Sequence record: PZ019084.1
From: a phage
Direction: 5' to 3' (one strand)
Length of the DNA: 64,000 bases
Below the pieces are notes generated by a model that was not told where the DNA came from, ran no database searches, and saw only the letters and a program-made list of their open reading frames with translations. Below are positions 1 to 64,000 of this stretch, in pieces (positions within the stretch are counted from its first letter, which is position 1; each line of letters starts with the position of its first letter). Both the position numbers and the translations under genes were made by a program.

Positions 1-134
1 GACCCGTAAGCGTCATAATAAGCTTTTTCTTCGTGTTCACGTACTACAATATGAGGTTCATAATCAGTCGGAAACATGTCAAGGGCAGAAACTGCCCCTA
101 CGCGTTGATAGCTTGGAATTACGAATTGAATCAT
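1..134 (-). CDS. 5' part of unidentified gene downstream of gene 42 (continues beyond window start)
   Basis: Open minus-strand frame from ATG at 134-132 to position 1 (MIQFVIPSYQRVGAVSALDMFPTDYEPHIVVREHEEKAYYDAYG...); ATG overlaps the gene 42 stop (ATGA). Does not resemble the T4 beta-gt N-terminus as I remember it. Confidence 0.45.
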   Translation of the reverse strand, partial: MIQFVIPSYQRVGAVSALDMFPTDYEPHIVVREHEEKAYYDAYG

Positions 135-871
135 TTCCACTCACCATTATAATCTTTTTTCGCAATATGAGTTTCGCCAGTTTTCCACCAATGGTCAACC
201 AAATAAAAATGACGGGAATACACATGAAGGCTCCCGACATTCCATATAATGGAACCTGCTTTATACTGACGAGTTGAATCACCTGCATTCAAATCAGATA
301 CTAATTTATCTAGTACGTATTTTTGCCATGCATAATCATTACGGAATCCGAAGACCACGTCATTTGAACGCATGCTTACTACTGCATTGACTTTCTTATC
401 ACGAATCAGGTACTGTACTGTATTCGTACACATGAAATCTGACATACCATCTTTATTGTAGTCAAACTGCATGGATGGACGAGTATAAATCATGATACCA
501 CGTCGAGAATCAGGATTTTGACCAAGTTCAGCTAAACACATATCATACTGGGCATAGTTATCTTCTGACCAAATAGCCCAACCATAATTCGAGTTAATTT
601 CGCCTTTAGAAGATGCTACCTGTTGCCAAATCTTCGGTGTTTCACCCGGAATATCTTTAACAAACAAACTTTTAGATTTATACCATTCAAGTTCACGCTG
701 AATGTATTCATCATTAAGAGCGCCAAAAATAAAAGGTTCATCTGCTACAAATGATGCACCAATAATTTCAATAGTTTTAACCCCGGTTTTATCAATTACG
801 AAATCTTTTTCCTTTAATGCAAGACCCAAATCAAGACGGATTTCTTCAACTGTCATATAATCGTTAATCAT
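131..871 (-). CDS. 42: dCMP hydroxymethylase
   Basis: 246 aa ORF matching T4 gp42 in length and sequence as remembered; position upstream of imm and 43. Confidence 0.95.
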   Translation of the reverse strand: MINDYMTVEEIRLDLGLALKEKDFVIDKTGVKTIEIIGASFVADEPFIFGALNDEYIQRELEWYKSKSLFVKDIPGETPKIWQQVASSKGEINSNYGWAIWSEDNYAQYDMCLAELGQNPDSRRGIMIYTRPSMQFDYNKDGMSDFMCTNTVQYLIRDKKVNAVVSMRSNDVVFGFRNDYAWQKYVLDKLVSDLNAGDSTRQYKAGSIIWNVGSLHVYSRHFYLVDHWWKTGETHIAKKDYNGEWK

Positions 872-1024
872 TTAAACCTCAATTGATGCATTCATATTTA
901 ATTTGTAACAGTAATAAACTCCAACCTATAATAAGTGGCGGAATCATAAGAGGAACTGTTACGCTATAGTATATACTTATTATAATCATCAAGATTAAAA
1001 GCAATACTGCTAAAATTTTGCTTT

Positions 1025-1276
1025 TCATTCCTTCTCTCTGATGATAATTACTTGATTTTGCTGTACAGATTTTTTAGTTTCACCCGCAATTGACCAAATA
1101 AATGTAATAAACCAACCAATGATTGACCAGTTAAACAGTAAAGATGTGAAAAAGATTCCTACTGTCGATTTTGACCCACGCATCAAGGCGATGAACCACG
1201 GAAGCATGTATATAATAATAGCCAACACGCCTGAAACTAAAACCATAAAAATTGAACCTGCTACTAAAGTTTCCAT
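1025..1276 (-). CDS. imm: superinfection immunity membrane protein Imm
   Basis: 83 aa, two hydrophobic segments, position between 42 and 43 as in T4. Confidence 0.75.
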   Translation of the reverse strand: METLVAGSIFMVLVSGVLAIIIYMLPWFIALMRGSKSTVGIFFTSLLFNWSIIGWFITFIWSIAGETKKSVQQNQVIIIREKE

Positions 1277-1283
1277 GTTTTCC

Positions 1284-1664
1284 TCACTTAGTCAAATTTT
1301 TTACGCATGAATTGTAAGAATTTACTACATACTCCATCGGAGCATTTTTACCAGTACGCCATTGGTAATTATTAGCCCAATTAGCCCAAAGTTCAGCACA
1401 GTAGTTTTCAATTTTTTCTTCGCGTGTAATTACATCCGAATTACGATATGCTTGAGCAGATTCGTCTGGACGAATAGCTTCGTCAAAATTCGCCTGCATT
1501 TGTTCTACTGTCTGTTTTGGAGCTTCTTTATAACACTTGACGTTAGGATTATAAAATTTGCTTGAACAGTTTACAATTTTTCCTACATCAGACTGATTTA
1601 CTACTGGTCCTTGAGCTACACAACCAGTAAGACCTAATGCAATAACCAAAATAGCGATTTTCAT
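1284..1664 (-). CDS. predicted lipoprotein (126 aa)
   Basis: N-terminal signal with lipobox (LGLTGC); Cys-containing secreted-type sequence. Confidence 0.6.
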   Translation of the reverse strand: MKIAILVIALGLTGCVAQGPVVNQSDVGKIVNCSSKFYNPNVKCYKEAPKQTVEQMQANFDEAIRPDESAQAYRNSDVITREEKIENYCAELWANWANNYQWRTGKNAPMEYVVNSYNSCVKNLTK

Positions 1665-1676
1665 AACAATTTCCTC

Positions 1677-1928
1677 TTAAAACTTAACAAATAATTTTAA
1701 AGCATCTTCAGTTTTAATTCCTTTTCTTACACCCATAACAGAAATTGGCTGTGACTGAAATTTTCCTTTGCCATTATAAATTTCTAACCCAGTCACCATT
1801 CCATTTTGTTCTATAATACCATAAGTATTACCTTCATTTTCGAATTCTTTAACTTTAAAGAGTTTATTAGCTTTTTCTGCATTAACAACTTTTAAATTTT
1901 GAATAAAATTAGTTTGAATGTTTTTCAT
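1677..1928 (-). CDS. hypothetical protein (83 aa)
   Basis: ORF trimmed to ATG at 1928, preceded by GGAGGA RBS and an early promoter; the longer track ORF runs through the promoter. Confidence 0.55.
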   Translation of the reverse strand: MKNIQTNFIQNLKVVNAEKANKLFKVKEFENEGNTYGIIEQNGMVTGLEIYNGKGKFQSQPISVMGVRKGIKTEDALKLFVKF

Positions 1929-1945
1929 TTTGTGTTCCTCCGTAG

Positions 1946-1990
1946 TTGATAGTTGTATAGTACCACGGAGGAACAGTCTTGTAAACAGTT
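1946..1990 (-). promoter_or_regulatory. T4-type early promoter (GTTTAC -35, TATA-like -10)
   Basis: Minus-strand GTTTAC at 1986-1981 with AT-rich upstream tract and conserved core TGGTACTATACAACTATCAACT. Confidence 0.6.
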
Positions 1991-2074
1991 TTGTGAAAAA
2001 ATTTTTAATGAATTTACAGGACCTAGAATCATCTATTTTTCTTAAGTATAGATTTATATTACTTGTATGAAAAA

Positions 2075-2090
2075 GGGACCCGGAGGTCCC
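2075..2090 (-). terminator. stable stem-loop downstream of gene 43
   Basis: gggacc-cgga-ggtccc perfect 6-bp GC stem with tetraloop. Confidence 0.5.
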
Positions 2091-2103
2091 TAGATTTATT
2101 CTA

Positions 2104-4800
2104 TCAGCCAAACAGGAAGTCTAACGAAGCTTTTTCTTCATAGTCCATACCCGCCGATTCACACATACCCGCAAGAGGTTTAACAAACGATTTTTGGAAC
2201 AAAGTTGAGTAGTCAATCCAAGACAGTACATCAGAACGAATTTCTTTTGGAAGTTCTGTGCCTGATGGCCAAGCAATGCACTTGTCACCAAATGGATTTC
2301 CTTCACGTAATGGAAGAACCATTACCTTATTTCCATCCAAAATTGGAGCTACACCTAAACCGCTAACAGCTCGACGATAAGTTAGCACACCACGAATATG
2401 GAACGGGCATTTAAATCCTGGCCAACCTTTATCGTCATATTTCGCTATATCGTTCGCAGTTTTTACTTCAGCAATAACTTTATAGTCAAGTTGACGATAT
2501 TCTTTCTCAAAGTTCTTGTAGTATTCTTGGACAGACTCTTCGCCTTCCTGAAGAATACGACGAATACTTTCTTCGAGAGCTTCTTGTACTGCTTTTGGCG
2601 TTGAACTCTGCTGAGTTTCCATACCCATGATTTTTAGATGCGGTTCAGCAAATCGCTTATCTTCCATATCATAAACGTTCAGAGCATAACGTTTTTTCGC
2701 TTTCCAAAATCCACCGACACCCTTTGAACCAAGCGGAGGGCAAGAAATAGCTTCACGGTCCATATGCATCAGATGCTCGCGGTTATTCATATAATCACAT
2801 AACTCACGATATGCAACATCAATCATAGGTTCCATCTTTTTCTTACCAAACTGATTCATGAATTCAACTAAATCATTTTGTTCTTTAAAGCGATCAAGAC
2901 CTACTTTTTCAATTACTTTATCTACACAAACATATACCGAATCAGTATCACCTGCTGCGATGAAATCTTCACCATTAGTTCCACATACTTTATTCAGATA
3001 TTCATTAATTTTGCGAGCAATCCACTGAATACCGACTTGACCGAAAATTGTGATAGCAGTAGCATTTCGCAAATCATAGTAACGGAAATGAATATTACCA
3101 AGAGCACCATAAAGACTGTTAATAAGAATTTTACGGTTCAGCTGATTTGTGTTAGCAAGTGTAGCAGCTTTTTCACATTCTTCAATCAGACTATTAAGAA
3201 CAGATTCAGTGTAATTCGACAATTCGTTTAAGAAATCATCACTGAACTTAACATATCGTTCAACTTCTGGTTTAGTTGGGCAAGACCCTGCACCTTTCAT
3301 AATAATCTTTTTAATAGCTTCGGCATTCATTTCTTCAGCGAACATTTTCTTTTTCCAATCTTTACGCTGGAAAAATACTTTAGCGATTTCCTTTGGAATG
3401 ATACCTTCTTGGTGCTTATCATACATCCATCCATTCGGAGAACAAGAATATTCATCACTTGGCTTAGGAGCTGTTCCTGCGATATATTCATGAATTGGAT
3501 GAACTTTAAACTGCCCGCGAATAGTCTCAGGACTAATGTTAACCTGACGAATAATGCTAGGATACAGAGACGTCAAGTCAAAACTCATAATGTATCGACG
3601 AGCAATCGGTTTAGGTTCAAACACAAATGCACCTGGAAAACTCTGTTTAACGTGCGAACCTTGTTGAGGAATAACCTTATGTTCACTTTTAAGTGAGTTA
3701 AAAATAATAGCATCCCAAGTTTTAATAGGACTCATTACACCAGAAAAAGGCATTTTAGCATAATAAGACATACTTAAAACTAGATCGATAAACCCACGAA
3801 TTTTATCAATTGCTTGAACTGATTCTACGTCAATGATGTTATAACTAATGTATCGTTGATGATTAGTCTCACGAAGTTTATTAATAGGACCATCGTACGG
3901 CAATTTACCTTTTTTGGTTTCATGCTGAGCAACTGATTCCAAAGAGAATGATGGCAAATTAGTAAATGCGAATTTCTTGTACAAATCTAAATAATCAAGA
4001 ATAGATACGCCATCAATCGAATAAATTTCTTTGCTACCGTACATATTTTGAATTAGTTTAGATTTTACTCGACCGATTGGAGAGAAGCGTTTCATACTGC
4101 GTTCACCGAGAACCATTTTAACACGATTCATGATATACGGAACGTCAAATCCCTCAATATTCCAACCGGTAAAAATAGCAGGTCGTTTCTGTTCCCAGAG
4201 ATTAATATATTCCATGAGCATATCACGCTCATTATCAAATGGCATATAAATTACTCGGTCAAGAATTTCTTGAGGAACTTCATCACCACCTTCACAGTCA
4301 AGCTTAGCAGCTAACTTTGCGTCCCATTTTGATACTGAACCGTACATTGAATTCAACAAATCAAAGACGTAAAAACGATCATCAATTGAATCATAATGAG
4401 TGATAGCATCAATTTCATATTCTGCTTTCATTGGGTCAGGAAATTTATCACCAGTAACCTCAATGTCACAGTTAGCTACACGAACAAATTTTCGGTCATA
4501 AACAATTTCTGAACCATATGTATCACTGATATAAGCGAGTTTAAAATCGTTCATACCGAGAGCTTCGAGACCGATGTCTTCCATTCGCTTCATCCAGTCT
4601 CGTGCATCTTTCATTGATGGAAATTTTTGAGGAGCACAGTTTTTACCATAAATGTCTTTGTATTTTGACTCTTCCTTACAATGTCTAAACATAGTCGGAA
4701 GATATTCTACTTCACGAGTACGTTCCTTTCCATTTTCATCAATATAACGCTCAACAATGTTATTTCCGACTGTTTCGATAGAGATATAAAATTCTTTCAT
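2104..4800 (-). CDS. 43: DNA polymerase (family B) with 3'-5' exonuclease
   Basis: 898 aa; exonuclease and polymerase motifs (e.g. AAGDTDSVYV); T4 gp43 length. Confidence 0.97.
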   Translation of the reverse strand: MKEFYISIETVGNNIVERYIDENGKERTREVEYLPTMFRHCKEESKYKDIYGKNCAPQKFPSMKDARDWMKRMEDIGLEALGMNDFKLAYISDTYGSEIVYDRKFVRVANCDIEVTGDKFPDPMKAEYEIDAITHYDSIDDRFYVFDLLNSMYGSVSKWDAKLAAKLDCEGGDEVPQEILDRVIYMPFDNERDMLMEYINLWEQKRPAIFTGWNIEGFDVPYIMNRVKMVLGERSMKRFSPIGRVKSKLIQNMYGSKEIYSIDGVSILDYLDLYKKFAFTNLPSFSLESVAQHETKKGKLPYDGPINKLRETNHQRYISYNIIDVESVQAIDKIRGFIDLVLSMSYYAKMPFSGVMSPIKTWDAIIFNSLKSEHKVIPQQGSHVKQSFPGAFVFEPKPIARRYIMSFDLTSLYPSIIRQVNISPETIRGQFKVHPIHEYIAGTAPKPSDEYSCSPNGWMYDKHQEGIIPKEIAKVFFQRKDWKKKMFAEEMNAEAIKKIIMKGAGSCPTKPEVERYVKFSDDFLNELSNYTESVLNSLIEECEKAATLANTNQLNRKILINSLYGALGNIHFRYYDLRNATAITIFGQVGIQWIARKINEYLNKVCGTNGEDFIAAGDTDSVYVCVDKVIEKVGLDRFKEQNDLVEFMNQFGKKKMEPMIDVAYRELCDYMNNREHLMHMDREAISCPPLGSKGVGGFWKAKKRYALNVYDMEDKRFAEPHLKIMGMETQQSSTPKAVQEALEESIRRILQEGEESVQEYYKNFEKEYRQLDYKVIAEVKTANDIAKYDDKGWPGFKCPFHIRGVLTYRRAVSGLGVAPILDGNKVMVLPLREGNPFGDKCIAWPSGTELPKEIRSDVLSWIDYSTLFQKSFVKPLAGMCESAGMDYEEKASLDFLFG

Positions 4801-4860
4801 AGATATTCCTTAGTTTATAGCCCGAGTTATTAGGCTCTTGATATATTATACTCCAAATAA

Positions 4861-4874
4861 GGGGCCGAAGCCCC
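4861..4874 (-). terminator. CUUCGG tetraloop hairpin (transcript-stabilising / terminator-like)
   Basis: ggggc-cgaa-gcccc; on the minus-strand RNA this is GGGGC-UUCG-GCCCC. Confidence 0.5.
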
Positions 4875-4878
4875 TTGC

Positions 4879-5247
4879 TTAATTACCAATCGTATATTTA
4901 GGAACGAGTTTCCATTCGTGTTTTTGTTTAAAAGAAATAACTCGGAAGTTATTGGTTAAATCTTTCATAAAAGTTCTTTGACCAGGAACGATTTCAATCA
5001 GTCCCCAATCTTCTAACAGCCACGCAATCGAATCACGGCGAACTTCATCTTCTTCTGTCATTTCAACCTGACGGCCATCCATACGAAGCATTTCTTTAAA
5101 ATGAACGATATAGTATAGTCCTTTTTTCTGAAGAATGTGGCAGGACTGATACAGAACTTTATCTTTATTATTAGCAATTCCCATACGAGTCAAAGTTTCT
5201 TTTACTTTCAGAAAATCTTCAGGTTTTTTAAGAGTAATTTCAATCAT
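4879..5247 (-). CDS. regA: translational repressor RegA
   Basis: 122 aa, matches T4 RegA in length and sequence as remembered. Confidence 0.95.
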   Translation of the reverse strand: MIEITLKKPEDFLKVKETLTRMGIANNKDKVLYQSCHILQKKGLYYIVHFKEMLRMDGRQVEMTEEDEVRRDSIAWLLEDWGLIEIVPGQRTFMKDLTNNFRVISFKQKHEWKLVPKYTIGN

Positions 5248-5248
5248 T

Positions 5249-5812
5249 TTACCATTCCAATGCTAGTTTTTTGAGTTGTTTCTGTTCTTTTACATTCTTA
5301 GTCACTTCTTTCAAAAAATCATCCGTGACTAAACCTTTTAGTTCTTTTAATACTAAAGGAAGTTTTCCATTTTTAGCAAGAATTGATTTATAGTTAATTG
5401 CATCATTTGTATTAACTTGATACCGCTTAGCAAGTAACTTAATAATCAATACTTCAGTAGAATCTTCGACCAGTTTTGCCCATTTACCATATCTTTTACC
5501 CCGAGGAACAGCAGCCATCAGATAATTAAAATGGGCTTCATCGCTTAAACCTGATCCAATTAAATTCATCGCATATACAGCTGGCATGCATTCAGGAAAT
5601 TGTGATAATGCATTCTCAACCATGTATTTTGAATAATCTTTTTGAGCAATAGAGCATTTAGTTTTATTATTAATAGCTCCAATTATTTCAAAAAATTCAT
5701 TTTCAGCTTTTTCCTTAAAAGAATCAGCAGCAGATTGGACAGCTGTCCAATCTTTTGAATACCAAGCAACTTGATGCTCGTTTAATTGAATATCATCTTC
5801 AAATAAGCTCAT
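5249..5812 (-). CDS. 62: clamp loader small subunit
   Basis: 187 aa, position between regA and 44. Confidence 0.9.
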
Positions 5813-5813
5813 A

Positions 5814-6773
5814 TCACTTCCACTGCATTTCGCATGCTAATTGAATGAAAAGATATGCTAAATGTAATTCCGTATTAGCCGCAATTCCATGATACTGGTT
5901 ATTTTCACCAACAATTTCATACATACGAATAATACTTTGCGGAGTTACGCGTGTATAGATTTCTTCGGCAAGTTTACCTACGAACCACGAATAATCAGCT
6001 GCATATTTTGGTGCTAAAGCTCTGAGCTGTTTAACATCTTTATTTTTGAGAGATTCAAGAACATCATCAATAGCACCACGATCGTTAGTAACCAGTGATA
6101 AAATACCAGCATCCAAAACACCTTTAGATGAATAACTATCGAGCTCACCAATAGTTTTACGAAAATCAGGAAAATTCTTTTTAACCAAAGCTGCTACAAC
6201 TTTCATATCAGCTATAGCAATTCCTTCATGCTTGCAGATTTCAGTTAATCGACGAATCATCTGCTTCATCATTTCAATTTTATCTTCATCAGTCGGTTGA
6301 CCGAACGTAATAACTCGGCAGCGTGACTGAAGCGGTTTAATAATACCATCAATATTGTTAGCAGTAATAATAATACTACAGTTTGAACTATAAGCTTCCA
6401 TAAAGGAACGAAGATGTCGCTGAGACTCTGCTAACCCTGAGCGGTCAAATTCATCAATAACGATTACTTTTTGACGACCATCAAATGAAGCTGCACTAGC
6501 AAAATTAGTCAAAGGACCACGAACGAAATCAATTTTACAGTCTGATCCATTCACAAACATCATATCAGCATTTACATCATGACACAATGCTTTTGCTACA
6601 GTCGTTTTACCTGTTCCTGGAGAAGGAGAATGAAGAATAATATGTGGAATCTTACCTTTACTTGTAATAGATTTAAAGGTTTCTTTATCAAAGGCGGGAA
6701 GAATACATTCATCGATAGTAGATGGACGATATTTCTGTTCAAGAATGTGTTCTTTTTCATTTACAGTAATCAT
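5814..6773 (-). CDS. 44: clamp loader ATPase subunit
   Basis: Walker A GTGKTT; start set at MITVNEK (319 aa, T4 length); the track ORF extends 5 codons further to 6788. Confidence 0.93.
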
Positions 6774-6804
6774 AATTTCCTCATTCAAGTTTTAGTGTAA
6801 ATTT

Positions 6805-6820
6805 AAGGGCCGAAGCCCTT
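6805..6820 (-). terminator. CUUCGG tetraloop hairpin
   Basis: aagggc-cgaa-gccctt between genes 45 and 44. Confidence 0.5.
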
Positions 6821-6822
6821 TA

Positions 6823-7509
6823 TTAAAAGTCGTGGGTAGAATCAGCTTCAAGAGCTACTACATAATTCGCATGTTCACCTTCAAATTTAGCAGCGCCTTG
6901 TTTACCTTTTGCCCAGAGCAGAAGTTTATAATTTCCTGGTTGCATTTTCATATTTGCCATATTGATAATGAAATTAAATGTATTTTCACCATCATAATCA
7001 CCAAGAGTCAAAGAATATTTAACACGGGTCAAAGCAGAATCTTCCACTTTATTAAAACCGTTAATTACAATTTTACCTTCTTTTACTGTGATAGCAATTG
7101 TATCAATCTGCAGACCACGAGATACACGCAACAGCTGTTGAAGGTCTTCAGCTTTAATTTCAGTAACAACAGATGCTACCGGGAATGGAATTGGTTTATT
7201 AGGAGCAACTACTGTGCTCGGATCAGCTGCTGGCCAAAAAATTGTTGAACGGGCATCAGCAATTTTAATATTTCCATCTTCTGACTGGGAAATTTCTGCA
7301 TCGTCATTAACTAAGGACAGAATACCGAGAAAACCGTTCAAATCGTAAATCGCTACATCAAAATCAATAGTGTCAGAAATATTTGCTTCCGCATAAGTTG
7401 TACCATTAACTGCGCGAGTCATAATAAATTGACCGGATTTAAGCATAATACCGGAGTTAATAGTAGCGAAATTTTTAAGCAGAGCAGTAGTATCTTTAGA
7501 CAGTTTCAT
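6823..7509 (-). CDS. 45: sliding clamp / late transcription coactivator
   Basis: 228 aa, matches T4 gp45. Confidence 0.95.
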   Translation of the reverse strand: MKLSKDTTALLKNFATINSGIMLKSGQFIMTRAVNGTTYAEANISDTIDFDVAIYDLNGFLGILSLVNDDAEISQSEDGNIKIADARSTIFWPAADPSTVVAPNKPIPFPVASVVTEIKAEDLQQLLRVSRGLQIDTIAITVKEGKIVINGFNKVEDSALTRVKYSLTLGDYDGENTFNFIINMANMKMQPGNYKLLLWAKGKQGAAKFEGEHANYVVALEADSTHDF

Positions 7510-7564
7510 GTAATTTCCTTCAATTCAAATGAGATTTAATTTTATAACTAATTTAATAAAGCAA

Positions 7565-7954
7565 TTAACGATTAAAATCAGCAGCAATTGTTTCCGCAAC
7601 AATTTGAGCAGCAACAATTAGACGTTCATCTGCATTACCGCAATAATCATCTTCAAGGCGTTCACCACATGAAGTCATAATAAATTTAGCACCAGCATTT
7701 AGAGATTCTGCCGTATGTTTGCGCATCAGTTCAATCCATTTATCACTCACTTCACGATCGATGGCTTCATAATACGCATGACGAGCAGGTGCAGATTTAA
7801 TTTTGCTCTGAATAACTTCCATTGCGTTATCAGAAAGAGACAAAACCCATGCTCGACGAATTTTATTTTGGTTTTGTGGATTTGAATCAGAACGCACGTG
7901 TTTTGGCTGAATATCTTTTACATCAACAGTATAATTCACAGTAATTTTAGTCAT
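7565..7954 (-). CDS. rpbA: RNA polymerase binding protein RpbA
   Basis: 129 aa, position between 45 and 45.2. Confidence 0.8.
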
Positions 7955-7963
7955 AATACACCT

Positions 7964-8155
7964 TTAGTCATAATAATCAGTAACAGTCCAAGCTTCATTC
8001 CTGTTGGACATTATTTTCGTATATTCTGATTTAAATGCATTCTTAAGCATAGATTCAGTAACTATATGCTCTTCATTAGAAAAATTATTTCTCAGAATAT
8101 ATCGTTTTATTTCAGGAATAGTTAATAGATGCTGTCCAGTTGAATATTCTGCCAC
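7964..8155 (-). CDS. 45.2: hypothetical protein 45.2 (63 aa)
   Basis: Small ORF in the T4 45.2 position. Confidence 0.55.
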   Translation of the reverse strand: MAEYSTGQHLLTIPEIKRYILRNNFSNEEHIVTESMLKNAFKSEYTKIMSNRNEAWTVTDYYD

Positions 8156-8165
8156 AGTTCCTCCG

Positions 8166-8173
8166 TATAAATA
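8166..8173 (+). promoter_or_regulatory. T4 late promoter TATAAATA upstream of the HNH endonuclease gene
   Basis: Exact TATAAATA 34 nt upstream of ATG 8207; AAGGA RBS follows. Confidence 0.6.
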
Positions 8174-8206
8174 TGTTTATCACTCGCTGTATCAAAAGGA
8201 TATGTT

Positions 8207-8923
8207 ATGAATTATAAACTAATTTATGAAAAGTTAATCTCTAATGCTAAATCTCGAAAACTTGATTGCTATACTGAATCTCATCACATTATACCACGCT
8301 GTTTAAATGGTAGCGATGACGCTTCAAACTTAGTAGATTTAACACCAGAAGAGCACTATGTAGCTCATCAACTTTTAGTAAAAATTTATCCTTCTGAACC
8401 AAAATTAGTCTATGCTGCTAACATGATGACAGTTTCTACGAAATACGCTAAACGTAACAATAAAACTTTCGGCTGGATTCGTCGTAAACTCTGGGAAATA
8501 GAAAAGAATAAAGAGTTCTCCCAAGAGACACGAAAGAAAATGTCCGACGCAGTAGCTAATAAAGCAAGACTAACTTGTCCACATTGCGGTAAGTCTGGAT
8601 TAAGCGGGAATATGAATCGATGGCATTTTGATAACTGCCCAAATCACCCCAATCCTAAAGTTAGACCGCCAATGTCTAAAGAACACAGAAATAATATCTC
8701 AAACGGGCTTAAAGCAATCGTTCTTGAAGAAACATCATGCGAATTCTGCGGAATGATAGGCAAGAAATGCGTTATCGCAGCGCATAGAAATTTCTGCAAG
8801 AAAAATCCAAATGGACGCAAGAAAACTGAAAAGACTGGTACTTGCGTCCATTGTGGTAAAGTTACCACGTTCGGAAATTTATCAAGATGGCATAATGATA
8901 ATTGTAAATATAAACCTAGCTAA
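8207..8923 (+). CDS. freestanding HNH homing endonuclease with three C-terminal zinc-finger-like repeats
   Basis: 238 aa; HNH motif ESHHIIPRCLNGSDDASNLVDLTPEEHYVAH; three CxxC...(W)HxDNC units; opposite strand to all neighbours; 3' end overlaps the 3' end of gene 46 by 8 nt. Confidence 0.85.
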   Translation: MNYKLIYEKLISNAKSRKLDCYTESHHIIPRCLNGSDDASNLVDLTPEEHYVAHQLLVKIYPSEPKLVYAANMMTVSTKYAKRNNKTFGWIRRKLWEIEKNKEFSQETRKKMSDAVANKARLTCPHCGKSGLSGNMNRWHFDNCPNHPNPKVRPPMSKEHRNNISNGLKAIVLEETSCEFCGMIGKKCVIAAHRNFCKKNPNGRKKTEKTGTCVHCGKVTTFGNLSRWHNDNCKYKPS

Positions 8924-10604
8924 TCTTAGCTAAACTAAATCTACCAACTTTTTCCATTTGAATGTGCTGACCATATTCCTGTGGGTCATGGTCTTTATGC
9001 GAAATTATGAAGAAGTTGGTATCCTTCAAACCATCTAAAATTTTAGCCACATTTTTAATACCTTCAGCATCAAATGCACCGTCATACACTTCATCAAGAA
9101 ATAAACAACTTATTTTAACACCTGAAACTTTTTCAGCAATATCACGCCAAGTAAATAAAAGAGCAATATCAATTCGTGCTTTTTCACCTTGACTAAATGA
9201 AGCATAACTAAAATCTTCACGACCACGGGATTTAATTGTCTCATTAAATTCTTCATCTAATGTAAACACATAATCCGCTTCCATTATTTTAAGATAATGA
9301 TTAATCTGCTTATTAAATAATGGAATGTACTTTTTAATAATAGCACCTTTAATACCAGAATCTTTGAGCATATCAGTCAAAATTCCTCTATGGTATTTTT
9401 CCATTACTAAATTAGTTTTTGTCTTAACAATTTTATCAAGTTCTTCTTGAAGCAGTGCTATTTCATCAGCATGGTCAATAAACTCAGATGATGCTTTTTC
9501 TATAGCTGCTTTAACTTTTTTAGCTTTATCTACAGTCGTGATTAGAGATTGCTTTTTATTGCGAATATCATTCGCCAACGTCTGCTGGGTTTTAATATTA
9601 TCTCGGTATTCATCAACGAGAACTTTTAAATTATCACGATGTGTTGAAAGCTGTTCAAACGAATGCGTGCATTCAGAAACTTTATCTTTAATTTTAGAAA
9701 CAACTTTATCACCGGAACTTAATTGTGACAAACAGGTTGGACATAATCCACCTTCGTGATACATATTAATGACTTTATTATACGAGTCAATTTTTGATTT
9801 AATTAAAAATGCTTCTTGACCGATTTTATTAAATGCATCAGTCGGGTCTTCATCCAAAACAATATTAACTAATCTTTCATTAGCTTCTTCTATTTCCGAT
9901 TTTAGCGTTCTAGCTTCTTTTGCCAAATCATCATACATATTCTGCAGACGAGTAAGGTTATCACCGGTTAATTTTTTCTGACGTTCAACGTTATCATTAT
10001 ATATTTTAATTTGTTGGATAATACTATCTTTTTTAACATCAAGCACTTGGTTTTGTGAATTTAATTCACGTATTAGTGCTTTATTAAGCTTATCCATTTC
10101 AGCTAATGTTCCTACCTCGAGTAGGTCTTCGACAAGCTTTCTTCTTGCAGGAGTGGATAAGCCCATAAAAGGGGTATATCCAGCCGTGCCGAGTACGACG
10201 ATCTGTTTGAAACTGGCGTATGACATTCCGATAAGCTGTTCAAATTCTGCTTGGAAATCTTTACTGCTGGCAGATTCATTAAGACGTGTACCGTTAACGG
10301 TGATTTCGAAAACGTTTGGTTTTTGTCCTCTTTTGATATAGTACTTTTTCTCATCATATTCCATCCACAGTTCAACTAAAAGTTCTTTCTTATTTGTACT
10401 GTTTATTAATTGGCCTTTCTTTACATCACGAAATGGCTTGCCAAAAAGCCCAAATGTGATGGCTTCTAACATAGTAGACTTACCACCGCCATTTCGCCCA
10501 GTAATAAGAGTTTTTTGAACCTTATCTAGTTGAATGTCAATAGGATTTCCACCTACTGACATTATATTTTGATACCTAACTCGGTTTAGTTTAAAATTCT
10601 TCAC
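8916..10604 (-). CDS. 46: recombination endonuclease subunit (Rad50/SbcC-like ATPase)
   Basis: 562 aa; Walker A TGRNGGGKST, D-loop CLFLDEV, central coiled coil. Confidence 0.93.
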   Translation of the reverse strand: MKNFKLNRVRYQNIMSVGGNPIDIQLDKVQKTLITGRNGGGKSTMLEAITFGLFGKPFRDVKKGQLINSTNKKELLVELWMEYDEKKYYIKRGQKPNVFEITVNGTRLNESASSKDFQAEFEQLIGMSYASFKQIVVLGTAGYTPFMGLSTPARRKLVEDLLEVGTLAEMDKLNKALIRELNSQNQVLDVKKDSIIQQIKIYNDNVERQKKLTGDNLTRLQNMYDDLAKEARTLKSEIEEANERLVNIVLDEDPTDAFNKIGQEAFLIKSKIDSYNKVINMYHEGGLCPTCLSQLSSGDKVVSKIKDKVSECTHSFEQLSTHRDNLKVLVDEYRDNIKTQQTLANDIRNKKQSLITTVDKAKKVKAAIEKASSEFIDHADEIALLQEELDKIVKTKTNLVMEKYHRGILTDMLKDSGIKGAIIKKYIPLFNKQINHYLKIMEADYVFTLDEEFNETIKSRGREDFSYASFSQGEKARIDIALLFTWRDIAEKVSGVKISCLFLDEVYDGAFDAEGIKNVAKILDGLKDTNFFIISHKDHDPQEYGQHIQMEKVGRFSLAKIS

Positions 10605-10816
10605 AAAAGATTCCTTTTAATGTATCTTTTAGACCATTCTATCATATCATCATAATCTAAAAAGTATTCATCAAATTCAGCCATGCAAACAACACCTTGT
10701 GCTGCTTTTGATGTAATATAAATTATTCCAACATATCTAGAATCTTCTTCGGTGTAATCAATATTTGCTATGAATTCATCGTTAATGTCAAATGTCGAAA
10801 ACTTCACAGTATGCAT
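10601..10816 (-). CDS. hypothetical protein (71 aa from internal start; track ORF extends to 10864)
   Basis: Small ORF between 47 and 46, start ambiguous. Confidence 0.45.
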   Translation of the reverse strand: MHTVKFSTFDINDEFIANIDYTEEDSRYVGIIYITSKAAQGVVCMAEFDEYFLDYDDMIEWSKRYIKRNLL

Positions 10817-11051
10817 CCTTAATACAAGATACAGCCATATCTTGTAATGATTTAGGTGTGTCATTATCTAAAATGTTGAAGTTAAAAGATACAGCCCAGT
10901 CAGTGCAGACCGTGACCTTTTTAATACAATTATCTTCAACCTCTAGCGGTTCAAACCAATATTCAATAATTTCTTTATGCCCAATATCATCTTTTACTTC
11001 GCATTCAAAATGCTGACTCATCATAACATTTTTAAATTCATCAAAAGTCAT
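10788..11051 (-). CDS. hypothetical protein (87 aa)
   Basis: Small ORF coupled to the gene 47 stop. Confidence 0.5.
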   Translation of the reverse strand: MTFDEFKNVMMSQHFECEVKDDIGHKEIIEYWFEPLEVEDNCIKKVTVCTDWAVSFNFNILDNDTPKSLQDMAVSCIKDAYCEVFDI

Positions 11052-12067
11052 TGTGTTGCCTCTACATATAACTGATTTGCATATTGAATAAGTGCTTCGC
11101 GGTCAGAATCAGTGATGTCTGGAATTGTATTAATGTATTCTTCCATCAACGTCTGAAGAGATTGAACTTCAACTTCTTCACTATCATCTGACTCGATAGA
11201 GTTATCAATCTTTGACACAACTCGTAATGAATGCACAACTTTTTCTAGTTCAGATTCGAACTTCGTTAGATTTTTGTCTACCTCAGTTACTATAACACGT
11301 ACTGATAGATTTGTAAAATCTTTATAGTCAATTTTTCCCTTAAATGGATACTGAATTCGACGGTGCCAAGTAGTGTTGTTTGGAATAAATTCCATTCGTT
11401 CTGTTTCTGTATCAAACATCCAGAACCCGCGAGGGTCATTCTCGTCACCTGCAGTTAGTGTCCATGGTGTCCCAATATATCTGACGTTAGCAGCCTCAGA
11501 GATAGTATGGAAGTGACCAGACCACACCTCTTTATAAGTCTTAAGGAAATCAGGTTCAAGACCGTGAGATTTCATTCCTTTATAAAAATAAAATCCATTC
11601 AGTTCCCAGTGACCAACACAAAAAGAAGCAGATGAAGTTTTGATGTGTTCAAGAATTTCACCAGTATTTTCTTCGCACATCCAAGGAATTAAATCAATCA
11701 AACATCCGTCAAAATCTACTGTAGTAGGCTTATCATATACTTTAACATTAGGATATTTAGCCAAAAGCTCAGTAGAAGCATTTGGAGTTAAAGTATTTTT
11801 AAAGTGCATATCATGGTTTCCTACAACAGTATGTAGGGTAATACCAGCATCATCAAGCATTTGAACTATTTCACGAGCGAACTCCATAGTTTTATGCGTG
11901 ATTGCTTTTCGCACATCAAAAATATCGCCGTATTGAATCCATGTAGTAATTCCGTTTTTCTTAGAATATTCTATTGCTTGTTTAATTCCATCCAACTGAA
12001 TGGATTGAACCCACTCATCATCGGCTTTAACACCTAAATGCCAATCACCTAAATTTAAAATTTTCAT
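11048..12067 (-). CDS. 47: recombination endonuclease subunit (Mre11/SbcD-like phosphoesterase)
   Basis: 339 aa; calcineurin-like motifs GDWHLG, GDIFD, GNHD. Confidence 0.93.
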   Translation of the reverse strand: MKILNLGDWHLGVKADDEWVQSIQLDGIKQAIEYSKKNGITTWIQYGDIFDVRKAITHKTMEFAREIVQMLDDAGITLHTVVGNHDMHFKNTLTPNASTELLAKYPNVKVYDKPTTVDFDGCLIDLIPWMCEENTGEILEHIKTSSASFCVGHWELNGFYFYKGMKSHGLEPDFLKTYKEVWSGHFHTISEAANVRYIGTPWTLTAGDENDPRGFWMFDTETERMEFIPNNTTWHRRIQYPFKGKIDYKDFTNLSVRVIVTEVDKNLTKFESELEKVVHSLRVVSKIDNSIESDDSEEVEVQSLQTLMEEYINTIPDITDSDREALIQYANQLYVEATQ

Positions 12068-12204
12068 ATATCAAGAACCGTCATTGAAATGCAAAATAAA
12101 ATTATTGAAATAAATCCGTCCGGAGTGCTAAAGAACCCAATCCAACATGCTCTAGTGAATAGATAAAATGCGAGAAAAAGTATCACATATCCAAGAAATA
12201 TCAT
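12064..12204 (-). CDS. small hydrophobic protein (46 aa)
   Basis: Below the ORF-track size cut-off; MIFLGYVILFLAFYLFTRACWIGFF...; stop overlaps gene 47 ATG (ATGA). Confidence 0.4.
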   Translation of the reverse strand: MIFLGYVILFLAFYLFTRACWIGFFSTPDGFISIILFCISMTVLDI

Positions 12205-12227
12205 TATATCAAACTCCGTATAAAGCT

Positions 12228-12246
12228 AAAGGGCCGAAGCCCTTTA
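12228..12246 (-). terminator. CUUCGG tetraloop hairpin
   Basis: aaagggc-cgaa-gcccttt overlapping the alpha-gt stop codon. Confidence 0.5.
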
Positions 12247-13446
12247 TTTTGTAATAATGTCAAACTGTTCTTTAAAGCAGAAGCTTGAATCTTGATGCTG
12301 ATACAAAAATTCATAAGCTTTTTCGCGTTCACGGTCATAAAGAGCTCGGTCAGATGACAGTTCTTTAATACGCTCAAATGTTGATTCCATGTCATTTTCA
12401 TCAAACCAAACGATACCGCTATCATGAGAAATTAACGGAGTATTATCAACACGGAATTTTAAATTTTCGCCAGTAGATTTCCAAAATACTGGAATTGTTC
12501 CACATGCACCAAGCTCGAGATGAGTATATTCTAAAGAACGTTGTAGATATTTTTTGTCCAACTTACTCAGCTGATAACCAAATCCAGATTTACTCATGCG
12601 TTCAAGCATTTCGCTATTTACATAACGGTCAAGAATTTGCGTTGGCAAATTAGGAGCAATTTTAATTTGGTCTACTTGATGAAGACGATAATACTCGTAT
12701 GGAATTCCTTTTTCTTTAATAGGAATGAACGCTGGAGAACGTTCCAGACCTTCCATAATAGTACTTAACCCTGCAGGTTTAAGATGTTTTTCGTGAAAAT
12801 CAAACATCTGATAAAAACCTTTCCATGTAGTAGTACGACCAATCCAACGGTTGATATTCATGTTAATTTCAGAAACATCTTTCCAGTAAGTTGATCGAAC
12901 CTTCGCAATATCCATAGGAGGCTGAAAGTTGTATACAGTCGGTGCTTCTTCAATATCATCAAACAGTGAAACAGTTTCTGGATACCATTCTTTCATCAGA
13001 ACTTTATTAAAATCACCATTATCAGAATGACTAAAAATAACATCAGCTCGGCGAACAGTTTCTTCTAATCCCAAATTTCGACGCAAAGAAAGAGAAGAAT
13101 GGTCATGTTGATAAACTACAACACGAACCGAAGGTTTAATGTTATCAATAATTTTTTTATAGTTATTAATAGTGTCTTCTTCGACTGAAGTAGCAGGAAC
13201 TGAATTGATAACTAGAATATCACAATCATTTACCAGCTTAAGCGTTTTATCGTATTCTTTTGCCAATAAAACCGGAATTGAAAATGATTTATAATCATGC
13301 GCGCAATTACGTGTAAATGATTTATCTTTAGCATAAACCAAAGTTACTTCATGACCATTTTTAATAAACCAATCACGCTGCTCAAGAGAAAATTTAGTTA
13401 CGCCACAACCTTCAAGACCTCGAGCCATAAAAATGCATACTTTCAT
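12244..13446 (-). CDS. a-gt: alpha-glucosyltransferase for hydroxymethylcytosine DNA
   Basis: 400 aa glycosyltransferase, T4 alpha-gt length and position downstream of 55. Confidence 0.88.
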   Translation of the reverse strand: MKVCIFMARGLEGCGVTKFSLEQRDWFIKNGHEVTLVYAKDKSFTRNCAHDYKSFSIPVLLAKEYDKTLKLVNDCDILVINSVPATSVEEDTINNYKKIIDNIKPSVRVVVYQHDHSSLSLRRNLGLEETVRRADVIFSHSDNGDFNKVLMKEWYPETVSLFDDIEEAPTVYNFQPPMDIAKVRSTYWKDVSEINMNINRWIGRTTTWKGFYQMFDFHEKHLKPAGLSTIMEGLERSPAFIPIKEKGIPYEYYRLHQVDQIKIAPNLPTQILDRYVNSEMLERMSKSGFGYQLSKLDKKYLQRSLEYTHLELGACGTIPVFWKSTGENLKFRVDNTPLISHDSGIVWFDENDMESTFERIKELSSDRALYDREREKAYEFLYQHQDSSFCFKEQFDIITK

Positions 13447-13497
13447 TTAATATCCTCATTGTTTTGGTTTATTTTACCAAAAATTTATAAAGCAATA

Positions 13498-13516
13498 TAG
13501 GAGCCGAAGCTCCTAT
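13498..13516 (-). terminator. CUUCGG tetraloop hairpin
   Basis: taggagc-cgaa-gctccta. Confidence 0.45.
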
Positions 13517-13686
13517 CCGCATAATACGCCATACAAAGGCTCGTTAGAGCTTCTAAATTTTATGCGCTTATATGTTATAGTTCCTTCTGCTTTAGCTTTA
13601 TCGTGAGCCTCTTTAAAGCGTCTCATCATTTCTACTTTAGAGGAACGAATTTTATTATAATCTATTTCAGAAGTCTGGGTGTTCAT
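13513..13686 (-). CDS. hypothetical protein (57 aa)
   Basis: Sub-threshold ORF MNTQTSEIDYNKIRSSKVEMMRRFKEAHDKAKAEG... Confidence 0.35.
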   Translation of the reverse strand: MNTQTSEIDYNKIRSSKVEMMRRFKEAHDKAKAEGTITYKRIKFRSSNEPLYGVLCG

Positions 13687-13689
13687 CTT

Positions 13690-13896
13690 TCACAATTGCC
13701 ACCATTTTTTGACTTGATAAGAATCAACCCACACTTTCATGTTAGGGTCTGCTCTTACAATAGGAGGATTAACTTCTTTAATTGAACTATCATGGTATTC
13801 TTTTTCAGAAATTTTCACACAAAGATGACCATTCAAAGATTCAGTAAATCCTGCATTAATTTTAAGACGCTTGAATTTTACGTGTGTAAGCATCAA
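13690..13896 (-). CDS. hypothetical protein (68 aa)
   Basis: Minus-strand ORF in the alpha-gt to 55 interval. Confidence 0.45.
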   Translation of the reverse strand: MMLTHVKFKRLKINAGFTESLNGHLCVKISEKEYHDSSIKEVNPPIVRADPNMKVWVDSYQVKKWWQL

Positions 13897-14179
13897 TCAT
13901 ATCCTCAATCTGCGATCTAGTAGTCTTCCAAAGAATACTAATGAGTTCATCGTTATATGGCTGTTTTAGAATATCCCGACTTTTCTTGATAGCATATTCG
14001 TATTGAGCAAAATTATTGTTTTCAGCTGCAATCTGAGCGTGCTTATAAAGACGGTTCAGTTCGCGTTTATTTTTAGACAATAACTTATTTGCTTTTCTTT
14101 CTGCTTCAAGACGGTTCTTTTCTTCAATAGAAGAAATAAGCTTTTCCACTTCATCATTAATTTCGGGTTTATCAGTCAT
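13862..14179 (-). CDS. hypothetical protein (105 aa)
   Basis: Charged, likely helical small protein. Confidence 0.55.
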   Translation of the reverse strand: MTDKPEINDEVEKLISSIEEKNRLEAERKANKLLSKNKRELNRLYKHAQIAAENNNFAQYEYAIKKSRDILKQPYNDELISILWKTTRSQIEDMIDAYTRKIQAS

Positions 14180-14180
14180 A

Positions 14181-14399
14181 TTATTTCTCTAATATAAAAT
14201 AAAAATCATCATCTGTTAAATGATACCGATAGTTTAATTCTACACCATTAGATTTAAAAGCGGTATCATACGGATTTTCTGGATCAATATCAATGTCAAG
14301 AGCTAAAACTTCCCTGAGATACATTTTAAGTAAATAGGGAATAGCTTCAACTTCAGGTATTTCTTCCAAGAATCCGGAGAGGTTAATCGTTAGCCTCAT
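14181..14399 (-). CDS. hypothetical protein (72 aa)
   Basis: Small ORF tightly packed upstream of the 105-aa ORF. Confidence 0.5.
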
Positions 14400-14940
14400 A
14401 TAAAAAATCCAAACTAGGAGAATCGTCTACAACACTTTTCTTTTCAGCCCCCGGTGTTCTATAGGTTGATTCTTCGTAATGCGTCATTTTATCGTAGATG
14501 TCTTGAATAAAAGTTTCATCTACTAACGCAACCATATCGTCGTCACGACTGTCATAGACATTGTGAACGAAGTAACTGTATTTCTTTGCAACTTCCTTAC
14601 GTTCTTTTTTAATACGTTGGACGAATGCATTAAAACAAGCTTGAGTTATATATGCATGTGGGTTTTTATATTTCGTTTCATCAAAATTATGAAGCCCCTT
14701 AATAGAAGCTTCTATACCATCTGCAATCATTTCTTGTTTCCAGGATTGGGTGTATCCTGAAAAGTTGAAACGTTTAGATAAGCCTTCTGCAATAAGCATA
14801 ATGGCCAATCCGATAGTATCATTCTGACGAACTACTTTATTTGGGTCTTTATTATTTGCTAATTCTGTTTTCCAATCAATAATAGCTTGTAAAAGCTCTT
14901 TATTGTTTACGTAATTATATTTAGGCTTAGTTTCTGACAT
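14383..14940 (-). CDS. 55: late-transcription sigma factor gp55
   Basis: Start set at [10 protein letters not shown] (185 aa as in T4); track ORF starts 2 codons upstream. Confidence 0.92.
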
Positions 14941-15018
14941 TTTCACCTCTTAGCTCAATTCATAGATCTATTATATCATAATATTTGAAGATCTATCTTA
15001 AAGCATAGAGGATATCAG

Positions 15019-15288
15019 TTATCTAAGTAAGCAGTATGCTTGGAACACTTTCTCCATCATCTTTTTAAATTCATGAATATCTATGTAATGACTAGTTAAA
15101 TCAGCATGATATAAAAAGTCTAAAAACTTTTCATGCGTGCTAACATATTCAATTTCATTTAATTCAGAAACATGGCTTTCCCAATATCCAACACCAGTCT
15201 TATTTGGGAAAAATGAAATTTTCATATATTGGTCAACATAGAAAATTCCATAATTTTCAATAGTAATAGAAATATTAATAAATTTCAT
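15019..15288 (-). CDS. hypothetical protein (89 aa)
   Basis: 55.x-region small ORF. Confidence 0.5.
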   Translation of the reverse strand: MKFINISITIENYGIFYVDQYMKISFFPNKTGVGYWESHVSELNEIEYVSTHEKFLDFLYHADLTSHYIDIHEFKKMMEKVFQAYCLLR

Positions 15289-15500
15289 ACATTCATCAAC
15301 TTAGCCGCTTCAAGAGCTGCATCTAGTGAATCAAATTGGTCAACGTATTCAATCAATTTGCCGTAATTAGCGTATAACCACCATTGGCTAAATTCATACT
15401 CAAGAATGAATCCATTTCCTTCAATTTGAGTTAAACCAATGCCGTTTGTATTTACTTCATATCCGGCAAGACGTAAATCGTTAATAAGAGCTTCATTCAT
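15285..15500 (-). CDS. hypothetical protein (71 aa)
   Basis: 55.x-region small ORF, coupled stops and starts. Confidence 0.5.
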   Translation of the reverse strand: MNEALINDLRLAGYEVNTNGIGLTQIEGNGFILEYEFSQWWLYANYGKLIEYVDQFDSLDAALEAAKLMNV

Positions 15501-15502
15501 AA

Positions 15503-15829
15503 TTATGCCTTAGTAATTTTCAGATCAGCAAATTTTTTCTTGCGTTGATTTTTCATACGACGAATAGTTTTATCGGAAATTTCATGCTTTTGATAAGCTT
15601 TAGATTCTACACCAAAAGCTTTAACATCAAATTCTGACAAGATATATTGAACCAACAATTCACGGATAGTATTTCGTCCAATTTTTTGATCATTCTGTTT
15701 CATCGTCTGATGAAGCTCTTTTTCCCATTTATCCAAAATTTGAGGAGTTACAATATCGCCTTTTTCTAGCAGAGAAACTACTTTATCATATGCATAAGAA
15801 TTGATGGCGTTTTTAATTTGAATAGTCAT
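15503..15829 (-). CDS. hypothetical protein (108 aa)
   Basis: 55.x-region ORF. Confidence 0.55.
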   Translation of the reverse strand: MTIQIKNAINSYAYDKVVSLLEKGDIVTPQILDKWEKELHQTMKQNDQKIGRNTIRELLVQYILSEFDVKAFGVESKAYQKHEISDKTIRRMKNQRKKKFADLKITKA

Positions 15830-15867
15830 ACATTATCCTCAATTACGTTAAAATTTTATTATCCAAA

Positions 15868-15883
15868 AAGGGCCGAAGCCCTT
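15868..15883 (-). terminator. CUUCGG tetraloop hairpin
   Basis: aagggc-cgaa-gccctt. Confidence 0.5.
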
Positions 15884-16082
15884 AGCTAAACTGTTTGGCA
15901 CCCTTCCAGCCTTCGTACATCATTGCAGCTGATATTAATATTGCTCCTGCGCATTTTGAATATTTGTGATTCCAAAACCAGTTCAGAAAAACTTCGTCAT
16001 CAATACCTTGGGCTATCATATTTTCAAAGAACTGGCGACGAGCTTCAGCAATTCGTTGCGATAATTTAGATTCAGGATTCAT
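15882..16082 (-). CDS. hypothetical protein (66 aa)
   Basis: Small ORF. Confidence 0.45.
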   Translation of the reverse strand: MNPESKLSQRIAEARRQFFENMIAQGIDDEVFLNWFWNHKYSKCAGAILISAAMMYEGWKGAKQFS

Positions 16083-16214
16083 TTAAATTTTCCAGTTACC
16101 GTTTTCATCAATGAATTTAATCCAGTCATTTACTGACCACTTGGTGGTATCGCCTTTTGGAGCAATATTTAAAGTGTATAATCCTTGTTTAAAAAGCATG
16201 CGTTTGATATTCAT
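16083..16214 (-). CDS. hypothetical protein (43 aa from internal start MNIKRM; track ORF to 16298)
   Basis: GAGGA RBS before the internal ATG; the longer version would overlap the upstream gene. Confidence 0.35.
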   Translation of the reverse strand: MNIKRMLFKQGLYTLNIAPKGDTTKWSVNDWIKFIDENGNWKI

Positions 16215-16221
16215 ATTTTCC

Positions 16222-16515
16222 TCAGCTGTAACGATAGCACTCGTTTGATTTACGCTTAGCAACTCGTTGAGAAGTATTGTAATCAAAATCATCGTCAATG
16301 TAAACTGATTTTTTCAACTTTCTTACTTCACCACGCAATTGACGATTTAGCTCATCTTTAACTTCTGAATCAATGCCTTTCATTCTACGCCATTTATCAG
16401 AGCGAAAAATGTTTTCAACCATATCTTTATGACTTACACCATCAGGAGCTTTACGCTTTCCGAAATAGTCATAATCACGAACTTTCAAGTCTTTACGACG
16501 ATACGTTTTACCCAT
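16222..16515 (-). CDS. hypothetical basic protein (97 aa, start at MGKTYRR)
   Basis: Lys/Arg-rich; track ORF extends to 16554. Confidence 0.45.
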   Translation of the reverse strand: MGKTYRRKDLKVRDYDYFGKRKAPDGVSHKDMVENIFRSDKWRRMKGIDSEVKDELNRQLRGEVRKLKKSVYIDDDFDYNTSQRVAKRKSNECYRYS

Positions 16516-16690
16516 GGAGTTTAATTTCCTTAGCAACTGAACTAAATACAGCACGATCGCAAATCATCTGTTTATGTAACTTGAGTATAAGATAATAAAC
16601 TTCAAAACCGTTTACATAAGTAACACGAACAACATTACCATTAATAAAATAATATTGTCCCTTTTTAATTTCTTTATCAACCACAACCAT
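16508..16690 (-). CDS. hypothetical protein (60 aa)
   Basis: Small ORF just downstream of an early promoter. Confidence 0.45.
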   Translation of the reverse strand: MVVVDKEIKKGQYYFINGNVVRVTYVNGFEVYYLILKLHKQMICDRAVFSSVAKEIKLHG

Positions 16691-16717
16691 ATCAAATCCT
16701 CAAAGGCAATTCATGTG

Positions 16718-16750
16718 TTAATAATACCACAGTTTGAACTTCTTGTAAAC
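16718..16750 (-). promoter_or_regulatory. T4-type early promoter
   Basis: GTTTAC (16750-16745) and TATTAT-like -10 about 18 nt downstream. Confidence 0.5.
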
Positions 16751-16848
16751 AACTTTGTGAAAATTATTTTAGGGAATGATAAGAAGGGAACGATAGCTTA
16801 GAATGGTAATATACAGAATGTGAGAAAGAAAGGCCCAGAGGGCCCGTC

Positions 16849-17157
16849 TTAGTCTTCTATGATATCTCTATCATATCCAAGTGAAATGAGAGTTTCTTTG
16901 AAGTGTTTAATGTTCTTTTGTCTAGAATCATTGATGAAAATGACTGGATAACGAATGTTAAGAGATGTGAATCCAGCGCGTTTAGCAAGAGATACAATCA
17001 GTGGACGATCATACTCAATCTTACCATTATTTGTAAGAACTTTATAGAAAGTAAAAGGAGCATTGAGCTCCTTTAGAAGTTTTGTAACTGATTGACATCC
17101 AGGACAACGACCTACTTCATCTGGAATTCCATAGACTTCAATCTTGTTTTGTTTCAC
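16849..17157 (-). CDS. nrdH: glutaredoxin-like protein NrdH
   Basis: 102 aa, CPGC redox motif. Confidence 0.8.
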   Translation of the reverse strand: MKQNKIEVYGIPDEVGRCPGCQSVTKLLKELNAPFTFYKVLTNNGKIEYDRPLIVSLAKRAGFTSLNIRYPVIFINDSRQKNIKHFKETLISLGYDRDIIED

Positions 17158-17159
17158 AA

Positions 17160-17372
17160 CTATTCCTTACTAAGAGCAGCATTCAGCTTGTTAGTAATTT
17201 TATCCAGACGCTCATTGAACTCGCTAGAAGATAGTCCTTTTTCTGGAGAAATTAAGCTAATCACGAAAAATATAGCAATAAAAGGAATAAGGAAAATAGC
17301 TCCAACTGCCATAAACAAAAAGAATGTTACAGTTGTAAGAAAATCAGCTAAACCTTTACGAAATTTATACAT
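17160..17372 (-). CDS. small membrane protein (70 aa)
   Basis: One long hydrophobic helix. Confidence 0.5.
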   Translation of the reverse strand: MYKFRKGLADFLTTVTFFLFMAVGAIFLIPFIAIFFVISLISPEKGLSSSEFNERLDKITNKLNAALSKE

Positions 17373-17487
17373 ATTTTACCCTTAATTGATTAACCAAGCA
17401 TTGATAAGCACTAAACTATATTGCGAATAAAATTCTGGACCAAAATGAAAAATCATATCATTTATAGTGTCCATAATATAATTCAAT

Positions 17488-17958
17488 TTAATCATGTTTC
17501 CACACCCCATCGGTATTTGACCAAAGTCGCTGATTATCTGATCCTCGCCACAGCTTTTTAGTCGGAAGATTTTTCTCATACTTCCCATCAATAATAACAT
17601 CAACATATTTAAGCATTTCTAGTTGTTTAATATCTTCAAACTTGTATCCTGTCCACAACCAAATGCTTTTATTTGGATAAAGATTTTTTACCGTTTGAAC
17701 AATACAATGAACAACATCCCGGTTATCAGGATAAAGAGGGTCTCCTCCAGTTATAGTTAATCCTTCTATATAATCATTATTCAAACATTCAATTAATTGT
17801 TCTAGTGTTTCACCAGTGAATGGAACGCCATTTCTAGCATTCCATGTTGATTTATTATAACATCCTTCACATTTATGCAAACACCCCGTAACGAAAAGAA
17901 CGACCCTGCATCCAGGGCCATTCACAAAATCACAGGGATAAAATCTATCGTAATTCAT
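17488..17958 (-). CDS. nrdG: anaerobic ribonucleotide reductase activating protein (radical SAM)
   Basis: 156 aa; Cys cluster CDFVNGPGCRVVLFVTGCLHKCEGC. Confidence 0.92.
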   Translation of the reverse strand: MNYDRFYPCDFVNGPGCRVVLFVTGCLHKCEGCYNKSTWNARNGVPFTGETLEQLIECLNNDYIEGLTITGGDPLYPDNRDVVHCIVQTVKNLYPNKSIWLWTGYKFEDIKQLEMLKYVDVIIDGKYEKNLPTKKLWRGSDNQRLWSNTDGVWKHD

Positions 17959-19772
17959 TGGTGTTTAACCCTATGCATGATTTCTTTATTTTTGCCGAGA
18001 TTAAATCCACGTTCATTCGGATTTCCCAAATAACCACAAGTTCTTCTTATTGTGTTCATCTTTTTAGGATCAGTTTCTCCACAAATAGAACAAACAAACC
18101 CGTTTTCAGTAGGAGTCATTTCATGAGTACTTCCGCATGTAAAACATTTATCTACTGGCATATTAACACCAAAATAATCTAAATGTTGTGCAGCATAATC
18201 CCAGACAGCCTCAAGACCTTTTAGGTTATTTTTCATATCAGGAAGTTCAACATAAGAAATGTGACCACCTGTCGCAATGAAATGATATGGGGCTTCGCGA
18301 GAAATCTTTTCAAACGGGGTGATATTTTCTTCTACTGAAACGTGGAAACTGTTAGTGTACCAGCCTTTATCAGTAACATCCTTTACACTTCCATATTTCT
18401 CAGTATCAAGTTTACAGAAGCGATAGCACAGGTTTTCAGCAGGAGTAGAATACAAGCTAAAAGCAAAACCGGTTCTTTCAGTCCACTGCTTAAGACGAGC
18501 ATTCATTTTAGTTAAAATTTCCTGTCCAATATCACGACCGACAAGAATATTCAATTCGTGAATACCAATGTATCCTAGGGACACTGAACTTCTACCATTT
18601 TTAAATAACTCAATTATGTCATCATCAGGTTTAAGACGAACCCCGAATGCACCTTCTTGGTAAAGAATAGGAGCAACAGTCGCTTTAACTCCTTTTAAGG
18701 AACTAATTCTACACATCAAAGCTTCAAAACACAAATCCATTCGTTCATTGAACAATTCGGCAAATTTCTGTTCATTGAATTGTGTTCCAATATAAGAATC
18801 TAACGCAATACGAGGAAGATTCAGTGTTACAACACCAAGATTATTACGTCCATCAAGAATTTCATTACCAGTCGAATCTTTCCATACGCTCAAGAAACTG
18901 CGGCAACCCATTGGAGAAACAGGAATAGATGAACCTGTGATAGCTTTATTATTCTTAACTGAAATAATATCAGGATACATTCTTTTGCTTGCGCATTCTA
19001 GAGCAAGCTGCTTAATATCATAGTTCGGATCGTCTTTATAAAGATTGACACCCTCTTCAATGAACATAACAAGTTTAGGGAAAATAGGAGTTATCCCATC
19101 ACGACCAAGACCTTTAATACGATTTTTCAGAATTGCCTTCTGAATCATTCGTTCAGTCCAGTCAGTTCCCGTGCCAAACGTAATTGTTACAAAAGGCGTT
19201 TGTCCGTTTGAACTAAAGAGAGTATTTACTTCATATTCATAAGCTTGGAATGCATCGTATACGTCTTTTTCTGTTTTAGATTGGGCATAATTCAAAGCAT
19301 CAGCGATTTGCCATTTTTCTGCATCCTCAATATGTTTTGCATAGGTGCGTTTAACATAAGGAGAAAGTACTTTATCTACATTAGCAAAAGTCGTTCCGCC
19401 ATACTGATGTGAAGCAACCTGTGCGGTAATTTGTGCCATAATTGCAGTAGCAACACCAATCGATTTAGGCGTTTCAATTTGAGCATTACCTAGCTTAAAT
19501 CCTTTTTCAAGCATTCCTTTTAAATCTACTAAACAGCAATTAGTAAATGGAAGAGCAGGGGAATAATCAATATCATGAAAATGGATAATTCCGCTTTCAT
19601 GTGCTTTCATAATAAAAGACGGGACCATATTTTTGGCAATGTGCTTAGACACAATACCAGCCATAAGGTCCCGTTGAGTTGGAAAAACACGAGAATCTTT
19701 ATTAGCATTCTCGTTTAAAAGGTCTTTATTAGTTTTATGAATCAATCCTTCAATTTCTTTTTCAATTGTCAT
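17955..19772 (-). CDS. nrdD: anaerobic ribonucleoside-triphosphate reductase (class III), uninterrupted
   Basis: 605 aa; C-terminal glycyl-radical motif RRTCGYLG and Zn-ribbon cysteines; no intron. Confidence 0.95.
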   Translation of the reverse strand: MTIEKEIEGLIHKTNKDLLNENANKDSRVFPTQRDLMAGIVSKHIAKNMVPSFIMKAHESGIIHFHDIDYSPALPFTNCCLVDLKGMLEKGFKLGNAQIETPKSIGVATAIMAQITAQVASHQYGGTTFANVDKVLSPYVKRTYAKHIEDAEKWQIADALNYAQSKTEKDVYDAFQAYEYEVNTLFSSNGQTPFVTITFGTGTDWTERMIQKAILKNRIKGLGRDGITPIFPKLVMFIEEGVNLYKDDPNYDIKQLALECASKRMYPDIISVKNNKAITGSSIPVSPMGCRSFLSVWKDSTGNEILDGRNNLGVVTLNLPRIALDSYIGTQFNEQKFAELFNERMDLCFEALMCRISSLKGVKATVAPILYQEGAFGVRLKPDDDIIELFKNGRSSVSLGYIGIHELNILVGRDIGQEILTKMNARLKQWTERTGFAFSLYSTPAENLCYRFCKLDTEKYGSVKDVTDKGWYTNSFHVSVEENITPFEKISREAPYHFIATGGHISYVELPDMKNNLKGLEAVWDYAAQHLDYFGVNMPVDKCFTCGSTHEMTPTENGFVCSICGETDPKKMNTIRRTCGYLGNPNERGFNLGKNKEIMHRVKHQ

Positions 19773-20242
19773 TTTAAACTCTTTCTAAGCTGCTTCTTAA
19801 ATGAAGCTATTAATTGTGTTTTGGTGTCAGATTCATTATATTCAAATCCTCTTTGAAGCATCTCAGCCATCATTTCCTCTTTTCCTAAACGAGAAAATTC
19901 CTTTGATTTATCTCCAACGAAGTTAGGGTGAATATTATTTTGGGTGTAATCGGATTTTAAATAAGTAAGTAAATTTTCTAACCATTCAAGATAATCAACG
20001 CCTTGTCCCTTTAAGCCAGAACGATTAAATTTGTGCTTCATTTGACCTTCTGCAGCATTACACAGATTACATAGCAACCCACGTACCTTTCCTGCTTTTG
20101 GTCCATTTAATTCATGGTCATGGTCAAGGTGATTAGCTTGAACATCAGGATTTAGTTCTCGTTGGCAAATTAAGCATTTACCGTTTTGTGCATTATAAAA
20201 TTTCTGTTTTTCTTCTTTGTATAATTTGCCAGTCAATAACAT
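19769..20242 (-). CDS. 49: endonuclease VII (Holliday junction resolvase)
   Basis: 157 aa, Zn-binding cysteines and HDH motif; matches T4 gp49. Confidence 0.92.
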   Translation of the reverse strand: MLLTGKLYKEEKQKFYNAQNGKCLICQRELNPDVQANHLDHDHELNGPKAGKVRGLLCNLCNAAEGQMKHKFNRSGLKGQGVDYLEWLENLLTYLKSDYTQNNIHPNFVGDKSKEFSRLGKEEMMAEMLQRGFEYNESDTKTQLIASFKKQLRKSLK

Positions 20243-20291
20243 AATAAAACCCTTACCTTGAATAGATAAGGGTATTTATTATTTTCAAGTA

Positions 20292-20756
20292 TTAAAATGC
20301 TCGGCCAGAAAAAGAATTTTGAGTTTCAAGCCATTCAATATATTCTGCTGCAGCTTGCATTAAATTTCCTTCATAGCCATCGTTATTTTCTTGTGCAGCT
20401 AATTTAGCTAATGCATATGAAATACGTTCACCTTGAAAAGCGGCTTTAGGTTTATGAATAGCTTGATCAACTCGTTCTACAACTTCTTCAATCTCGCCAT
20501 TTTCTACTGATTCAGTATTCCACAAGCACCAATACGTAATTGGCTTATCATAGATGTTAATAACCTTTCCGTCAGAAAGTTCAATTTCAATAATTCCAGT
20601 ATCAGGTTCTATATCATCTTCGCATTCTTTTGCAAGTTCACGAACTTTAAAGACAGTACCTGCACTAAGTTCCGGCCAGTAATTACACAGCCCTTTATCA
20701 GCACGATTAATTCTAAACCACTTATCTACTGTAATCATGTCCCATCTCCATATCAA
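20292..20756 (-). CDS. hypothetical protein (154 aa); position compatible with T4 pin
   Basis: Acidic protein; assignment by position only. Confidence 0.4.
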   Translation of the reverse strand: MIWRWDMITVDKWFRINRADKGLCNYWPELSAGTVFKVRELAKECEDDIEPDTGIIEIELSDGKVINIYDKPITYWCLWNTESVENGEIEEVVERVDQAIHKPKAAFQGERISYALAKLAAQENNDGYEGNLMQAAAEYIEWLETQNSFSGRAF

Positions 20757-20861
20757 TTAAGTCATTTATTGTTGGTTCATTATATACTGTTTCTTCATCA
20801 GTGTAAACCGGTTCTTCCGGCTCTGGCTCTACTGTTTCCCATCTAGCCGCCCACCAAGGTT

Positions 20862-21182
20862 TTATAGCGTAATCCATTCTCGTATTGTCTGAGTTACTAC
20901 ACGTTCACGGGGCTCGACTAGTTCAACAGTCGGAACTGCATAATACCAGTCAGAATGGTAAGAACCTGAGCGAGATTCATTTACAGACACATGAACGTTA
21001 TGTTTTGGACTAAAATAAACGCACTGCCGATATTGGCATTTGCCATCTTGTACCCAATCTTCTATTTCGACAGGTTTAAGATAATCCGAAAAATCGAAAT
21101 CATAATTTTCTGAAAATGCATCATGGTCTTCGATGATTTCACTCAGAACTGCATCAACATCTAATTTATTTTCAATAGTCAT
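20862..21182 (-). CDS. hypothetical protein (106 aa)
   Basis: Small ORF. Confidence 0.5.
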   Translation of the reverse strand: MTIENKLDVDAVLSEIIEDHDAFSENYDFDFSDYLKPVEIEDWVQDGKCQYRQCVYFSPKHNVHVSVNESRSGSYHSDWYYAVPTVELVEPRERVVTQTIREWITL

Positions 21183-21192
21183 TTGTCACCAA

Positions 21193-21402
21193 TTAATTTC
21201 GCAATTTATTAAGTTCTTCATAATCAATCCAGGATTCTAATCCTGATGGCAAATCAGATTCAATTTCCCAAAGAAGTTCTTCAATTTTCTGAAGACGATC
21301 TAATTCTTCGGCAGGAATAGTAACCATTGACGGAGTTCTTGATACACTAATATCGTAAATCATATTTACCCCAGTTTGACCATGCAATCGCCATATTTCC
21401 AT
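21193..21402 (-). CDS. hypothetical protein (69 aa)
   Basis: Small ORF. Confidence 0.45.
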   Translation of the reverse strand: MEIWRLHGQTGVNMIYDISVSRTPSMVTIPAEELDRLQKIEELLWEIESDLPSGLESWIDYEELNKLRN

Positions 21403-21581
21403 TTAGAAATAGACTTTTCACCGTTAGAATAATAAACTTCGAGTTTAGCACGATTATTTTTAATTTGAATAACCTTGGCTGTCATCAAAGTTCCATACCC
21501 GTAATAAACTGCAACCTCATCACCTACATATACCGCGCTTCCGCGGTAGTCATGGATATAATCAGTTCCTTCGAGCATCAT
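21366..21581 (-). CDS. hypothetical protein (71 aa)
   Basis: Small ORF, coupled to nrdC stop. Confidence 0.45.
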   Translation of the reverse strand: MMLEGTDYIHDYRGSAVYVGDEVAVYYGYGTLMTAKVIQIKNNRAKLEVYYSNGEKSISKWKYGDCMVKLG

Positions 21582-21841
21582 TTAAAGTATTCCCGCAATT
21601 GGTCAAATCCACCAATATGACTTCCATCAGGAGCAAATACTTGTGGCATTGTCAAACCAATTTGAGTATCACGACCTAGTTTAGTCAGAAGCTCAGCGAT
21701 TTTCTCATCATCAAAAACACCTTTTTCTGGCATAATGTTGATAAATTCAAATGGCTGTTTCTTCACAGTCAAGAGACGTTTTGCATTATCGCAATACACA
21801 CATTTATGGATGTTGCTATCATAACCATATACTTTAAACAT
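21578..21841 (-). CDS. nrdC: glutaredoxin / thioredoxin
   Basis: 87 aa, CVYC active site. Confidence 0.88.
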   Translation of the reverse strand: MFKVYGYDSNIHKCVYCDNAKRLLTVKKQPFEFINIMPEKGVFDDEKIAELLTKLGRDTQIGLTMPQVFAPDGSHIGGFDQLREYFK

Positions 21842-21842
21842 A

Positions 21843-22085
21843 TTATTCCTTAATTCCTAGTACTTGTTTAAAAGTCTCGTCGTAATCAAGACTTTGACCT
21901 GTTTGTTCTTTATGTTTGTATATAATATCACTTACTTCTGATAGCATATTTTTATATGAACGAGTTAAAGCAGATTTAAGCACGCTGTATCTATCAGGAA
22001 ATTTACCATGTTCATTATAATACGCTATTGCTAATTCACGGACTGCCCTTTCAGCAGTCTCCATATATTCTTTACGCTTTGTCAT
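21843..22085 (-). CDS. hypothetical protein (80 aa)
   Basis: Small ORF. Confidence 0.5.
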
Positions 22086-22368
22086 TTTCTTCTCGGTTAA
22101 ATCGGTGTTTGCAATGACGGCATTTATAACGAAGATTACTAGTCTGCCAATGGACTAATTGAACCTGTTCAGTACCGCATTCAGGACAATTAGGAACGTT
22201 TTTAGAAGCCCTTTCGCGACGTTCAACCATAGCCATAATGGCATCCCAAGCTGGAGGTTTAAAATCTAAATCGTCAGTAACTAGCAGTCCTTTATCAAAC
22301 CCAGCGCATGGAGTCCATTCAGGAAAATCTGAAGCTTCGGCAATATCTTCTAATAGACGCTTTTTCAT
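22072..22368 (-). CDS. zinc-ribbon protein (98 aa)
   Basis: CPECG...CRHCKHRF paired CxxC motifs. Confidence 0.5.
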
Positions 22369-23294
22369 TTCAATACCTCAATAGCATTACGTAAACCATT
22401 TGCTTTTGCATTAAGAGCTTTTAACAATTTAGTGTGTTCGGCAATCTGGGCTTCAACTTCAATCAAACGAGCATTGAGATATTCGCGTTCTTCGCTCAGG
22501 CTATCAACCTTTTCTACTTTAGGTTCTTTTACAATTGGCTTGTATGTATTAGGGTTCTTCAGTTTAATTAGAATGCGTGAGCTGTATAACATTGAACCAT
22601 TATCTTCGGTTTCGTCATACATTTCTACTACGTCCATGATTTTTAACATCATGCGGAGTTTATAAGACAACGAACGAATAGTTTTGTTGTGCTTATTAAT
22701 TTCTCTAGCTGTCATGGTGCCGAGATTACGTGAGTAATAATAAGGAACCTGGATATTAATTAATACTGATGAACCACCTGGCTTGTGTGTTACTTCATCA
22801 GCAATAACCCAGTCCTTAACATGAACTGTATTTGTACGGTCATCACCCGCGGTAAACAGTTTGCGAGCATGCTTAAAAAGCATATTCACTTGGTCATTGA
22901 ATTGACAAGCAAATTTATCAGCAAATTTAGTTTCAGGAATGGTAGATAACCAATCAGCCAAATGGGTCTTTTTAACATCGTTAACAATAGTAAATTCAAC
23001 CAAATCGGTTATAGATGTCGCAGATTTAATGAAGCTCGGCTTCATAAAGTTTTTAATGTTATCACTAGCTACAGTAGAAGATAACAGACGAGAACGTTTA
23101 AACCATTGAAGCAAATTGCCTAACGAATGAGAATAAGCGTTTTGAGTATCTTTACAGATATGATTTTCCTGGCCAACATATTGAAGGAAATCACGAAGAA
23201 TATTATTGATTATTGCTCTGTGCCCAATCTGATAATTACGATGTTTAGTAATAAGACTGTCAAAATAATCAATATAATGTTTACGAGTTTTCAT
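22365..23294 (-). CDS. hypothetical protein with C-terminal coiled coil (309 aa), member of tandem paralogue array
   Basis: N-terminal MKTRKHYIDYF resembles the neighbouring paralogues; C-terminal heptad-repeat helix. Confidence 0.6.
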   Translation of the reverse strand: MKTRKHYIDYFDSLITKHRNYQIGHRAIINNILRDFLQYVGQENHICKDTQNAYSHSLGNLLQWFKRSRLLSSTVASDNIKNFMKPSFIKSATSITDLVEFTIVNDVKKTHLADWLSTIPETKFADKFACQFNDQVNMLFKHARKLFTAGDDRTNTVHVKDWVIADEVTHKPGGSSVLINIQVPYYYSRNLGTMTAREINKHNKTIRSLSYKLRMMLKIMDVVEMYDETEDNGSMLYSSRILIKLKNPNTYKPIVKEPKVEKVDSLSEEREYLNARLIEVEAQIAEHTKLLKALNAKANGLRNAIEVLK

Positions 23295-23346
23295 GTTCTT
23301 CTCACTTGGTTAATGATTTATACTCCGAGCCATCCTTGGCTTTAAA

Positions 23347-24348
23347 TTACTTAATTAACTGTAAAGCTTGTTCAAGACGATCCAGACGATTAACAGATTC
23401 TTCCCAAATCCTTTTAGCCTGCTCATATTCTTTCTGCGCTTTATTAGAAATTTCTAGAGCTTCTTTATAAGCTTTTTCTAGTGCAATAACTTCTGGACGA
23501 ATTTCTACATGTTCAGGCGAATCATCAAGATTATCCATTAGTTCCTCAAGTGTAATTTCTTCTTTAGGAGTATTCACAATTTCATCACATTTTTGTTGGT
23601 AAATTTCTTTATCAGTCGGTAAATAAGCACATTTCACTTCACGAAGACTAACTACAATTTTATATCCTTCCCAACCGCATATATTCTTAAAAGGATACGT
23701 ATGAATATTTTCTACTGTTTCCATACAAAGTAATGCGGTTTCTAATTGACGAGTTATAGTGCTAGCAATTGAGAAAAATTTATTAATGTTCTTTTGGTTA
23801 GTTTCTGGTGTAAAAAATCCATAATTCACAAAAATAGATACTTTATTTTTATCAAGTTCATATTCTTTTATGATAATCATATCAGAAGCCAAAGGATGAA
23901 TTTGACGATAATCGCCATAACATAATTTAGAAGCTGATTTTAGAATCTGTCCTTTGAAAAGTCTGAAATTACTAATCCAACGACGAGTAAAAATATTCTC
24001 AGGGTCTTCTTTATTATTAAGATGATAAGAATTAACATCACCGAACCAATTATATCCTACTACATCTTTGGTTCGTTTAATTTCTTTCCCAAAATTACCA
24101 AGAATATCCCGATTAACCAAATATGAAAGAAGACGAGACTCTTTAAAGGTTTTCTTGATAACATCTTTATCTACACGGCTAGAAATTTTACGAATTTCAT
24201 GAATAAATTTAGTAGAAGAAACAATACCTGCATCAACACTATTGAGCCATTGATTGATAATAGAAATAACGCTATTTTGACCAAACATCGGTATAGCTTT
24301 ATCATCAATAACGCTGTTGAATGATTTGATATATTCGTTACGAGTCAT
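23347..24348 (-). CDS. hypothetical protein with C-terminal coiled coil (333 aa), paralogue
   Basis: Start trimmed to MTRNEY because an early promoter lies inside the longer ORF; shares motif FRLFKGQILKSASKL with the next gene. Confidence 0.6.
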   Translation of the reverse strand: MTRNEYIKSFNSVIDDKAIPMFGQNSVISIINQWLNSVDAGIVSSTKFIHEIRKISSRVDKDVIKKTFKESRLLSYLVNRDILGNFGKEIKRTKDVVGYNWFGDVNSYHLNNKEDPENIFTRRWISNFRLFKGQILKSASKLCYGDYRQIHPLASDMIIIKEYELDKNKVSIFVNYGFFTPETNQKNINKFFSIASTITRQLETALLCMETVENIHTYPFKNICGWEGYKIVVSLREVKCAYLPTDKEIYQQKCDEIVNTPKEEITLEELMDNLDDSPEHVEIRPEVIALEKAYKEALEISNKAQKEYEQAKRIWEESVNRLDRLEQALQLIK

Positions 24349-24375
24349 AATAATCTCCTCAGTAGAAAGTAAGAA

Positions 24376-24408
24376 CATTATACCACATCCTTGTGGCGAA
24401 GTAAACTA
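24376..24408 (-). promoter_or_regulatory. T4-type early promoter
   Basis: GTTTAC (24406-24401), 18-nt spacer, perfect TATAAT (24382-24377). Confidence 0.55.
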
Positions 24409-25434
24409 GTTTAGTGCATTTAGTGCATTGTTTAGTTTAGAACGTTGCTTCGTGAGATTTTTGACTTTTTCTTGAGCTTTTTCTAGCATCTTTTCAGCTT
24501 CTAACACTTCATTAGTTGCTTTAACGAGTTCATCATCTACTGCCTTGATAGACTTCTCAATCGCATCGGCATGCCATTTTTCAACAGGTTTAAGACTCGG
24601 ATTTTCAACAGGAAGAAAATTCACTTTATTGAATTTCCATGCATCATTATTACCTGAACTATACATCCAAAATTTAGGATCGTTTGATGAGTAATTGGAT
24701 AAATTTAAATTTAAGTTATCTTGCACTTCTTGCTTTTTCTCTTGTGTAACTTCGTCCTTTCTCAAAAATTCATATTTAAATGAAACGATCATATCAAGTT
24801 CATACGTTGTTGTATGTTCCCAATTTCGCTCAAAACGAGGTAAAATCTTAGACTGAACTGCAGCAACAACATCCATATACTTAAATGCTTCTGTCAACTG
24901 CGATTTAAGGCATTCGCAAATTGAAAGAGAATTTTTTGTATTAGGTTTAAAGCTAATTCGTGCAGTTCTGTTATTTTCTTTTAATGGTCTTACTTCCATC
25001 TGAAGAGTATAACCATCAAATTTCAGATTCTTTAAGTTAATATCAGAACCTTTTAATCGACTCGCAGTTGATAAAATTTGCTTTAATTGTCTACGGAACA
25101 GAGCAATAAATCTCCATTCAATACGATAATGATTTGGATTGAAAAATCCAGATAATAAATCGACCTTACTTTGACCAACGCCTTGAACAAATAGAGGATT
25201 TTTATAATCAATAGTTTTACAGAAATCTGTGAGCTGCTCACGAGCCGTCATTTGTGTAATATACCCCGCTTTACTAAAATTACTCACCCATTCACTGCTA
25301 TTTAGATATTTAAAATGATGAATAGCACGATTAACTTTATCAGGGTCTAAATTATTTTGACACAAAAATGTCATAACATCACGAGTATAGCTGGCATTAC
25401 GAACCATATCTTCAATTTGAGAACGAGTTTTCAT
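24406..25434 (-). CDS. hypothetical protein with C-terminal coiled coil (342 aa), paralogue
   Basis: Motif FRRQLKQILSTASRL aligned with the preceding gene; N-terminal MKTRSQIEDM. Confidence 0.6.
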   Translation of the reverse strand: MKTRSQIEDMVRNASYTRDVMTFLCQNNLDPDKVNRAIHHFKYLNSSEWVSNFSKAGYITQMTAREQLTDFCKTIDYKNPLFVQGVGQSKVDLLSGFFNPNHYRIEWRFIALFRRQLKQILSTASRLKGSDINLKNLKFDGYTLQMEVRPLKENNRTARISFKPNTKNSLSICECLKSQLTEAFKYMDVVAAVQSKILPRFERNWEHTTTYELDMIVSFKYEFLRKDEVTQEKKQEVQDNLNLNLSNYSSNDPKFWMYSSGNNDAWKFNKVNFLPVENPSLKPVEKWHADAIEKSIKAVDDELVKATNEVLEAEKMLEKAQEKVKNLTKQRSKLNNALNALN

Positions 25435-25442
25435 GGTGTTCC

Positions 25443-26354
25443 TTAAGATTTAAGTAAATCAACAATTTTAATTAACTTTTCACGCTCAGATTTAGCTTTA
25501 CTACTCAATCCAGATAGTCTGAAAATTTCATCGTCATATTGTTGAATAGAAATATTCAGCTCTTCAATCTGCTTATTAAAATAATCAATTTGTTCAGAAT
25601 GTTTTTCGTTACTACGAACTGGTACAGGTTTTGTAGGCAATGTAGTTGAACTGGATTCATCCGGGCGATAAATTAAAATACAGCTTGAACCAATAGGGCA
25701 TTTTTCACCAGATGAATATTCTAATGTTCCAGCTTCTTTTAAAACTTCAAAAGCTAAACAGAGATGATGACCCATATTAACATAATCTGTAGAGTGAGCT
25801 CTGATGTAATAATCATCTCCACGAATACTAAATTTAAAGCATTTAAGGTCTTCTGTATTATTGGTCTTAAAAATCATTTGTTTATCTAGACCTTTAGCTA
25901 ATCGAGCGCCTAATGCTAATAGTCGTCGTTGATTTTCCCACAAATCTGCGATCATTTGATCGAATGATAATTTTGGCATCAGTCGACCATAAAGGTCATA
26001 TCCTTTATTGTAATTACGAAGAATTTCACTCGCGTTAATACGAGACAATGCTCCAATTTTATTAAGGGCTTTCATAATGCGATTAGATAAACTCATTCCA
26101 GACCCATTTGTTCGCTGTAAATGTTTTTCTAATCCAAATCCAATATCAACTTTAAACTTATCTAAAATTTCTGCATGAACATCTCTGTCGATAACATTCA
26201 AATCCAAAGTTGAGTTAAATCTATGAAAAAATTTATCTGGCTCTCCACGACGAAGTACAGTCCATTCATTCATCATTTTTTTATTAACTAAAGATTTAAT
26301 TACTGCATTGACATTATTAATTACTACTGACATATTTTCCTCACTCAATTTCAA
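25443..26354 (-). CDS. hypothetical protein with C-terminal coiled coil (303 aa), possible diverged paralogue
   Basis: Same size class and C-terminal heptad helix; weak internal similarity. Confidence 0.55.
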   Translation of the reverse strand: MKLSEENMSVVINNVNAVIKSLVNKKMMNEWTVLRRGEPDKFFHRFNSTLDLNVIDRDVHAEILDKFKVDIGFGLEKHLQRTNGSGMSLSNRIMKALNKIGALSRINASEILRNYNKGYDLYGRLMPKLSFDQMIADLWENQRRLLALGARLAKGLDKQMIFKTNNTEDLKCFKFSIRGDDYYIRAHSTDYVNMGHHLCLAFEVLKEAGTLEYSSGEKCPIGSSCILIYRPDESSSTTLPTKPVPVRSNEKHSEQIDYFNKQIEELNISIQQYDDEIFRLSGLSSKAKSEREKLIKIVDLLKS

Positions 26355-26748
26355 TTTTACTAAATATACAGAATAAGATGGAACAGACTATATAAGCACC
26401 ACACACAGATTGAACTAATACCATTCCAAAGAACCAAACAATATTATCAAACAATGTCTGTTTTACGTCGAAAGGACGTAAACTTACAGTAATATTATCA
26501 CCTTTTTCTATTGAAGAATACATCTCTGGGGAAATATATTCACTAAATCTATAACCATCTTTGAGTTCATATACGGCAATAAACGATAAACTAGACCCTT
26601 TTCCTTGTGTTCCTGTAATGGTATTAACTACAGTAACATCATAATCTTTATAATGCATATAATCATTAATTGCGTAATAACCATATGCAACTACTACACA
26701 TAAACAACATATCAATAAATTCAATCTTTTAATTATCAACTGTTTCAT
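26341..26748 (-). CDS. membrane protein (135 aa)
   Basis: N-terminal and C-terminal hydrophobic helices. Confidence 0.55.
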   Translation of the reverse strand: MKQLIIKRLNLLICCLCVVVAYGYYAINDYMHYKDYDVTVVNTITGTQGKGSSLSFIAVYELKDGYRFSEYISPEMYSSIEKGDNITVSLRPFDVKQTLFDNIVWFFGMVLVQSVCGAYIVCSILFCIFSKIEIE

Positions 26749-26777
26749 AATAATCTCAATTAAAAGGGCTTAGAACC

Positions 26778-26801
26778 ATTATACCATCCTTGGTATAAAG
26801 C
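26778..26801 (-). promoter_or_regulatory. possible T4 middle (MotA-dependent) promoter
   Basis: Minus strand GCTTTA MotA-box-like element 12 nt upstream of a perfect TATAAT. Confidence 0.35.
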
Positions 26802-26803
26802 GG

Positions 26804-27331
26804 TTATGCGAGTACCGTCTTTAACCGTTCTTCAAACTTCCGAAGAGTATTTTGGCGTTCAGCTCTTTGCTTTTTGTAAGTTTCAATACGCTCTGAAATG
26901 AGAGTGTATCGTTCATTTACTGATTCTTTCATAAAATCAGGAATTTCACGAGAAGCTTTAATCTCGTCAAATTTATCAATAACAGCTTGCTCTTCAGCAA
27001 TTAAGTTATCATACATTAAAATATCTTTCTTGATGAACTCAATATCTTCTTGAGTTACACGAGATAATTTAGATGCTTTATCCTTTTTGTACTGTTCATT
27101 AGTATCACGAGACCAGTGTAATGTACGATTTTTATTCGTATTTTTGTAAATTTCTACAATACCAATCTCATCAATAATAACGATCCAATTCCAACGGGAT
27201 TTGTAAATTTGTCCTCCATCAACAGTGATTTCACCTCCGATTGAGATGTCGTTAAAGAACTTGCTTTGTGCTTCAGATTTAAATTTACCATCGTTGTAAT
27301 TTACCAAGTTGAAAATATCTTTAGCGTTCAT
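26804..27331 (-). CDS. hypothetical protein (175 aa)
   Basis: Preceded by an early promoter and leader almost identical to the one at 1928-1990. Confidence 0.6.
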   Translation of the reverse strand: MNAKDIFNLVNYNDGKFKSEAQSKFFNDISIGGEITVDGGQIYKSRWNWIVIIDEIGIVEIYKNTNKNRTLHWSRDTNEQYKKDKASKLSRVTQEDIEFIKKDILMYDNLIAEEQAVIDKFDEIKASREIPDFMKESVNERYTLISERIETYKKQRAERQNTLRKFEERLKTVLA

Positions 27332-27348
27332 TTTGTGTTCCTCCGTAG

Positions 27349-27391
27349 TTGATAGTTGTATAGTACCACAGAGGAACAGTCTTGTAAACTA
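27349..27391 (-). promoter_or_regulatory. T4-type early promoter
   Basis: GTTTAC (27389-27384); conserved core TGGTACTATACAACTATCAACT. Confidence 0.6.
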
Positions 27392-27706
27392 CTAAAAGAA
27401 ACTTCTTTCACAATTTTTTCCACTGAACCATGCGCTCACTACTTTCTTAGTCTCAGGAGCAGTGTTATCCATAAACCATTCAAAGGCAGCCTTTTTATGA
27501 TTCTGGAGGGCTTCTCGGGCTTTAATCTGCTCGCGGTCTATTAACACTAACATATGAGCCTTTCTTGTCACCATGGGCTTCTTATGATTTTTTGAATACT
27601 CCCAGTCATTTGTCCATCGCATTGTCGTTGCGAACTGAAATACTGCTTCTTTAATTTTAGTTTCGTAAATTTCACGAGCCTTTGAGTATAACATCACTAC
27701 CTCCAT
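27392..27706 (-). CDS. hypothetical protein (104 aa)
   Basis: Minus-strand ORF. Confidence 0.5.
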   Translation of the reverse strand: MEVVMLYSKAREIYETKIKEAVFQFATTMRWTNDWEYSKNHKKPMVTRKAHMLVLIDREQIKAREALQNHKKAAFEWFMDNTAPETKKVVSAWFSGKNCERSFF

Positions 27707-27795
27707 TCACCAGTTTAATTCTAGTCATCTTTTTAATGGCAGTCCATATAATCTATTTCTGAACTGCCTTTTTGTCATAGAAGTCCTCTTATGAA

Positions 27796-28764
27796 TTATT
27801 TCAGAAGAGTAACCTCAGCGATTTCTTCCCAACCGTTTTTATCGGTCATAATAAAGTCAGCAAGATAAAGAGCAGTACGCAGTGAAACATTGCGTAAACG
27901 ATTAACATTAACTTTCATCCATGATAATGCTTTATAAGTTTCTTCATCAGAAAGACCGCGCTTTTGCATCATGTCAGTTGAAAGAATAACATCTTCAACC
28001 CTGACCATAATTTCTTCATTAGTGTGAACACCCAAATCCAAATAAACCGAGCGGGACACTAATGCTTGTAAATGTGGAGCAAGTTTAGTACCACGGTCTA
28101 ATTCGCGGTCAATGTCAACGTTTGTGATAAAAACAATCGTTCCTTTAAATTCAAACTCACGGTCAATGCCTTTTTCTTCTAAGTAAGAAGACGCAGTGCT
28201 CCAGCAGACTTTACGGGTCTCTCCAGTGTCCAGAGCGGCTTTTAGAAGATTAAGAATGTCCATATCAGAGAAAACATCCACATCATCAATCAAAAGGACA
28301 GAATTCTCTTCACGATTATTCCAAAGCTGCTCATAAAGACCAATACCAGAGATTTTACCATTAATACTTTTATATTCAATGTATCCAATATCATTTGCTT
28401 TATTTAAAGCTTTATCTAAAGAATACGTTTTACCAATACCTGCTGCGCCAGAGATAATCAATGAACGAATATTTCCGTTAATAATACCATTCGTCATCAT
28501 TCCCATAACATTAAATCTTTTATTAATGCGGGTTTTCATATCTTCATACGATTCTTTAACTTCCTCAACTTTTACACCATCATATGAAATATCTGATTTG
28601 TAAACCCAAACACCGCGACGTTTACCGTCAATTTCAACAAAAACTTTACCATCTCCTTGTGCATCTACCGGAGCATTATCTGGGAACCATTCGCCTAAGA
28701 GCTCAAAAGTTCCAGAGATTTCTTTACCGAAGTAGATACCCTTATTGATAGTTACAGTTTTCAT
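27796..28764 (-). CDS. P-loop NTPase, AAA-like (322 aa)
   Basis: Walker A GAAGIGKT, Walker B VLLIDDVD, sensor-like VFITN; start trimmed to MKTVTINK downstream of an early promoter. Confidence 0.65.
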   Translation of the reverse strand: MKTVTINKGIYFGKEISGTFELLGEWFPDNAPVDAQGDGKVFVEIDGKRRGVWVYKSDISYDGVKVEEVKESYEDMKTRINKRFNVMGMMTNGIINGNIRSLIISGAAGIGKTYSLDKALNKANDIGYIEYKSINGKISGIGLYEQLWNNREENSVLLIDDVDVFSDMDILNLLKAALDTGETRKVCWSTASSYLEEKGIDREFEFKGTIVFITNVDIDRELDRGTKLAPHLQALVSRSVYLDLGVHTNEEIMVRVEDVILSTDMMQKRGLSDEETYKALSWMKVNVNRLRNVSLRTALYLADFIMTDKNGWEEIAEVTLLK

Positions 28765-28788
28765 TTTATTCTCCAAATCCGTATCAGT

Positions 28789-28830
28789 TGATAGTTGTAT
28801 AGTACCATAAAGCTTTATGCTTGTAAACCG
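28789..28830 (-). promoter_or_regulatory. T4-type early promoter
   Basis: GTTTAC (28828-28823); conserved core repeat. Confidence 0.6.
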
Positions 28831-28860
28831 TTTTGTGAAAAAATTTTGAAATAAAAAAAG

Positions 28861-28878
28861 GGAGCCCGAAGGCTCCCT
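28861..28878 (-). terminator. CUUCGG tetraloop hairpin
   Basis: gggagcc-cgaa-ggctccc immediately after the NTase-like gene stop. Confidence 0.55.
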
Positions 28879-28879
28879 A

Positions 28880-29893
28880 TCATTTATAATAACTTCGGTG
28901 GTTTTCAAGATAAACCCTCTCAAGGAAGTCATCCCAGAAACCCATGTCTACTTTTTGCTGCATACCGTTCTTAGAAGCTTCAATGGATGCTGCTTCTACT
29001 TGATCGACCACATCTTCCAAAAACTCTTGAACAGTTTTAAATGGATGTTTACCCAGCTTCACGTCGAGAATAAATGGAGCGTCTTGAAGTGGATAGACTA
29101 AGTCACCAGTTTTGTAAATTTCCAATAGTTGGAGTCCACCACGACAAGCATGACTCAGAGCTTTCCAGTCAATGCCCTCATTCGCTTCAGCCTTACGAGC
29201 ACGTTCGCCATATTCAGCATCTAATTTATTCAGTGACTGTTTAAGCTCGATAAGAGAAAGCGTTGTTTGATATTTACGACCCAACACAGTGTAGAACGTT
29301 TGTGGGCCTGTTTTCTCATGATTATGGAATACCCATTCACAGAATTCGTTCTCTGGAAGACGATGCTTAATATCTTCAACTTTAGTTCGACGAAGTCTAT
29401 CAGGGATTCCTTCTTGATAATCAACCCACTGATCGGGGATTTGATTAACTACTTTCAATACATCACGCAATGCGGCCAAACGAGAACCCTTGACGCCGTA
29501 TTTAGAAGCTTGCTTGCGAACATATCCTAAATAGGATTTCATGTTAGTCGTATAAAAACGAGAACGATTGTCTTGAATAAACTTCCATACATCAGGCAAA
29601 TCAGATTTAACTACCAGTTCAGGTGGAGTGTGAAGCATATCCAATGCTACAGTTTCACCATCTGCTGCTAATTTAAAGAAATATTTAAGACTATATAGTT
29701 CATGGTCAATATCATCTTTAGTGTTTTTAGATGATGTATTGTTAGTGTTTTTGCTCATATGCTCTTTAACATTTCCGATAAGAATATCGCGAGCAGGAGG
29801 AACAAAGATTTCTTTAAAATCTACATCAGATTCTGGAGTAGAAGTTCCATAAAGATGACTACCAAAATAGCTTTTCATTACTGTTTTCATCAT
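28880..29893 (-). CDS. nucleotidyltransferase-fold protein (337 aa)
   Basis: Pol-beta-type NTase signature GSHLYGTSTPESDVDF (GS...DxD) plus downstream acidic residue; ATG overlaps upstream stop. Confidence 0.6.
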   Translation of the reverse strand: MMKTVMKSYFGSHLYGTSTPESDVDFKEIFVPPARDILIGNVKEHMSKNTNNTSSKNTKDDIDHELYSLKYFFKLAADGETVALDMLHTPPELVVKSDLPDVWKFIQDNRSRFYTTNMKSYLGYVRKQASKYGVKGSRLAALRDVLKVVNQIPDQWVDYQEGIPDRLRRTKVEDIKHRLPENEFCEWVFHNHEKTGPQTFYTVLGRKYQTTLSLIELKQSLNKLDAEYGERARKAEANEGIDWKALSHACRGGLQLLEIYKTGDLVYPLQDAPFILDVKLGKHPFKTVQEFLEDVVDQVEAASIEASKNGMQQKVDMGFWDDFLERVYLENHRSYYK

Positions 29894-30351
29894 TCAGCCT
29901 TATATTCAATAACAGGACATACTTTAGCTTTACGCGCTTTTAAAAATTCGACGATAATAGATTTCTTGGGTTGAATAGGAGGTAAACCCTTATACGCCCT
30001 ATCAATATTTTCTACATGTAAAGCATAATCCTTTTTCCATTTATAATCTTTATATTTTTCATGCAGTTGTGCAGGAATAACAAATGAACCAATAATAAGT
30101 AAAACAAGCAAAATGGCAAGTATAAATGCTGATGGAATAAGAGTCCATAAACTACCAAAAATAAGCCATTTCTGTATGATTTCTGCGCAGATAATAGTTA
30201 GACCTGCGAGCATAGTACATCCGAATAAAGAAACGAAAAATGTAGGGATAACAATAGACCAAAAATACGCGCACAGTGTCTTAGGTCGTTTCCATTCGTC
30301 GTTAAACATTTTGAATAATTTATAATGCCAAGAGTTTTCATTAATAATCAT
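29890..30351 (-). CDS. membrane protein (153 aa)
   Basis: Three predicted transmembrane helices, basic C-terminus. Confidence 0.6.
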   Translation of the reverse strand: MIINENSWHYKLFKMFNDEWKRPKTLCAYFWSIVIPTFFVSLFGCTMLAGLTIICAEIIQKWLIFGSLWTLIPSAFILAILLVLLIIGSFVIPAQLHEKYKDYKWKKDYALHVENIDRAYKGLPPIQPKKSIIVEFLKARKAKVCPVIEYKAE

Positions 30352-30353
30352 AA

Positions 30354-30875
30354 TTATCCTTTCATTGAAGGTGTAACAGTTGTTAAATACTTAATCATAG
30401 CTTCAGCTTCTGATTTTGATAATGAAATTTCTCCACTGTTTTGACGAATAGAAATAAAATCCGGATGACGGTCACCACCAGCTTTTAAAACACACATATA
30501 AGTATCAGTTTCATCTTCAATATCTGAAATGATTGAAGCAGTTCCGCATGAATGCGGTTTTTGATAAATCAATGCAGCTTTTCTTCCACCGTTTGACTGT
30601 TCATAAACTTTTAACACATCAAACAAATCACTTCTTTTATCAATAGCTAAGATGTTGTTTTCATCTTCAATGTTAAATCCTTCGGATACTTCATAAAGTG
30701 TCACCCATAAATCACCTATATCGATAGTAGCATTTACTTTTCCATGGCTTTCAAGAGCATGACAAATTTTCTTGATTTCGTCATAACTCATTTTAATAAT
30801 ATCATCTCCTTGAATAAGGAAGATGTCATTTTTAAATTCAACACGAATTAAACCACTTTCACTTGAAATAAACAT
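30354..30875 (-). CDS. hypothetical protein (173 aa), tandem paralogue
   Basis: C-terminal motif SEAEAMIKYLTTVTPSM shared with next gene. Confidence 0.55.
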   Translation of the reverse strand: MFISSESGLIRVEFKNDIFLIQGDDIIKMSYDEIKKICHALESHGKVNATIDIGDLWVTLYEVSEGFNIEDENNILAIDKRSDLFDVLKVYEQSNGGRKAALIYQKPHSCGTASIISDIEDETDTYMCVLKAGGDRHPDFISIRQNSGEISLSKSEAEAMIKYLTTVTPSMKG

Positions 30876-30881
30876 ATTTCC

Positions 30882-31439
30882 TCACTTTGAAATCATAGTT
30901 GGAATGACAGAATCAAGATAAGTCTTTAGCGCAATAGCTTCGTCTTTGGTAAATGTGACAATATGTGATCGAAAATCGTCAATTTGGCGAATAGTTAAGA
31001 CATCTCCCTCTTCATAACATTTTGATACATTTAAAAGAGTTTCATCATTCTGATTGCAAGCGTTAGTAATAATAGCATTGCAATTTTTGAGCCATTTTAA
31101 ACTATGTTTTCTTTCATTAGAATAATAAAAATATTTAATCTTAGCTATAAAACTATCCCAATGGATAACTGATAAACACATTGACTCACTGTTAATATTA
31201 AATCCTGGGCATGAAGAATAAAAATGAATTTTGTGCTCATCATTGATGCTTACTATTTTATCAGTATAAGGATATTCAATTTGGGTTAAATGAATGATTT
31301 CACTAGGCGTAAAATATAGCATATCGTCTTCTTGCGTCAAACGATACATGTTATTTACTTTTTCTATAGCCAATTCACCAAAAAGTGGACTAACTTCTAA
31401 TACCAATCGTTTCATATTGATTCTCTTCGACTCACTCAC
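30882..31439 (-). CDS. hypothetical protein (185 aa), tandem paralogue
   Basis: C-terminal motif KDEAIALKTYLDSVIPTM. Confidence 0.55.
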   Translation of the reverse strand: MSESKRINMKRLVLEVSPLFGELAIEKVNNMYRLTQEDDMLYFTPSEIIHLTQIEYPYTDKIVSINDEHKIHFYSSCPGFNINSESMCLSVIHWDSFIAKIKYFYYSNERKHSLKWLKNCNAIITNACNQNDETLLNVSKCYEEGDVLTIRQIDDFRSHIVTFTKDEAIALKTYLDSVIPTMISK

Positions 31440-31566
31440 AATTACATACTCCTTTGAATAGTATCAATAATGTTGTTCACCAGATTATAAGTAAACATTG
31501 GATAATTATATTGAATCATCACATACACAACAAACAAAACTTTCATTCTCTTCTCCTTGGCAGTTG

Positions 31567-31606
31567 ACAAGATTACTATACCATAACCTTGCCAACTTGT
31601 AAACAA
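31567..31606 (-). promoter_or_regulatory. T4-type early promoter
   Basis: GTTTAC (31604-31599) and TATAGT -10. Confidence 0.5.
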
Positions 31607-31769
31607 TTAAATGACGTTTTCAATAAAATTCTGAAGCTTTGTGTGAGCATCAACCATGATTTTCATTTCTTCCTTTGCGAAAGCTGTACCTCTTTCTCGA
31701 GCAGAATACTCATAGTCAGAAACTGCATTAGCATATTCTTCAATTAGCTTCATTAAAAACATCTGCTTT

Positions 31770-31964
31770 TCAGTTTTCATTATTCCACCTAATCATTTCA
31801 AGATATTGAACTAACTTAGCTTTGGATTTATCCAAATCCTTTTTAGCTGCTTCTATACCATCGTACGAATATCCTTCACAGTGCTCAACTGCCAATTGGT
31901 ATGAATCTATTTCAATATCACGTGCTAATTTAATGATTTTTTCAAACTGTTCACGTGTTAGCAT
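31770..31964 (-). CDS. hypothetical protein (64 aa)
   Basis: Small ORF. Confidence 0.45.
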   Translation of the reverse strand: MLTREQFEKIIKLARDIEIDSYQLAVEHCEGYSYDGIEAAKKDLDKSKAKLVQYLEMIRWNNEN

Positions 31965-31966
31965 AC

Positions 31967-32170
31967 TTAAACTCTCGTATTATGATCGATAATTTCATCA
32001 AGAAACATATCTAAAGCTTCTACAGCATTATCAACTTTAGCTTCAAGTTCTTCAGCACCTTTATTTGCAATGCCTGACGAAAACCAAGCAAAGTCACTAA
32101 GTTCCTCATCTGCTTTGCGAATTAAAGCTACCAATTCTTTAATTTTATCTGCTTGTTCAATGCTAATCAT
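31967..32170 (-). CDS. hypothetical protein (67 aa from MISIEQ)
   Basis: ATG overlaps upstream stop (TAATG). Confidence 0.45.
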   Translation of the reverse strand: MISIEQADKIKELVALIRKADEELSDFAWFSSGIANKGAEELEAKVDNAVEALDMFLDEIIDHNTRV

Positions 32171-32403
32171 TATTCCACCACATATGAAAGAGAGAATATT
32201 GCACACGCCATGTGAGTTGCAGCTTCATCACACATATCATAACGTTTCTTAAGAAGTTCTACAAGTTCTTCACTAGTAACGTCATCCATGTTGACGAAAA
32301 AATCACCATTAATGATGACGTAGATATTTCCTTCTTGATTAAGTGCTTCAATTTTCATGATGTTCTCCTCTTTATCCGATGGTTGTATAGTATCACAGCT
32401 CAA
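32170..32403 (-). CDS. hypothetical protein (77 aa)
   Basis: Small acidic ORF. Confidence 0.45.
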
Positions 32404-32432
32404 ATGGAAAGTAAACCGGTAAAATGAAAAAA

Positions 32433-32448
32433 GTCTCCCGAAGGAGAC
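32433..32448 (-). terminator. CUUCGG tetraloop hairpin
   Basis: gtctcc-cgaa-ggagac. Confidence 0.5.
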
Positions 32449-32453
32449 TATTG

Positions 32454-32840
32454 TTATTCGAGGGAAAGAAGATACTTACTCTGGTAAAACATTCCAGTAA
32501 TATCATCTATCGTGCTTTGAATGGCTGGAGGCATTTCTTTATAAATGCTGTTAGATTGGTCTAGTATGCGATCAATCATTTTAACTGTATCAGTAGGAAG
32601 TTTACTAGCATCTGGAATTGAAGGTGTGTATTTTCTACCAGAATACCCCAAATATTGCTCACCAAATTTATCAATCAAATCTGGCAACTCAGAGAAAATA
32701 AAATCGTATGCTTTGTGTCTAGCATAACTTTTAGTTTCAAAATGCGCAGAATGAAAATAAGCTTGTGCAGCCATTAATAAACCTAAGTATTCATCTGCCT
32801 TTGAAGGTTTTCCGCTTTGTGAAAAGTCGCTGAATTTCAT
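32454..32840 (-). CDS. hypothetical protein (128 aa)
   Basis: ORF immediately upstream of rI. Confidence 0.5.
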
Positions 32841-33130
32841 TCAGTCTCCAATTTAATGTTCATAATTCTAGCGTATGATTGTGCCATCTCCGCGCCTCGT
32901 TCTATGCATTCAAAATCAGAAGAGCACGGGTCATTTTTATAGGTCGTTCGCATGAAACTATAGAACTGTTTAGATGATTCTACGCTTTTATTTTCAAAAA
33001 GCGTATAAACATGTCTAATACCAGATTCCATAAATTTATCAAAATGAGGATCAACATTCGCTTCAATCGGCGGAGATAAAACAAATGCTAATCCTAGCAT
33101 GGCGAATAATGCCGCTGCTTTTAAGGCCAT
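32837..33130 (-). CDS. rI: lysis inhibition regulator rI (periplasmic antiholin)
   Basis: 97 aa with signal-anchor; matches T4 RI. Confidence 0.88.
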   Translation of the reverse strand: MALKAAALFAMLGLAFVLSPPIEANVDPHFDKFMESGIRHVYTLFENKSVESSKQFYSFMRTTYKNDPCSSDFECIERGAEMAQSYARIMNIKLETE

Positions 33131-33142
33131 AAAGGCCTCCTA

Positions 33143-33355
33143 TCATTTTTGTCCTGTATTTACTTTATGCCGATGCACGGCCTTAACTTTATCAAGGTAT
33201 TTTTCAAAATTTCGCAATCTAGTATAGTCTGCCGGAGATTGGTTGAGTGATACTTCTCGACGCAAAGCTGAAATGATATTTCCAACTTCCCTACGAATTT
33301 CATCTAATTGAAGAACAGTAAGATTGCGAAGTTGCTTTTCAGTTAATTGTAGCAT
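33143..33355 (-). CDS. hypothetical protein (70 aa)
   Basis: Small basic ORF. Confidence 0.45.
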
Positions 33356-33403
33356 ATATACATATACCCCTTTAGTTAGATAAACCTATTTATAACTTTT
33401 GCA

Positions 33404-33985
33404 CTAACCGAGCTTTTTAGTTAATTCATTCCAATGTTTTCTACACAAAGAAACATAAATTTCATCACCAATACAGATTTGATTACCTTCTTTAACTGGT
33501 GTTCCATCTTCCATTAATCGAGCTGTCATAATAGCTTTTTTACCACAATGACAAACTGCTTTTAGTTCAATAAGTTTATCTGCAATCGCCAAAAGTTCTT
33601 TAGAACCTTCAAATAATTTTCCGGCGAAATCAGTCCTTAACCCATAAGCCATAACAGGAACATTATATGTATCAACAATTCGGCTTAATTGATGCACCTG
33701 TTCAGTTTTTAAAAACTGAGCTTCATCTACAAATACACAATGAATATCTTTTTGTGCTTCAGCCCATTTATAGAACTCAAAAATATCCATATTATCCGTA
33801 ATAATATTCGCTTCCTGTTTAATTCCAATGCGAGAAACGACTTCACAGACAGAATCGCGAGTATCAATAGCAGGCTTAAGAACTAATACACCCATTCCAC
33901 GTTCTTTATAATTATGCGCAGCAGTCAAAAGAGAAGCAGATTTTCCAGCATTCATTGCTGCATAAGTAAAAATTAAACTCGCCAT
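33404..33985 (-). CDS. tk: thymidine kinase
   Basis: 193 aa; P-loop AMNAGKS and C-terminal Zn cysteines. Confidence 0.92.
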   Translation of the reverse strand: MASLIFTYAAMNAGKSASLLTAAHNYKERGMGVLVLKPAIDTRDSVCEVVSRIGIKQEANIITDNMDIFEFYKWAEAQKDIHCVFVDEAQFLKTEQVHQLSRIVDTYNVPVMAYGLRTDFAGKLFEGSKELLAIADKLIELKAVCHCGKKAIMTARLMEDGTPVKEGNQICIGDEIYVSLCRKHWNELTKKLG

Positions 33986-33986
33986 C

Positions 33987-34175
33987 TTAGTCCTTAGTTA
34001 AATTTTCTAAATATGTTTCTAAATCATTTTCAGCTTTATCGATAGATTTTACTAATTCGTAATATGTTTCGGCATCTCCATAATCTGAAGCCGCTTCAAA
34101 AGATAAATCTCGTTCTAAACTAACAATTTCGCTGATTAAAAATCGTATTTCATTCTTTTGTTCGCGAGTAATCAT
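33987..34175 (-). CDS. hypothetical protein (62 aa)
   Basis: tk.1 position. Confidence 0.45.
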   Translation of the reverse strand: MITREQKNEIRFLISEIVSLERDLSFEAASDYGDAETYYELVKSIDKAENDLETYLENLTKD

Positions 34176-34378
34176 AAGGAATTTATATAATCAATAAGTT
34201 CTTGTTCTTTATCGTCGAAATCTTTACACAGTTCTTCGTATTCATCGGTATTAAAAGGACCGCATTCATCACAAACTTTTTCTAATTCATTGTTTTTATC
34301 CATAACTTCGTGAATAAGAGAAAATAGTCTGTCTTTTTGTTCTTTACTCAGACTCATAACCATGTAACCTTTAAGCAA
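34172..34378 (-). CDS. hypothetical protein (68 aa)
   Basis: tk.2 position. Confidence 0.45.
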   Translation of the reverse strand: MLKGYMVMSLSKEQKDRLFSLIHEVMDKNNELEKVCDECGPFNTDEYEELCKDFDDKEQELIDYINSL

Positions 34379-34566
34379 TATTCTTCTACGTGCTGTTTAC
34401 GACCTTTCTTATCAATAAAGGTATATTCAACGAATGTTCCAATATAGTCTTTATCTACATTATGTGGACTATTAATTGGGCATTTAGTACTGCAAATGCG
34501 TTCCCATTGACGAATAATTTCCACTTTGTTTTTAGGATCAAACGGATGCGGGTAATGTACTTTCAT
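34354..34566 (-). CDS. hypothetical protein (70 aa)
   Basis: tk.3 position. Confidence 0.45.
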   Translation of the reverse strand: MKVHYPHPFDPKNKVEIIRQWERICSTKCPINSPHNVDKDYIGTFVEYTFIDKKGRKQHVEEYCLKVTWL

Positions 34567-35017
34567 AATCCACCACTATTAAATCAATATCAGGAGTAAA
34601 CATGTCAATTAATTTAGAAACCTTATCCCAATCACCACCAGCAATACCGCAACCTATGCGTGGAATGTAAATTACTGGTTTAAACAAAAGGGTTTCTGCC
34701 TGTAGATTTAATTCTATCATGCAGTTTACTAAAGCACCATAATCAAGATTAGGACCCGGTTCGTATTGCGTATACAGGTTATAGCATATACCAAATCCTG
34801 TAGGACTATGTTTAAAAACAATAGACATATCGCCTAATTTATCACGAGAACCGTACTCGGTAGTGGTTTTATCTATTTCTAAAATTTTGGGATAGGCTCT
34901 TGCTAATTGACCTGCTACGCCAGAGCCCATTGTGTGGAAGCAATTGCACCCGTGCGCAATAATATTACCTTGAAGAAATAGGGCGACAATATCGCCCTTG
35001 ATATATTTTACAATCAT
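34538..35017 (-). CDS. macro-domain protein (ADP-ribose binding/processing), 159 aa
   Basis: Macro-domain-like motifs HGCNC, GSGVAGQLA and PRIGCGIAGGDW. Confidence 0.6.
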   Translation of the reverse strand: MIVKYIKGDIVALFLQGNIIAHGCNCFHTMGSGVAGQLARAYPKILEIDKTTTEYGSRDKLGDMSIVFKHSPTGFGICYNLYTQYEPGPNLDYGALVNCMIELNLQAETLLFKPVIYIPRIGCGIAGGDWDKVSKLIDMFTPDIDLIVVDYESTLPASV

Positions 35018-35361
35018 CTAGTACTCAATCCTCGATTATAAGAATCTACCAAACGGTCAACCATTGAATGACAAGCGGCTTTATCTTTCTCCTCCGCAAC
35101 TGAACATTCTAAGGTATTCCACTTTTTAGCATATCGTTTTAATAAAGTATCGTTCTTGTATCTACTTGTTTTATCTCTTTCTCCGTCTTTATATGCATAT
35201 ATTAATTTCTGCGCAAATTCAGCTTGGCATGCTTTATTTTTCCCACAATAATCCGCGGCAGTACGGTTTACATACTCTCTAACTTCAGAATATGATATAT
35301 CTGCTGATGCAGAAGCAGAAAATGAAATTAATCCTATACATAAAACCAAAATTTTAGTCAT
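35014..35361 (-). CDS. vs: secreted protein in the T4 vs position (115 aa)
   Basis: Signal peptide; assignment by position and size. Confidence 0.5.
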   Translation of the reverse strand: MTKILVLCIGLISFSASASADISYSEVREYVNRTAADYCGKNKACQAEFAQKLIYAYKDGERDKTSRYKNDTLLKRYAKKWNTLECSVAEEKDKAACHSMVDRLVDSYNRGLSTR

Positions 35362-35899
35362 TTACTATTTCCAAAAGTTTATTATTTTTAAGGTAGTTAG
35401 CCTTTTCTAGGACTTCAGAAGCATATTTAGAACCTGCTTTAACATTCCATCCCGAATTATAAGAGGATATTGCTTTTCTTATATCACCCTTATGTATATT
35501 TAACCAATAAGAAAGTTCAATGTACGCCCAGGAAGCTGAATTGGACCGTTTATTCAACATTCTTTTTATTTCAGCATCAGTCATATTATAACCAAGTTCC
35601 TTAACTCTTGCTCGCATAGTTGGCAAATAATTTTGGAACATTCCATAGGCATGATGCTTTGGTTTAGATTTTAAATTAACTCCGGCAGAGCTTTCTTGCC
35701 ATAAAATAGCAGCCATTATATGACCTAATCCGCTCTTGTGGATGTTTTTGTGTGTTTTATATTTTCCATCCTTAGAAAATTGTTCCCCGAATTGATACGC
35801 GTAACGCATGTTATCGAGTTGGACATTACTGAAAGTATGCTCGGAGCTATGCGCCATCATTGAAATGGCCAATAGACCAGCGAGTAGTGCTTTTCTCAT
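35354..35899 (-). CDS. secreted lytic-transglycosylase-like protein (181 aa)
   Basis: Signal peptide plus SLT-type motif (ESSAGV ... YGMFQ). Confidence 0.55.
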   Translation of the reverse strand: MRKALLAGLLAISMMAHSSEHTFSNVQLDNMRYAYQFGEQFSKDGKYKTHKNIHKSGLGHIMAAILWQESSAGVNLKSKPKHHAYGMFQNYLPTMRARVKELGYNMTDAEIKRMLNKRSNSASWAYIELSYWLNIHKGDIRKAISSYNSGWNVKAGSKYASEVLEKANYLKNNKLLEIVND

Positions 35900-35906
35900 G
35901 CTTACC

Positions 35907-36368
35907 TCATTGAGTTTTAATTACTGCTTTAGAAGCCTTTCCCGGTAAACGACGACTGTTGATAATTGCCATCCTGCATTGAAGCGACGGGTCTTTGAAC
36001 TTCGCATTAGGTTTACAAACTGTAAATCCAAGCCAAAGATTTCCATCTGTGATTTCTAAACGCCCAGGACGATATTCAACCCCATCAATAAAATCCTCGT
36101 CAATGTCAGGACGCGGAGGCATACTCAGGAATTCATTAACTTCTAAAACATGGTCTTTTATTTTGTGGAATAATTCAAAAACATATGTCTCATCAATCTC
36201 CCGTTGAATTGCACGATCAAGGAGATGCTGAGAATATTTTAGATGAAACGATGAGACCCCTGCTGCTTTTGATGCCTCACGAATCTCATTGTTAATTTGA
36301 CGAAACTCCGACTCAAAGTGACGACGAAGCTTATTTCGACGGATAAAAACTTCTGTGTTGATAGTCAT
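35907..36368 (-). CDS. regB: site-specific RNA endonuclease RegB
   Basis: 153 aa, matches T4 RegB. Confidence 0.9.
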   Translation of the reverse strand: MTINTEVFIRRNKLRRHFESEFRQINNEIREASKAAGVSSFHLKYSQHLLDRAIQREIDETYVFELFHKIKDHVLEVNEFLSMPPRPDIDEDFIDGVEYRPGRLEITDGNLWLGFTVCKPNAKFKDPSLQCRMAIINSRRLPGKASKAVIKTQ

Positions 36369-36387
36369 GTTATTCTCCTCTTAACTG

Positions 36388-36427
36388 ATAGAAAAATTAT
36401 ACCACAGTCAAGAGGAAAAGTAAACAG
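36388..36427 (-). promoter_or_regulatory. T4-type early promoter
   Basis: GTTTAC (36425-36420). Confidence 0.5.
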
Positions 36428-36748
36428 TTATTCTTTAAATCTAATCAATTTATTCATAGACTTTGTAACTTCTGCACGAACCTCATGTAAGTTTTTAAGC
36501 TGTTCAAGACGCTGCTCGTAGTAAGCAATTTCATCTTCTTCGAGACAGTCTTGTGAATCTTCTTTAAGATAACGTGCATAATCCTGGAAAGCTTTACGGA
36601 CTACTTCTTGGAAGTCATCAAGACTTTGAATTTTCTTAGGAGCAACAGATACACGACGAGGGGCAGTATAATACTCATAACCAAACCCTGCGCTTAATTG
36701 AGCCATTAATATTTTTCCTCTGGTTGGAACACAGCACGACAAGCCCAC
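36428..36748 (-). CDS. hypothetical protein (106 aa)
   Basis: vs.3 position. Confidence 0.5.
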
Positions 36749-36972
36749 ATACTAGCTTCTTTGAGTTTCGTTTTAGCAATAGTTAACTGATCGAGGCTTT
36801 CAGCATAATTCTTTGCGAATTCGCAGTCTTCACAATTATCTAGTGCTTCCCAGAATTCGTCATATAAAGCGTCAAAGATAAGTCCTAAACGAACTTCAGC
36901 GTCTTTGATAGCATTCACTTTACCGATTTTCTCTTCAGTGTGCGGCTTATAACCTTTAATGTCTTCAATCAT
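36706..36972 (-). CDS. hypothetical protein (88 aa) in the vs.4 position; candidate Acb2-type cyclic-nucleotide sponge
   Basis: By position only; the T4 vs.4 product is reported to antagonise CBASS. Confidence 0.45.
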
Positions 36973-37186
36973 ATTCTACTTCCTCACCAGTACATAAATC
37001 ATATTCAACTAAACGAATAGGTTCATGAATGCCATATCCTTGAACAGAAATTTCTGTCGTAGGATAAATTCCATCAATATCACCCATGGTCCACGCTTCA
37101 TTAAATTGCTGTTCGCCTGAATTACTAAACCACTCGGCGAAAGCATTTAACACATCTTTAGAACCTTCAATAATTATCTTTGCCAT
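36965..37186 (-). CDS. hypothetical protein (73 aa)
   Basis: Small acidic ORF. Confidence 0.45.
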   Translation of the reverse strand: MAKIIIEGSKDVLNAFAEWFSNSGEQQFNEAWTMGDIDGIYPTTEISVQGYGIHEPIRLVEYDLCTGEEVEYD

Positions 37187-37548
37187 TACAAGCTCTCAGT
37201 AAAGGTACGAGCGATAACGTCGCGCTGCTGTTCCGGAGTCAGAGAGTTAAAGCGAACTGCATAACCGGATACACGGATGGTCAGCTGCGGATATTTTTCC
37301 GGATGCTTAACTGCATCTTCCAGAGTTTCACGACGCAGAACGTTAACGTTCAGGTGTTGACCACCTTCAATTTTAACTGTAGGCTGTTGTTCAATTTCAA
37401 TTTCACGGGTGTGCAAACCGTAGAAAATTTCTGGGTCTACAAAAGAGTCCTCTTTAAAAGTTTTAGAGACAATAATTCGTGCCTGAATACCATCTTCAAA
37501 ATAAATAGTACCTTTATGTGTGCCTTCAAGAATTTGATATGCTTTCAT
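37186..37548 (-). CDS. autonomous glycyl-radical cofactor (GrcA/YfiD-like)
   Basis: 120 aa; C-terminal half matches E. coli GrcA as remembered, with glycyl-radical motif RVSGYAVRF; coding DNA 37190-37390 is GC-rich unlike its surroundings. Confidence 0.85.
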
Positions 37549-37554
37549 ATAACC

Positions 37555-37935
37555 TCAATTAGAAAATAAATTTATCCAAGACTGTTCTTTAATTAAAAAT
37601 GGCTCAGAATCATATGCCATTAAACTTTGGGTGATTAGTCCTTTAAAAGGCCCATCAATAAATTCCATGGTAAAATATGGAATTTTATTCATTAATCTTG
37701 CATTAGGAGCAGTGCACAAAACTCTGCATCCTTTGAATACGCCTTTTTGTAATTTGTATTGCTTAGGATAAAATTCGCTCAAGACGTTGTTATTTGCCAA
37801 AATTTCAAAATGATTCACCAATTTATTTTTAATAGTTTTTGGCGAAAAATAAAGATATTCGAAAAGTTGCGTATCTGTCATCATTGCATTCCAATTACGA
37901 AAAACTGTGGACGAGTAATACCACCAATGCAACAT
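37555..37935 (-). CDS. hypothetical protein (126 aa)
   Basis: Minus-strand ORF. Confidence 0.5.
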   Translation of the reverse strand: MLHWWYYSSTVFRNWNAMMTDTQLFEYLYFSPKTIKNKLVNHFEILANNNVLSEFYPKQYKLQKGVFKGCRVLCTAPNARLMNKIPYFTMEFIDGPFKGLITQSLMAYDSEPFLIKEQSWINLFSN

Positions 37936-38420
37936 TTACTATTGCAGCAGTGTTGCACAGTTTCAATATGAATATCGTAAATTTTATCCATATCAGGAGA
38001 TTTAACAGGCTCATCGATTATATACAAGATTCGAGAAAGCGATAAACCTCTGAACTTGCTACCTCTATTACCAACAAAACTACGGACAGAATCGGTAAAT
38101 AAGCGAAATCGAATATCATCGCTAGAATAACGAGAAAATTCTTTTTTAATGTGGCCCGCAGAAATTTTAGCGTAAGCTGAAGTATTAGAAAGAACAATAA
38201 CTGTTCCACCGTCATACAGCCAATTAGCAGCAAAATTAGTCACAGCAGTTGATTTACCAGATTGGCGTCCACCATCTAGTCGAAGTGTACAATATTGTTT
38301 AAGCAAGTCTTCAAATGGTGGGATATAATCGTTTTTACAAATTTCTTCTACTCTAGCATCAGAATGGTGTGTAAAAGCATTCATCAGGGATAGATAAGGA
38401 CCAGTTAAAAATGTTCTCAT
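37881..38420 (-). CDS. P-loop NTPase (179 aa from MRTFLT; track ORF starts at 38468)
   Basis: Walker A GGRQSGKST, Walker B YIIDEP. Confidence 0.55.
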   Translation of the reverse strand: MRTFLTGPYLSLMNAFTHHSDARVEEICKNDYIPPFEDLLKQYCTLRLDGGRQSGKSTAVTNFAANWLYDGGTVIVLSNTSAYAKISAGHIKKEFSRYSSDDIRFRLFTDSVRSFVGNRGSKFRGLSLSRILYIIDEPVKSPDMDKIYDIHIETVQHCCNSKCCIGGITRPQFFVIGMQ

Positions 38421-38573
38421 TTTATTCTCTCTAAATTTGGGCCATTCCATGGCGCATGAATTGTCCATTTCTGTATTTACCCATTACCGCACTTGGGCTC
38501 GACCTTATTACAGGTTGGCGGGAATCCCTCATAGAATCATGAGGTCCAGCTTGTTCCCATATTTCTTATTTGC

Positions 38574-39047
38574 TTATTTGAATGATTTGACGTACTGAAT
38601 AGAGCCTTTGCTATTCACGAAAGCGATTTTACCATTTTTATTATACATGGTAGCAGTACGCTGATAACCATAAGTTTGCTTACCAGATTGATAACCAACT
38701 AATGCAAAATTATCTTCACCCATTTTATTCTGTTTAGCGCGGATGCGTTCATGACCGTGTGCCATAAGAACCTTAGCGTCGCCAGTTGCAATGGATCTAC
38801 GAGTTTTTTCATCTTCAACTGTATTAACAAAATCGTCAAATGAATCAAATTTAGCATGGGATTTATTATACAGTTTTCCATCTACTGCATAATTATATCC
38901 TTGTACATCCATCTCAACTTCTGTACCGTCATCCAATACAGCAGTGATTTTTTGACCTTTTTTAAATTTCAAAAGATCAGTAAAAGATTCAGCAATAATT
39001 TGAGAATTAATAGCTGCTTCAGTAATAAATTCTTGGTATGTTTTCAT
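38574..39047 (-). CDS. capsid-targeted internal protein (157 aa)
   Basis: N-terminal capsid targeting sequence MKTYQEFITEA with prohead-protease site ITE/A. Confidence 0.7.
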   Translation of the reverse strand: MKTYQEFITEAAINSQIIAESFTDLLKFKKGQKITAVLDDGTEVEMDVQGYNYAVDGKLYNKSHAKFDSFDDFVNTVEDEKTRRSIATGDAKVLMAHGHERIRAKQNKMGEDNFALVGYQSGKQTYGYQRTATMYNKNGKIAFVNSKGSIQYVKSFK

Positions 39048-39153
39048 GTATATCCTTTAAATGTAAATAATTTTATTCTTTAAGTTTGGGACAATTCACA
39101 CATGAATTGTCCATTTCTGTATTTATCTATTACCGAGTTCGGACTTGGCTTTA

Positions 39154-39732
39154 TTAATTACCACGGGCTGCATTAGCAACGGCGTAAGCATACTGAACAT
39201 TAGCGTCCTTAAACGTACCTTTAGAGGTATCTATTTCTGCCTTAAAGCCGCCTTTAGCCATAACATCAGCAAATTCTTTACGGAAGGCCATTGCATCAAG
39301 ACCTTTCCATGATGATTTATGCTTGGCGAATTCAAGACCAGCGTAGTTGACAGCCTTAGCTAATTTATTATCAATAACCCATTTACCAGCTTTAGGCACA
39401 AACACCGGGCCTTTCTGTTTAGAGAATAGTTTTAAATTCCAGCGACGAAGGTCACCGTCAGCTTTAACAAAAGCTGCATCCAAGTTACTAGCAACAACAT
39501 CTTGAATATGGCCAAATTTAAGCCCATCAACTTCAATATTTAGATCAGTACGCCAGCGAAGTCCTTCCCAAGCGAAAGCTTTAAAGTCGGAAGCTTTTGT
39601 GGCTAGATATCGTTCAAGTGGAGCAGTTTTAGGGTCAAAGCCGTTTCCACCACGATAGTTCCACTCGTCCTTATTAATGCCTTTGGCCTTTTCCGCAGAA
39701 GCTTCAGCGATAAATTCTTTATACGTTTTCAT
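39154..39732 (-). CDS. capsid-targeted internal protein (192 aa, IPIII-like size)
   Basis: N-terminal MKTYKEFIAEA targeting sequence. Confidence 0.7.
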   Translation of the reverse strand: MKTYKEFIAEASAEKAKGINKDEWNYRGGNGFDPKTAPLERYLATKASDFKAFAWEGLRWRTDLNIEVDGLKFGHIQDVVASNLDAAFVKADGDLRRWNLKLFSKQKGPVFVPKAGKWVIDNKLAKAVNYAGLEFAKHKSSWKGLDAMAFRKEFADVMAKGGFKAEIDTSKGTFKDANVQYAYAVANAARGN

Positions 39733-39764
39733 GTGTTTCCTTTAAATATTTTAATTAGTAACTA

Positions 39765-39802
39765 TGAATATACTATCACAGTTCTAGGAGAAAGTAAACA
39801 AC
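39765..39802 (-). promoter_or_regulatory. T4-type early promoter
   Basis: GTTTAC (39800-39795). Confidence 0.5.
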
Positions 39803-39803
39803 T

Positions 39804-40334
<531 letters not shown>

Positions 40335-40790
40335 TTAAAAGAGGCTGTTCATTATTCGGTAAAGTGAAGGACCCATCACATATTGCCATTGAGCACGAGG
40401 AATAAGAGCAAAAGCATCCATCTCTGGAATCATAACGCCATCTTTATTTTCAAAATAAGACTCGCAATAGCAATTTCTAAACATCTCATGCTCTACTGGA
40501 ATCGTATAATAAAATAACTGTAAGTCTTTATTACTAGAATATTTAAATACACCTAGGTCTTCTAGAAGGTCTGGATTATAATTGCTAAAACCGGTCTCTT
40601 CTAAGCATTCTCTTCGTGCTGCATCTAGTGCGCTCAAATCAGAATTTTCTACACGGCCTTTTGGAATATCCCAGCGATGTGCCATCATTCCAGGCTTACG
40701 AGAACCAGTAACTCGTCCCATAAATAAATCTTTATCTTCTGTCATAAAGATAATACCAGCTGATAGTGTTTTCATTTTAATTTCCTGCAT
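40335..40790 (-). CDS. nudE: Nudix hydrolase
   Basis: Nudix box GRVENSDLSALDAARRECLEETGF. Confidence 0.88.
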   Translation of the reverse strand: MQEIKMKTLSAGIIFMTEDKDLFMGRVTGSRKPGMMAHRWDIPKGRVENSDLSALDAARRECLEETGFSNYNPDLLEDLGVFKYSSNKDLQLFYYTIPVEHEMFRNCYCESYFENKDGVMIPEMDAFALIPRAQWQYVMGPSLYRIMNSLF

Positions 40791-41260
40791 TCAGTGATAA
40801 AGTTATTTAAATTTTGAGCATATTTCTTTTCATCAAAAATCTTTTGCTGCCTACGTAAACGCCATGGCATTTCAATGAACACGCACCATATTCCTGATAG
40901 TACTGCTGCTGTAAAAATATTAACAAGTATGATTAAAAGAATCCAATCTCCCGTTCTGCCTACTGGACTTTCTCCAAAGAAGCAAAATACAAATGATGTC
41001 ACAGGAAAACTAATAATATACCACAGAATCATAATCTTATCTGTGAACCAATCAGCGTTCGTTAATTTAGCGCGACCATTATGAATACACACGAATTTAT
41101 CATCTGTTGCAGTAGATGGCTTAACTGGTTGATATCCCATTCTAAACTCCCTAATCAGCAAATTTTTCATATCTTCGGAACAGCCATTCCAGTCAACTCT
41201 ATCAACTGAAATGCCATCGTCCCCATCATCTAAATCATACCAGCGAGTTTTTAAAATCAT
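40772..41260 (-). CDS. membrane protein (162 aa), tandem paralogue family
   Basis: Two TM helices; C-terminal motif ECRKLK. Confidence 0.55.
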   Translation of the reverse strand: MILKTRWYDLDDGDDGISVDRVDWNGCSEDMKNLLIREFRMGYQPVKPSTATDDKFVCIHNGRAKLTNADWFTDKIMILWYIISFPVTSFVFCFFGESPVGRTGDWILLIILVNIFTAAVLSGIWCVFIEMPWRLRRQQKIFDEKKYAQNLNNFITECRKLK

Positions 41261-41631
41261 TTAATTTTCCTACAATCACTCACAAACTCTTCCATTGATT
41301 CTTTTTCAATATAAGACATGTAGTTATTATATTCCTTTAATTGTATTTTGTAATCCTTTTTTCTTTGCCAATTTATTTTAAAATTATCATAATGAAAATA
41401 TAACATGGTACCAAAGAATGAAAATAATGAAATTGCTATAGTATAACGAAGTTCACTCCAAACTTCTATTATATCTACTATACCGCTGACATTACTGCGG
41501 ATGTTTAAAATAATACAATCAATCATTAATCCAATAAGACTACCAGCAAGAGCTGCAGCCAACGCCACAGCAAAAATTAAAAATGACTCAGAAAAAGAAT
41601 ATTTAACTTTATTTAGTTTTGGCTTTTGCAT
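41257..41631 (-). CDS. membrane protein (124 aa), tandem paralogue family
   Basis: Two TM helices; C-terminal DCRKIK. Confidence 0.55.
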   Translation of the reverse strand: MQKPKLNKVKYSFSESFLIFAVALAAALAGSLIGLMIDCIILNIRSNVSGIVDIIEVWSELRYTIAISLFSFFGTMLYFHYDNFKINWQRKKDYKIQLKEYNNYMSYIEKESMEEFVSDCRKIK

Positions 41632-42026
41632 CGTGATTCCTTAACAAATTTCATAATTTCATTAAATTCATGCATATCTAATTTAAGCTGGTGTTCCTTT
41701 TTAATCTTTTTACACTGAGCTTTCCATTCGCGTACACGTTTACGATAATGTCTTCCTTGATACCAATATCCTACCCAATTTACAGGTACCAATAAAAATG
41801 GAACTACTAATGGAAGAATTAATACTAACAAAAATATTACGCCAGATTCAATATCAGTCATAAAGTCTATAACCATTCCAATAATCAATAGAATTACAAA
41901 TGATATAGCTGTCACAGGACCTATTAATACATCAGTAGGAATTAGCTGGCGCTTTAATTCATACTTCACAGGTTTACTTGGAAGGTATAGTGATGGCTTT
42001 AACATATTCTCTACATTCCTTAACAA
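41613..42026 (-). CDS. membrane protein (137 aa), tandem paralogue family
   Basis: Two TM helices; C-terminal ESRCK. Confidence 0.55.
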   Translation of the reverse strand: MLRNVENMLKPSLYLPSKPVKYELKRQLIPTDVLIGPVTAISFVILLIIGMVIDFMTDIESGVIFLLVLILPLVVPFLLVPVNWVGYWYQGRHYRKRVREWKAQCKKIKKEHQLKLDMHEFNEIMKFVKESRCKSQN

Positions 42027-42582
42027 ATTTTTCTAATAATAAATCGCTTTCAAAACTAGGATTTTCCACGAATTTATCAAAAAGATCATCAACAATATTC
42101 AAGATATTCCTTTTACTAAGAATACGTTTATTTTCATGTTTCGTTTCAGAATCAACTATAAGAGTAAAGAAATATTTCTTTCCCTGAAATTTTACTGTAG
42201 TATCAATATAGAATAAATTTGACTTTTGTAAGTTACGTTTAAACCATGCGTCACTTAAACTATAAACACCGAGATAATCAAAATCGTCGTTTAAATAACA
42301 TACTGTCCATTCAGGAGAAATGAAATCAGTAAATTCAACATCAAAATCACACGTCAATGAATGAATTGATTCAATACTGTTAATAAGTATTCCAGGGCGT
42401 ATTAAAGACTTTTTACCTCTAGAAAATCTTCCAGAAAGACTTTCATCAGTTTCATATGAAGACCCCCAATAGTAATTACGTCCTTCTGCCATACGTTTAA
42501 GAGCATTTAGTAATTGGTCTGGAACATCAACCTGTCTTTGGAACTCTTCAAACATTGAATTGAAATCACTTTGCATTTTCAT
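41974..42582 (-). CDS. hypothetical protein (202 aa)
   Basis: Minus-strand ORF. Confidence 0.55.
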   Translation of the reverse strand: MKMQSDFNSMFEEFQRQVDVPDQLLNALKRMAEGRNYYWGSSYETDESLSGRFSRGKKSLIRPGILINSIESIHSLTCDFDVEFTDFISPEWTVCYLNDDFDYLGVYSLSDAWFKRNLQKSNLFYIDTTVKFQGKKYFFTLIVDSETKHENKRILSKRNILNIVDDLFDKFVENPSFESDLLLEKFVKECREYVKAITIPSK

Positions 42583-42603
42583 TCCTATTTACTCCAAGTA
42601 ATA

Positions 42604-42617
42604 GGGGCCGAAGCCCC
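42604..42617 (-). terminator. CUUCGG tetraloop hairpin
   Basis: ggggc-cgaa-gcccc. Confidence 0.5.
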
Positions 42618-42623
42618 TTATCA

Positions 42624-43217
42624 TTATTTCAGAGAATTAATATATTCCTGAACATCGGCAGAGGTAGTTTCAACCCCGGAAATATTACCGTTAAAGGTTT
42701 CAACTCGAGCAAGGGTATCTTCAATATCAACCTTAGTCAGCGCTGCGATTTCAACTACATCATCGGCAGTACTAATTCCAAGGGCATTTGCTGCACGAGT
42801 TTCACGGATATATTCCAATTTAACTGCAAGTTCTTGGCGAGCATCATCTAATTCAACTACTTTCTTGGCGATTTCAATTCGCATTTCAGCATAACCGTCA
42901 GCTTTAGTAGTCAACTGCTCAGCTGTTCGACGATATAGTAAACCGAGTTTAGCATGCATTGTTACATCTTGACCTTCAGAAAGAAGTTTACGAATTTCAC
43001 GCTCTTTTGATTCGGCTTGTCGATTCTTTTCGACAATAAGTTCACGAATACGTTTTTCTTCATTAATAGATTTAACAGAAGCAGTTTTTAGATCTTTAAT
43101 TTTATCAAGCAGTTTTGCTGCTGCAGCAGTATACTGTTCTTCAACAGATAGATTTTTAGCCATAGCAGAACCAAGTTTAGTGCGAATAAACTCAACAATT
43201 TTCTTCAGTGTGTTCAT
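42624..43217 (-). CDS. coiled-coil protein, PspA/IM30-like architecture (197 aa)
   Basis: Long amphipathic helical repeats; family assignment tentative. Confidence 0.5.
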
Positions 43218-43260
43218 AGTATTTCCTTAGGTTAATTGAGATTTAAAATCCGTGGGAGTA

Positions 43261-43437
43261 TTATACTCCAAAGAGTTTATAAACTATTTCGACATCGCCT
43301 TTTGCTGCTTTATAACCTTCAGCCCAGGATACAACCGAATTTTTATCTGAAGATTCAAACTCTGGCATTGGGCTTTCACCAATATTCACGCAGTATGTTT
43401 CTTCATTCTCGTCAAACCAAATAATTAAAGTAGTCAT
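43261..43437 (-). CDS. hypothetical protein (58 aa)
   Basis: Sub-threshold ORF MTTLIIWFDENEETYCVNIGESPMPEFESSDKNSVVSWAEG... Confidence 0.4.
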   Translation of the reverse strand: MTTLIIWFDENEETYCVNIGESPMPEFESSDKNSVVSWAEGYKAAKGDVEIVYKLFGV

Positions 43438-43511
43438 TTATTTCTCCGTTTCTGTATTTGTTTTGATAAGTCTATAATAACACCATCCTTGGTGTTTGTA
43501 CATCATTATTT

Positions 43512-43844
43512 TTAATTTTTCCAACTTAACAACTTGTAGTGTCCTTCATTCATACGTGGTTTATCCCAAGAAATACTAATATATGATTCACTGTCAATAG
43601 AAGTCGCCGGGTTTTTCTCTACCGTAAGACCTTCACTTTCCAGCCATTCAATAGTATTTGCGCATAAATCGGAAGAACACCTCATCGGAAACCGGCAAGA
43701 TTTTTCACCTTTAGATGCAGCGTTATACATCTTTTCTAAAATACGCTTTTGCACGTTTTTAAAAATAGTTTCAGCGGATTCTTCAGATTTTTTATTCAGT
43801 TCAATATAAAGACTCATAACATTCTTCTCATTAATAGGGCTCAT
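43512..43844 (-). CDS. hypothetical protein (110 aa)
   Basis: Minus-strand ORF. Confidence 0.5.
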   Translation of the reverse strand: MSPINEKNVMSLYIELNKKSEESAETIFKNVQKRILEKMYNAASKGEKSCRFPMRCSSDLCANTIEWLESEGLTVEKNPATSIDSESYISISWDKPRMNEGHYKLLSWKN

Positions 43845-43872
43845 AATATCTCAATCATGAGCCTGTGTAAAC

Positions 43873-44148
43873 TTATTTCATATTATTGAAATATTCTTCT
43901 GCGATTTCGTCGTTATCATGGTAAACTTTAGAAGACAGTTTAACATAACCTTCAGCAGTGAACATGTTAATCACAACCTTTACAGTATACCACTGACCGT
44001 CTTCATTACCCATTACTGCGTAAGTTTCAAACATCGGATGGTCAGGACCGATAACTTTAATATCATTCACTGTACGACCGAAATCTTCTGAAACGCATTT
44101 CATAAAGAAGTTGAACAGTTCGCCGTAATTATCCATTTTATTCTCCAA
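43873..44148 (-). CDS. hypothetical protein (91 aa)
   Basis: ORF downstream of an early promoter. Confidence 0.5.
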   Translation of the reverse strand: MENKMDNYGELFNFFMKCVSEDFGRTVNDIKVIGPDHPMFETYAVMGNEDGQWYTVKVVINMFTAEGYVKLSSKVYHDNDEIAEEYFNNMK

Positions 44149-44168
44149 GTTGTTTTCAGTATCAGTAG

Positions 44169-44211
44169 TTGATAGTTGTATAGTACCATGGAAGAACAGA
44201 GATGTAAACCG
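44169..44211 (-). promoter_or_regulatory. T4-type early promoter
   Basis: GTTTAC (44209-44204); conserved core repeat. Confidence 0.6.
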
Positions 44212-44374
44212 TTTTGTGAAAAAATTTTAAAAATTTTTAGGGAATTCTAGGGCAGGGAGGGGCAATTAAAAGATAGGATAATATATTATAAAGGGTAGAA
44301 ACTAAATGATGCCTAGAGAGGTCCAGAAAGGCCTAGATGCCAAAAAGCCCTATCATTTAGATAGGGATTTAAAA

Positions 44375-44938
44375 TTATTTATCTAGTTTAGTTATTATAG
44401 CTTCTGCGGCAGCTTTTAGCTTAGATGCGGTGTTAATACGATTTTTAATTTCAGTATACGCATCGCCAAGAACATCAAGGCTATCAGAATAAACACTTAC
44501 ACTATTGCGTTCGCTATTTGAAATAGAACCTTTAGTTTTACGATCAAAATCGGTGTACACGTCTTGAAGATCACGGGCTGCCTTCTTTGCATCATCCAAT
44601 GCGTCAAGAGCTTTATTCAAAGCATTAACGTATTTTTTAGTGTCAAACATATTCTTAGAAATTTTAACAGGTGCGCGTTCAGGAGTAGCTAATGCAGATT
44701 TAGGAACCTGAGCGCCAGATGCCAATTTCTTAGAAATTTTGAAAAACGCTTTATTGAATTTATTTTCTTGACTCATCGTAAAAGAACTATTATCGATGTT
44801 GTACATTTCAATAGCTTTAGCTTTCCACTTAAGAAAATTGCCGCGGTCTTTTGGGTCCAAGTGGAAGAATACTTTAGTAAGATCTGCTTCAGATGGTAAT
44901 TTTGCTGCTTCGGTTAAAAATTCGGCATAGGTTTTCAT
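44375..44938 (-). CDS. capsid-targeted internal-protein-like protein (187 aa)
   Basis: N-terminal MKTYAEFLTEA targeting sequence. Confidence 0.65.
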   Translation of the reverse strand: MKTYAEFLTEAAKLPSEADLTKVFFHLDPKDRGNFLKWKAKAIEMYNIDNSSFTMSQENKFNKAFFKISKKLASGAQVPKSALATPERAPVKISKNMFDTKKYVNALNKALDALDDAKKAARDLQDVYTDFDRKTKGSISNSERNSVSVYSDSLDVLGDAYTEIKNRINTASKLKAAAEAIITKLDK

Positions 44939-45033
44939 TTAAAATCCTTGAAATAATTTATCAGTTGGTTATTAATTATTTATTACTTTGTTATTATCCG
45001 TAACAGCATTCTCTATGTGATTCAAACTAAAAA

Positions 45034-45055
45034 GCCCCAACCTTTCGGTCGGGGC
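45034..45055 (-). terminator. intrinsic terminator (GNRA-loop hairpin plus U-tract)
   Basis: gccccaacc-tttc-ggtcggggc preceded on the plus strand by aaaaa (U-tract on the minus-strand RNA). Confidence 0.6.
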
Positions 45056-45063
45056 TAAGAATG

Positions 45064-45537
45064 TTATTTGATTTGTTTAGCAGACCAAATGCGGTCTTTA
45101 ATAATTTTTTGGATGTCTTCAACATACTCAAGAGAGTGAACATGTGGATTATCTTTGAAACTATAAGCACGGGCTAACTTTTGGCCTTCGGTTTTGATTA
45201 CTAAAAGCTCTTTAAGGATAGCTTCATATTTAGCGATAATTCCTTTAACGATATTTTTTTCTTGTGCAGCTTTAGGATCTGCTTTAGGAGCAGGTTTACC
45301 CGAAGCCTTTGCAAAAGCAGCACCAGTAGCAACTAAACTTTTCCAGGCCATACTAACCGCATTTCCCGTAAATCCTTCTGCTTTCATGTCGCGAGCAAAT
45401 TGGAATCGTGATTCGTCAGAAGCATCTTTATAGGAATATTTACCCGCTGCAATGGCTGCTTTTGCGACAGCTTGAATTTCGGTGCTAGATGCTTCATTTA
45501 ACACCGCTTCATTTAAAAATTGAGCATATGATTTCAT
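45064..45537 (-). CDS. capsid-targeted internal-protein-like protein (157 aa)
   Basis: N-terminal MKSYAQFLNEA targeting sequence; flanked by direct-repeat terminators. Confidence 0.65.
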   Translation of the reverse strand: MKSYAQFLNEAVLNEASSTEIQAVAKAAIAAGKYSYKDASDESRFQFARDMKAEGFTGNAVSMAWKSLVATGAAFAKASGKPAPKADPKAAQEKNIVKGIIAKYEAILKELLVIKTEGQKLARAYSFKDNPHVHSLEYVEDIQKIIKDRIWSAKQIK

Positions 45538-45592
45538 CTTATTTCCTGTTTTAATTCGTAGATTTAATATACTACTATATTTATACTAAAAA

Positions 45593-45614
45593 GCCCCGAC
45601 CTTTCGGTCGGGGC
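45593..45614 (-). terminator. intrinsic terminator (GNRA-loop hairpin plus U-tract)
   Basis: gccccgacc-tttc-ggtcggggc; direct repeat of the element at 45034-45055. Confidence 0.6.
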
Positions 45615-45926
45615 TAAGCCTTGCGGCAACCTTGTCGGGGTTCCACCTGCTAAGGCAAGTGTTTGTACGAAACGCCGGGATTCGAACCCGGTTATTAAGC
45701 AGTTGACGCTACTCAATATTTTTAAAAGGCCATATCTCGACCATATCCGAACGTTCCGTCAAAAACGCTACTCGGCTTACGGCAAAGATATTTCCTCGAA
45801 TCGATAATTCTGTGCGCCGTTTCTGCTGTGATGTAAGGGGACATTAACAGATCGTAAAGATTTGTTAATGCCAGTCCTTACCCAGGGAACATCAGTCCGA
45901 CGACTTACCGGTAGCGACCCGGTTTC
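45615..45926 (-). ncRNA. putative small stable RNA(s) co-transcribed with the tRNA cluster (candidate T4 RNA C/D-type species)
   Basis: About 310 nt with no ORF, GC-rich against an AT-rich genome, tRNA-like T-arm CCGGGTTCGAATCCCGG on the minus strand, terminated by the hairpin at 45593-45614. Confidence 0.4.
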
Positions 45927-46277
45927 TTAATATTCTTTTAAAGCATTAATCTGTTCACGACGTTTACGCCATAAATCAATTACTTCATACGCAGATTCAG
46001 CATTTCGAATTGGACGGCATTTATATAAAGACTTATGATTTTGATATTGTGTAGATAACGGAATTTTATCTAAAAGGTCTTTACGTTCAAAGTATTCGTA
46101 ACCATCTAAGCCAAATGAACGATTTTTGAGAAATTGCCAATGACCAAATTCGTTTTGAATATAAATATAATCCGCGTGTTGATAAAGTAAATTAATTTCA
46201 CGAAATGAGATATGTTTTTCATATTCATTGAAGTAAAATGTTAAATCATGAACTACTAAATAAACATTACCTTTCAT
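45927..46277 (-). CDS. hypothetical protein (116 aa)
   Basis: ORF between tRNA-Arg and the structured RNA region. Confidence 0.5.
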   Translation of the reverse strand: MKGNVYLVVHDLTFYFNEYEKHISFREINLLYQHADYIYIQNEFGHWQFLKNRSFGLDGYEYFERKDLLDKIPLSTQYQNHKSLYKCRPIRNAESAYEVIDLWRKRREQINALKEY

Positions 46278-46295
46278 ATTTTCCTCACTTATAAT

Positions 46296-46371
46296 TGGTC
46301 GAGGCAGTAGGGATCGAACCTACGACCTAGGACTTAGAAGGTCCTTGCTCTTCCTTCTGAGCTATGCCCCG
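46296..46371 (-). tRNA. tRNA-Arg: tRNA-Arg (anticodon UCU)
   Basis: Manual cloverleaf: acceptor CGGGGCA/TGCCTCG, anticodon loop CTTCTAA, T-loop TTCGATC, CCA encoded. Confidence 0.88.
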
Positions 46372-46375
46372 TAAT

Positions 46376-46451
46376 TGGGGTGACCGATGGGAGTCGAACC
46401 CATGACTACGAGAATCACAATCTCGAGTTCTACCAACTGAACTACGGCCAC
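46376..46451 (-). tRNA. tRNA-His: tRNA-His (anticodon GUG)
   Basis: Manual cloverleaf: acceptor GTGGCCG/CGGTCAC, anticodon loop TTGTGAT, CCA encoded; no encoded G-1. Confidence 0.8.
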
Positions 46452-46565
46452 ATTAATACCTACTCCAACAATCAAGATGTCTTCACACGAAATTAAGAGA
46501 AGAGTGATCAGTTCAACCCCTATAATCGCGTCAAGTAGATATTAATGTGACAGTTGTCACAAATT

Positions 46566-46640
46566 TGGCGGACGTGATAGGATTCGAACCTATAACCAAT
46601 CGCTTAACAGGCGATCGCTCTGCCATTGAGCTACACATCC
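46566..46640 (-). tRNA. tRNA-Asn: tRNA-Asn (anticodon GUU)
   Basis: Manual cloverleaf: acceptor GGATGTG/CACGTCC, anticodon loop CTGTTAA, T-loop TTCGAAT. Confidence 0.8.
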
Positions 46641-46644
46641 AAAT

Positions 46645-46731
46645 TGGTGGGGAGTGATGGAGTCGAACCACCCGAGTCGCAATGACAATGGATTTACAGT
46701 CCACACCGCTACCTCTACGGGATAACTCCCC
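46645..46731 (-). tRNA. tRNA-Tyr: tRNA-Tyr (anticodon GUA), long variable arm
   Basis: Acceptor GGGGAGT/ACTCCCC; anticodon arm GGACTGTAAATCC resembles E. coli tRNA-Tyr; 87 nt. Confidence 0.8.
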
Positions 46732-46744
46732 TTAATTCTTAATT

Positions 46745-46819
46745 TGGTGGCCCTGGGTGGAATTGAACCACCATCTGGCGATTATGAGTCGCTTGCTTGA
46801 ACCTTCCAGCTACAGGGCC
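46745..46819 (-). tRNA. tRNA-Ile: tRNA with anticodon CAU (Ile2/AUA-reading type, or Met)
   Basis: Acceptor GGCCCTG/CAGGGCC; anticodon arm GCGACTCATAATCGC as in E. coli tRNA-Ile2. Confidence 0.8.
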
Positions 46820-46820
46820 T

Positions 46821-46896
46821 TGGTGCTGATTGACGGAATCGAACCGCCGACCTTCTCATTACAAGTGAGTTGCTCTACCTACTGAGCTAAATCAGC
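46821..46896 (-). tRNA. tRNA-Thr: tRNA-Thr (anticodon UGU)
   Basis: Acceptor GCTGATT/AATCAGC; anticodon loop CTTGTAA. Confidence 0.85.
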
Positions 46897-46901
46897 AAAA
46901 C

Positions 46902-46991
46902 TGGCGGAGGCGATAGGATTTGAACCTATGAGTCGCCGGAGCGACTGCCGGTTTTCAAGACCGGTGCATTAAACCACTCTGCCACGCCTCC
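46902..46991 (-). tRNA. tRNA-Ser: tRNA-Ser (anticodon UGA), long variable arm
   Basis: Acceptor GGAGGCG/CGCCTCC; anticodon arm CCGGT-CTTGAAA-ACCGG; 90 nt. Confidence 0.85.
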
Positions 46992-46993
46992 AG

Positions 46994-47067
46994 TCTCCAT
47001 ACAAGGATTTGAACCTTGGACCTCCTGATCCCAAATCAGGCGCTCTACCAAACTGAGCTACACGGAG
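46994..47067 (-). tRNA. tRNA-Pro: tRNA-Pro (anticodon UGG)
   Basis: Anticodon arm CCTGA-TTTGGGA-TCAGG; CCA not encoded. Confidence 0.85.
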
Positions 47068-47077
47068 TAAATTAAAT

Positions 47078-47151
<74 letters not shown>

Positions 47152-47156
47152 AAATT

Positions 47157-47243
47157 TGGTGCGAGAAGTGGGACTCGAACCCACAAGGAAATCATTCCGC
47201 AGCATTTTAAGTGCTGTGCCTTTACCAATTTGACCATTCTCGC
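47157..47243 (-). tRNA. tRNA-Leu: tRNA-Leu (anticodon UAA), long variable arm
   Basis: Acceptor GCGAGAA/TTCTCGC; anticodon arm CAGCA-CTTAAAA-TGCTG; 87 nt. Confidence 0.85.
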
Positions 47244-47244
47244 G

Positions 47245-47317
47245 CTGGGAATAAAGGACTTGAACCTTTGCATCCTGGAATCAAAATCCAGTGCCTTACC
47301 AACTTGGCTAATTCCCA
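47245..47317 (-). tRNA. tRNA-Gln: tRNA-Gln (anticodon UUG)
   Basis: U1-A72 acceptor like E. coli tRNA-Gln; anticodon arm CTGGA-TTTTGAT-TCCAG. Confidence 0.85.
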
Positions 47318-47414
47318 ATTATTAACAAAGGCTCTCAAACAAGAACCCTTGATGATAGAGGGTATTAATCAGTGCGATATGAGTTAATAATAACAAATAA
47401 TTCTTAAAGCATAT

Positions 47415-47702
47415 TTACCATTTATGATAATACATATTTACGATGCATTCAAGATCTAAAGGATTCTTGAAAATATCATATTCAAGAGGACCTTTTTCCG
47501 TTTCAATAAAGAAATCAAAGTTAACTGTGTTAAATTTACGGTCTTCCTTCACTAATTTAACTTGAGAAGATGAACGGTCAATGTAAACCTTTTCAACTTC
47601 AAAATATGTTAAAATGCCATAATCATCAATCAAGGCTTTAGCCGCGTCTTGATCATATTTATATCCATTTTCAATGGACGATACTTTCGCATAAAGAATC
47701 AT
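47415..47702 (-). CDS. hypothetical protein (95 aa)
   Basis: ORF upstream of the tRNA cluster. Confidence 0.5.
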   Translation of the reverse strand: MILYAKVSSIENGYKYDQDAAKALIDDYGILTYFEVEKVYIDRSSSQVKLVKEDRKFNTVNFDFFIETEKGPLEYDIFKNPLDLECIVNMYYHKW

Positions 47703-47704
47703 TA

Positions 47705-48115
47705 TTAACCTTTATCAACAATAGTATGAGTATGGGCATTTACAATTTGCCACCAGTCGAAACTATCGCCAAATCGTTTTGATTTATTGTCTTCAATAAT
47801 TTGGCGTAATTCATCTTCTGTTTCAGCATACGCAATCAAATCATCATATCCACCGCAAGGATAGTAATTATCGCCTGCGAACAAAAGAAAATTTACTTTA
47901 GATGGGTCTACATAATAATGCTCTTTAGGATATTTAGTTCCTCTCCAATCAGTTACTTCAACATAACGATAAGAAAATCCATTTTTACTTTCAATCCAAC
48001 TCCACGCTTCAAAAGGAGTATTAAAAACTTTATCAGGTATTAAATTACCTTCAAAATGAGAAGGATTTGCATAATCCCCAGCATAAACATAGTATTCGTT
48101 AATACTTACACTCAT
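47705..48115 (-). CDS. hypothetical protein (136 aa from MSVSINEY)
   Basis: ATG coupled to upstream stop; Trp/Tyr-rich. Confidence 0.5.
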   Translation of the reverse strand: MSVSINEYYVYAGDYANPSHFEGNLIPDKVFNTPFEAWSWIESKNGFSYRYVEVTDWRGTKYPKEHYYVDPSKVNFLLFAGDNYYPCGGYDDLIAYAETEDELRQIIEDNKSKRFGDSFDWWQIVNAHTHTIVDKG

Positions 48116-48116
48116 T

Positions 48117-48302
48117 CTATTCACCTTTAGAAATTTTATCCATAACAATAGCGATTAAACCAATTAAAAATGCTACTACAAGTGAAAAAACATTTTCTGC
48201 TGTAGTCAATAATCCGCATATAAATCCAACAAACATTGAAAAACTAAAAGCGGAAGCAGAAATTGCAATAGCAACATTTCGAATTAATTCACAACGTTTC
48301 AT
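48117..48302 (-). CDS. small membrane protein (61 aa)
   Basis: Two hydrophobic helices. Confidence 0.5.
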   Translation of the reverse strand: MKRCELIRNVAIAISASAFSFSMFVGFICGLLTTAENVFSLVVAFLIGLIAIVMDKISKGE

Positions 48303-48321
48303 TTTATTCTCCTCGGTAGTT

Positions 48322-48362
48322 GATAGGGTAATAGTATCACAACTAAAACCCTATGTAAACAA
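48322..48362 (-). promoter_or_regulatory. T4-type early promoter
   Basis: GTTTAC (48360-48355). Confidence 0.5.
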
Positions 48363-48378
48363 CTTTGTGAAATATTTA

Positions 48379-48666
48379 TTACAAAAGATTTTTAGCAATA
48401 ATCTTGAGATATGCCGCAGAAATGTGTTTAGCTTTAAACAACGCAGTTTCTTCAGCAGGAGAGATAATGATTGTAGCACCATCCTTTTTAGCAGACCACC
48501 CATCACCTAGGTAAACAGTACCTTTGATTTCTTCGCCATCAACCAAGCTAATCATTGGTTTACCTTCTCGTCCTTTATTTGCTTTAATAACTTCAGAAGT
48601 AAGAGTAGCTTCAGTAATAGTAGAAACCGGGGTAGTTGTAGAAGTAAATTCTTTGAAAGTTTTCAT
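48379..48666 (-). CDS. ipI: internal protein I (capsid-targeted, injected with DNA)
   Basis: 95 aa; targeting sequence MKTFKEF...ITE/A (cleavage would leave 76 aa); position between 57B and tRNAs. Confidence 0.8.
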   Translation of the reverse strand: MKTFKEFTSTTTPVSTITEATLTSEVIKANKGREGKPMISLVDGEEIKGTVYLGDGWSAKKDGATIIISPAEETALFKAKHISAAYLKIIAKNLL

Positions 48667-48689
48667 TTTATTTTCCTAATTAATTTTGA

Positions 48690-48728
48690 TGAGATAATAG
48701 TATCACTACCTCATCAGCATGTAAACAA
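48690..48728 (-). promoter_or_regulatory. T4-type early promoter
   Basis: GTTTAC (48726-48721), TACTAT -10. Confidence 0.5.
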
Positions 48729-48738
48729 CTTTGTGAAA

Positions 48739-49435
<697 letters not shown>

Positions 49436-49436
<1 letters not shown>

Positions 49437-50149
49437 TATAGTACCTTTAGTGTATTTTTAATTTTAGAAAAAAGTTCTTCAAGAGAACCATCGTTTGTAA
49501 TTACTAAATCGCCATCACGAATTGGCAATCCAGCTTCTGTAATATGAGTATCATTGGATTTTTGACCAGGACGAACTACATGAATTACTGTAGCACCCAT
49601 CGCCCTAGCCGCATCCATTTCATGATCTTGACGAGTATCAGGAACGATATAATAATCATAACCTGAGTTAAATTTATCAAGATAATCTAAAGCAAATAAT
49701 TTTACCCAATACATGCGGTCGAAGTTATTAACAATCAAATCCGTACCTAGGGCTTGCATCAGACGACGGACTGACCATTGATCTTCAATATTATTTATAA
49801 CGTCAGCAATCTTGTTAAATGCTACGAAATTAACTGCGTCATCAAAAACAAACACACCTTTAATTGGACTTTTACTATTAAGATAGCAAAATGCTTGTCC
49901 CATAATCGTAATTACTTCTAATTTAGTCAGATTTAAATTAGTCTCACGATCATAGTCAATTCCTTCAAACTCTTTACGAGTTAAGCAAGGATAGTCAGTG
50001 TTTGCTGCAAATACACCCCATGCATAAGCCAATGCATCTTTAATAGGACCAGCAAGTTGATATTTAACTGCAGAATAATTATTCATAATAAAATCTGCAG
50101 TAGTATCTTTTCCACTACGCTTTACACCACTTAAAAAGATTAGTTTCAT
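49436..50149 (-). CDS. 1: deoxynucleoside monophosphate kinase
   Basis: P-loop GVKRSGKDT at N-terminus. Confidence 0.9.
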
Positions 50150-50198
50150 ATGTTTCTCCTCAAATTTAGTTAAGATTATAACACATGAAACTGAAGCA

Positions 50199-50729
50199 TT
50201 AAACTTCTGCTATAATTTTACCATCTTTTTCTACTTGAAAATACGTATAAGGAATCGTTGCTGTACATACTAAAGCCGGGTCTGAATCTTCCGTGTAGCT
50301 AAATTCTACTTCAGACAGGTCAGAAACCCAAGGCTTATAAAAATTTATTGACATCACGATTTCAGTTTTACTATTATCTAAAATGTAAAGCGTAATGTAT
50401 TCAGGACCTGTTTTTTGGGCAGTATTTTCGCCTGTAAGATAGTTACTAGTTCCTAGCATCCATTCATACATTCCTATCCACGACTTAAGTTCTTCATCAA
50501 CTATAAATCTCACGATGAGTGGGTCGTACTCAAATGTAACACCTGGACGTTGTGCTCGGCCTAGTCCAAACGGCCCAGTCACGGTATCAGTAACAGGTAT
50601 CCTAATTCCCGGAATAGGAACTGACTGAGCATTTAAAGTAAAAGCAGATGTAGTATTACTATGCGGTATTGATACTACAAAGTTAGTTGTATTTGCTTGG
50701 TTAAAAATTTGTTGTAGTGCTTGCGACAT
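50199..50729 (-). CDS. 3: tail completion / sheath stabiliser gp3
   Basis: Start set at MSQALQQ (176 aa) with GAGGAA RBS; track ORF extends to 50810. Confidence 0.8.
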   Translation of the reverse strand: MSQALQQIFNQANTTNFVVSIPHSNTTSAFTLNAQSVPIPGIRIPVTDTVTGPFGLGRAQRPGVTFEYDPLIVRFIVDEELKSWIGMYEWMLGTSNYLTGENTAQKTGPEYITLYILDNSKTEIVMSINFYKPWVSDLSEVEFSYTEDSDPALVCTATIPYTYFQVEKDGKIIAEV

Positions 50730-50835
50730 ATATTCCTCATAATGCTTCATAAATGTTAGTGGTATAATGGGTCTAAGTCCCTTCCATTCAATTCCAATTA
50801 GAACAAACAATAGAAAAGAATGGAAGATAATAGAA

Positions 50836-51660
50836 TTAGATATTTGACCAGACTTTGTTTGCAGAGAAACGTTTTCCTTTTGAAACGAACTGCTGAAGTG
50901 GCATTAACACAACGTTCGCCCAGTCTTTCGGGGCGATTTCAACAAGGCTACCCATAATATTACCGGGTATATATGCCTTAATCATTTGGTCTGCACCCCT
51001 AAATCCTTTCACTTGACTCCAATCAATTTTTAATTTCGTTTTATTAGTAATAGTAGGCGTATTTGAATATTGCTTTAAAAGCTCTTCTAGAAATTGCTGA
51101 CGAGCTTTAGGTGGAATATAGTGCAAGTTCAATCCGTACATTAAATTATGTTTACCTAAACCGAGGTAAATTATCAAAGGAAATTTATCCCAGTAAGGAA
51201 GAGTTTCTTTGTGTTTAGCATCATAAGCAAAAGCATATATTCGTCCCGGCTGAGGGCGAACAACTTTATGTCCTTTTACTTGCTTAATAGTTTCAGCAAA
51301 CCACTTTCTGGTTTTATTATTAATTGCTGCACCTTCATTACGAATTTTATCACGCAATGTTTGCCTGAATGAATTTATCATAAGCAGTTGTCTTTCTTGC
51401 TTATTGAGTTTATTCATTGGTTTTGATTCAAGCTTTTGAATCTTTTCAGCCGTTTTAATTCCTGAAGCATATTTTGACATTGCCGAAGTAAACGTAGAGT
51501 ATTTGATTCCTCTTTCTTCAGCAAATTGCTTTCCTGTCATTCCTTTTGCTTTGGCCTTTCTGTATTCAAGACCTATCTGAATCCATTTCTTTTCGTTTAA
51601 TGATTGCTTAACCTTTGGAACTTGGGGAGTGCTTTCATTAATTATTTGAAAAATAGCCAT
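50836..51660 (-). CDS. 2: DNA end protector protein gp2
   Basis: 274 aa, T4 gp2 length and position. Confidence 0.85.
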
Positions 51661-52112
51661 TATGCCCCCTTAAAGCCAAGAGCTCGTAATCCATCTTCTG
51701 TTAGAATTCTAAATTTTATTCCACGCTTTTCAGCTAAAGCTTGCGCTGCTTTCCATTTGTCAGTATTAACGGAATATGTATAAATTTCATTCATAAATCT
51801 TTTCTTCGCTGCAGTTGTTAGATGTGCTGGTTTAACTGGTGGTTGTGTTTCTTTTTTAGGTTTTATTTCAATAAAAAATTCTTGTCCAGAAGAATCTTTC
51901 ATCCAAATGTCCATGAAGTATCTACGTTTTTTCCCTTCTGCATTACAAAAATAAGGAATTACTGCTGTTTCACTACCCCATGCAATAATTTCTGGATTTT
52001 TATCTAACCATTCAAAAAAGAATTTTTCCCAATTTGATCTATACGTAATTTTTTTAGGGTCACCTCTATATTTTGATATATTTTTAGGAACCCATTTTCC
52101 AGAATATGCCAT
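51660..52112 (-). CDS. 4: head completion protein gp4
   Basis: 150 aa, position between gp2 and the divergent gene 53. Confidence 0.85.
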
Positions 52113-52123
52113 TGGATTCTCCT

Positions 52124-52131
52124 TATAAATA
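52124..52131 (+). promoter_or_regulatory. T4 late promoter TATAAATA for gene 53 (divergent region also carries a minus-strand TATAAATA)
   Basis: Exact TATAAATA 28 nt upstream of ATG 52160. Confidence 0.6.
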
Positions 52132-52159
52132 GATAATATATTTATAAACAGGAGGGCCC

Positions 52160-52750
52160 ATGCTCTTTACATTTTTTGATCCGATTGAATATGCGGCCAA
52201 AACGGTGAATAAAAACGCGCCGACTATTCCTATGACAGATATTTTTAGAAACTATAAAGACTATTTTAAACGCGCTCTTGCGGGATACCGCTTACGTACT
52301 TACTATATCAAAGGTTCACCACGCCCGGAAGAATTAGCAAATACTATATATGGAAATCCACAGTTGTATTGGGTTTTATTGATGTGTAATGATAATTATG
52401 ATCCGTATTATGGATGGATTACTTCGCAAGAAGCTGCTTATCAAGCATCTATACAAAAATATAAAAATGTAGGTGGAGACCAAATAGTATATCACGTGAA
52501 TGAGAATGGTGAAAAATTTTATAATTTAGTATCATACGATGATAATCCATATGTTTGGTATGACAAAGGCGATAAAGCTAGAAAATATCCTCAATATGAA
52601 GGAGCACTTGCTGCTGTTAATACGTATGAAGATGCTGTTCTTGAAAATGAAAAACTTCGTCAAATAAAAATAATAGCAAAATCAGACATCAATTCATTTA
52701 TGAACGACCTTATACGTATAATGGAGAAATCTTATGGAAATGATAAGTAA
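52160..52750 (+). CDS. 53: baseplate wedge protein gp53
   Basis: 196 aa, first gene of the plus-strand baseplate block. Confidence 0.88.
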   Translation: MLFTFFDPIEYAAKTVNKNAPTIPMTDIFRNYKDYFKRALAGYRLRTYYIKGSPRPEELANTIYGNPQLYWVLLMCNDNYDPYYGWITSQEAAYQASIQKYKNVGGDQIVYHVNENGEKFYNLVSYDDNPYVWYDKGDKARKYPQYEGALAAVNTYEDAVLENEKLRQIKIIAKSDINSFMNDLIRIMEKSYGNDK

Positions 52751-54461
52751 TAACCTTAATTGGTTTGTCGGTGTTGTTGAAGATAGAATGGACCCATTAA
52801 AATTAGGTCGTGTTCGTGTTCGTGTGGTTGGTCTGCATCCACCACAAAGAGCACAAGGTGATGTAATGGGTATTCCAACTGAAAAATTACCATGGATGTC
52901 AGTTATTCAACCTATAACTTCTGCAGCAATGTCAGGAATTGGAGGTTCTGTTACTGGACCGGTAGAAGGAACTAGAGTTTATGGTCATTTTTTAGACAAA
53001 TGGAAAACTAACGGAATTGTCCTTGGCACGTATGGTGGAATAGTTCGCGAAAAACCGAATAGACTTGAAGGATTTTCTGACCCAACTGGGCAGTATCCTA
53101 GACGTTTAGGAAATGATACTAACGTATTAAACCAAGGCGGAGAAGTAGGATATGATTCCTCTTCTAATATTATCCAAGATAGTAACTTAGACACCGCAAT
53201 AAATCCTGATGATAGACCACTATCAGAGATTCCAACCGATGATAATCCAAATATGTCAATGGCTGAAATGCTTCGCCGTGATGAAGGATTAAGATTAAAA
53301 GTTTATTGGGATACTGAAGGATATCCGACAATTGGTATTGGTCATCTTATCATGAAGCAGCCAGTTCGTGATATGGCTCAAATTAATAAAGTTTTATCGA
53401 AACAAGTTGGTCGTGAAATTACTGGAAACCCAGGTTCTATTACAATGGAAGAAGCGGTAACTTTATTTGAACGTGATTTAGCTGATATGCAACGTGACAT
53501 TAAATCACATTCTAAAGTTGGCCCAGTTTGGAAAGCAGTTAATCGTTCTCGTCAAATGGCGTTAGAAAATATGGCATTTCAGATGGGTGTTGGTGGTGTA
53601 GCTAAATTTAACACAATGTTAACTGCTATGTTAGCCGGAGATTGGGAAAAAGCATATAAAGCTGGTCGTGATTCATTATGGTATCAACAAACAAAAGGCC
53701 GTGCATCCCGTGTTACCATGATTATTCTTACGGGAAATTTGGAATCATACGGTGTTGAAGTGAAAACCCCAGCTAGGTCTCTATCAGCAATGGCTGCTAC
53801 TGTAGCTAAATCTTCTGACCCTGCTGACCCTCCTATTCCAAATGACTCGAGAATTTTATTCAAAGAACCAGTTTCTTCATATAAAGGCGAATATCCTTAT
53901 GTGCATACAATGGAAACTGAAAGTGGACATATTCAGGAATTTGATGATACCCCTGGGCAAGAACGATACAGATTAGTTCATCCAACTGGAACTTATGAAG
54001 AAGTATCACCGTCAGGAAGAAGAACAAGAAAAACTGTTGATAATTTGTATGATATAACCAACGCTGATGGTAATTTTTTGGTAGCTGGCGATAAAAAGAC
54101 TAACGTCGGTGGATCAGAAATTTATTACAACATGGATAATCGTCTTCACCAAATAGATGGAAGCAATACAATATTTGTACGTGGCGATGAAACTAAGACG
54201 GTTGAAGGTAATGGAACTATCCTAGTCAAAGGTAATGTTACTATTGTAGTTGAAGGTAATGCTGACATTACAGTTAAAGGAGATGCTACCACTTTAGTTG
54301 AAGGTAATCAAACTAATACAGTAAATGGAAATCTTTCTTGGAAAGTTGCTGGGACGGTTGATTGGGACGTTGGCGGTGATTGGACAGAAAAAATGGCATC
54401 TATGAGTTCTATTTCATCTGGTCAATACACAATTGATGGATCGAGGATTGACATTGGCTAA
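52734..54461 (+). CDS. 5: baseplate hub / tail-associated lysozyme gp5
   Basis: 575 aa; lysozyme domain (MAEMLRRDEGLRLKVYWDTEGYPTIGIGH) and C-terminal VEGN beta-helix repeats. Confidence 0.95.
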   Translation: MEMISNNLNWFVGVVEDRMDPLKLGRVRVRVVGLHPPQRAQGDVMGIPTEKLPWMSVIQPITSAAMSGIGGSVTGPVEGTRVYGHFLDKWKTNGIVLGTYGGIVREKPNRLEGFSDPTGQYPRRLGNDTNVLNQGGEVGYDSSSNIIQDSNLDTAINPDDRPLSEIPTDDNPNMSMAEMLRRDEGLRLKVYWDTEGYPTIGIGHLIMKQPVRDMAQINKVLSKQVGREITGNPGSITMEEAVTLFERDLADMQRDIKSHSKVGPVWKAVNRSRQMALENMAFQMGVGGVAKFNTMLTAMLAGDWEKAYKAGRDSLWYQQTKGRASRVTMIILTGNLESYGVEVKTPARSLSAMAATVAKSSDPADPPIPNDSRILFKEPVSSYKGEYPYVHTMETESGHIQEFDDTPGQERYRLVHPTGTYEEVSPSGRRTRKTVDNLYDITNADGNFLVAGDKKTNVGGSEIYYNMDNRLHQIDGSNTIFVRGDETKTVEGNGTILVKGNVTIVVEGNADITVKGDATTLVEGNQTNTVNGNLSWKVAGTVDWDVGGDWTEKMASMSSISSGQYTIDGSRIDIG

Positions 54462-54990
54462 TATACTTCCAATGAGCGCTGATTTAGGAGAATCCATGGA
54501 AGGTTCTTCTATCGACGTCACCTTTACCGCTCAATTAGAAACAGGTGAAACGTTAGTATCTATAAATATAACTAGTTACGAAGAAACTCCTGGGGTTTTA
54601 GTAGAAGAAAATCGTTTATATGGAACGTATGAATCTGTATTTGGATTTGGAAATGATGCGTTGAAATATCGTTTAGATAATGAATTTAAAACCGCTGCTT
54701 CATGGGAAGACCTTCCAACTGATTCTAATACTCAGTTATATCTATGGAAAGCTCCTCAAAACCTCCAGAAGACATTCACTTACGAAGTAACATTAATATA
54801 TGACTACCAAGAACAAGGTGAATCTGGAGGTTCTGGCAGTAATTCTAGGTCATCTTCTGATACTACTGAACCAACGAATCCTCCGGCTCCAATAAGAAAA
54901 ACTCTTGTTAAAAATTACACAAAAACTATAGTTGGAAATTGGAGTCGTTGGGCTAATAAATTGAGAAGCTACGTGTATGAGAGGCCATAA
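54433..54990 (+). CDS. 5.1: hypothetical protein 5.1 (185 aa)
   Basis: ORF between gp5 and the PAAR-like 5.4. Confidence 0.6.
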
Positions 54991-55284
54991 ATGTCAGGAT
55001 TAAGTTATGATAAGTGTGTTACTGCCGGCCATGAAGCATGGCCTCCAACGGTTGTGAATGCTACACAAAGTAAAGTATTCACCGGAGGAATTGCTGTTCT
55101 TGTAGCAGGCGATCCAATTACAGAACATACAGAAATTAAAAAGCCATATGAAACACATGGCGGAGTGACACAACCTAGAACTTCTAAGGTATATGTCACT
55201 GGAAAGAAAGCTGTTCAAATGGCTGATCCAATATCATGCGGTGATACTGTGGCTCAGGCATCATCTAAAGTATTCATTAAATAG
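54991..55284 (+). CDS. 5.4: PAAR-repeat spike tip protein gp5.4
   Basis: 97 aa, T4 gp5.4 size. Confidence 0.8.
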
Positions 55285-55292
55285 GATTTAAA

Positions 55293-57275
55293 ATGGCAAA
55301 TACCCCTGTAAATTATCAATTAACAAGAACAGCAAATGCTATTCCCGAGATATTCGTCGGGGGTACGTTTGCTGAAATAAAACAAAACCTCATTGAATGG
55401 CTTAATGGCCAAAATGAATTTTTGGATTATGATTTTGAAGGCTCAAGATTAAACGTTCTGTGTGACCTTTTGGCTTATAATACGCTGTACATTCAGCAGT
55501 TTGGTAATGCTGCTGTGTATGAAAGCTTTATGCGTACTGCTAACTTACGTAGTTCAGTAGTTCAAGCGGCACAAGATAATGGATATTTACCTACTTCAAA
55601 ATCAGCTGCTCAAACTGAAATTATGCTAACTTGTACAGACGCATTGAATAGAAATTACATTACTATTCCTCGCGGTACTCGCTTTTTAGCATATGCAAAA
55701 GATACTTCAGTTAATCCTTACAACTTTGTATCTACTGAAGATGTTATTGCTATTCGTGATAAAAATAACCAATATTTTCCACGTTTAAAATTGGCCCAGG
55801 GACGTATAGTAAGAACTGAAATCATTTATGATAAATTAACACCTATTATCATTTATGACAAAAATATTGATAGAAACCAGGTTAAATTATATGTTGATGG
55901 AGCGGAATGGATTAACTGGACAAGAAAGTCAATGGTTCATGCTGGTTCAACATCAACGATTTACTATATGCGTGAAACTATTGATGGAAACACTGAATTC
56001 TATTTTGGCGAAGGTGAAATTTCTGTTAATGCTTCTGAAGGAGCTTTGACCGCTAATTATATCGGAGGTCTTAAACCTACCCAGAACTCTACGATTGTTA
56101 TTGAGTACATCAGTACTAACGGCGCAGATGCGAATGGCGCAGTCGGATTTTCATATGCAGATACATTAACAAATATAACTGTCATCAATATTAACGAAAA
56201 CCCAAATGATGACCCAGATTTTGTTGGGGCAGATGGCGGCGGCGATCCAGAAGATATTGAACGTATTCGCGAATTGGGTACTATTAAACGCGAAACCCAG
56301 CAACGCTGCGTAACTGCGACTGACTATGATACATTCGTTTCAGAGAGATTTGGTTCTATTATTCAAGCAGTTCAGACGTTCACTGATTCTACTAAACCTG
56401 GTTATGCATTTATTGCTGCTAAACCTAAATCAGGGCTATATTTAACTACTGTACAGCGCGAAGATATTAAAAATTATCTCAAAGACTATAATTTAGCTCC
56501 TATTACGCCATCAATTATTTCTCCTAATTATCTTTTTATTAAGACTAATTTAAAAGTCACATATGCTTTAAATAAGCTACAAGAATCCGAACAGTGGCTC
56601 GAAGGTCAAATAATTGATAAAATTGATCGTTATTATACCGAAGACGTAGAAATTTTTAACTCATCTTTCGCTAAATCTAAGATGTTGACATATGTAGATG
56701 ATGCAGATCACTCTATCATTGGCTCATCAGCGACAATTCAAATTGTTCGTGAAGTACAAAACTTCTATAAAACGCCTGAAGCAGGTATTAAATACAATAA
56801 TCAAATAAAAGATCGTTCTATGGAATCTAATACGTTTTCATTTAATTCTGGACGAAAGGTTGTGAATCCTGATACTGGTTTAGAAGAAGATGTATTATAT
56901 GACGTTCGTATAGTATCAACAGACCGAGATTCTAAAGGAATTGGTAAAGTTATTATTGGTCCATTTGCTTCTGGCGATGTTACAGAAAATGAAAACATTC
57001 AGCCGTATACAGGCAACGATTTTAACAAATTAGCAAATTCTGATGGACGCGACAAATACTATGTTATCGGTGAAATAAATTATCCAGCTGATGTGATTTA
57101 TTGGAATATCGCTAAAATTAATTTAACATCTGAAAAATTTGAAGTTCAGACCATCGAATTATATTCTGACCCAACCGATGATGTTATCTTTACTCGCGAC
57201 GGTTCACTGATTGTATTTGAAAATGACTTACGTCCACAATACTTAACTATCGATTTGGAGCCTATATCACAATGA
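55293..57275 (+). CDS. 6: baseplate wedge protein gp6
   Basis: 660 aa. Confidence 0.9.
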   Translation: MANTPVNYQLTRTANAIPEIFVGGTFAEIKQNLIEWLNGQNEFLDYDFEGSRLNVLCDLLAYNTLYIQQFGNAAVYESFMRTANLRSSVVQAAQDNGYLPTSKSAAQTEIMLTCTDALNRNYITIPRGTRFLAYAKDTSVNPYNFVSTEDVIAIRDKNNQYFPRLKLAQGRIVRTEIIYDKLTPIIIYDKNIDRNQVKLYVDGAEWINWTRKSMVHAGSTSTIYYMRETIDGNTEFYFGEGEISVNASEGALTANYIGGLKPTQNSTIVIEYISTNGADANGAVGFSYADTLTNITVININENPNDDPDFVGADGGGDPEDIERIRELGTIKRETQQRCVTATDYDTFVSERFGSIIQAVQTFTDSTKPGYAFIAAKPKSGLYLTTVQREDIKNYLKDYNLAPITPSIISPNYLFIKTNLKVTYALNKLQESEQWLEGQIIDKIDRYYTEDVEIFNSSFAKSKMLTYVDDADHSIIGSSATIQIVREVQNFYKTPEAGIKYNNQIKDRSMESNTFSFNSGRKVVNPDTGLEEDVLYDVRIVSTDRDSKGIGKVIIGPFASGDVTENENIQPYTGNDFNKLANSDGRDKYYVIGEINYPADVIYWNIAKINLTSEKFEVQTIELYSDPTDDVIFTRDGSLIVFENDLRPQYLTIDLEPISQ

Positions 57276-60200
57276 CAGTAAAAGCACCTTCAGTCACTAG
57301 TCTCAGAATTTCCAAGTTATCCGCAAATCAGGTGCAAGTACGCTGGGATGACGTTGGTGCTAATTTCTACTATTTTGTAGAAATCGCTGAGACAAAAACA
57401 AACTCGGGGGAAAATCTCCCGAGTAATCAATATAGATGGATTAACTTAGGATATACTGCAAATAACAGCTTCTTTTTTGATGATGCTGACCCGTTGACAT
57501 CATACATTATCAGAGTAGCTACTGCTGCGCAAGATTTTGAGCAGTCTGATTGGATTTATACCGAAGAGTTTGAAACTTTTGCTACAAATGCTTATACATT
57601 TCAAAACATGATTGAAATGCAATTAGCTAATAAATTCATTCAGGAAAAATTTACTCTTAATAATTCTGATTATGTCAATTTTAATAATGACACTATAATG
57701 GCTGCATTAATGAATGAATCATTTCAGTTCAGCCCATCATATGTTGACGTTTCATCAATAAGCAATTTTATTATTGGTGAAAATGAGTATCATGAAATAC
57801 AGGGTTCTATTCAGCAAGTATGTAAGGATATTAACCGAGTTTATTTGATGGAATCAGAAGGGATTCTATACCTTTTTGAGCGTTATCAACCTGTAGTTAA
57901 AGTATCCAATGATAAAGGACAAACTTGGAAAGCTGTAAAGCTCTTCAATGACCGCGTAGGATATCCTTTATCTAAGACAGTATATTACCAATCTGCGAAC
58001 ACAACATACGTTCTAGGATACGACAAGATTTTCTATGGCCGCAAATCGACTGATGTTAGATGGTCAGCTGACGATGTCAGATTTAGTTCGCAGGATATAA
58101 CATTCGCTAAACTTGGCGACCAATTACATTTAGGATTTGATGTAGAAATTTTTGCCACTTACGCGACTTTACCAGCGAATGTATATCGCATTGCAGAAGC
58201 TATTACTTGCACCGATGATTACATTTACGTTGTCGCCAGAGACAAAGTTAGATACATAAAAACGAGCAATGCACCTATAGATTCTGATCCATTATCTCCA
58301 ACATATTCGGAAAGGCTTTTTGAACCTGATACGATGACTATAACCGGAAATCCTAAAGCAGTATGCTATAAAATGGATTCTATCGGTGATAAAGTTTTTG
58401 CTCTTATTATTGGTGAAGTTGAAACATTAAATGCTAATCCTAGAACATCAAAAATAATTGATTCTGCTGATAAAGGAATATATGTTTTAAATCATGACAC
58501 AAAAACATGGAAAAGAGTTTTTGGCAATACTGAAGAAGAAAGAAGACGTATTCAACCGGGGTATGCGAATATGTCAACTGATGGTAAATTAGTTTCTCTA
58601 TCATCGAGTAATTTTAAATTTTTAAGTGATAATATTGTTAATGACCCTGAAACTGCAGTAAAATATCAGTTAATCGGTGCTGTTAAATATGAATTTCCTC
58701 GTGAATGGTTAGCTGATAAGCATTATCATATGATGGCATTTATAGCAGATGAAAAGTCTGATTGGGAAACTTTTACTCCTCAGCCGATGAAATACTATGC
58801 AGAACCATTCTTTAACTGGTCTAAAAAATCTAACACACGTTGTTGGATAAACAACTCTGATAGGGTTGTAGTAGTTTATGCTGATTTGAAATACACTAAG
58901 GTTATAGAAAATATTCCTGAAACATCACCAGATAGATTAGTTCATGAATACTGGGATGATGGCGATTGCACTATAGTAATGCCAAATGTTAAATTCACTG
59001 GATTTAAAAAATATGCGTCTGGGATGCTTTTCTATAAAGCCTCTGGCGAAATAATTTCTTACTATGATTTTAACTATCGTGTTAGAGACACTGTCGAAAT
59101 TATTTGGAAGCCAACTGAAGTATTTTTAAAAGCATTTTTACAAAACCAAGAGCATGAAACTCCTTGGTCGCCTGAAGAAGAGCGTGGATTAGCTGACCCT
59201 GATTTAAGACCGTTGATTGGCACAATGATGCCTGATTCTTATTTGTTACAGGATTCGAATTTTGAGGCATTTTGCGAAGCATATATTCAGTATCTTTCTG
59301 ATGGATATGGAACCCAGTATAATAATTTACGAAATTTAATTCGTAACAAATATCCACGAGAAGAGCATGCATGGGAATATTTGTGGTCAGAGATATATAA
59401 AAGAAACATTTATTTAAATGCTGACAAACGCGATGCTGTTGCAAGATTTTTCGAATCACGTAGCTATGATTTTTATTCTACTAAAGGAATTGAAGCATCA
59501 TACAAATTTCTTTTTAAAGTTCTTTATAATGAAGAGGTTGAAATTGAAATTGAATCTGGGGCTGGTACTGAATATGATATAATCGTTCAATCTGATTCTT
59601 TGACTGAAGACTTAGTAGGACAAACGATTTATACAGCCACAGGAAGATGTAATGTTACTTATATAGAAAGAAGCTATTCTAATGGTAAATTGCAATGGAC
59701 CGTAACTATTCATAATCTTTTGGGAAGATTGATTGCCGGTCAAGAAGTTAAAGCAGAAAGACTTCCTAGTTTTGAAGGCGAAATTATTCGTGGCGTTAAA
59801 GGAAAGGATTTGCTTCAAAACAATATAGACTATATTAATAGAAGTAGATCATACTATGTAATGAAAATTAAATCCAATTTACCTTCTTCCCGCTGGAAAT
59901 CTGACGTTATTCGTTTTGTTCATCCAGTAGGATTTGGATTTATAGCAATTACCCTTTTAACAATGTTTATTAATGTTGGTTTAACTCTTAAACATACAGA
60001 GACTATAATTAATAAATACAAAAACTATAAATGGGATTCTGGATTGCCTACTGAATACGCTGATAGAGTAGCTAAATTGACTCCAACTGGAGAAATTGAG
60101 CATGATTCAGTAACAGGCGAAGCAATTTATGAGCCTGGCCCAATGGCTGGCGTAAAATATCCTCTTCCTGATGACTATAATGCTGAAAATAATAATTCAA

Positions 60201-60370
60201 TATTTCAAGGTCAATTGCCGTCTGAACGACGTAAATTAATGAGTCCTTTATTTGATGCATCTGGAACAGCATTTGCACAATTTAGGGATTTAGTTAATAA
60301 ACGTCTAAAAGATAATATAGGAAATCCAAGAGACCCTGAAAATCCAACACAGGTTAAAATAGATGAATGA
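57272..60370 (+). CDS. 7: baseplate wedge protein gp7
   Basis: 1032 aa. Confidence 0.9.
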   Translation: MTVKAPSVTSLRISKLSANQVQVRWDDVGANFYYFVEIAETKTNSGENLPSNQYRWINLGYTANNSFFFDDADPLTSYIIRVATAAQDFEQSDWIYTEEFETFATNAYTFQNMIEMQLANKFIQEKFTLNNSDYVNFNNDTIMAALMNESFQFSPSYVDVSSISNFIIGENEYHEIQGSIQQVCKDINRVYLMESEGILYLFERYQPVVKVSNDKGQTWKAVKLFNDRVGYPLSKTVYYQSANTTYVLGYDKIFYGRKSTDVRWSADDVRFSSQDITFAKLGDQLHLGFDVEIFATYATLPANVYRIAEAITCTDDYIYVVARDKVRYIKTSNAPIDSDPLSPTYSERLFEPDTMTITGNPKAVCYKMDSIGDKVFALIIGEVETLNANPRTSKIIDSADKGIYVLNHDTKTWKRVFGNTEEERRRIQPGYANMSTDGKLVSLSSSNFKFLSDNIVNDPETAVKYQLIGAVKYEFPREWLADKHYHMMAFIADEKSDWETFTPQPMKYYAEPFFNWSKKSNTRCWINNSDRVVVVYADLKYTKVIENIPETSPDRLVHEYWDDGDCTIVMPNVKFTGFKKYASGMLFYKASGEIISYYDFNYRVRDTVEIIWKPTEVFLKAFLQNQEHETPWSPEEERGLADPDLRPLIGTMMPDSYLLQDSNFEAFCEAYIQYLSDGYGTQYNNLRNLIRNKYPREEHAWEYLWSEIYKRNIYLNADKRDAVARFFESRSYDFYSTKGIEASYKFLFKVLYNEEVEIEIESGAGTEYDIIVQSDSLTEDLVGQTIYTATGRCNVTYIERSYSNGKLQWTVTIHNLLGRLIAGQEVKAERLPSFEGEIIRGVKGKDLLQNNIDYINRSRSYYVMKIKSNLPSSRWKSDVIRFVHPVGFGFIAITLLTMFINVGLTLKHTETIINKYKNYKWDSGLPTEYADRVAKLTPTGEIEHDSVTGEAIYEPGPMAGVKYPLPDDYNAENNNSIFQGQLPSERRKLMSPLFDASGTAFAQFRDLVNKRLKDNIGNPRDPENPTQVKIDE

Positions 60371-61367
60371 TTCAAGTGTTATCTATCGTGCGATAGTTAC
60401 TTCAAAATTTAGAACAGAAAAAATGTTGAATTTTTATAATTCAATTGGAAGTGGTCCGGATAAAAACACTATCTTTATCACATTTGGAAGATCAGAACCA
60501 TGGTCATCAAATGAAAATGAGGCGGGCTTTGCCCCGCCTTATCCCACTGATTCTGTATTAGGTGTAACTGATATGTGGACACATATGATGGGAACAGTAA
60601 AGGTTCTTCCATCAATGCTTGATGCTGTTATTCCTCGCAGAGATTGGGGAGATACTAGATATCCGGATCCATACACATTTAGAATTAACGATATTGTAGT
60701 GTGTAACTCAGCTCCTTACAATGCTACTGAATCAGGCGCAGGCTGGCTAGTATATCGTTGTTTAGATGTTCCTGATACTGGAATGTGTTCAATAACATCT
60801 TTAACTGATAAGGATGAATGCCTCAAATTAGGTGGAAAATGGACTCCTTCTGCTAGGTCAATGACTCCTCCTGAAGGTCGAGGAGACGCGGAAGGAACAA
60901 TCGAACCCGGCGACGGATATGTTTGGGAATATCTTTTTGAGATTCCGCCTGATGTATCTATAAATAGATGCACGAATGAATATATCGTGGTTCCTTGGCC
61001 TGAGGAATTAAAAGAAGACCCGGCTAGATGGGGGTATGAAGATAATCTCACTTGGCAACAAGATGATTTTGGATTAATTTACCGTGTTAAGGCAAATACT
61101 ATCCGTTTTAAAGCATATTTAGATTCAGTTTATTTTCCTGAAGCTGCATTGCCGGGAAATAAAGGATTTAGACAAATATCAATAATCACGAATCCTCTTG
61201 AAGCTAAAGCTAATCCAAATGACCCAAACGTTAAAGCTGAAAAGGATTATTATGATCCGGAAGATTTAATGAGGCATTCGGGCGAAATGATTTATATGGA
61301 AAATAGGCCACCTATTATCATGGCAATGGATCAAACAGAAGAAATCAATATTCTGTTTACATTTTAA
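60363..61367 (+). CDS. 8: baseplate wedge protein gp8
   Basis: 334 aa. Confidence 0.9.
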   Translation: MNDSSVIYRAIVTSKFRTEKMLNFYNSIGSGPDKNTIFITFGRSEPWSSNENEAGFAPPYPTDSVLGVTDMWTHMMGTVKVLPSMLDAVIPRRDWGDTRYPDPYTFRINDIVVCNSAPYNATESGAGWLVYRCLDVPDTGMCSITSLTDKDECLKLGGKWTPSARSMTPPEGRGDAEGTIEPGDGYVWEYLFEIPPDVSINRCTNEYIVVPWPEELKEDPARWGYEDNLTWQQDDFGLIYRVKANTIRFKAYLDSVYFPEAALPGNKGFRQISIITNPLEAKANPNDPNVKAEKDYYDPEDLMRHSGEMIYMENRPPIIMAMDQTEEINILFTF

Positions 61368-61372
61368 CTTAA

Positions 61373-61395
61373 GGGAGCCCATGGGCTCCCTTTTT
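61373..61395 (+). terminator. intrinsic terminator after gene 8
   Basis: gggagccc-atg-ggctccc followed by ttttt. Confidence 0.6.
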
Positions 61396-61398
61396 CTT

Positions 61399-61406
61399 TA
61401 TAAATA
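61399..61406 (+). promoter_or_regulatory. T4 late promoter TATAAATA for gene 9
   Basis: TATAAATACTAT 25 nt upstream of ATG 61431. Confidence 0.6.
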
Positions 61407-61430
61407 CTATAAACTCATAAGGAAACCGCT

Positions 61431-62297
61431 ATGTTCATTCAAGAACCAAAGAAATTGATTGATACCGGCGAAATTGGTAACGCTTCTACTGGTGATATCT
61501 TATTCGACGGTGGTAATAAAATTAATAGTGATTTTAACGCAATTTATAATGCGTTTGGCGATCAACGCAAAATGGCAGTAGCAAATGGCACTGGAGCAGA
61601 TGGCCAAATTATCCATGCTACTGGATATTATCAAAAACACTCTATTACAGAGTACGCAACTCCAGTAAAAGTTGGCACTAGGCATGATATTGATACCTCT
61701 ACTGTAGGTGTTAAAGTTATCATTGAAAGAGGCGAACTCGGCGATTGTGTTGAATTCATTAACTCAAATGGATCAATATCAGTTACTAATCCTTTAACAA
61801 TTCAAGCTATTGATTCAATTAAAGGTGTTTCGGGTAATTTAGTAGTAACTAGTCCATATAGTAAAGTTACTTTACGCTGTATTTCATCTGATAATTCTAC
61901 ATCGGTTTGGAACTATTCTATTGAAAGTATGTTTGGGCAAAAGGAATCACCAGCTGAAGGTACATGGAATATTTCTACATCCGGATCAGTTGATATTCCA
62001 CTATTTCATCGCACTGAATACAATATGGCTAAATTGTTAGTTACATGCCAATCGGTAGATGGAAGAAAAATTAAAACAGCAGAAATAAATATTCTTGTGG
62101 ATACTGTTAATTCAGAGGTAATTTCTTCTGAATATGCTGTCATGCGAGTTGGTAATGAAACCGAAGAAGACGAAATCGCTAATATTGCATTTAGTATTAA
62201 AGAAAATTATGTAACGGCGACTATAAGTTCTTCAACTGTCGGTATGAGAGCAGCAGTTAAAGTTATCGCTACGCAGAAAATCGGGGTGGCTCAATAA
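61431..62297 (+). CDS. 9: baseplate wedge / long-tail-fibre socket protein gp9
   Basis: 288 aa. Confidence 0.9.
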   Translation: MFIQEPKKLIDTGEIGNASTGDILFDGGNKINSDFNAIYNAFGDQRKMAVANGTGADGQIIHATGYYQKHSITEYATPVKVGTRHDIDTSTVGVKVIIERGELGDCVEFINSNGSISVTNPLTIQAIDSIKGVSGNLVVTSPYSKVTLRCISSDNSTSVWNYSIESMFGQKESPAEGTWNISTSGSVDIPLFHRTEYNMAKLLVTCQSVDGRKIKTAEINILVDTVNSEVISSEYAVMRVGNETEEDEIANIAFSIKENYVTATISSSTVGMRAAVKVIATQKIGVAQ

Positions 62298-64000
62298 TGA
62301 AACAAAATATTAATATCGGTAATGTTGTAGATGATGGTACCGGTGACTACCTGCGTAAAGGTGGTATAAAAATAAATGAAAACTTTGATGAGCTTTATTA
62401 TGAGCTCGGTGATGGAGATGTTCCATATTCAGCCGGTGCCTGGAAAACTTATGATGCTTCATCTGGCCAAACATTAAAAGCTGAGTGGGGGAAATCATAC
62501 GCTATTAATACCTCTTCTGGAAGAGTAACTATAAATCTTCCAAAAGGAACTGTCAATGATTACAACAAGGTAATTAGAGCTAGAGACGTATTTGCTACAT
62601 GGAACGTCAACCCAGTTACATTAGTAGCTGCTTCCGGCGATACGATTAAAGGGTCTGCAGTACCAGTTGAAATTAATGTTCAATTCAGCGATTTGGAATT
62701 AGTGTATTGCGCCCCAGGACGTTGGGAATATGTCAAAAATAAGCAAATTGACAAAATTACCAGTTCAGACATTAGTAATGTAGCTCGTAAAGAATTTTTA
62801 GTCGAAGTCCAAGGACAAACAGACTTTTTAGATGTTTTCCGTGGAACTAGTTATAATGTAAATAACATCAGAGTAAAACATCGTGGTAACGAATTGTATT
62901 ACGGCGATGTATTTAGTGAAAACAGCGATTTTGGCTCTCCGGGCGAAAACGAAGGTGAATTAGTTCCTCTTGATGGATTTAATATTCGATTAAGACAGCC
63001 TTGTAATATTGGTGATACTGTTCAAATTGAAACATTTATGGATGGCGTATCACAGTGGAGAAGTTCATATACAAGACGTCAAATTAGATTGTTAGATTCA
63101 AAATTAACGTCAAAAACTTCTCTAGAAGGAAGTATTTACGTTACTGATTTATCAACAATGAAATCAATTCCATTTTCTGCTTTTGGATTAATTCCAGGAG
63201 AACCTATTAATCCTAACTCTCTTGAAGTTCGTTTTAATGGAATTTTACAGGAATTGGCTGGCACAGCTGGAATGCCATTATTTCATTGTGTTGGTGCCGA
63301 TTCAGACGATGAAGTAGAATGCTCTGTTTTAGGTGGAACTTGGGAACAATCTCATACCGATTATTCAGTTGAAACTGATGAAAACGGCATACCAGAAACA
63401 TTGCACTTCGATAGAGTATTTGAGCATGGCGACATTATCAATATCACCTGGTTTAATAATGATTTAGGTACATTATTAACAAAAGATGAGATTATTGATG
63501 AAACCGATAATCTCTATGTATCGCAAGGGCCGGGAGTAGATATTTCTGGTGATGTAAATTTAACAGACTTCGATAAAATTGGTTGGCCAAATGTAGAAGC
63601 AGTTCAATCTTATCAACGCGAATTTAATGCTGTTTCAAATATCTTTGATACGATTTATCCTATTGGAACTATATATGAAAACGCTGTTAATCCAAATAAC
63701 CCTGTTACATATATGGGATTCGGCTCATGGAAATTATTTGGGCAAGGAAAAGTTTTAGTTGGATGGAATGAAGATATTTCGGACCCTAACTTTGCTCTAA
63801 ATAACAACGATTTAGATTCGAGCGGAAATCCTTCGCATACTGCAGGTGGAACAGGTGGTTCTACTTCTGTTACATTGGAAAATGCTAATCTTCCTGCAAC
63901 TGAAACAGATGAAGAAGTTCTAATAGTTGATGAAAATGGATCAGTCATTGTTGGTGGGTGTCAATACGATCCAGATGAATCCGGTCCAATTTACACTAAA
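62297..64000 (+). CDS. 10: baseplate wedge / short-tail-fibre attachment protein gp10 (5' part, continues beyond window)
   Basis: ATG overlaps gp9 stop (TAATG); frame reads MKQNINIGNVVDDGTGDYLRKGG... from 62297; I did not verify that it stays open to the window end. Confidence 0.8.
   Translation, partial: MKQNINIGNVVDDGTGDYLRKGGIKINENFDELYYELGDGDVPYSAGAWKTYDASSGQTLKAEWGKSYAINTSSGRVTINLPKGTVNDYNKVIRARDVFATWNVNPVTLVAASGDTIKGSAVPVEINVQFSDLELVYCAPGRWEYVKNKQIDKITSSDISNVARKEFLVEVQGQTDFLDVFRGTSYNVNNIRVKHRGNELYYGDVFSENSDFGSPGENEGELVPLDGFNIRLRQPCNIGDTVQIETFMDGVSQWRSSYTRRQIRLLDSKLTSKTSLEGSIYVTDLSTMKSIPFSAFGLIPGEPINPNSLEVRFNGILQELAGTAGMPLFHCVGADSDDEVECSVLGGTWEQSHTDYSVETDENGIPETLHFDRVFEHGDIINITWFNNDLGTLLTKDEIIDETDNLYVSQGPGVDISGDVNLTDFDKIGWPNVEAVQSYQREFNAVSNIFDTIYPIGTIYENAVNPNNPVTYMGFGSWKLFGQGKVLVGWNEDISDPNFALNNNDLDSSGNPSHTAGGTGGSTSVTLENANLPATETDEEVLIVDENGSVIVGGCQYDPDESGPIYTK

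Follow-up and report, generated by a model that had tools for sequence, protein, structure and literature searches.

Two tandem minus-strand expression cassettes lie between the tRNA/stable-RNA operon and e.8 in PZ019084.1, and we consider it likely that this rnaC–e.8 interval is a third, polymorphic locus of the internal-protein (IP) type in T4-like phages, extending from the terminator of the tRNA/rnaC–rnaD operon to the early promoter of e.8. The analyzed window was a 64,000-nt stretch of this phage record, and the features of the locus are compiled in Table 1. In the direction of transcription, cassette 2 consists of a hairpin terminator, the late promoter TATAAATA, an SD sequence, IP-like-2, and a second copy of the hairpin, and cassette 1 of a spacer with a possible variant late promoter, an SD sequence, IP-like-1, and its own terminator. 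The initial annotation of the window had placed two genes here whose products start with MKTYAEFLTEA and MKSYAQFLNEA, and both open reading frames were found at exactly the reported positions on the minus strand.

Table 1. Features of the rnaC–e.8 interval in PZ019084.1 (positions in the window; ↓, predicted cleavage)
Feature	Position	Strand	Description
e.8 gene	43873..44136	(-)	87 aa from ATG; conserved downstream flank; phrog_2678, E 3e-56
e.8 upstream spacer with e.8 early promoter	44137..44341	(-)	192/206 identical to T4 hairpin–e.8 spacer
e.8 early promoter, promoter-like site	44203-44208 (-35); 44180-44185 (-10)	(-)	-35 TTTACA; TG-extended -10 TACTAT
Terminator 3 (HP_c)	44343..44366	(-)	CCCTATC-TAAAT-GATAGGG stem-loop (44348-44366) + CTTTTT, 3' of IP-like-1
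IP-like-1	44375..44938	(-)	187 aa; leader MKTYAEFLTE↓A; mature part about 19.7 kDa, pI 9.5
IP-like-1 SD	44945-44949	(-)	AAGGA
Candidate variant late promoter for IP-like-1	44977..44984	(-)	AATAAATA; weak evidence; one of three minus-strand occurrences in the window
Repeat copy b	45020..45059	(-)	hairpin AGCCCCGACC-GAAA-GGTTGGGGCT (45033-45056) + TTTTT; -20.4 kcal/mol, z = -4.5
IP-like-2	45064..45537	(-)	157 aa; leader MKSYAQFLNE↓AVLNE↓A (duplicated cleavage motif); mature part about 16 kDa, pI 9.5
IP-like-2 SD	45542-45547	(-)	AGGAAA
Canonical T4 late promoter box for IP-like-2	45578..45585	(-)	TATAAATA; sole minus-strand occurrence in 43500-46400
Repeat copy a	45579..45618	(-)	hairpin AGCCCCGACC-GAAA-GGTCGGGGCT (45592-45615) + TTTTT; -22.4 kcal/mol, z = -4.7
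rnaC	45666-45804	(-)	stable RNA, 3' end of tRNA operon; conserved upstream flank
rnaD	45812-45927	(-)	stable RNA, 3' end of tRNA operon; conserved upstream flank

Cassette architecture and flanking genes

The e.8 gene of the window is the same gene as T4 e.8 (dN/dS versus T4, 0.05), and on the other side of the locus rnaC and rnaD are identical to the annotated T4 RNAs at 137 of 139 and 103 of 115 positions, respectively; Rfam holds no family for rnaC, rnaD, or the hairpin. Each cassette carries an IP-like ORF only; searches of Pfam, NCBIfam, and PHROG gave no nuclease matches, and segB is absent from the 64-kb window.

The late promoter box TATAAATA, which follows the published consensus (PMC1524935), is located about 40 nt ahead of the ATG of IP-like-2. 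Its position beside the hairpin is conserved in two genera, and the juxtaposition is kept in RB33, G50, L004-L006, L011, JS98 (twice), and EcoM_005, although the box as such is not over-represented in the AT-rich window (13 observed versus about 16 in shuffles). A canonical late promoter is absent upstream of IP-like-1, where we found only the AATAAATA variant; A or T at position -13 is tolerated in late promoters of T4-like phages (PMC1524935). The AATAAATA box is invariant in five loci, but the surrounding spacer is 96% identical overall, and the invariance is uninformative because the whole spacer is too conserved.

Internal-protein signals and family membership

From their sequences, we infer that IP-like-1 and IP-like-2 are internal proteins. 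The strict pattern for the capsid-targeting sequence (CTS), M[KR][ST][YF]xxF[ILVM]xE, had four matches in the six-frame translation of the window versus none in 400 shuffles, and all four are at ORF starts, namely those of IP-like-1, IP-like-2, and the ipIII/ipIV genes (38574-39732). Both the CTS and the gp21 cleavage motif fit, which bears out the earlier assignment of these N-termini to the targeting-sequence consensus. In IP-like-1, [LI]xE occurs at a single site, LTE↓A at residues 8-10, as in T4 IPII and IPIII, and IP-like-2 contains LNE↓A at residues 8-10 and again at 13-15, together with an internal LKE at 108. The [LI]xE rule reproduces the 76-residue IPI* (PMC3012670). The leader and the E↓A/S site are kept among family members of 30-40% identity, and across the sampled genera the leader with its acidic cleavage residue persists in members that are 26-40% identical, while the adjacent sequence has diverged with indels. 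The pI of both mature proteins is close to that of IPII (9.56) and IPIII (9.65). The upstream 100 nt of T4 ipII and ipIII and of ipIII and ipIV of the window have ...ATTTAAAGGAAACA(T/C)ATG and early-promoter boxes in common, neither of which is present upstream of IP-like-1 and IP-like-2. A promoter and translation-initiation motif shared by the 5' regions of the classical ip genes was reportedly described by Repoila et al. in 1994.

As distant paralogues, IP-like-1 and IP-like-2 belong to a single family found only in phages, phrog_2280, to which no function has been assigned. Both proteins match the family HMM (E = 6e-53 and 2e-60), and the match survives removal of the CTS (E = 4.5e-46 and 3.5e-52). 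As the direct comparison of the two by BLASTP and hhalign gave little past the leader (hhalign probability 25%), our argument for paralogy runs via phrog_2280, JS98 orf135, the 204-aa bridge protein P0043, and the shared predicted topology. JS98 orf135 also matches phrog_2280, and IP-like-1 is distantly linked to proteins of the JS98 orf135 type. An exhaustive HMMER search with mature IP-like-1 returned near-identical proteins or fragments, P0043, one marginal match (a 2561-aa protein), and nothing else. The paralogy of the two genes had gone unseen in the initial annotation.

AlphaFold models of modest confidence (pLDDT 60.7 and 73.9) predict a common helical layout, and Foldseek searches against PDB and BFVD returned only the proteins' own family, with all other matches at E > 1, so that function cannot be read from the fold. 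Sequence searches of Pfam, NCBIfam, and PDB gave nothing meaningful for either protein, and all sampled public records, as well as the named cluster members listed, carry the designations "hypothetical protein" or "phage protein". Purifying selection acts on the two genes, with dN/dS values of 0.09-0.21 for IP-like-1 and 0.02-0.09 for IP-like-2. IP-like-2 is conserved and not hypervariable, unlike an arms-race effector.

Terminator repeats and the states of the locus

IP-like-2 had been described as flanked by near-identical repeats, each a terminator hairpin with a GNRA loop. The near-identical copies are indeed present, but the intervals given for them (45028-45063 and 45583-45620) were a few bases too wide. 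Both copies have the attributes of intrinsic terminators, with a 10-bp G+C-rich stem, a GAAA loop, and TTTTT in the transcribed minus strand, and the depositors of G50 annotated terminators at both hairpin positions. The pattern AAAAAGCCCCRACCTTTCGGTCGGGGCTAAG is found exactly twice in the 64 kb (45029-45059 and 45588-45618), with zero occurrences expected. Over 40 nt the two copies are 93% identical, so that the similarity continues past the stem into flanking bases that are unpaired (5', CTT; 3', TTTTTAGT.T.AAT). Copy a is the orthologue of the T4 tRNA-operon terminator 3' of rnaC (species 1 RNA), both being located about 46 nt past rnaC and differing in one stem base (GGTC for GGTT). The T4 hairpin is single and directly followed by the e.8 spacer, whereas in the window it is present twice and joined to a late promoter. 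After the hairpin of copy b follows AGTTTGAAT, which resembles a decayed late-promoter box. No strong sigma-70-type site was found at the repeats; the one match, just 3' of copy b (ATCACA-17-GATAAT, 45021-44993), is weak, at 9/12.

This hairpin repeat does not bracket IP-like-1, which has its own, different terminator at its 3' end. Terminator 3, which the initial annotation did not mention, was classed as terminator-like (folding energy -10.5 kcal/mol, z = -2.1), and in comparison with RB33 its GGGCTTTTT end is the 9-nt microhomology at the insertion junction of cassette 1.

T4, which was described in the initial annotation as lacking IP genes in this region, has no gene in the 284-bp gap between e.8 and rnaC and a single hairpin copy just 3' of rnaC. 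T2, T6, and PST likewise have a single hairpin and an interval without a gene, and the arrangement of the window is thus not shared by all T-even phages. RB33 contains hairpin, late promoter, IP-like-2, and hairpin, and T4 corresponds to RB33 minus exactly one unit of late promoter, gene, and hairpin, with the junctions exactly at the repeat and both flanks retained; the cassette is therefore delimited by the repeats, as had been suggested. This one-cassette state is also found in L004 and L006. Taken together, the breakpoints between the empty, one-cassette, and two-cassette states are the hairpin for cassette 2 and the GGGCTTTTT microhomology at the terminator end for cassette 1.

In counts that include redundant database entries, the phage records number 545 for the e.8 flank, 403 for IP-like-2, and 165 for IP-like-1. 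About 74% of the e.8-flank records are occupied, the model phages being the exceptions, and a tblastn search increased the records with IP-like-2 from the 403 detected by DNA to 512, Dhakavirus and Jiaodavirus included. Members of the phrog_2280 family occupy this position in Tequatrovirus, Dhakavirus, and Jiaodavirus alike, so that deletion is a more probable origin of the empty T4-type state than descent from an empty ancestor. In Dhakavirus, the hairpin+TATAAATA module surrounds its cargo in shuffled order; in RB33 and L004, the variant bases of the hairpin are swapped between the two positions; and phiE142, a Tequatrovirus, has a Dhaka-like allele whose hairpin is a hybrid. A cassette driven by a homing endonuclease was rejected, as the cassettes contain no nuclease and segB does not track the state of the locus (T4, segB present and empty; RB33, segB present and occupied; window, segB absent and occupied). 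A mobile regulatory element in dispersed copies was likewise discarded as an explanation, because a scan of IMG/VR detected the module of hairpin and late promoter at the rnaC–e.8 locus only, once per contig.

Proposed mechanism and alternative explanations

According to the mechanism that we propose, both proteins would be made late, and the leader of about 10 residues would bind the scaffolding core of the prohead. The gp21 prohead protease would remove the leader after LTE or LNE, and the basic mature proteins (about 16 and 20 kDa) would remain in the head and be injected with the DNA, after which they would probably neutralise a host defence, by analogy with Ip1-3. The direct repeats of the terminators may provide short homology for the phage recombination system, whereby cassettes could be lost, resulting in the T4/T2/T6 state, regained, and exchanged, even between genera, with neighbouring transcription units undisturbed. 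Shuffling by flanking repeats, with homology of <50 bp, has been described for T4-type phages (PMC2839356). In a wider and quite tentative version, phrog_2280 would comprise unrecognised, widely conserved, capsid-packaged and injected effectors at a third Ip locus that T2, T4, and T6 have lost, and these effectors would counter a defence other than the GmrSD variants that Ip1-3 inhibit. The hairpin+TATAAATA module would then be a late-promoter counterpart of the PeSL (promoter-early stem-loop; PMC2839356, PMC4122927) that moves cassettes within and between genera of the Tevenvirinae.

It was in principle possible that the N-terminal motif is a shared relic, such as a recombination linker or a translation-initiation region, and that the proteins are ordinary cytoplasmic late proteins, neither packaged nor injected. 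We regard this as unlikely, even though literature searches covering virion proteomics, the protein N-termini, and the ORF names gave no report of either protein as present in virions, cleaved, or injected, and even though the annotators of RB14 and RB32, as well as all other sampled records, did not name the genes Ip. The 5' regulatory regions that differ from those of the classical ip genes and the conserved rather than hypervariable phrog_2280 family would also suit ordinary late proteins, and the late promoter of IP-like-2, the basic character shared with IPII and IPIII, and the retention of the leader with its acidic cleavage residue next to diverged sequence argue for packaging. Furthermore, the T4 CTS (MKTYQEFIAE), which is cleaved once, alone suffices to package foreign proteins (PMC8442874).

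Regarding the history of the locus, gain instead of loss is conceivable but doubtful in our view: the empty T4/T2/T6 state would be ancestral for Tequatrovirus, and, as has been put forward for PeSL cassettes, recombination with a donor genome or an excised mini-circle, between hairpins or at the GGGCTTTTT microhomology, would have brought the cassettes in. IP-like-1 indeed resembles a recent acquisition, being limited to its 165 records, at least 95% identical in 164 of them, and without close relatives among 5.8 billion proteins; the phiE142 allele shows that import occurs, and mini-circles are a documented mechanism in RB49/phi1 (PMC2839356). However, genes of the IP-like-2 family occupy the same position in Dhakavirus and Jiaodavirus, and their divergence roughly tracks the genera (dS 1.35 versus EcoM_005), which indicates that occupancy of the locus is old, and the high share of occupied e.8-flank records also speaks against an ancestral empty state. 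It is highly improbable that the hairpins are alike only as independently constrained strong terminators and that illegitimate recombination or co-conversion near a SegB homing site, and not exchange mediated by the repeats, produced the indels. Terminators are functionally constrained, the junction of cassette 1 is a 9-nt microhomology only, and SegB of T4 causes the tRNA region to be inherited preferentially, as judged from the title of a reference cited in PMC4122927. However, constraint on the stem does not cover the identity in the unpaired flanks, and the T4 and RB33 junctions at the repeat, the swapped bases in RB33 and L004, the distribution of segB, and the cassettes' lack of an endonuclease gene all point to the repeats instead.

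Relation to known internal-protein loci and PeSL cassettes

It is already known that IP genes reside in hyperplastic loci and are shuffled via flanking regulatory repeats. Once injected, Ip1, Ip2, and Ip3 specifically inhibit different GmrSD type IV restriction enzymes, and the Ip genes are found in two loci (PMC12373910), denV–e and 57B–tRNA. According to the GenBank annotations of PST, T6, and T2, Ip4-Ip7 are all within these two classical loci, and the rnaC–e.8 site is thus outside the named Ip loci. As the accessible literature names only these two, rnaC–e.8 would be the third and phrog_2280 a new candidate IP family; the locus was probably overlooked because T2, T4, and T6 are empty. Since these phages lack the cassettes, the locus genuinely, if modestly, extends a type of variable locus that is already known. 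Packaging of the proteins, if it takes place, would make them obvious candidates for new anti-defence factors that are injected, and routine annotation would be corrected; the locus is in addition a compact natural case in which cassettes come and go at duplicated terminators.

Like T4 IPI-IPIII and Ip4-Ip7, the IP-like proteins have a leader of about 10 residues that matches MKTYQEFIAE and an [L/I]xE↓A site, and like the T4 IPs they are small, basic when mature, and unrelated to cellular proteins. Their genes share with the T4 ip genes that they are non-essential, variably present in a hyperplastic intergenic region, and equipped with their own regulatory signals. They differ in that the proteins have no sequence similarity to IPI, IPII, IPIII, or IpIV, which are in separate PHROGs labelled internal virion protein, and in that the 5' region of IP-like-2 has a late promoter right after a terminator, whereas classical ip genes have a conserved early promoter and translation-initiation region. 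Moreover, phrog_2280, whose packaging is predicted from sequence, is conserved across genera, whereas the T4 IP families are hypervariable.

The likeness to PeSLs extends to the overall layout. In both systems, a terminator stem-loop with a promoter is located on either side of accessory ORFs, the stem is of the GGGG...CCCC type, the cassettes are transcriptionally insulated, and the boundaries of indels between close relatives coincide with the motif, here in T4, RB33, the window, and Dhakavirus. The promoter of the rnaC–e.8 motif is a gp55-type late box, whereas that of PeSLs is sigma-70-like and early, and the rnaC–e.8 motif is specific to its locus, whereas PeSLs are dispersed through hyperplastic regions.

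Leader-bearing genes between rnaC and e.8

The window belongs to Tequatrovirus. Over the 2.6 kb around the locus, its identity to Shigella phage KRT47, SH-1, and Citrobacter phage CrRp10 is 97%, and 778 phage records share some part of this region. All genes of the rnaC-e.8 region are encoded on the minus strand. The two ORFs proposed by the initial annotation, IP-like-1 (187 aa) and IP-like-2 (157 aa), are present exactly where it had placed them. When the window was translated in six frames, a strict pattern for the capsid-targeting sequence (CTS) of T4 internal proteins (IPs) matched four times, always where a real ORF begins (IP-like-1, IP-like-2, and, at 38574-39732, the ipIII and IpIV-type genes), and not once in 400 shuffles.

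Features of the locus and of the classical ipII/ipIII locus (window positions)
Feature	Position	Strand	Remarks
tRNA cluster, 11 tRNAs	47317-46296	-	first in transcription order
Gap, tRNA-His to tRNA-Asn	46452-46565		114 nt
116-aa ORF	46277-45927	-	after tRNA cluster; phrog_3355
rnaD	45927-45812	-	103/115 identical to annotated T4 stable RNA
rnaC	45804-45666	-	137/139 identical to annotated T4 stable RNA
Hairpin a	45579-45618		repeat copy a
Predicted late promoter AG-TATAAATA	45585-45578	-	directly 3' of hairpin a; fits T4 late-promoter consensus
IP-like-2	45064-45537	-	between rnaC and e.8
IP-like-2 leader, first 15 codons	45493-45537	-	FLNE-A-VLNE-A
Hairpin b	45020-45059		repeat copy b
AATAAATA	44984-44977		in 90-nt spacer
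IP-like-1	44375-44938	-	after IP-like-2, before e.8
Third terminator CCCTATC-TAAAT-GATAGGG-CTTTTT	44348-44366	-	3' of IP-like-1; -10.5 kcal/mol
e.8	44136-43873	-	last in transcription order
ipIII homologue	39154-39732	-
IpIV-type gene, 157 aa	38574-39047	-	at ipII position; phrog_3155, as in phage PST

The motif of the gp21 prohead protease, [L/I]xE, has its sole site in IP-like-1 at residues 8-10; IP-like-2 has two N-terminal sites (LNE|AVLNE|A) and an internal one. The cleavage motif is tandemly duplicated in the IP-like-2 leader; the shorter alleles (153 and 154 aa) contain it only once, and the invariant cleavage residue across the family is E15 of the second site, not E10. A CTS of ~10 residues suffices for packaging foreign proteins into T4 heads, and one cleavage removes it (PMC8442874; PMC3012670).

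Neither protein matched Pfam or NCBIfam. Both matched phrog_2280, a family of unknown function, along their whole length, also without the leader; T4 IPI, IPII, IPIII, and the IpIV-type protein belong to four other PHROGs, each with the label internal virion protein. Compared directly, the two proteins, which are read as distant paralogues, have little in common past the leader. IP-like-1 aligned end to end with orf135 of phage JS98 (26% identity, E = 7e-4), which also aligns with the IP-like-2 family, and an exhaustive search yielded a bridging protein of 204 aa (P0043). The AlphaFold models (pLDDT 60.7 and 73.9), for which no fold relatives were found, agree on the order of elements: the leader forms a helix (4-11), a domain of three helices comes next, and a disordered linker rich in Pro and Lys joins it to a long helical hairpin. 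IP-like-1 has near-identical copies only; relatives of IP-like-2 reach down to ~35-55% identity in phages of the genera Tegunavirus and Jiaodavirus. Both genes have genome-typical GC content and are under purifying selection, as indicated by dN/dS values of 0.02-0.21. With a pI of 9.5, the predicted mature parts are basic, as are T4 IPII and IPIII. Because leader and cleavage motif are kept across deep divergence and the proteins are basic, IP-like-1 and IP-like-2 are most likely additional internal proteins, and the predicted late promoter of IP-like-2 adds to this view.

Hairpin repeats and states of the locus

The near-identical repeats and GNRA-loop terminator hairpins reported to flank IP-like-2 were recovered: a 31-nt repeat occurs exactly twice in the 64 kb, with none expected, and its copies can be aligned over 40 nt with 93% identity. 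Each copy has a 10-bp stem, a GNRA loop, and a U-run, reading CTT-AGCCCCGACC-GAAA-GGT(C/T)GGGGCT-TTTTT on the transcribed strand (-22.4 and -20.4 kcal/mol, z ~ -4.6); the third terminator is unrelated to them. The T4 late-promoter consensus lies at -13 to -6 (PMC1524935), and an AGGAAA Shine-Dalgarno sequence and the IP-like-2 ATG follow ~40 nt past the TATAAATA box. Hairpin b lies 3' of the IP-like-2 stop and is flanked on its 3' side by AGTTTGAAT, which resembles AGTATAAAT in decayed form. A 90-nt spacer with AATAAATA follows, then AAGGA and the IP-like-1 ATG. Past the IP-like-1 terminator, a 205-nt spacer also found in T4 (192/206 identical) leads to the predicted e.8 early promoter (TTTACA-17-TG-TACTAT).

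In T4, the e.8-rnaC gap (284 bp) is gene-free, with a single hairpin copy; T2, T6, and PST are in the same state, so that the repeats and both genes are not universal in T-even phages. RB33 and two further loci (L004, L006) carry hairpin plus TATAAATA, IP-like-2, and hairpin, and both genes are present in the window, G50, phiE142 (L007), and loci L005 and L011. With HP for the hairpin, the T4 junction reads rnaC-flank[HP]e.8-flank and that of RB33 rnaC-flank[HP]agtataaata...IP2...cattctt[HP]e.8-flank; T4 therefore equals RB33 less exactly one repeat-to-repeat unit. Relative to RB33, the window has one additional segment, inserted 3' of GGGGCTTTTT; its end is GGGCTTTTT, which forms a 9-nt microhomology at terminator ends. 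GACC and AGCC hairpin variants are reversed in position between RB33 and L004, as expected if the copies exchange. The e.8 flank was found in 545 records, IP-like-2 DNA in 403, and IP-like-1 in 165, counts that include redundant entries and by which the occupied state is commoner than the empty one. Since the family occupies the same position in several genera, we tentatively prefer loss to gain as the explanation for the T4/T2/T6 lineages.

Other genera and the neighbouring RNA genes

In Dhakavirus, the same type of hairpin (AGGCCCTTCC-GAAA-GGTTGGGCCT) with TATAAATA flanks differing gene arrangements. JS98 has hairpin and late promoter, orf136 (184 aa, membrane-like, phrog_2143), hairpin and late promoter again, and orf135 (205 aa, MKTYNEFLNESVLNEA); vB_EcoM_005 has hairpin and late promoter, a 157-aa CTS gene, the 184-aa ORF, and a hairpin; IME341 has only a 154-aa CTS gene. 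The 184-aa ORF (MKLLKYLSWILLVPLDF...; 3419-3973 in JS98, L018, and 2019-2573 in locus L019) is a CTS-less alternative cargo of the module, preceding the CTS gene in JS98 and following it in vB_EcoM_005. The Tequatrovirus phiE142 (4542-5082) carries a Dhaka-like 154-aa allele (MKSYAEFLTEQSS) and a hybrid hairpin, CCCCTTCC, without exact TATAAATA, which suggests that cassette and hairpin were exchanged between genera. In the Jiaodavirus KpV477, a Klebsiella phage (L017, 3341-3731), the IP-like-2 homologue lies directly 3' of the tRNA cluster. Its annotation consists of two short CDS that overlap (165 and 237 nt), which may reflect a frameshift or pseudogene; in Klebsiella phage KP01 the protein is intact, with 177 aa. 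In IMG/VR, the hairpin-TATAAATA module in this form was found at the rnaC-e.8 locus only.

Two short chimeric metagenomic database proteins, P0028 (trna.3-like N-terminus plus the final 28 residues of IP-like-2) and P0039 (IP-like-1 residues 97-122 plus NudE), imply large deletions ending within cassette genes, or assembly artefacts. The 116-aa ORF, also present in T2, separates rnaD from tRNA-Arg, which adjoin in T4. No segB is present in the window, and its tRNAs number 11 vs 8 in T4, with extra His, Asn, Tyr, and Met and without Ile; the tRNA-His to tRNA-Asn gap has no tRNA or Rfam call, and the rest of the array is tightly packed.

Comparison with known internal-protein loci

The injected proteins Ip1-3 inhibit distinct GmrSD enzymes (PMC12373910; PMC9391042), and two Ip loci are recognised in the recent literature (PMC12373910); the names Ip4-Ip7 in PST, T6, and T2 all fall within these. 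At the classical locus, the IpIV-type gene stands beside the ipIII homologue, and both share the initiation region ATTTAAAGGAAACA(T/C)ATG with T4 ipII and ipIII. No mention of the IP-like-1 and IP-like-2 proteins was found in the literature searched, and both genes are "hypothetical" in all sampled records. Judged by its sequence signals, the IP-like locus with a repeat-bounded cassette is real and was correctly interpreted; the rnaC-e.8 site is a predicted third IP-type locus with a new candidate family of IPs. The system itself is of a well-known kind, and earlier notice of the site, for instance by Repoila et al. (1994), is possible. In T4-type phages, modules are known to be shuffled through terminator/promoter repeats around accessory ORFs, for which homology <50 bp is usable (PMC2839356), and the exact junctions fit such repeat-mediated shuffling. 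However, the T4-type shuffling repeats carry an early promoter, whereas those at the rnaC-e.8 locus carry a predicted late promoter.

What the first reader, a model, noticed from the sequence alone, without database searches (positions are those of the whole stretch)
45615..45926. GC-rich structured non-coding region downstream of the tRNAs (putative stable RNAs)
About 310 nt with no ORF and clearly higher GC than the surrounding AT-rich genome, containing a perfect tRNA-like T-arm (CCGGGTTCGAATCCCGG) on the minus strand and ending at an intrinsic terminator. T4 encodes two small stable RNAs of unknown function next to its tRNA genes; this may be their counterpart.
Basis: partly seen in the sequence, partly recalled or inferred. 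Interest (0 to 1): 0.45.

Follow-up and report, generated by a model that had tools for sequence, protein, structure and literature searches.

The report
T4 small stable RNAs rnaD, rnaC
This GC-rich gap is the T4-type phage's copy of two long-known small stable RNAs (rnaD and rnaC) at the end of its tRNA operon, so the locus is ordinary, although what the RNAs do is still unknown and rnaC turns out to be a tRNA-shaped molecule closed by a pairing between two of its loops.

Summary
The window is a Tequatrovirus, 99.5% identical here to phage ime09.

Region 45615-45926, read on the minus strand, is not coding. It has 47.8% GC against 35.2% for the window. It holds the homologues of T4 rnaD (species 2 RNA, about 45930-45811) and rnaC (species 1 RNA, about 45804-45664). 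A conserved 48-nt trailer and an intrinsic terminator (45615-45592) follow. Compared with T4, rnaC is 98.6% identical and rnaD 85%. GenBank records of T4, T2L and RB9 annotate both RNAs. Rfam has no family for either.

New here:
- Fifteen rnaC homologues from nine phage genera support a cloverleaf-like fold: a 7-bp acceptor stem, a T arm, a 70-nt arm in place of the D arm, and a 10-bp hairpin in place of the anticodon arm.
- The two hexaloops (UUGACG and CGUCAA) pair in all 15 sequences, with two independent compensatory changes.
- rnaC, rnaD and the trailer occur independently of each other in related phages.

The papers I could search, up to 2025, give no function. My best inference is that rnaC is an RNase P-processed tRNA mimic that binds a tRNA-recognising factor. 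Verdict: already known, low to moderate interest.

The parts
45811..45930 (-). rnaD (species 2 RNA) homologue, about 120 nt. It has a 5' hairpin (45923-45907), an invariant basal stem (45904-45898 with about 45819-45812), a middle stem, and a variable apical hairpin (about 45883-45832, of the T4 type).
   Evidence: Boundaries were transferred from the T4, T2L and RB9 annotations through alignment A1. Identity to T4 is 85% overall, 92% in the 5' part and 91% in the 3' part. In 13 sequences 96.3% of cells are paired, against 32-49% when the partners are slid, and 6 pairs change on both sides.
45805..45810 (-). Spacer (GAAUUA) between rnaD and rnaC. The last leader base before the predicted RNase P site is U45804, which T4's annotation counts as the first base of rnaC.
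   Evidence: Alignment A1. The T2L annotation starts rnaC at the first acceptor base (C45803). The T4 annotation starts one base earlier.
45664..45804 (-). rnaC (species 1 RNA) homologue, about 140 nt, cloverleaf-like. Parts: acceptor stem 45803-45797 with 45674-45668; long arm 45796-45727; A-rich linker 45726-45719; 10-bp hairpin 45718-45693; T arm 45691-45675; 3' tail UACA 45667-45664.
   Evidence: It is 98.6% identical to T4 rnaC and 100% identical to RB9 rnaC. The minimum-energy fold is -50.2 kcal/mol, z = -3.6. Model R1 scores it 164 bits. In 15 homologues 91.4% of cells are paired against 38-47% when slid, and 29 pairs change on both sides.
45757..45762 (-). Hexaloop UUGACG at the tip of the rnaC long arm, one partner of the loop-loop (kissing) helix.
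   Evidence: It is complementary to 45708-45703. It pairs in 15 of 15 sequences. The variants are UUGAUG/CAUCAA in Tegunavirus and UUGGCG/CGCCAA in Marfavirus.
45703..45708 (-). Hexaloop CGUCAA of the 10-bp hairpin in rnaC, the other partner of the kissing helix.
45616..45663 (-). Conserved 3' trailer (AACACUUGCCUUAGCAGGUGGAACCCCGACAAGGUUGCCGCAAGGCUU), predicted to form three small hairpins.
   Evidence: It is 94-100% identical in T4, T2L and RB9. It is kept directly after rnaD in phages that lack rnaC. The stems hardly vary, so the structure is not testable.
45587..45615 (-). Intrinsic terminator of the tRNA-rnaD-rnaC transcription unit: stem AGCCCCGACC/GGTCGGGGCT, loop GAAA, then UUUUU.
   Evidence: Terminator scan. 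Conserved in the homologues. A near-identical copy lies at 45056-45033.
46296..47317 (-). Upstream array of 11 tRNA genes on the same strand (Gln, Leu, Gly, Pro, Ser, Thr, Met, Tyr, Asn, His, Arg). This is the operon whose 3' end rnaD and rnaC form.
   Evidence: ARAGORN and Rfam. The order matches T2L and RB9.
45927..46277 (-). ORF of 116 aa between tRNA-Arg and rnaD, the counterpart of the T2L ORF 'trna.2'. Its stop codon abuts the rnaD 5' end. It is context only and not part of the RNAs.
   Evidence: PHROG 3355, E = 1e-52. It is absent in T4 and RB9, where rnaD follows tRNA-Arg directly.

Best explanation
The region is the 3' end of a T-even phage tRNA operon. It encodes the two classical small stable RNAs, rnaD (species 2) and rnaC (species 1), followed by a conserved trailer and an intrinsic terminator.

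Shown here:
- Homology and synteny with the annotated T4, T2L and RB9 genes.
- Covariation-supported folds for both RNAs.
- rnaC is a cloverleaf-type tRNA look-alike. It has a 7-bp acceptor stem stacked on a canonical T arm and a 4-nt 3' tail, UACA, where a tRNA has NCCA. The D arm is replaced by a 70-nt arm and the anticodon arm by a 10-bp hairpin. The two hexaloops are complementary, forming a kissing loop or, alternatively, a head-to-tail dimer contact.

Inferred:
- The RNAs are made by read-through from the tRNA promoters.
- RNase P cuts at U45804|C45803 because rnaC presents a tRNA-like upper half. That cut also frees the 3' side of rnaD.
- The trailer is removed by 3' processing.
- The compact folds make both RNAs stable.

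Function is inferred, with about 0.3 probability. rnaC would act in trans as a tRNA mimic. Its acceptor/T-arm half would bind a tRNA-recognising protein (a processing or modification enzyme, or a host tRNA-directed toxin), while the sequestered 'anticodon' loop keeps it out of decoding. rnaD, with an invariant base and an exchangeable apical hairpin, would be a separate host-interaction RNA.

The confidence given is for identity, structure and processing logic, not for the functional guess.
For: Identity:
- 807 phage records match, and the annotated ones read rnaC and rnaD.
- Boundaries were mapped, and identities computed.
- The 11 tRNA genes upstream lie on the same strand, and the terminator follows.

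rnaC structure:
- 15 sequences from Tequatrovirus, Kanagawavirus, Karamvirus, Moonvirus, Winklervirus, Tegunavirus, Gelderlandvirus, Marfavirus and IMG/VR contigs.
- 91.4% of cells are paired, against 82.0% when shuffled (0 of 500 shuffles reach it) and 38-47% when slid. 29 pairs change on both sides.
- In the acceptor stem, A-U at the third pair changes to G-C in other genera, and the two U.U mismatches become U-A and C-G in Tegunavirus.

Kissing helix:
- 6 of 6 positions pair in 15 of 15 sequences.
- Two independent double changes occur. Slid controls give 17-50% paired.
- The complementarity stops exactly at the loop boundaries, and both flanking stems covary.

tRNA likeness:
- Model R1 aligns genuine tRNA-Gln genes end to end, with acceptor, anticodon arm and T arm in register (20-28 bits, E = 1e-4 to 2e-6).
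- rnaC homologues sit inside tRNA arrays with tRNA-type spacers.
- Other annotators called it tRNA-OTHER or tRNA-Lys.
- The 3' tail is UACA in 13 of 15 sequences, UUCA in Tegunavirus and a true UCCA in Marfavirus.

rnaD structure.

Expression in T4: both are late-accumulating RNAs confirmed by northern blot (PMC9697503).

Hint of a host-related role: a convergent SNP in rnaD arose in all lines of a T4-like phage evolved on a semi-permissive host (PMC12685909).
Against: - No transcript, end-mapping or protein-binding data exist for this phage. The RNase P, RNase III and 3'-trimming steps rest on my memory of 1970s-80s T4 work, which I could not retrieve.
- rnaC is not detected as a tRNA by ARAGORN or by the Rfam tRNA model. 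It lacks a D arm, a 7-nt anticodon loop and, in this phage, CCA.
- The T loop is not conserved in Kanagawavirus and Winklervirus (UGCAUGC and UGCAUCC). This weakens any role that depends on a canonical T loop.
- rnaC is precisely missing from Dhakavirus IME281 and several other T-even-like contigs. From established knowledge, the whole tRNA region is dispensable for T4 in laboratory hosts. Any function is therefore conditional.
- The kissing helix rests on only two independent compensatory events.
- Nothing here identifies a binding partner.
Confidence: 0.85

Rival explanations
1. A cis-acting processing and stability cassette. rnaC would serve only as tRNA-like punctuation that recruits RNase P, and the structured rnaD, rnaC and trailer would block 3'-to-5' exonucleases and so protect the upstream tRNAs. 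The RNAs accumulate as by-products with no trans function.
For: - The position is at the 3' end of the tRNA operon, just before the terminator.
- rnaC has an RNase P-type acceptor/T-arm minihelix.
- The region is dispensable in some relatives.
Against: - In Moon, Melville, EnC15 and LC53, rnaC lies in the middle of the tRNA array, flanked on both sides by tRNAs that supply their own RNase P sites.
- A punctuation mark would not need a 70-nt arm, invariant hexaloops kept complementary by compensatory change, or 97-100% sequence identity across hundreds of Tequatrovirus genomes.
Confidence: 0.2
2. Base-pairing regulatory small RNAs. rnaD, rnaC or the terminator-bearing trailer would pair with phage or host mRNAs, in the manner of Hfq- or ProQ-dependent sRNAs.
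For: - The trailer plus terminator looks like a 3'-end-derived sRNA and is almost invariant.
- The apical hairpin of rnaD comes in three exchangeable versions, as a specificity module might.
- Two recent papers refer to them as regulatory RNAs, without giving data.
Against: - No complementarity longer than 12 nt to anything else in the 64-kb window, which is chance level.
- No match in 5,426 E. coli genomes.
- Nearly all conserved bases of rnaC are paired within the molecule, and its two conserved loops pair with each other.
- A 2010 review states that no trans-acting sRNA has been characterised in T4.
Confidence: 0.12
3. Decaying tRNA pseudogenes and transcribed spacer, with no function at all.
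For: - rnaC has tRNA-like parts but fails tRNA detectors.
- Recombination between T loops creates obvious junk hybrids in relatives, such as the AV115 tRNA-Asn/rnaC fusion.
- Loss in some lineages.
Against: - 29 base pairs show compensatory changes across nine genera.
- The loops are invariant and the kissing helix is maintained.
- rnaC is at least 99% identical in 493 of 751 records, while the neighbouring rnaD apex varies freely.
Confidence: 0.04
4. A DNA-level element. The conserved T-arm DNA would be a target or recombination site for homing endonucleases such as SegB, and the stretch would be kept because of gene conversion rather than RNA function.
For: - SegB recognises the 11-bp T-arm motif of tRNA genes and drives conversion of this very region in T4 x T2L crosses (PMC2330249).
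- rnaC carries that motif, GGTTCGAATCC.
- Module boundaries look like recombination joints.
Against: This explains the mosaic distribution but not the compensatory RNA base pairing, nor the conservation outside the 11-bp motif.
Confidence: 0.05
5. Small protein-coding genes, using the 40-aa ORF at 45844-45722 and the 50-aa ORF at 45716-45564 on the minus strand.
For: Both ORFs are in the mechanical ORF list.
Against: - The start of the 40-aa ORF lies in the rnaD apical hairpin, which is replaced by unrelated sequence in T2L-type and Dhakavirus-type alleles.
- The 50-aa ORF runs through the T arm, the trailer and the terminator.
- The substitutions follow RNA pairing, not codons.
Confidence: 0.01

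Closest known systems
Bacteriophage T4 rnaC (species 1 RNA, T4s001) and its annotated copies in T2L, RB3, RB9 and RB10
   Same: The sequence is 98.6-100% identical. Length, strand and position are the same: after rnaD and before the same trailer and terminator.
   Different: Two substitutions relative to T4, both of which keep pairing (C-G for U.G, and G.U for A-U). The operon context is T2L-like, with an ORF between tRNA-Arg and rnaD and no segB.
Bacteriophage T4 rnaD (species 2 RNA, T4s002)
   Same: The 5' hairpin, basal stem and middle stem are conserved, and the apical hairpin is of the T4 type. It lies immediately upstream of rnaC.
   Different: Identity is 85% overall, and the apical hairpin is only 75% identical. 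Here it follows an ORF rather than tRNA-Arg, so its 5' end cannot be made by tRNA-Arg 3' processing as I infer it is in T4.
Canonical tRNA (Rfam RF00005)
   Same: rnaC has a four-way junction, a 7-bp acceptor stem and a 5-bp T stem with the 7-nt loop UUCGAAU. It has a 4-nt 3' overhang, lies in a tRNA array, and aligns in register with tRNA-Gln.
   Different: A 70-nt arm replaces the D arm, and a 10-bp stem with a 6-nt loop replaces the anticodon arm. That loop is sequestered by the other arm. The tail is UACA, not NCCA. rnaC scores below the thresholds of ARAGORN and Rfam.
tRNA-like domains of other non-tRNA RNAs: the tmRNA tRNA-like domain, bacterial Y RNAs (YrlA), plant-virus 3' tRNA-like structures, and mascRNA. 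These comparisons come from my own knowledge.
   Same: In each, an acceptor/T-arm mimic lets tRNA enzymes (RNase P, CCA-adding enzyme, modification enzymes) act on an RNA that is not a decoding tRNA.
   Different: There is no tag reading frame and no ARAGORN tmRNA call. The only Rfam YrlA match in the neighbourhood falls on the real tRNAs at 46346-46408, at 17.7 bits against a threshold of 69. In YrlA the tRNA-like module is internal, whereas in rnaC the RNA's own ends form the acceptor stem. None of these families is known to me to lock the body with a kissing loop between the D-arm and anticodon-arm equivalents.

Membership tests
T4 rnaC (species 1 RNA) | Sequence homology to the annotated T4 gene over its full length | tested here: met
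   139 of 141 positions match T4, and 141 of 141 match RB9. 728 phage records cover at least 80% of it.
T4 rnaC (species 1 RNA) | Position at the distal end of the tRNA gene cluster, on the same strand, after rnaD and before the operon terminator | tested here: met
T4 rnaC (species 1 RNA) | Accumulates as a discrete stable RNA of about 140 nt in infected cells | not testable with these tools
   Shown for T4 itself by northern blot (PMC9697503). There are no data for this phage.
T4 rnaC (species 1 RNA) | Conserved secondary structure | tested here: met
   91.4% of cells are paired and 29 pairs show compensatory change in 15 sequences. Controls give 38-47%.
T4 rnaD (species 2 RNA) | Sequence homology to the annotated T4 gene | tested here: met
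   85% overall. The 5' part is 92% and the 3' part 91% identical. The apical hairpin is 75% identical and of the same allele type as T4.
T4 rnaD (species 2 RNA) | Position immediately upstream of rnaC, at the end of the tRNA cluster | tested here: met
   A 6-nt spacer separates it from rnaC, as in T4, T2L and RB9. As in T2L, a 116-aa ORF separates it from tRNA-Arg.
T4 rnaD (species 2 RNA) | Stable transcript of about 120 nt | not testable with these tools
   Only reported for T4.
Canonical tRNA | Reaches the Rfam tRNA gathering score or is called by ARAGORN | tested here: not met
   There is no tRNA call in 45586-45930. The best clan hit is tRNA-Sec at 16.6 bits against a threshold of 47, E = 3.9.
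Canonical tRNA | 7-bp acceptor stem stacked on a 5-bp T stem with a 7-nt T loop | tested here: met
   Acceptor stem 45803-45797 with 45674-45668, and T arm 45691-45675. Both covary.
Canonical tRNA | D arm with D loop, and a 5-bp anticodon stem with a 7-nt loop | tested here: not met
   A 70-nt arm and a 10-bp stem with a 6-nt loop stand in their places.
Canonical tRNA | 3' NCCA end, either encoded or added | tested here: inconclusive
   The window encodes UACA. The Marfavirus homologue encodes UCCA and the Tegunavirus homologue UUCA. Whether CCA is added after transcription cannot be tested here.
tmRNA | tRNA-like domain together with a tag-peptide reading frame, detected by ARAGORN or Rfam | tested here: not met
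   No tmRNA was reported in the window.
Hfq-type base-pairing sRNA (for the trailer and terminator, or for rnaD) | A seed region complementary to target mRNAs | tested here: inconclusive
   Nothing above chance within the 64-kb window, and no match in E. coli genomes. The rest of the phage genome and imperfect pairing were not searched.

The most novel reading that the evidence does not exclude
rnaC is a purpose-built tRNA decoy. Its exposed acceptor/T-arm half would be offered to a tRNA-recognising host factor, for example an acceptor- or elbow-directed tRNA toxin of an anti-phage system, or a tRNA maturation enzyme the phage needs to divert. The kissing loop between the arms that replace the D and anticodon arms would hide the anticodon-like loop and make the body rigid. 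rnaD, with its exchangeable apical hairpin, would be a second RNA engaged in an arms race with the host. This would make the pair the first RNA-only counter-defence or host-takeover factors of T-even phages, and would answer a question that has been open for about 50 years.
Probability: 0.2. Interest if true: 0.7.

Novelty: already known. Interest (0 to 1): 0.28.

Why it matters
As a locus it adds nothing. rnaC and rnaD have been known since the 1970s and are annotated in T4, T2L and the RB phages.

Its residual value is that their function is still unknown. Reviews and papers from 2010, 2022 and 2025 all say so. This analysis gives concrete handles on the question:
- A covariation-backed cloverleaf and kissing-loop model for rnaC, with exact bases to mutate.
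- A calibrated covariance model for a family that is absent from Rfam.
- The finding that rnaC occurs in at least nine T4-like genera, always within tRNA arrays.
- Natural knock-outs: phages that keep rnaD and the trailer but lack rnaC.

If rnaC proves to be a tRNA mimic used in phage-host conflict, it would extend the current picture of phage tRNAs as counter-defence tools to non-decoding RNAs.

Tried and rejected
- Rfam, at gathering thresholds and with permissive E-values. Nothing was found for the region except terminator-driven noise and a sub-threshold tRNA-Sec hit.
- A loose IMG/VR pattern built on the two loop motifs. It returned 120 mostly random loci. The covariance model kept only one of them, L084.
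- A second IMG/VR pattern. It added one divergent copy, L167.
- The single metagenome scan. It returned only Tequatrovirus-like copies, so it gave no further test of the kissing helix.
- BLAST of the whole unit against 5,426 E. coli genomes. No match, so there is no host-derived template or mimic visible at the sequence level.
- A search for antisense targets in the window. Only chance 11-12-mers and the duplicated terminator turned up.
- The idea that the trailer's CCCCGAC competes with the terminator's 5' arm as an anti-terminator. I rejected it because in phages whose terminator stem differs (GGCCCUUCC...GGUUGGGCC) the trailer stays the same and could not pair with it.
- The idea that rnaD is also tRNA-like. 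I rejected it because its 5' hairpin and basal stem would place the 3' end at the helix junction, and no tRNA-clan hit appears at E of 10 or less.
- Trailer structure. There is too little variation to test it.
- The old T4 processing papers and the 2003 T4 genome review could not be retrieved. Statements about RNase P, RNase III and the dispensability of the region therefore rest on my own knowledge.

Full report
**What is there.** The window is a T4-type phage. The queried stretch is 99.5% identical to Escherichia phage ime09 and matches 807 phage records, almost all of them Tequatrovirus. On the minus strand, eleven tRNA genes run from 47317 to 46296. They are followed by a 116-aa ORF (46277-45927) and then by the flagged stretch.

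The stretch is 47.8% GC in a 35.2% GC window, a value reached by only 0.6% of windows of equal size. It has no ORF of 60 aa or more. It carries CCGGGTTCGAATCCCGG at 45691-45675. It ends in a strong intrinsic terminator at 45615-45592 plus a U tract. It folds far better than shuffled sequence, with z = -7.6 for the whole stretch, -3.6 for the rnaC half and -3.9 for the rnaD half.

**Identity.** Where matching records are annotated, the features under the match are 'rnaC: species I RNA' and 'rnaD: species II RNA' (T2L AJ880101, RB9 KM606998, RB3, RB10 and others). T4 itself (NC_000866) has rnaD and rnaC directly after tRNA-Arg.

Aligning the window with T4, T2L and RB9 and transferring the boundaries gives:
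- rnaD at about 45930-45811
- a 6-nt spacer
- rnaC at about 45804-45664
- a 48-nt trailer at 45663-45616
- the terminator

Identity to T4 is 98.6% for rnaC and 85% for rnaD. Within rnaD, the 5' and 3' parts are 92% and 91% identical and the apical hairpin 75%. The trailer is 94% identical.

The operon layout is that of T2L, with the ORF 'trna.2' between tRNA-Arg and rnaD and no segB. Rfam has no family for either RNA.

**rnaC structure.** The minimum-energy fold has five elements:
- A 7-bp stem formed by the two ends of the RNA.
- A canonical T arm directly adjacent to it.
- A 10-bp hairpin.
- An A-rich 8-nt linker.
- A long, interrupted arm of about 70 nt.

I collected homologues outside Tequatrovirus by BLAST and by pattern scans. 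They are Kanagawavirus IME523, Karamvirus myPSH1140 and EnC15, Moonvirus Moon, Tegunavirus fHe-Yen9-01, Gelderlandvirus Melville, Winklervirus LC53, Marfavirus PWKp18 and several IMG/VR contigs.

On 15 distinct sequences the structure is 91.4% paired. Column shuffles give 82.0% (0 of 500 reach the observed value) and sliding the partners gives 38-47%. Of the 54 pairs, 29 change on both sides. In the acceptor stem, A-U changes to G-C at the third pair. The two U.U mismatches of most genera become U-A and C-G in Tegunavirus.

**The loop-loop pairing.** The hexaloop at the tip of the long arm (UUGACG, 45762-45757) is the exact complement of the hexaloop of the 10-bp hairpin (CGUCAA, 45708-45703).
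- All six positions pair in all 15 sequences.
- Tegunavirus has UUGAUG with CAUCAA, and Marfavirus has UUGGCG with CGCCAA. These are two independent double changes at different positions.
- Slid controls give 17-50% paired.
- The complementarity ends at the loop boundaries, and both closing stems covary strongly. A nested alternative is therefore excluded.

The data fit an intramolecular kissing loop or a head-to-tail dimer, and covariation cannot tell these apart. I do not know of a published description of this contact, and I could not check the older literature.

**tRNA likeness.** A covariance model built from the rnaC alignment (R1) scores the window copy at 164 bits. It also aligns genuine tRNA-Gln genes of related phages from end to end, at 20-28 bits and E = 1e-4 to 2e-6. 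In those alignments:
- acceptor aligns on acceptor
- the 10-bp hairpin aligns on the anticodon arm
- T arm aligns on T arm
- the long arm falls where the D arm is

rnaC homologues always lie in or at the end of tRNA arrays, with tRNA-type spacers. Examples are between tRNA-Met and tRNA-Gly in Moon, between tRNA-Trp and tRNA-Gly in Melville and EnC15, and between tRNA-Phe and tRNA-Trp in LC53.

After the acceptor stem comes a 4-nt tail: UACA in 13 of 15 sequences, UUCA in Tegunavirus and a true UCCA in Marfavirus.

Even so, rnaC fails as a tRNA. ARAGORN and the Rfam tRNA model do not call it. It has no D arm and no 7-nt anticodon loop. The T loop is replaced in two genera. It works like the upper half of a tRNA, but it is not a tRNA.

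**rnaD structure.** Nineteen distinct sequences from GenBank loci and IMG/VR show four elements:
- A 5' hairpin, where the closing A-U changes to G-C.
- An invariant basal stem.
- A middle stem with a U-A to A-U swap, six sequences each way.
- An apical hairpin that exists in three versions which cannot be aligned with each other. The window carries the T4 type. All three versions are hairpins, and they are combined mosaically with the flanks.

The alignable part is 96.3% paired, against 32-49% when slid.

**Modularity.**
- Dhakavirus IME281 and four other contigs join rnaD directly to the trailer, with rnaC precisely absent.
- One contig has rnaD but neither rnaC nor the trailer.
- Mosigvirus AV115 has the 5' part of tRNA-Asn fused, at the shared T-loop sequence, to the 3' end of rnaC plus the trailer.
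- Genera outside Tequatrovirus and Dhakavirus have rnaC without rnaD.

The three pieces are therefore independent modules, and T-loop recombination reshapes the cluster. This fits the SegB homing work on this region. The trailer is almost invariant wherever it occurs, and no annotation I saw accounts for it.

**How it probably works.**

Shown here: homology, synteny, the folds and the terminator.

Inferred:
- Transcription reads through from the tRNA promoters.
- RNase P cuts at U45804|C45803 because rnaC offers a 12-bp acceptor/T-arm stack with U at position -1. The same cut releases the 3' side of rnaD.
- The trailer is removed by 3' processing.
- The compact folds explain the stability of both RNAs.

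For T4, late accumulation of both RNAs is documented. The RNase P and RNase III steps come from my memory of 1970s-80s work.

Function is unknown according to the papers I could search, up to November 2025. My best guess is that rnaC is a trans-acting tRNA mimic that binds a tRNA-recognising factor through its upper half, while its anticodon-like loop is sequestered. I put this at about 0.3. The sub-case that it is a decoy in phage-host conflict I put at about 0.2.

Two things hint at a host-related role but prove nothing. One is the convergent rnaD SNP in a T4-like phage adapting to ECOR34. The other is the exchangeable rnaD apex.

Three findings argue against a simple antisense role:
- There are no targets in the window.
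- There is no match in E. coli genomes.
- Nearly all conserved bases are paired within the molecule.

Against a purely cis 'punctuation' role, rnaC sits between tRNAs in several genera and carries far more conserved structure than punctuation would need.

**Verdict.** This is a correct identification of a known feature, so its novelty is 'already known' and its interest is low to moderate. The added value is the structural model, the covariance model, the taxonomic range and the natural deletions. Together these make the old question of function more approachable.

Noticed in passing
window 45616-45663 (minus strand): The 48-nt trailer between rnaC and the terminator is as conserved as rnaC itself, at 94-100% in T4, T2L and RB9. 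It is kept directly after rnaD in phages that lack rnaC. Together with the terminator it would resemble a 3'-end-derived small RNA. No annotation I saw mentions it.
   Followed up: partly
window 45020-45059 and 45579-45618; ORFs 45064-45537 and 44375-44938 (minus strand): The terminator after rnaC is repeated at 93% identity after the next ORF. A late-promoter-like TATAAATA lies at 45585-45578. The two downstream ORFs (157 and 187 aa) both belong to PHROG 2280 and share the N-terminus MK(S/T)YA(Q/E)FL(N/T)EA. From memory, this resembles the capsid-targeting sequence of T4 internal proteins, and the layout resembles the shuffled promoter/stem-loop cassettes described for T4-type phages.
   Followed up: partly
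window 46546-46561, in the 114-nt spacer between tRNA-His (46376-46451) and tRNA-Asn (46566-46640): A perfect palindrome, TGTGACAGTTGTCACA, which has the form TGTGA-N6-TCACA of the core of the E. coli CRP-site consensus. RB9 has only 4 nt between tRNA-Asn and tRNA-Arg, so tRNA-His and this spacer are an insertion.
   Followed up: no
L152 1153-1224 (Mosigvirus AV115, OR352945): A gene annotated and called as tRNA-Asn is a chimera. Its tRNA-Asn 5' part is joined at GGTTCGAATCC to the 3' acceptor strand, tail and trailer of rnaC, so its acceptor strands cannot pair. It is probably a recombination product and a pseudo-tRNA.
   Followed up: partly
window about 45832-45883 (rnaD apical hairpin); L001, L139, L145, L146: The rnaD apex exists in three unrelated hairpin versions (T4 type, T2L type and Dhakavirus type). 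They are combined mosaically with different flanking variants, which suggests module exchange or diversifying selection.
   Followed up: partly
window 45765-45773 and 45706-45714 (minus strand): The 9-mer GAGUAGCGU occurs twice in rnaC, each time forming the 5' strand that leads into one of the two kissing hexaloops. The loop of the rnaD 5' hairpin (GUCGCUA) is complementary to part of it (CGCUAC with GUAGCG). I could not assess its significance.
   Followed up: no
window 45927-46277 (minus strand): The 116-aa ORF (PHROG 3355, the counterpart of T2L trna.2) is only 28% GC, and its stop codon abuts the rnaD 5' end. It is absent from T4 and RB9, so in this phage rnaD cannot get its 5' end from 3' processing of tRNA-Arg.
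   Followed up: no
records NC_054920 (G9062) and MK327945 (G4500): Public annotations label part of rnaC as 'tRNA-OTHER' or 'tRNA-Lys', and many records place hypothetical-protein CDSs over rnaC and rnaD. This is a recurrent mis-annotation that an Rfam family would prevent.
   Followed up: no
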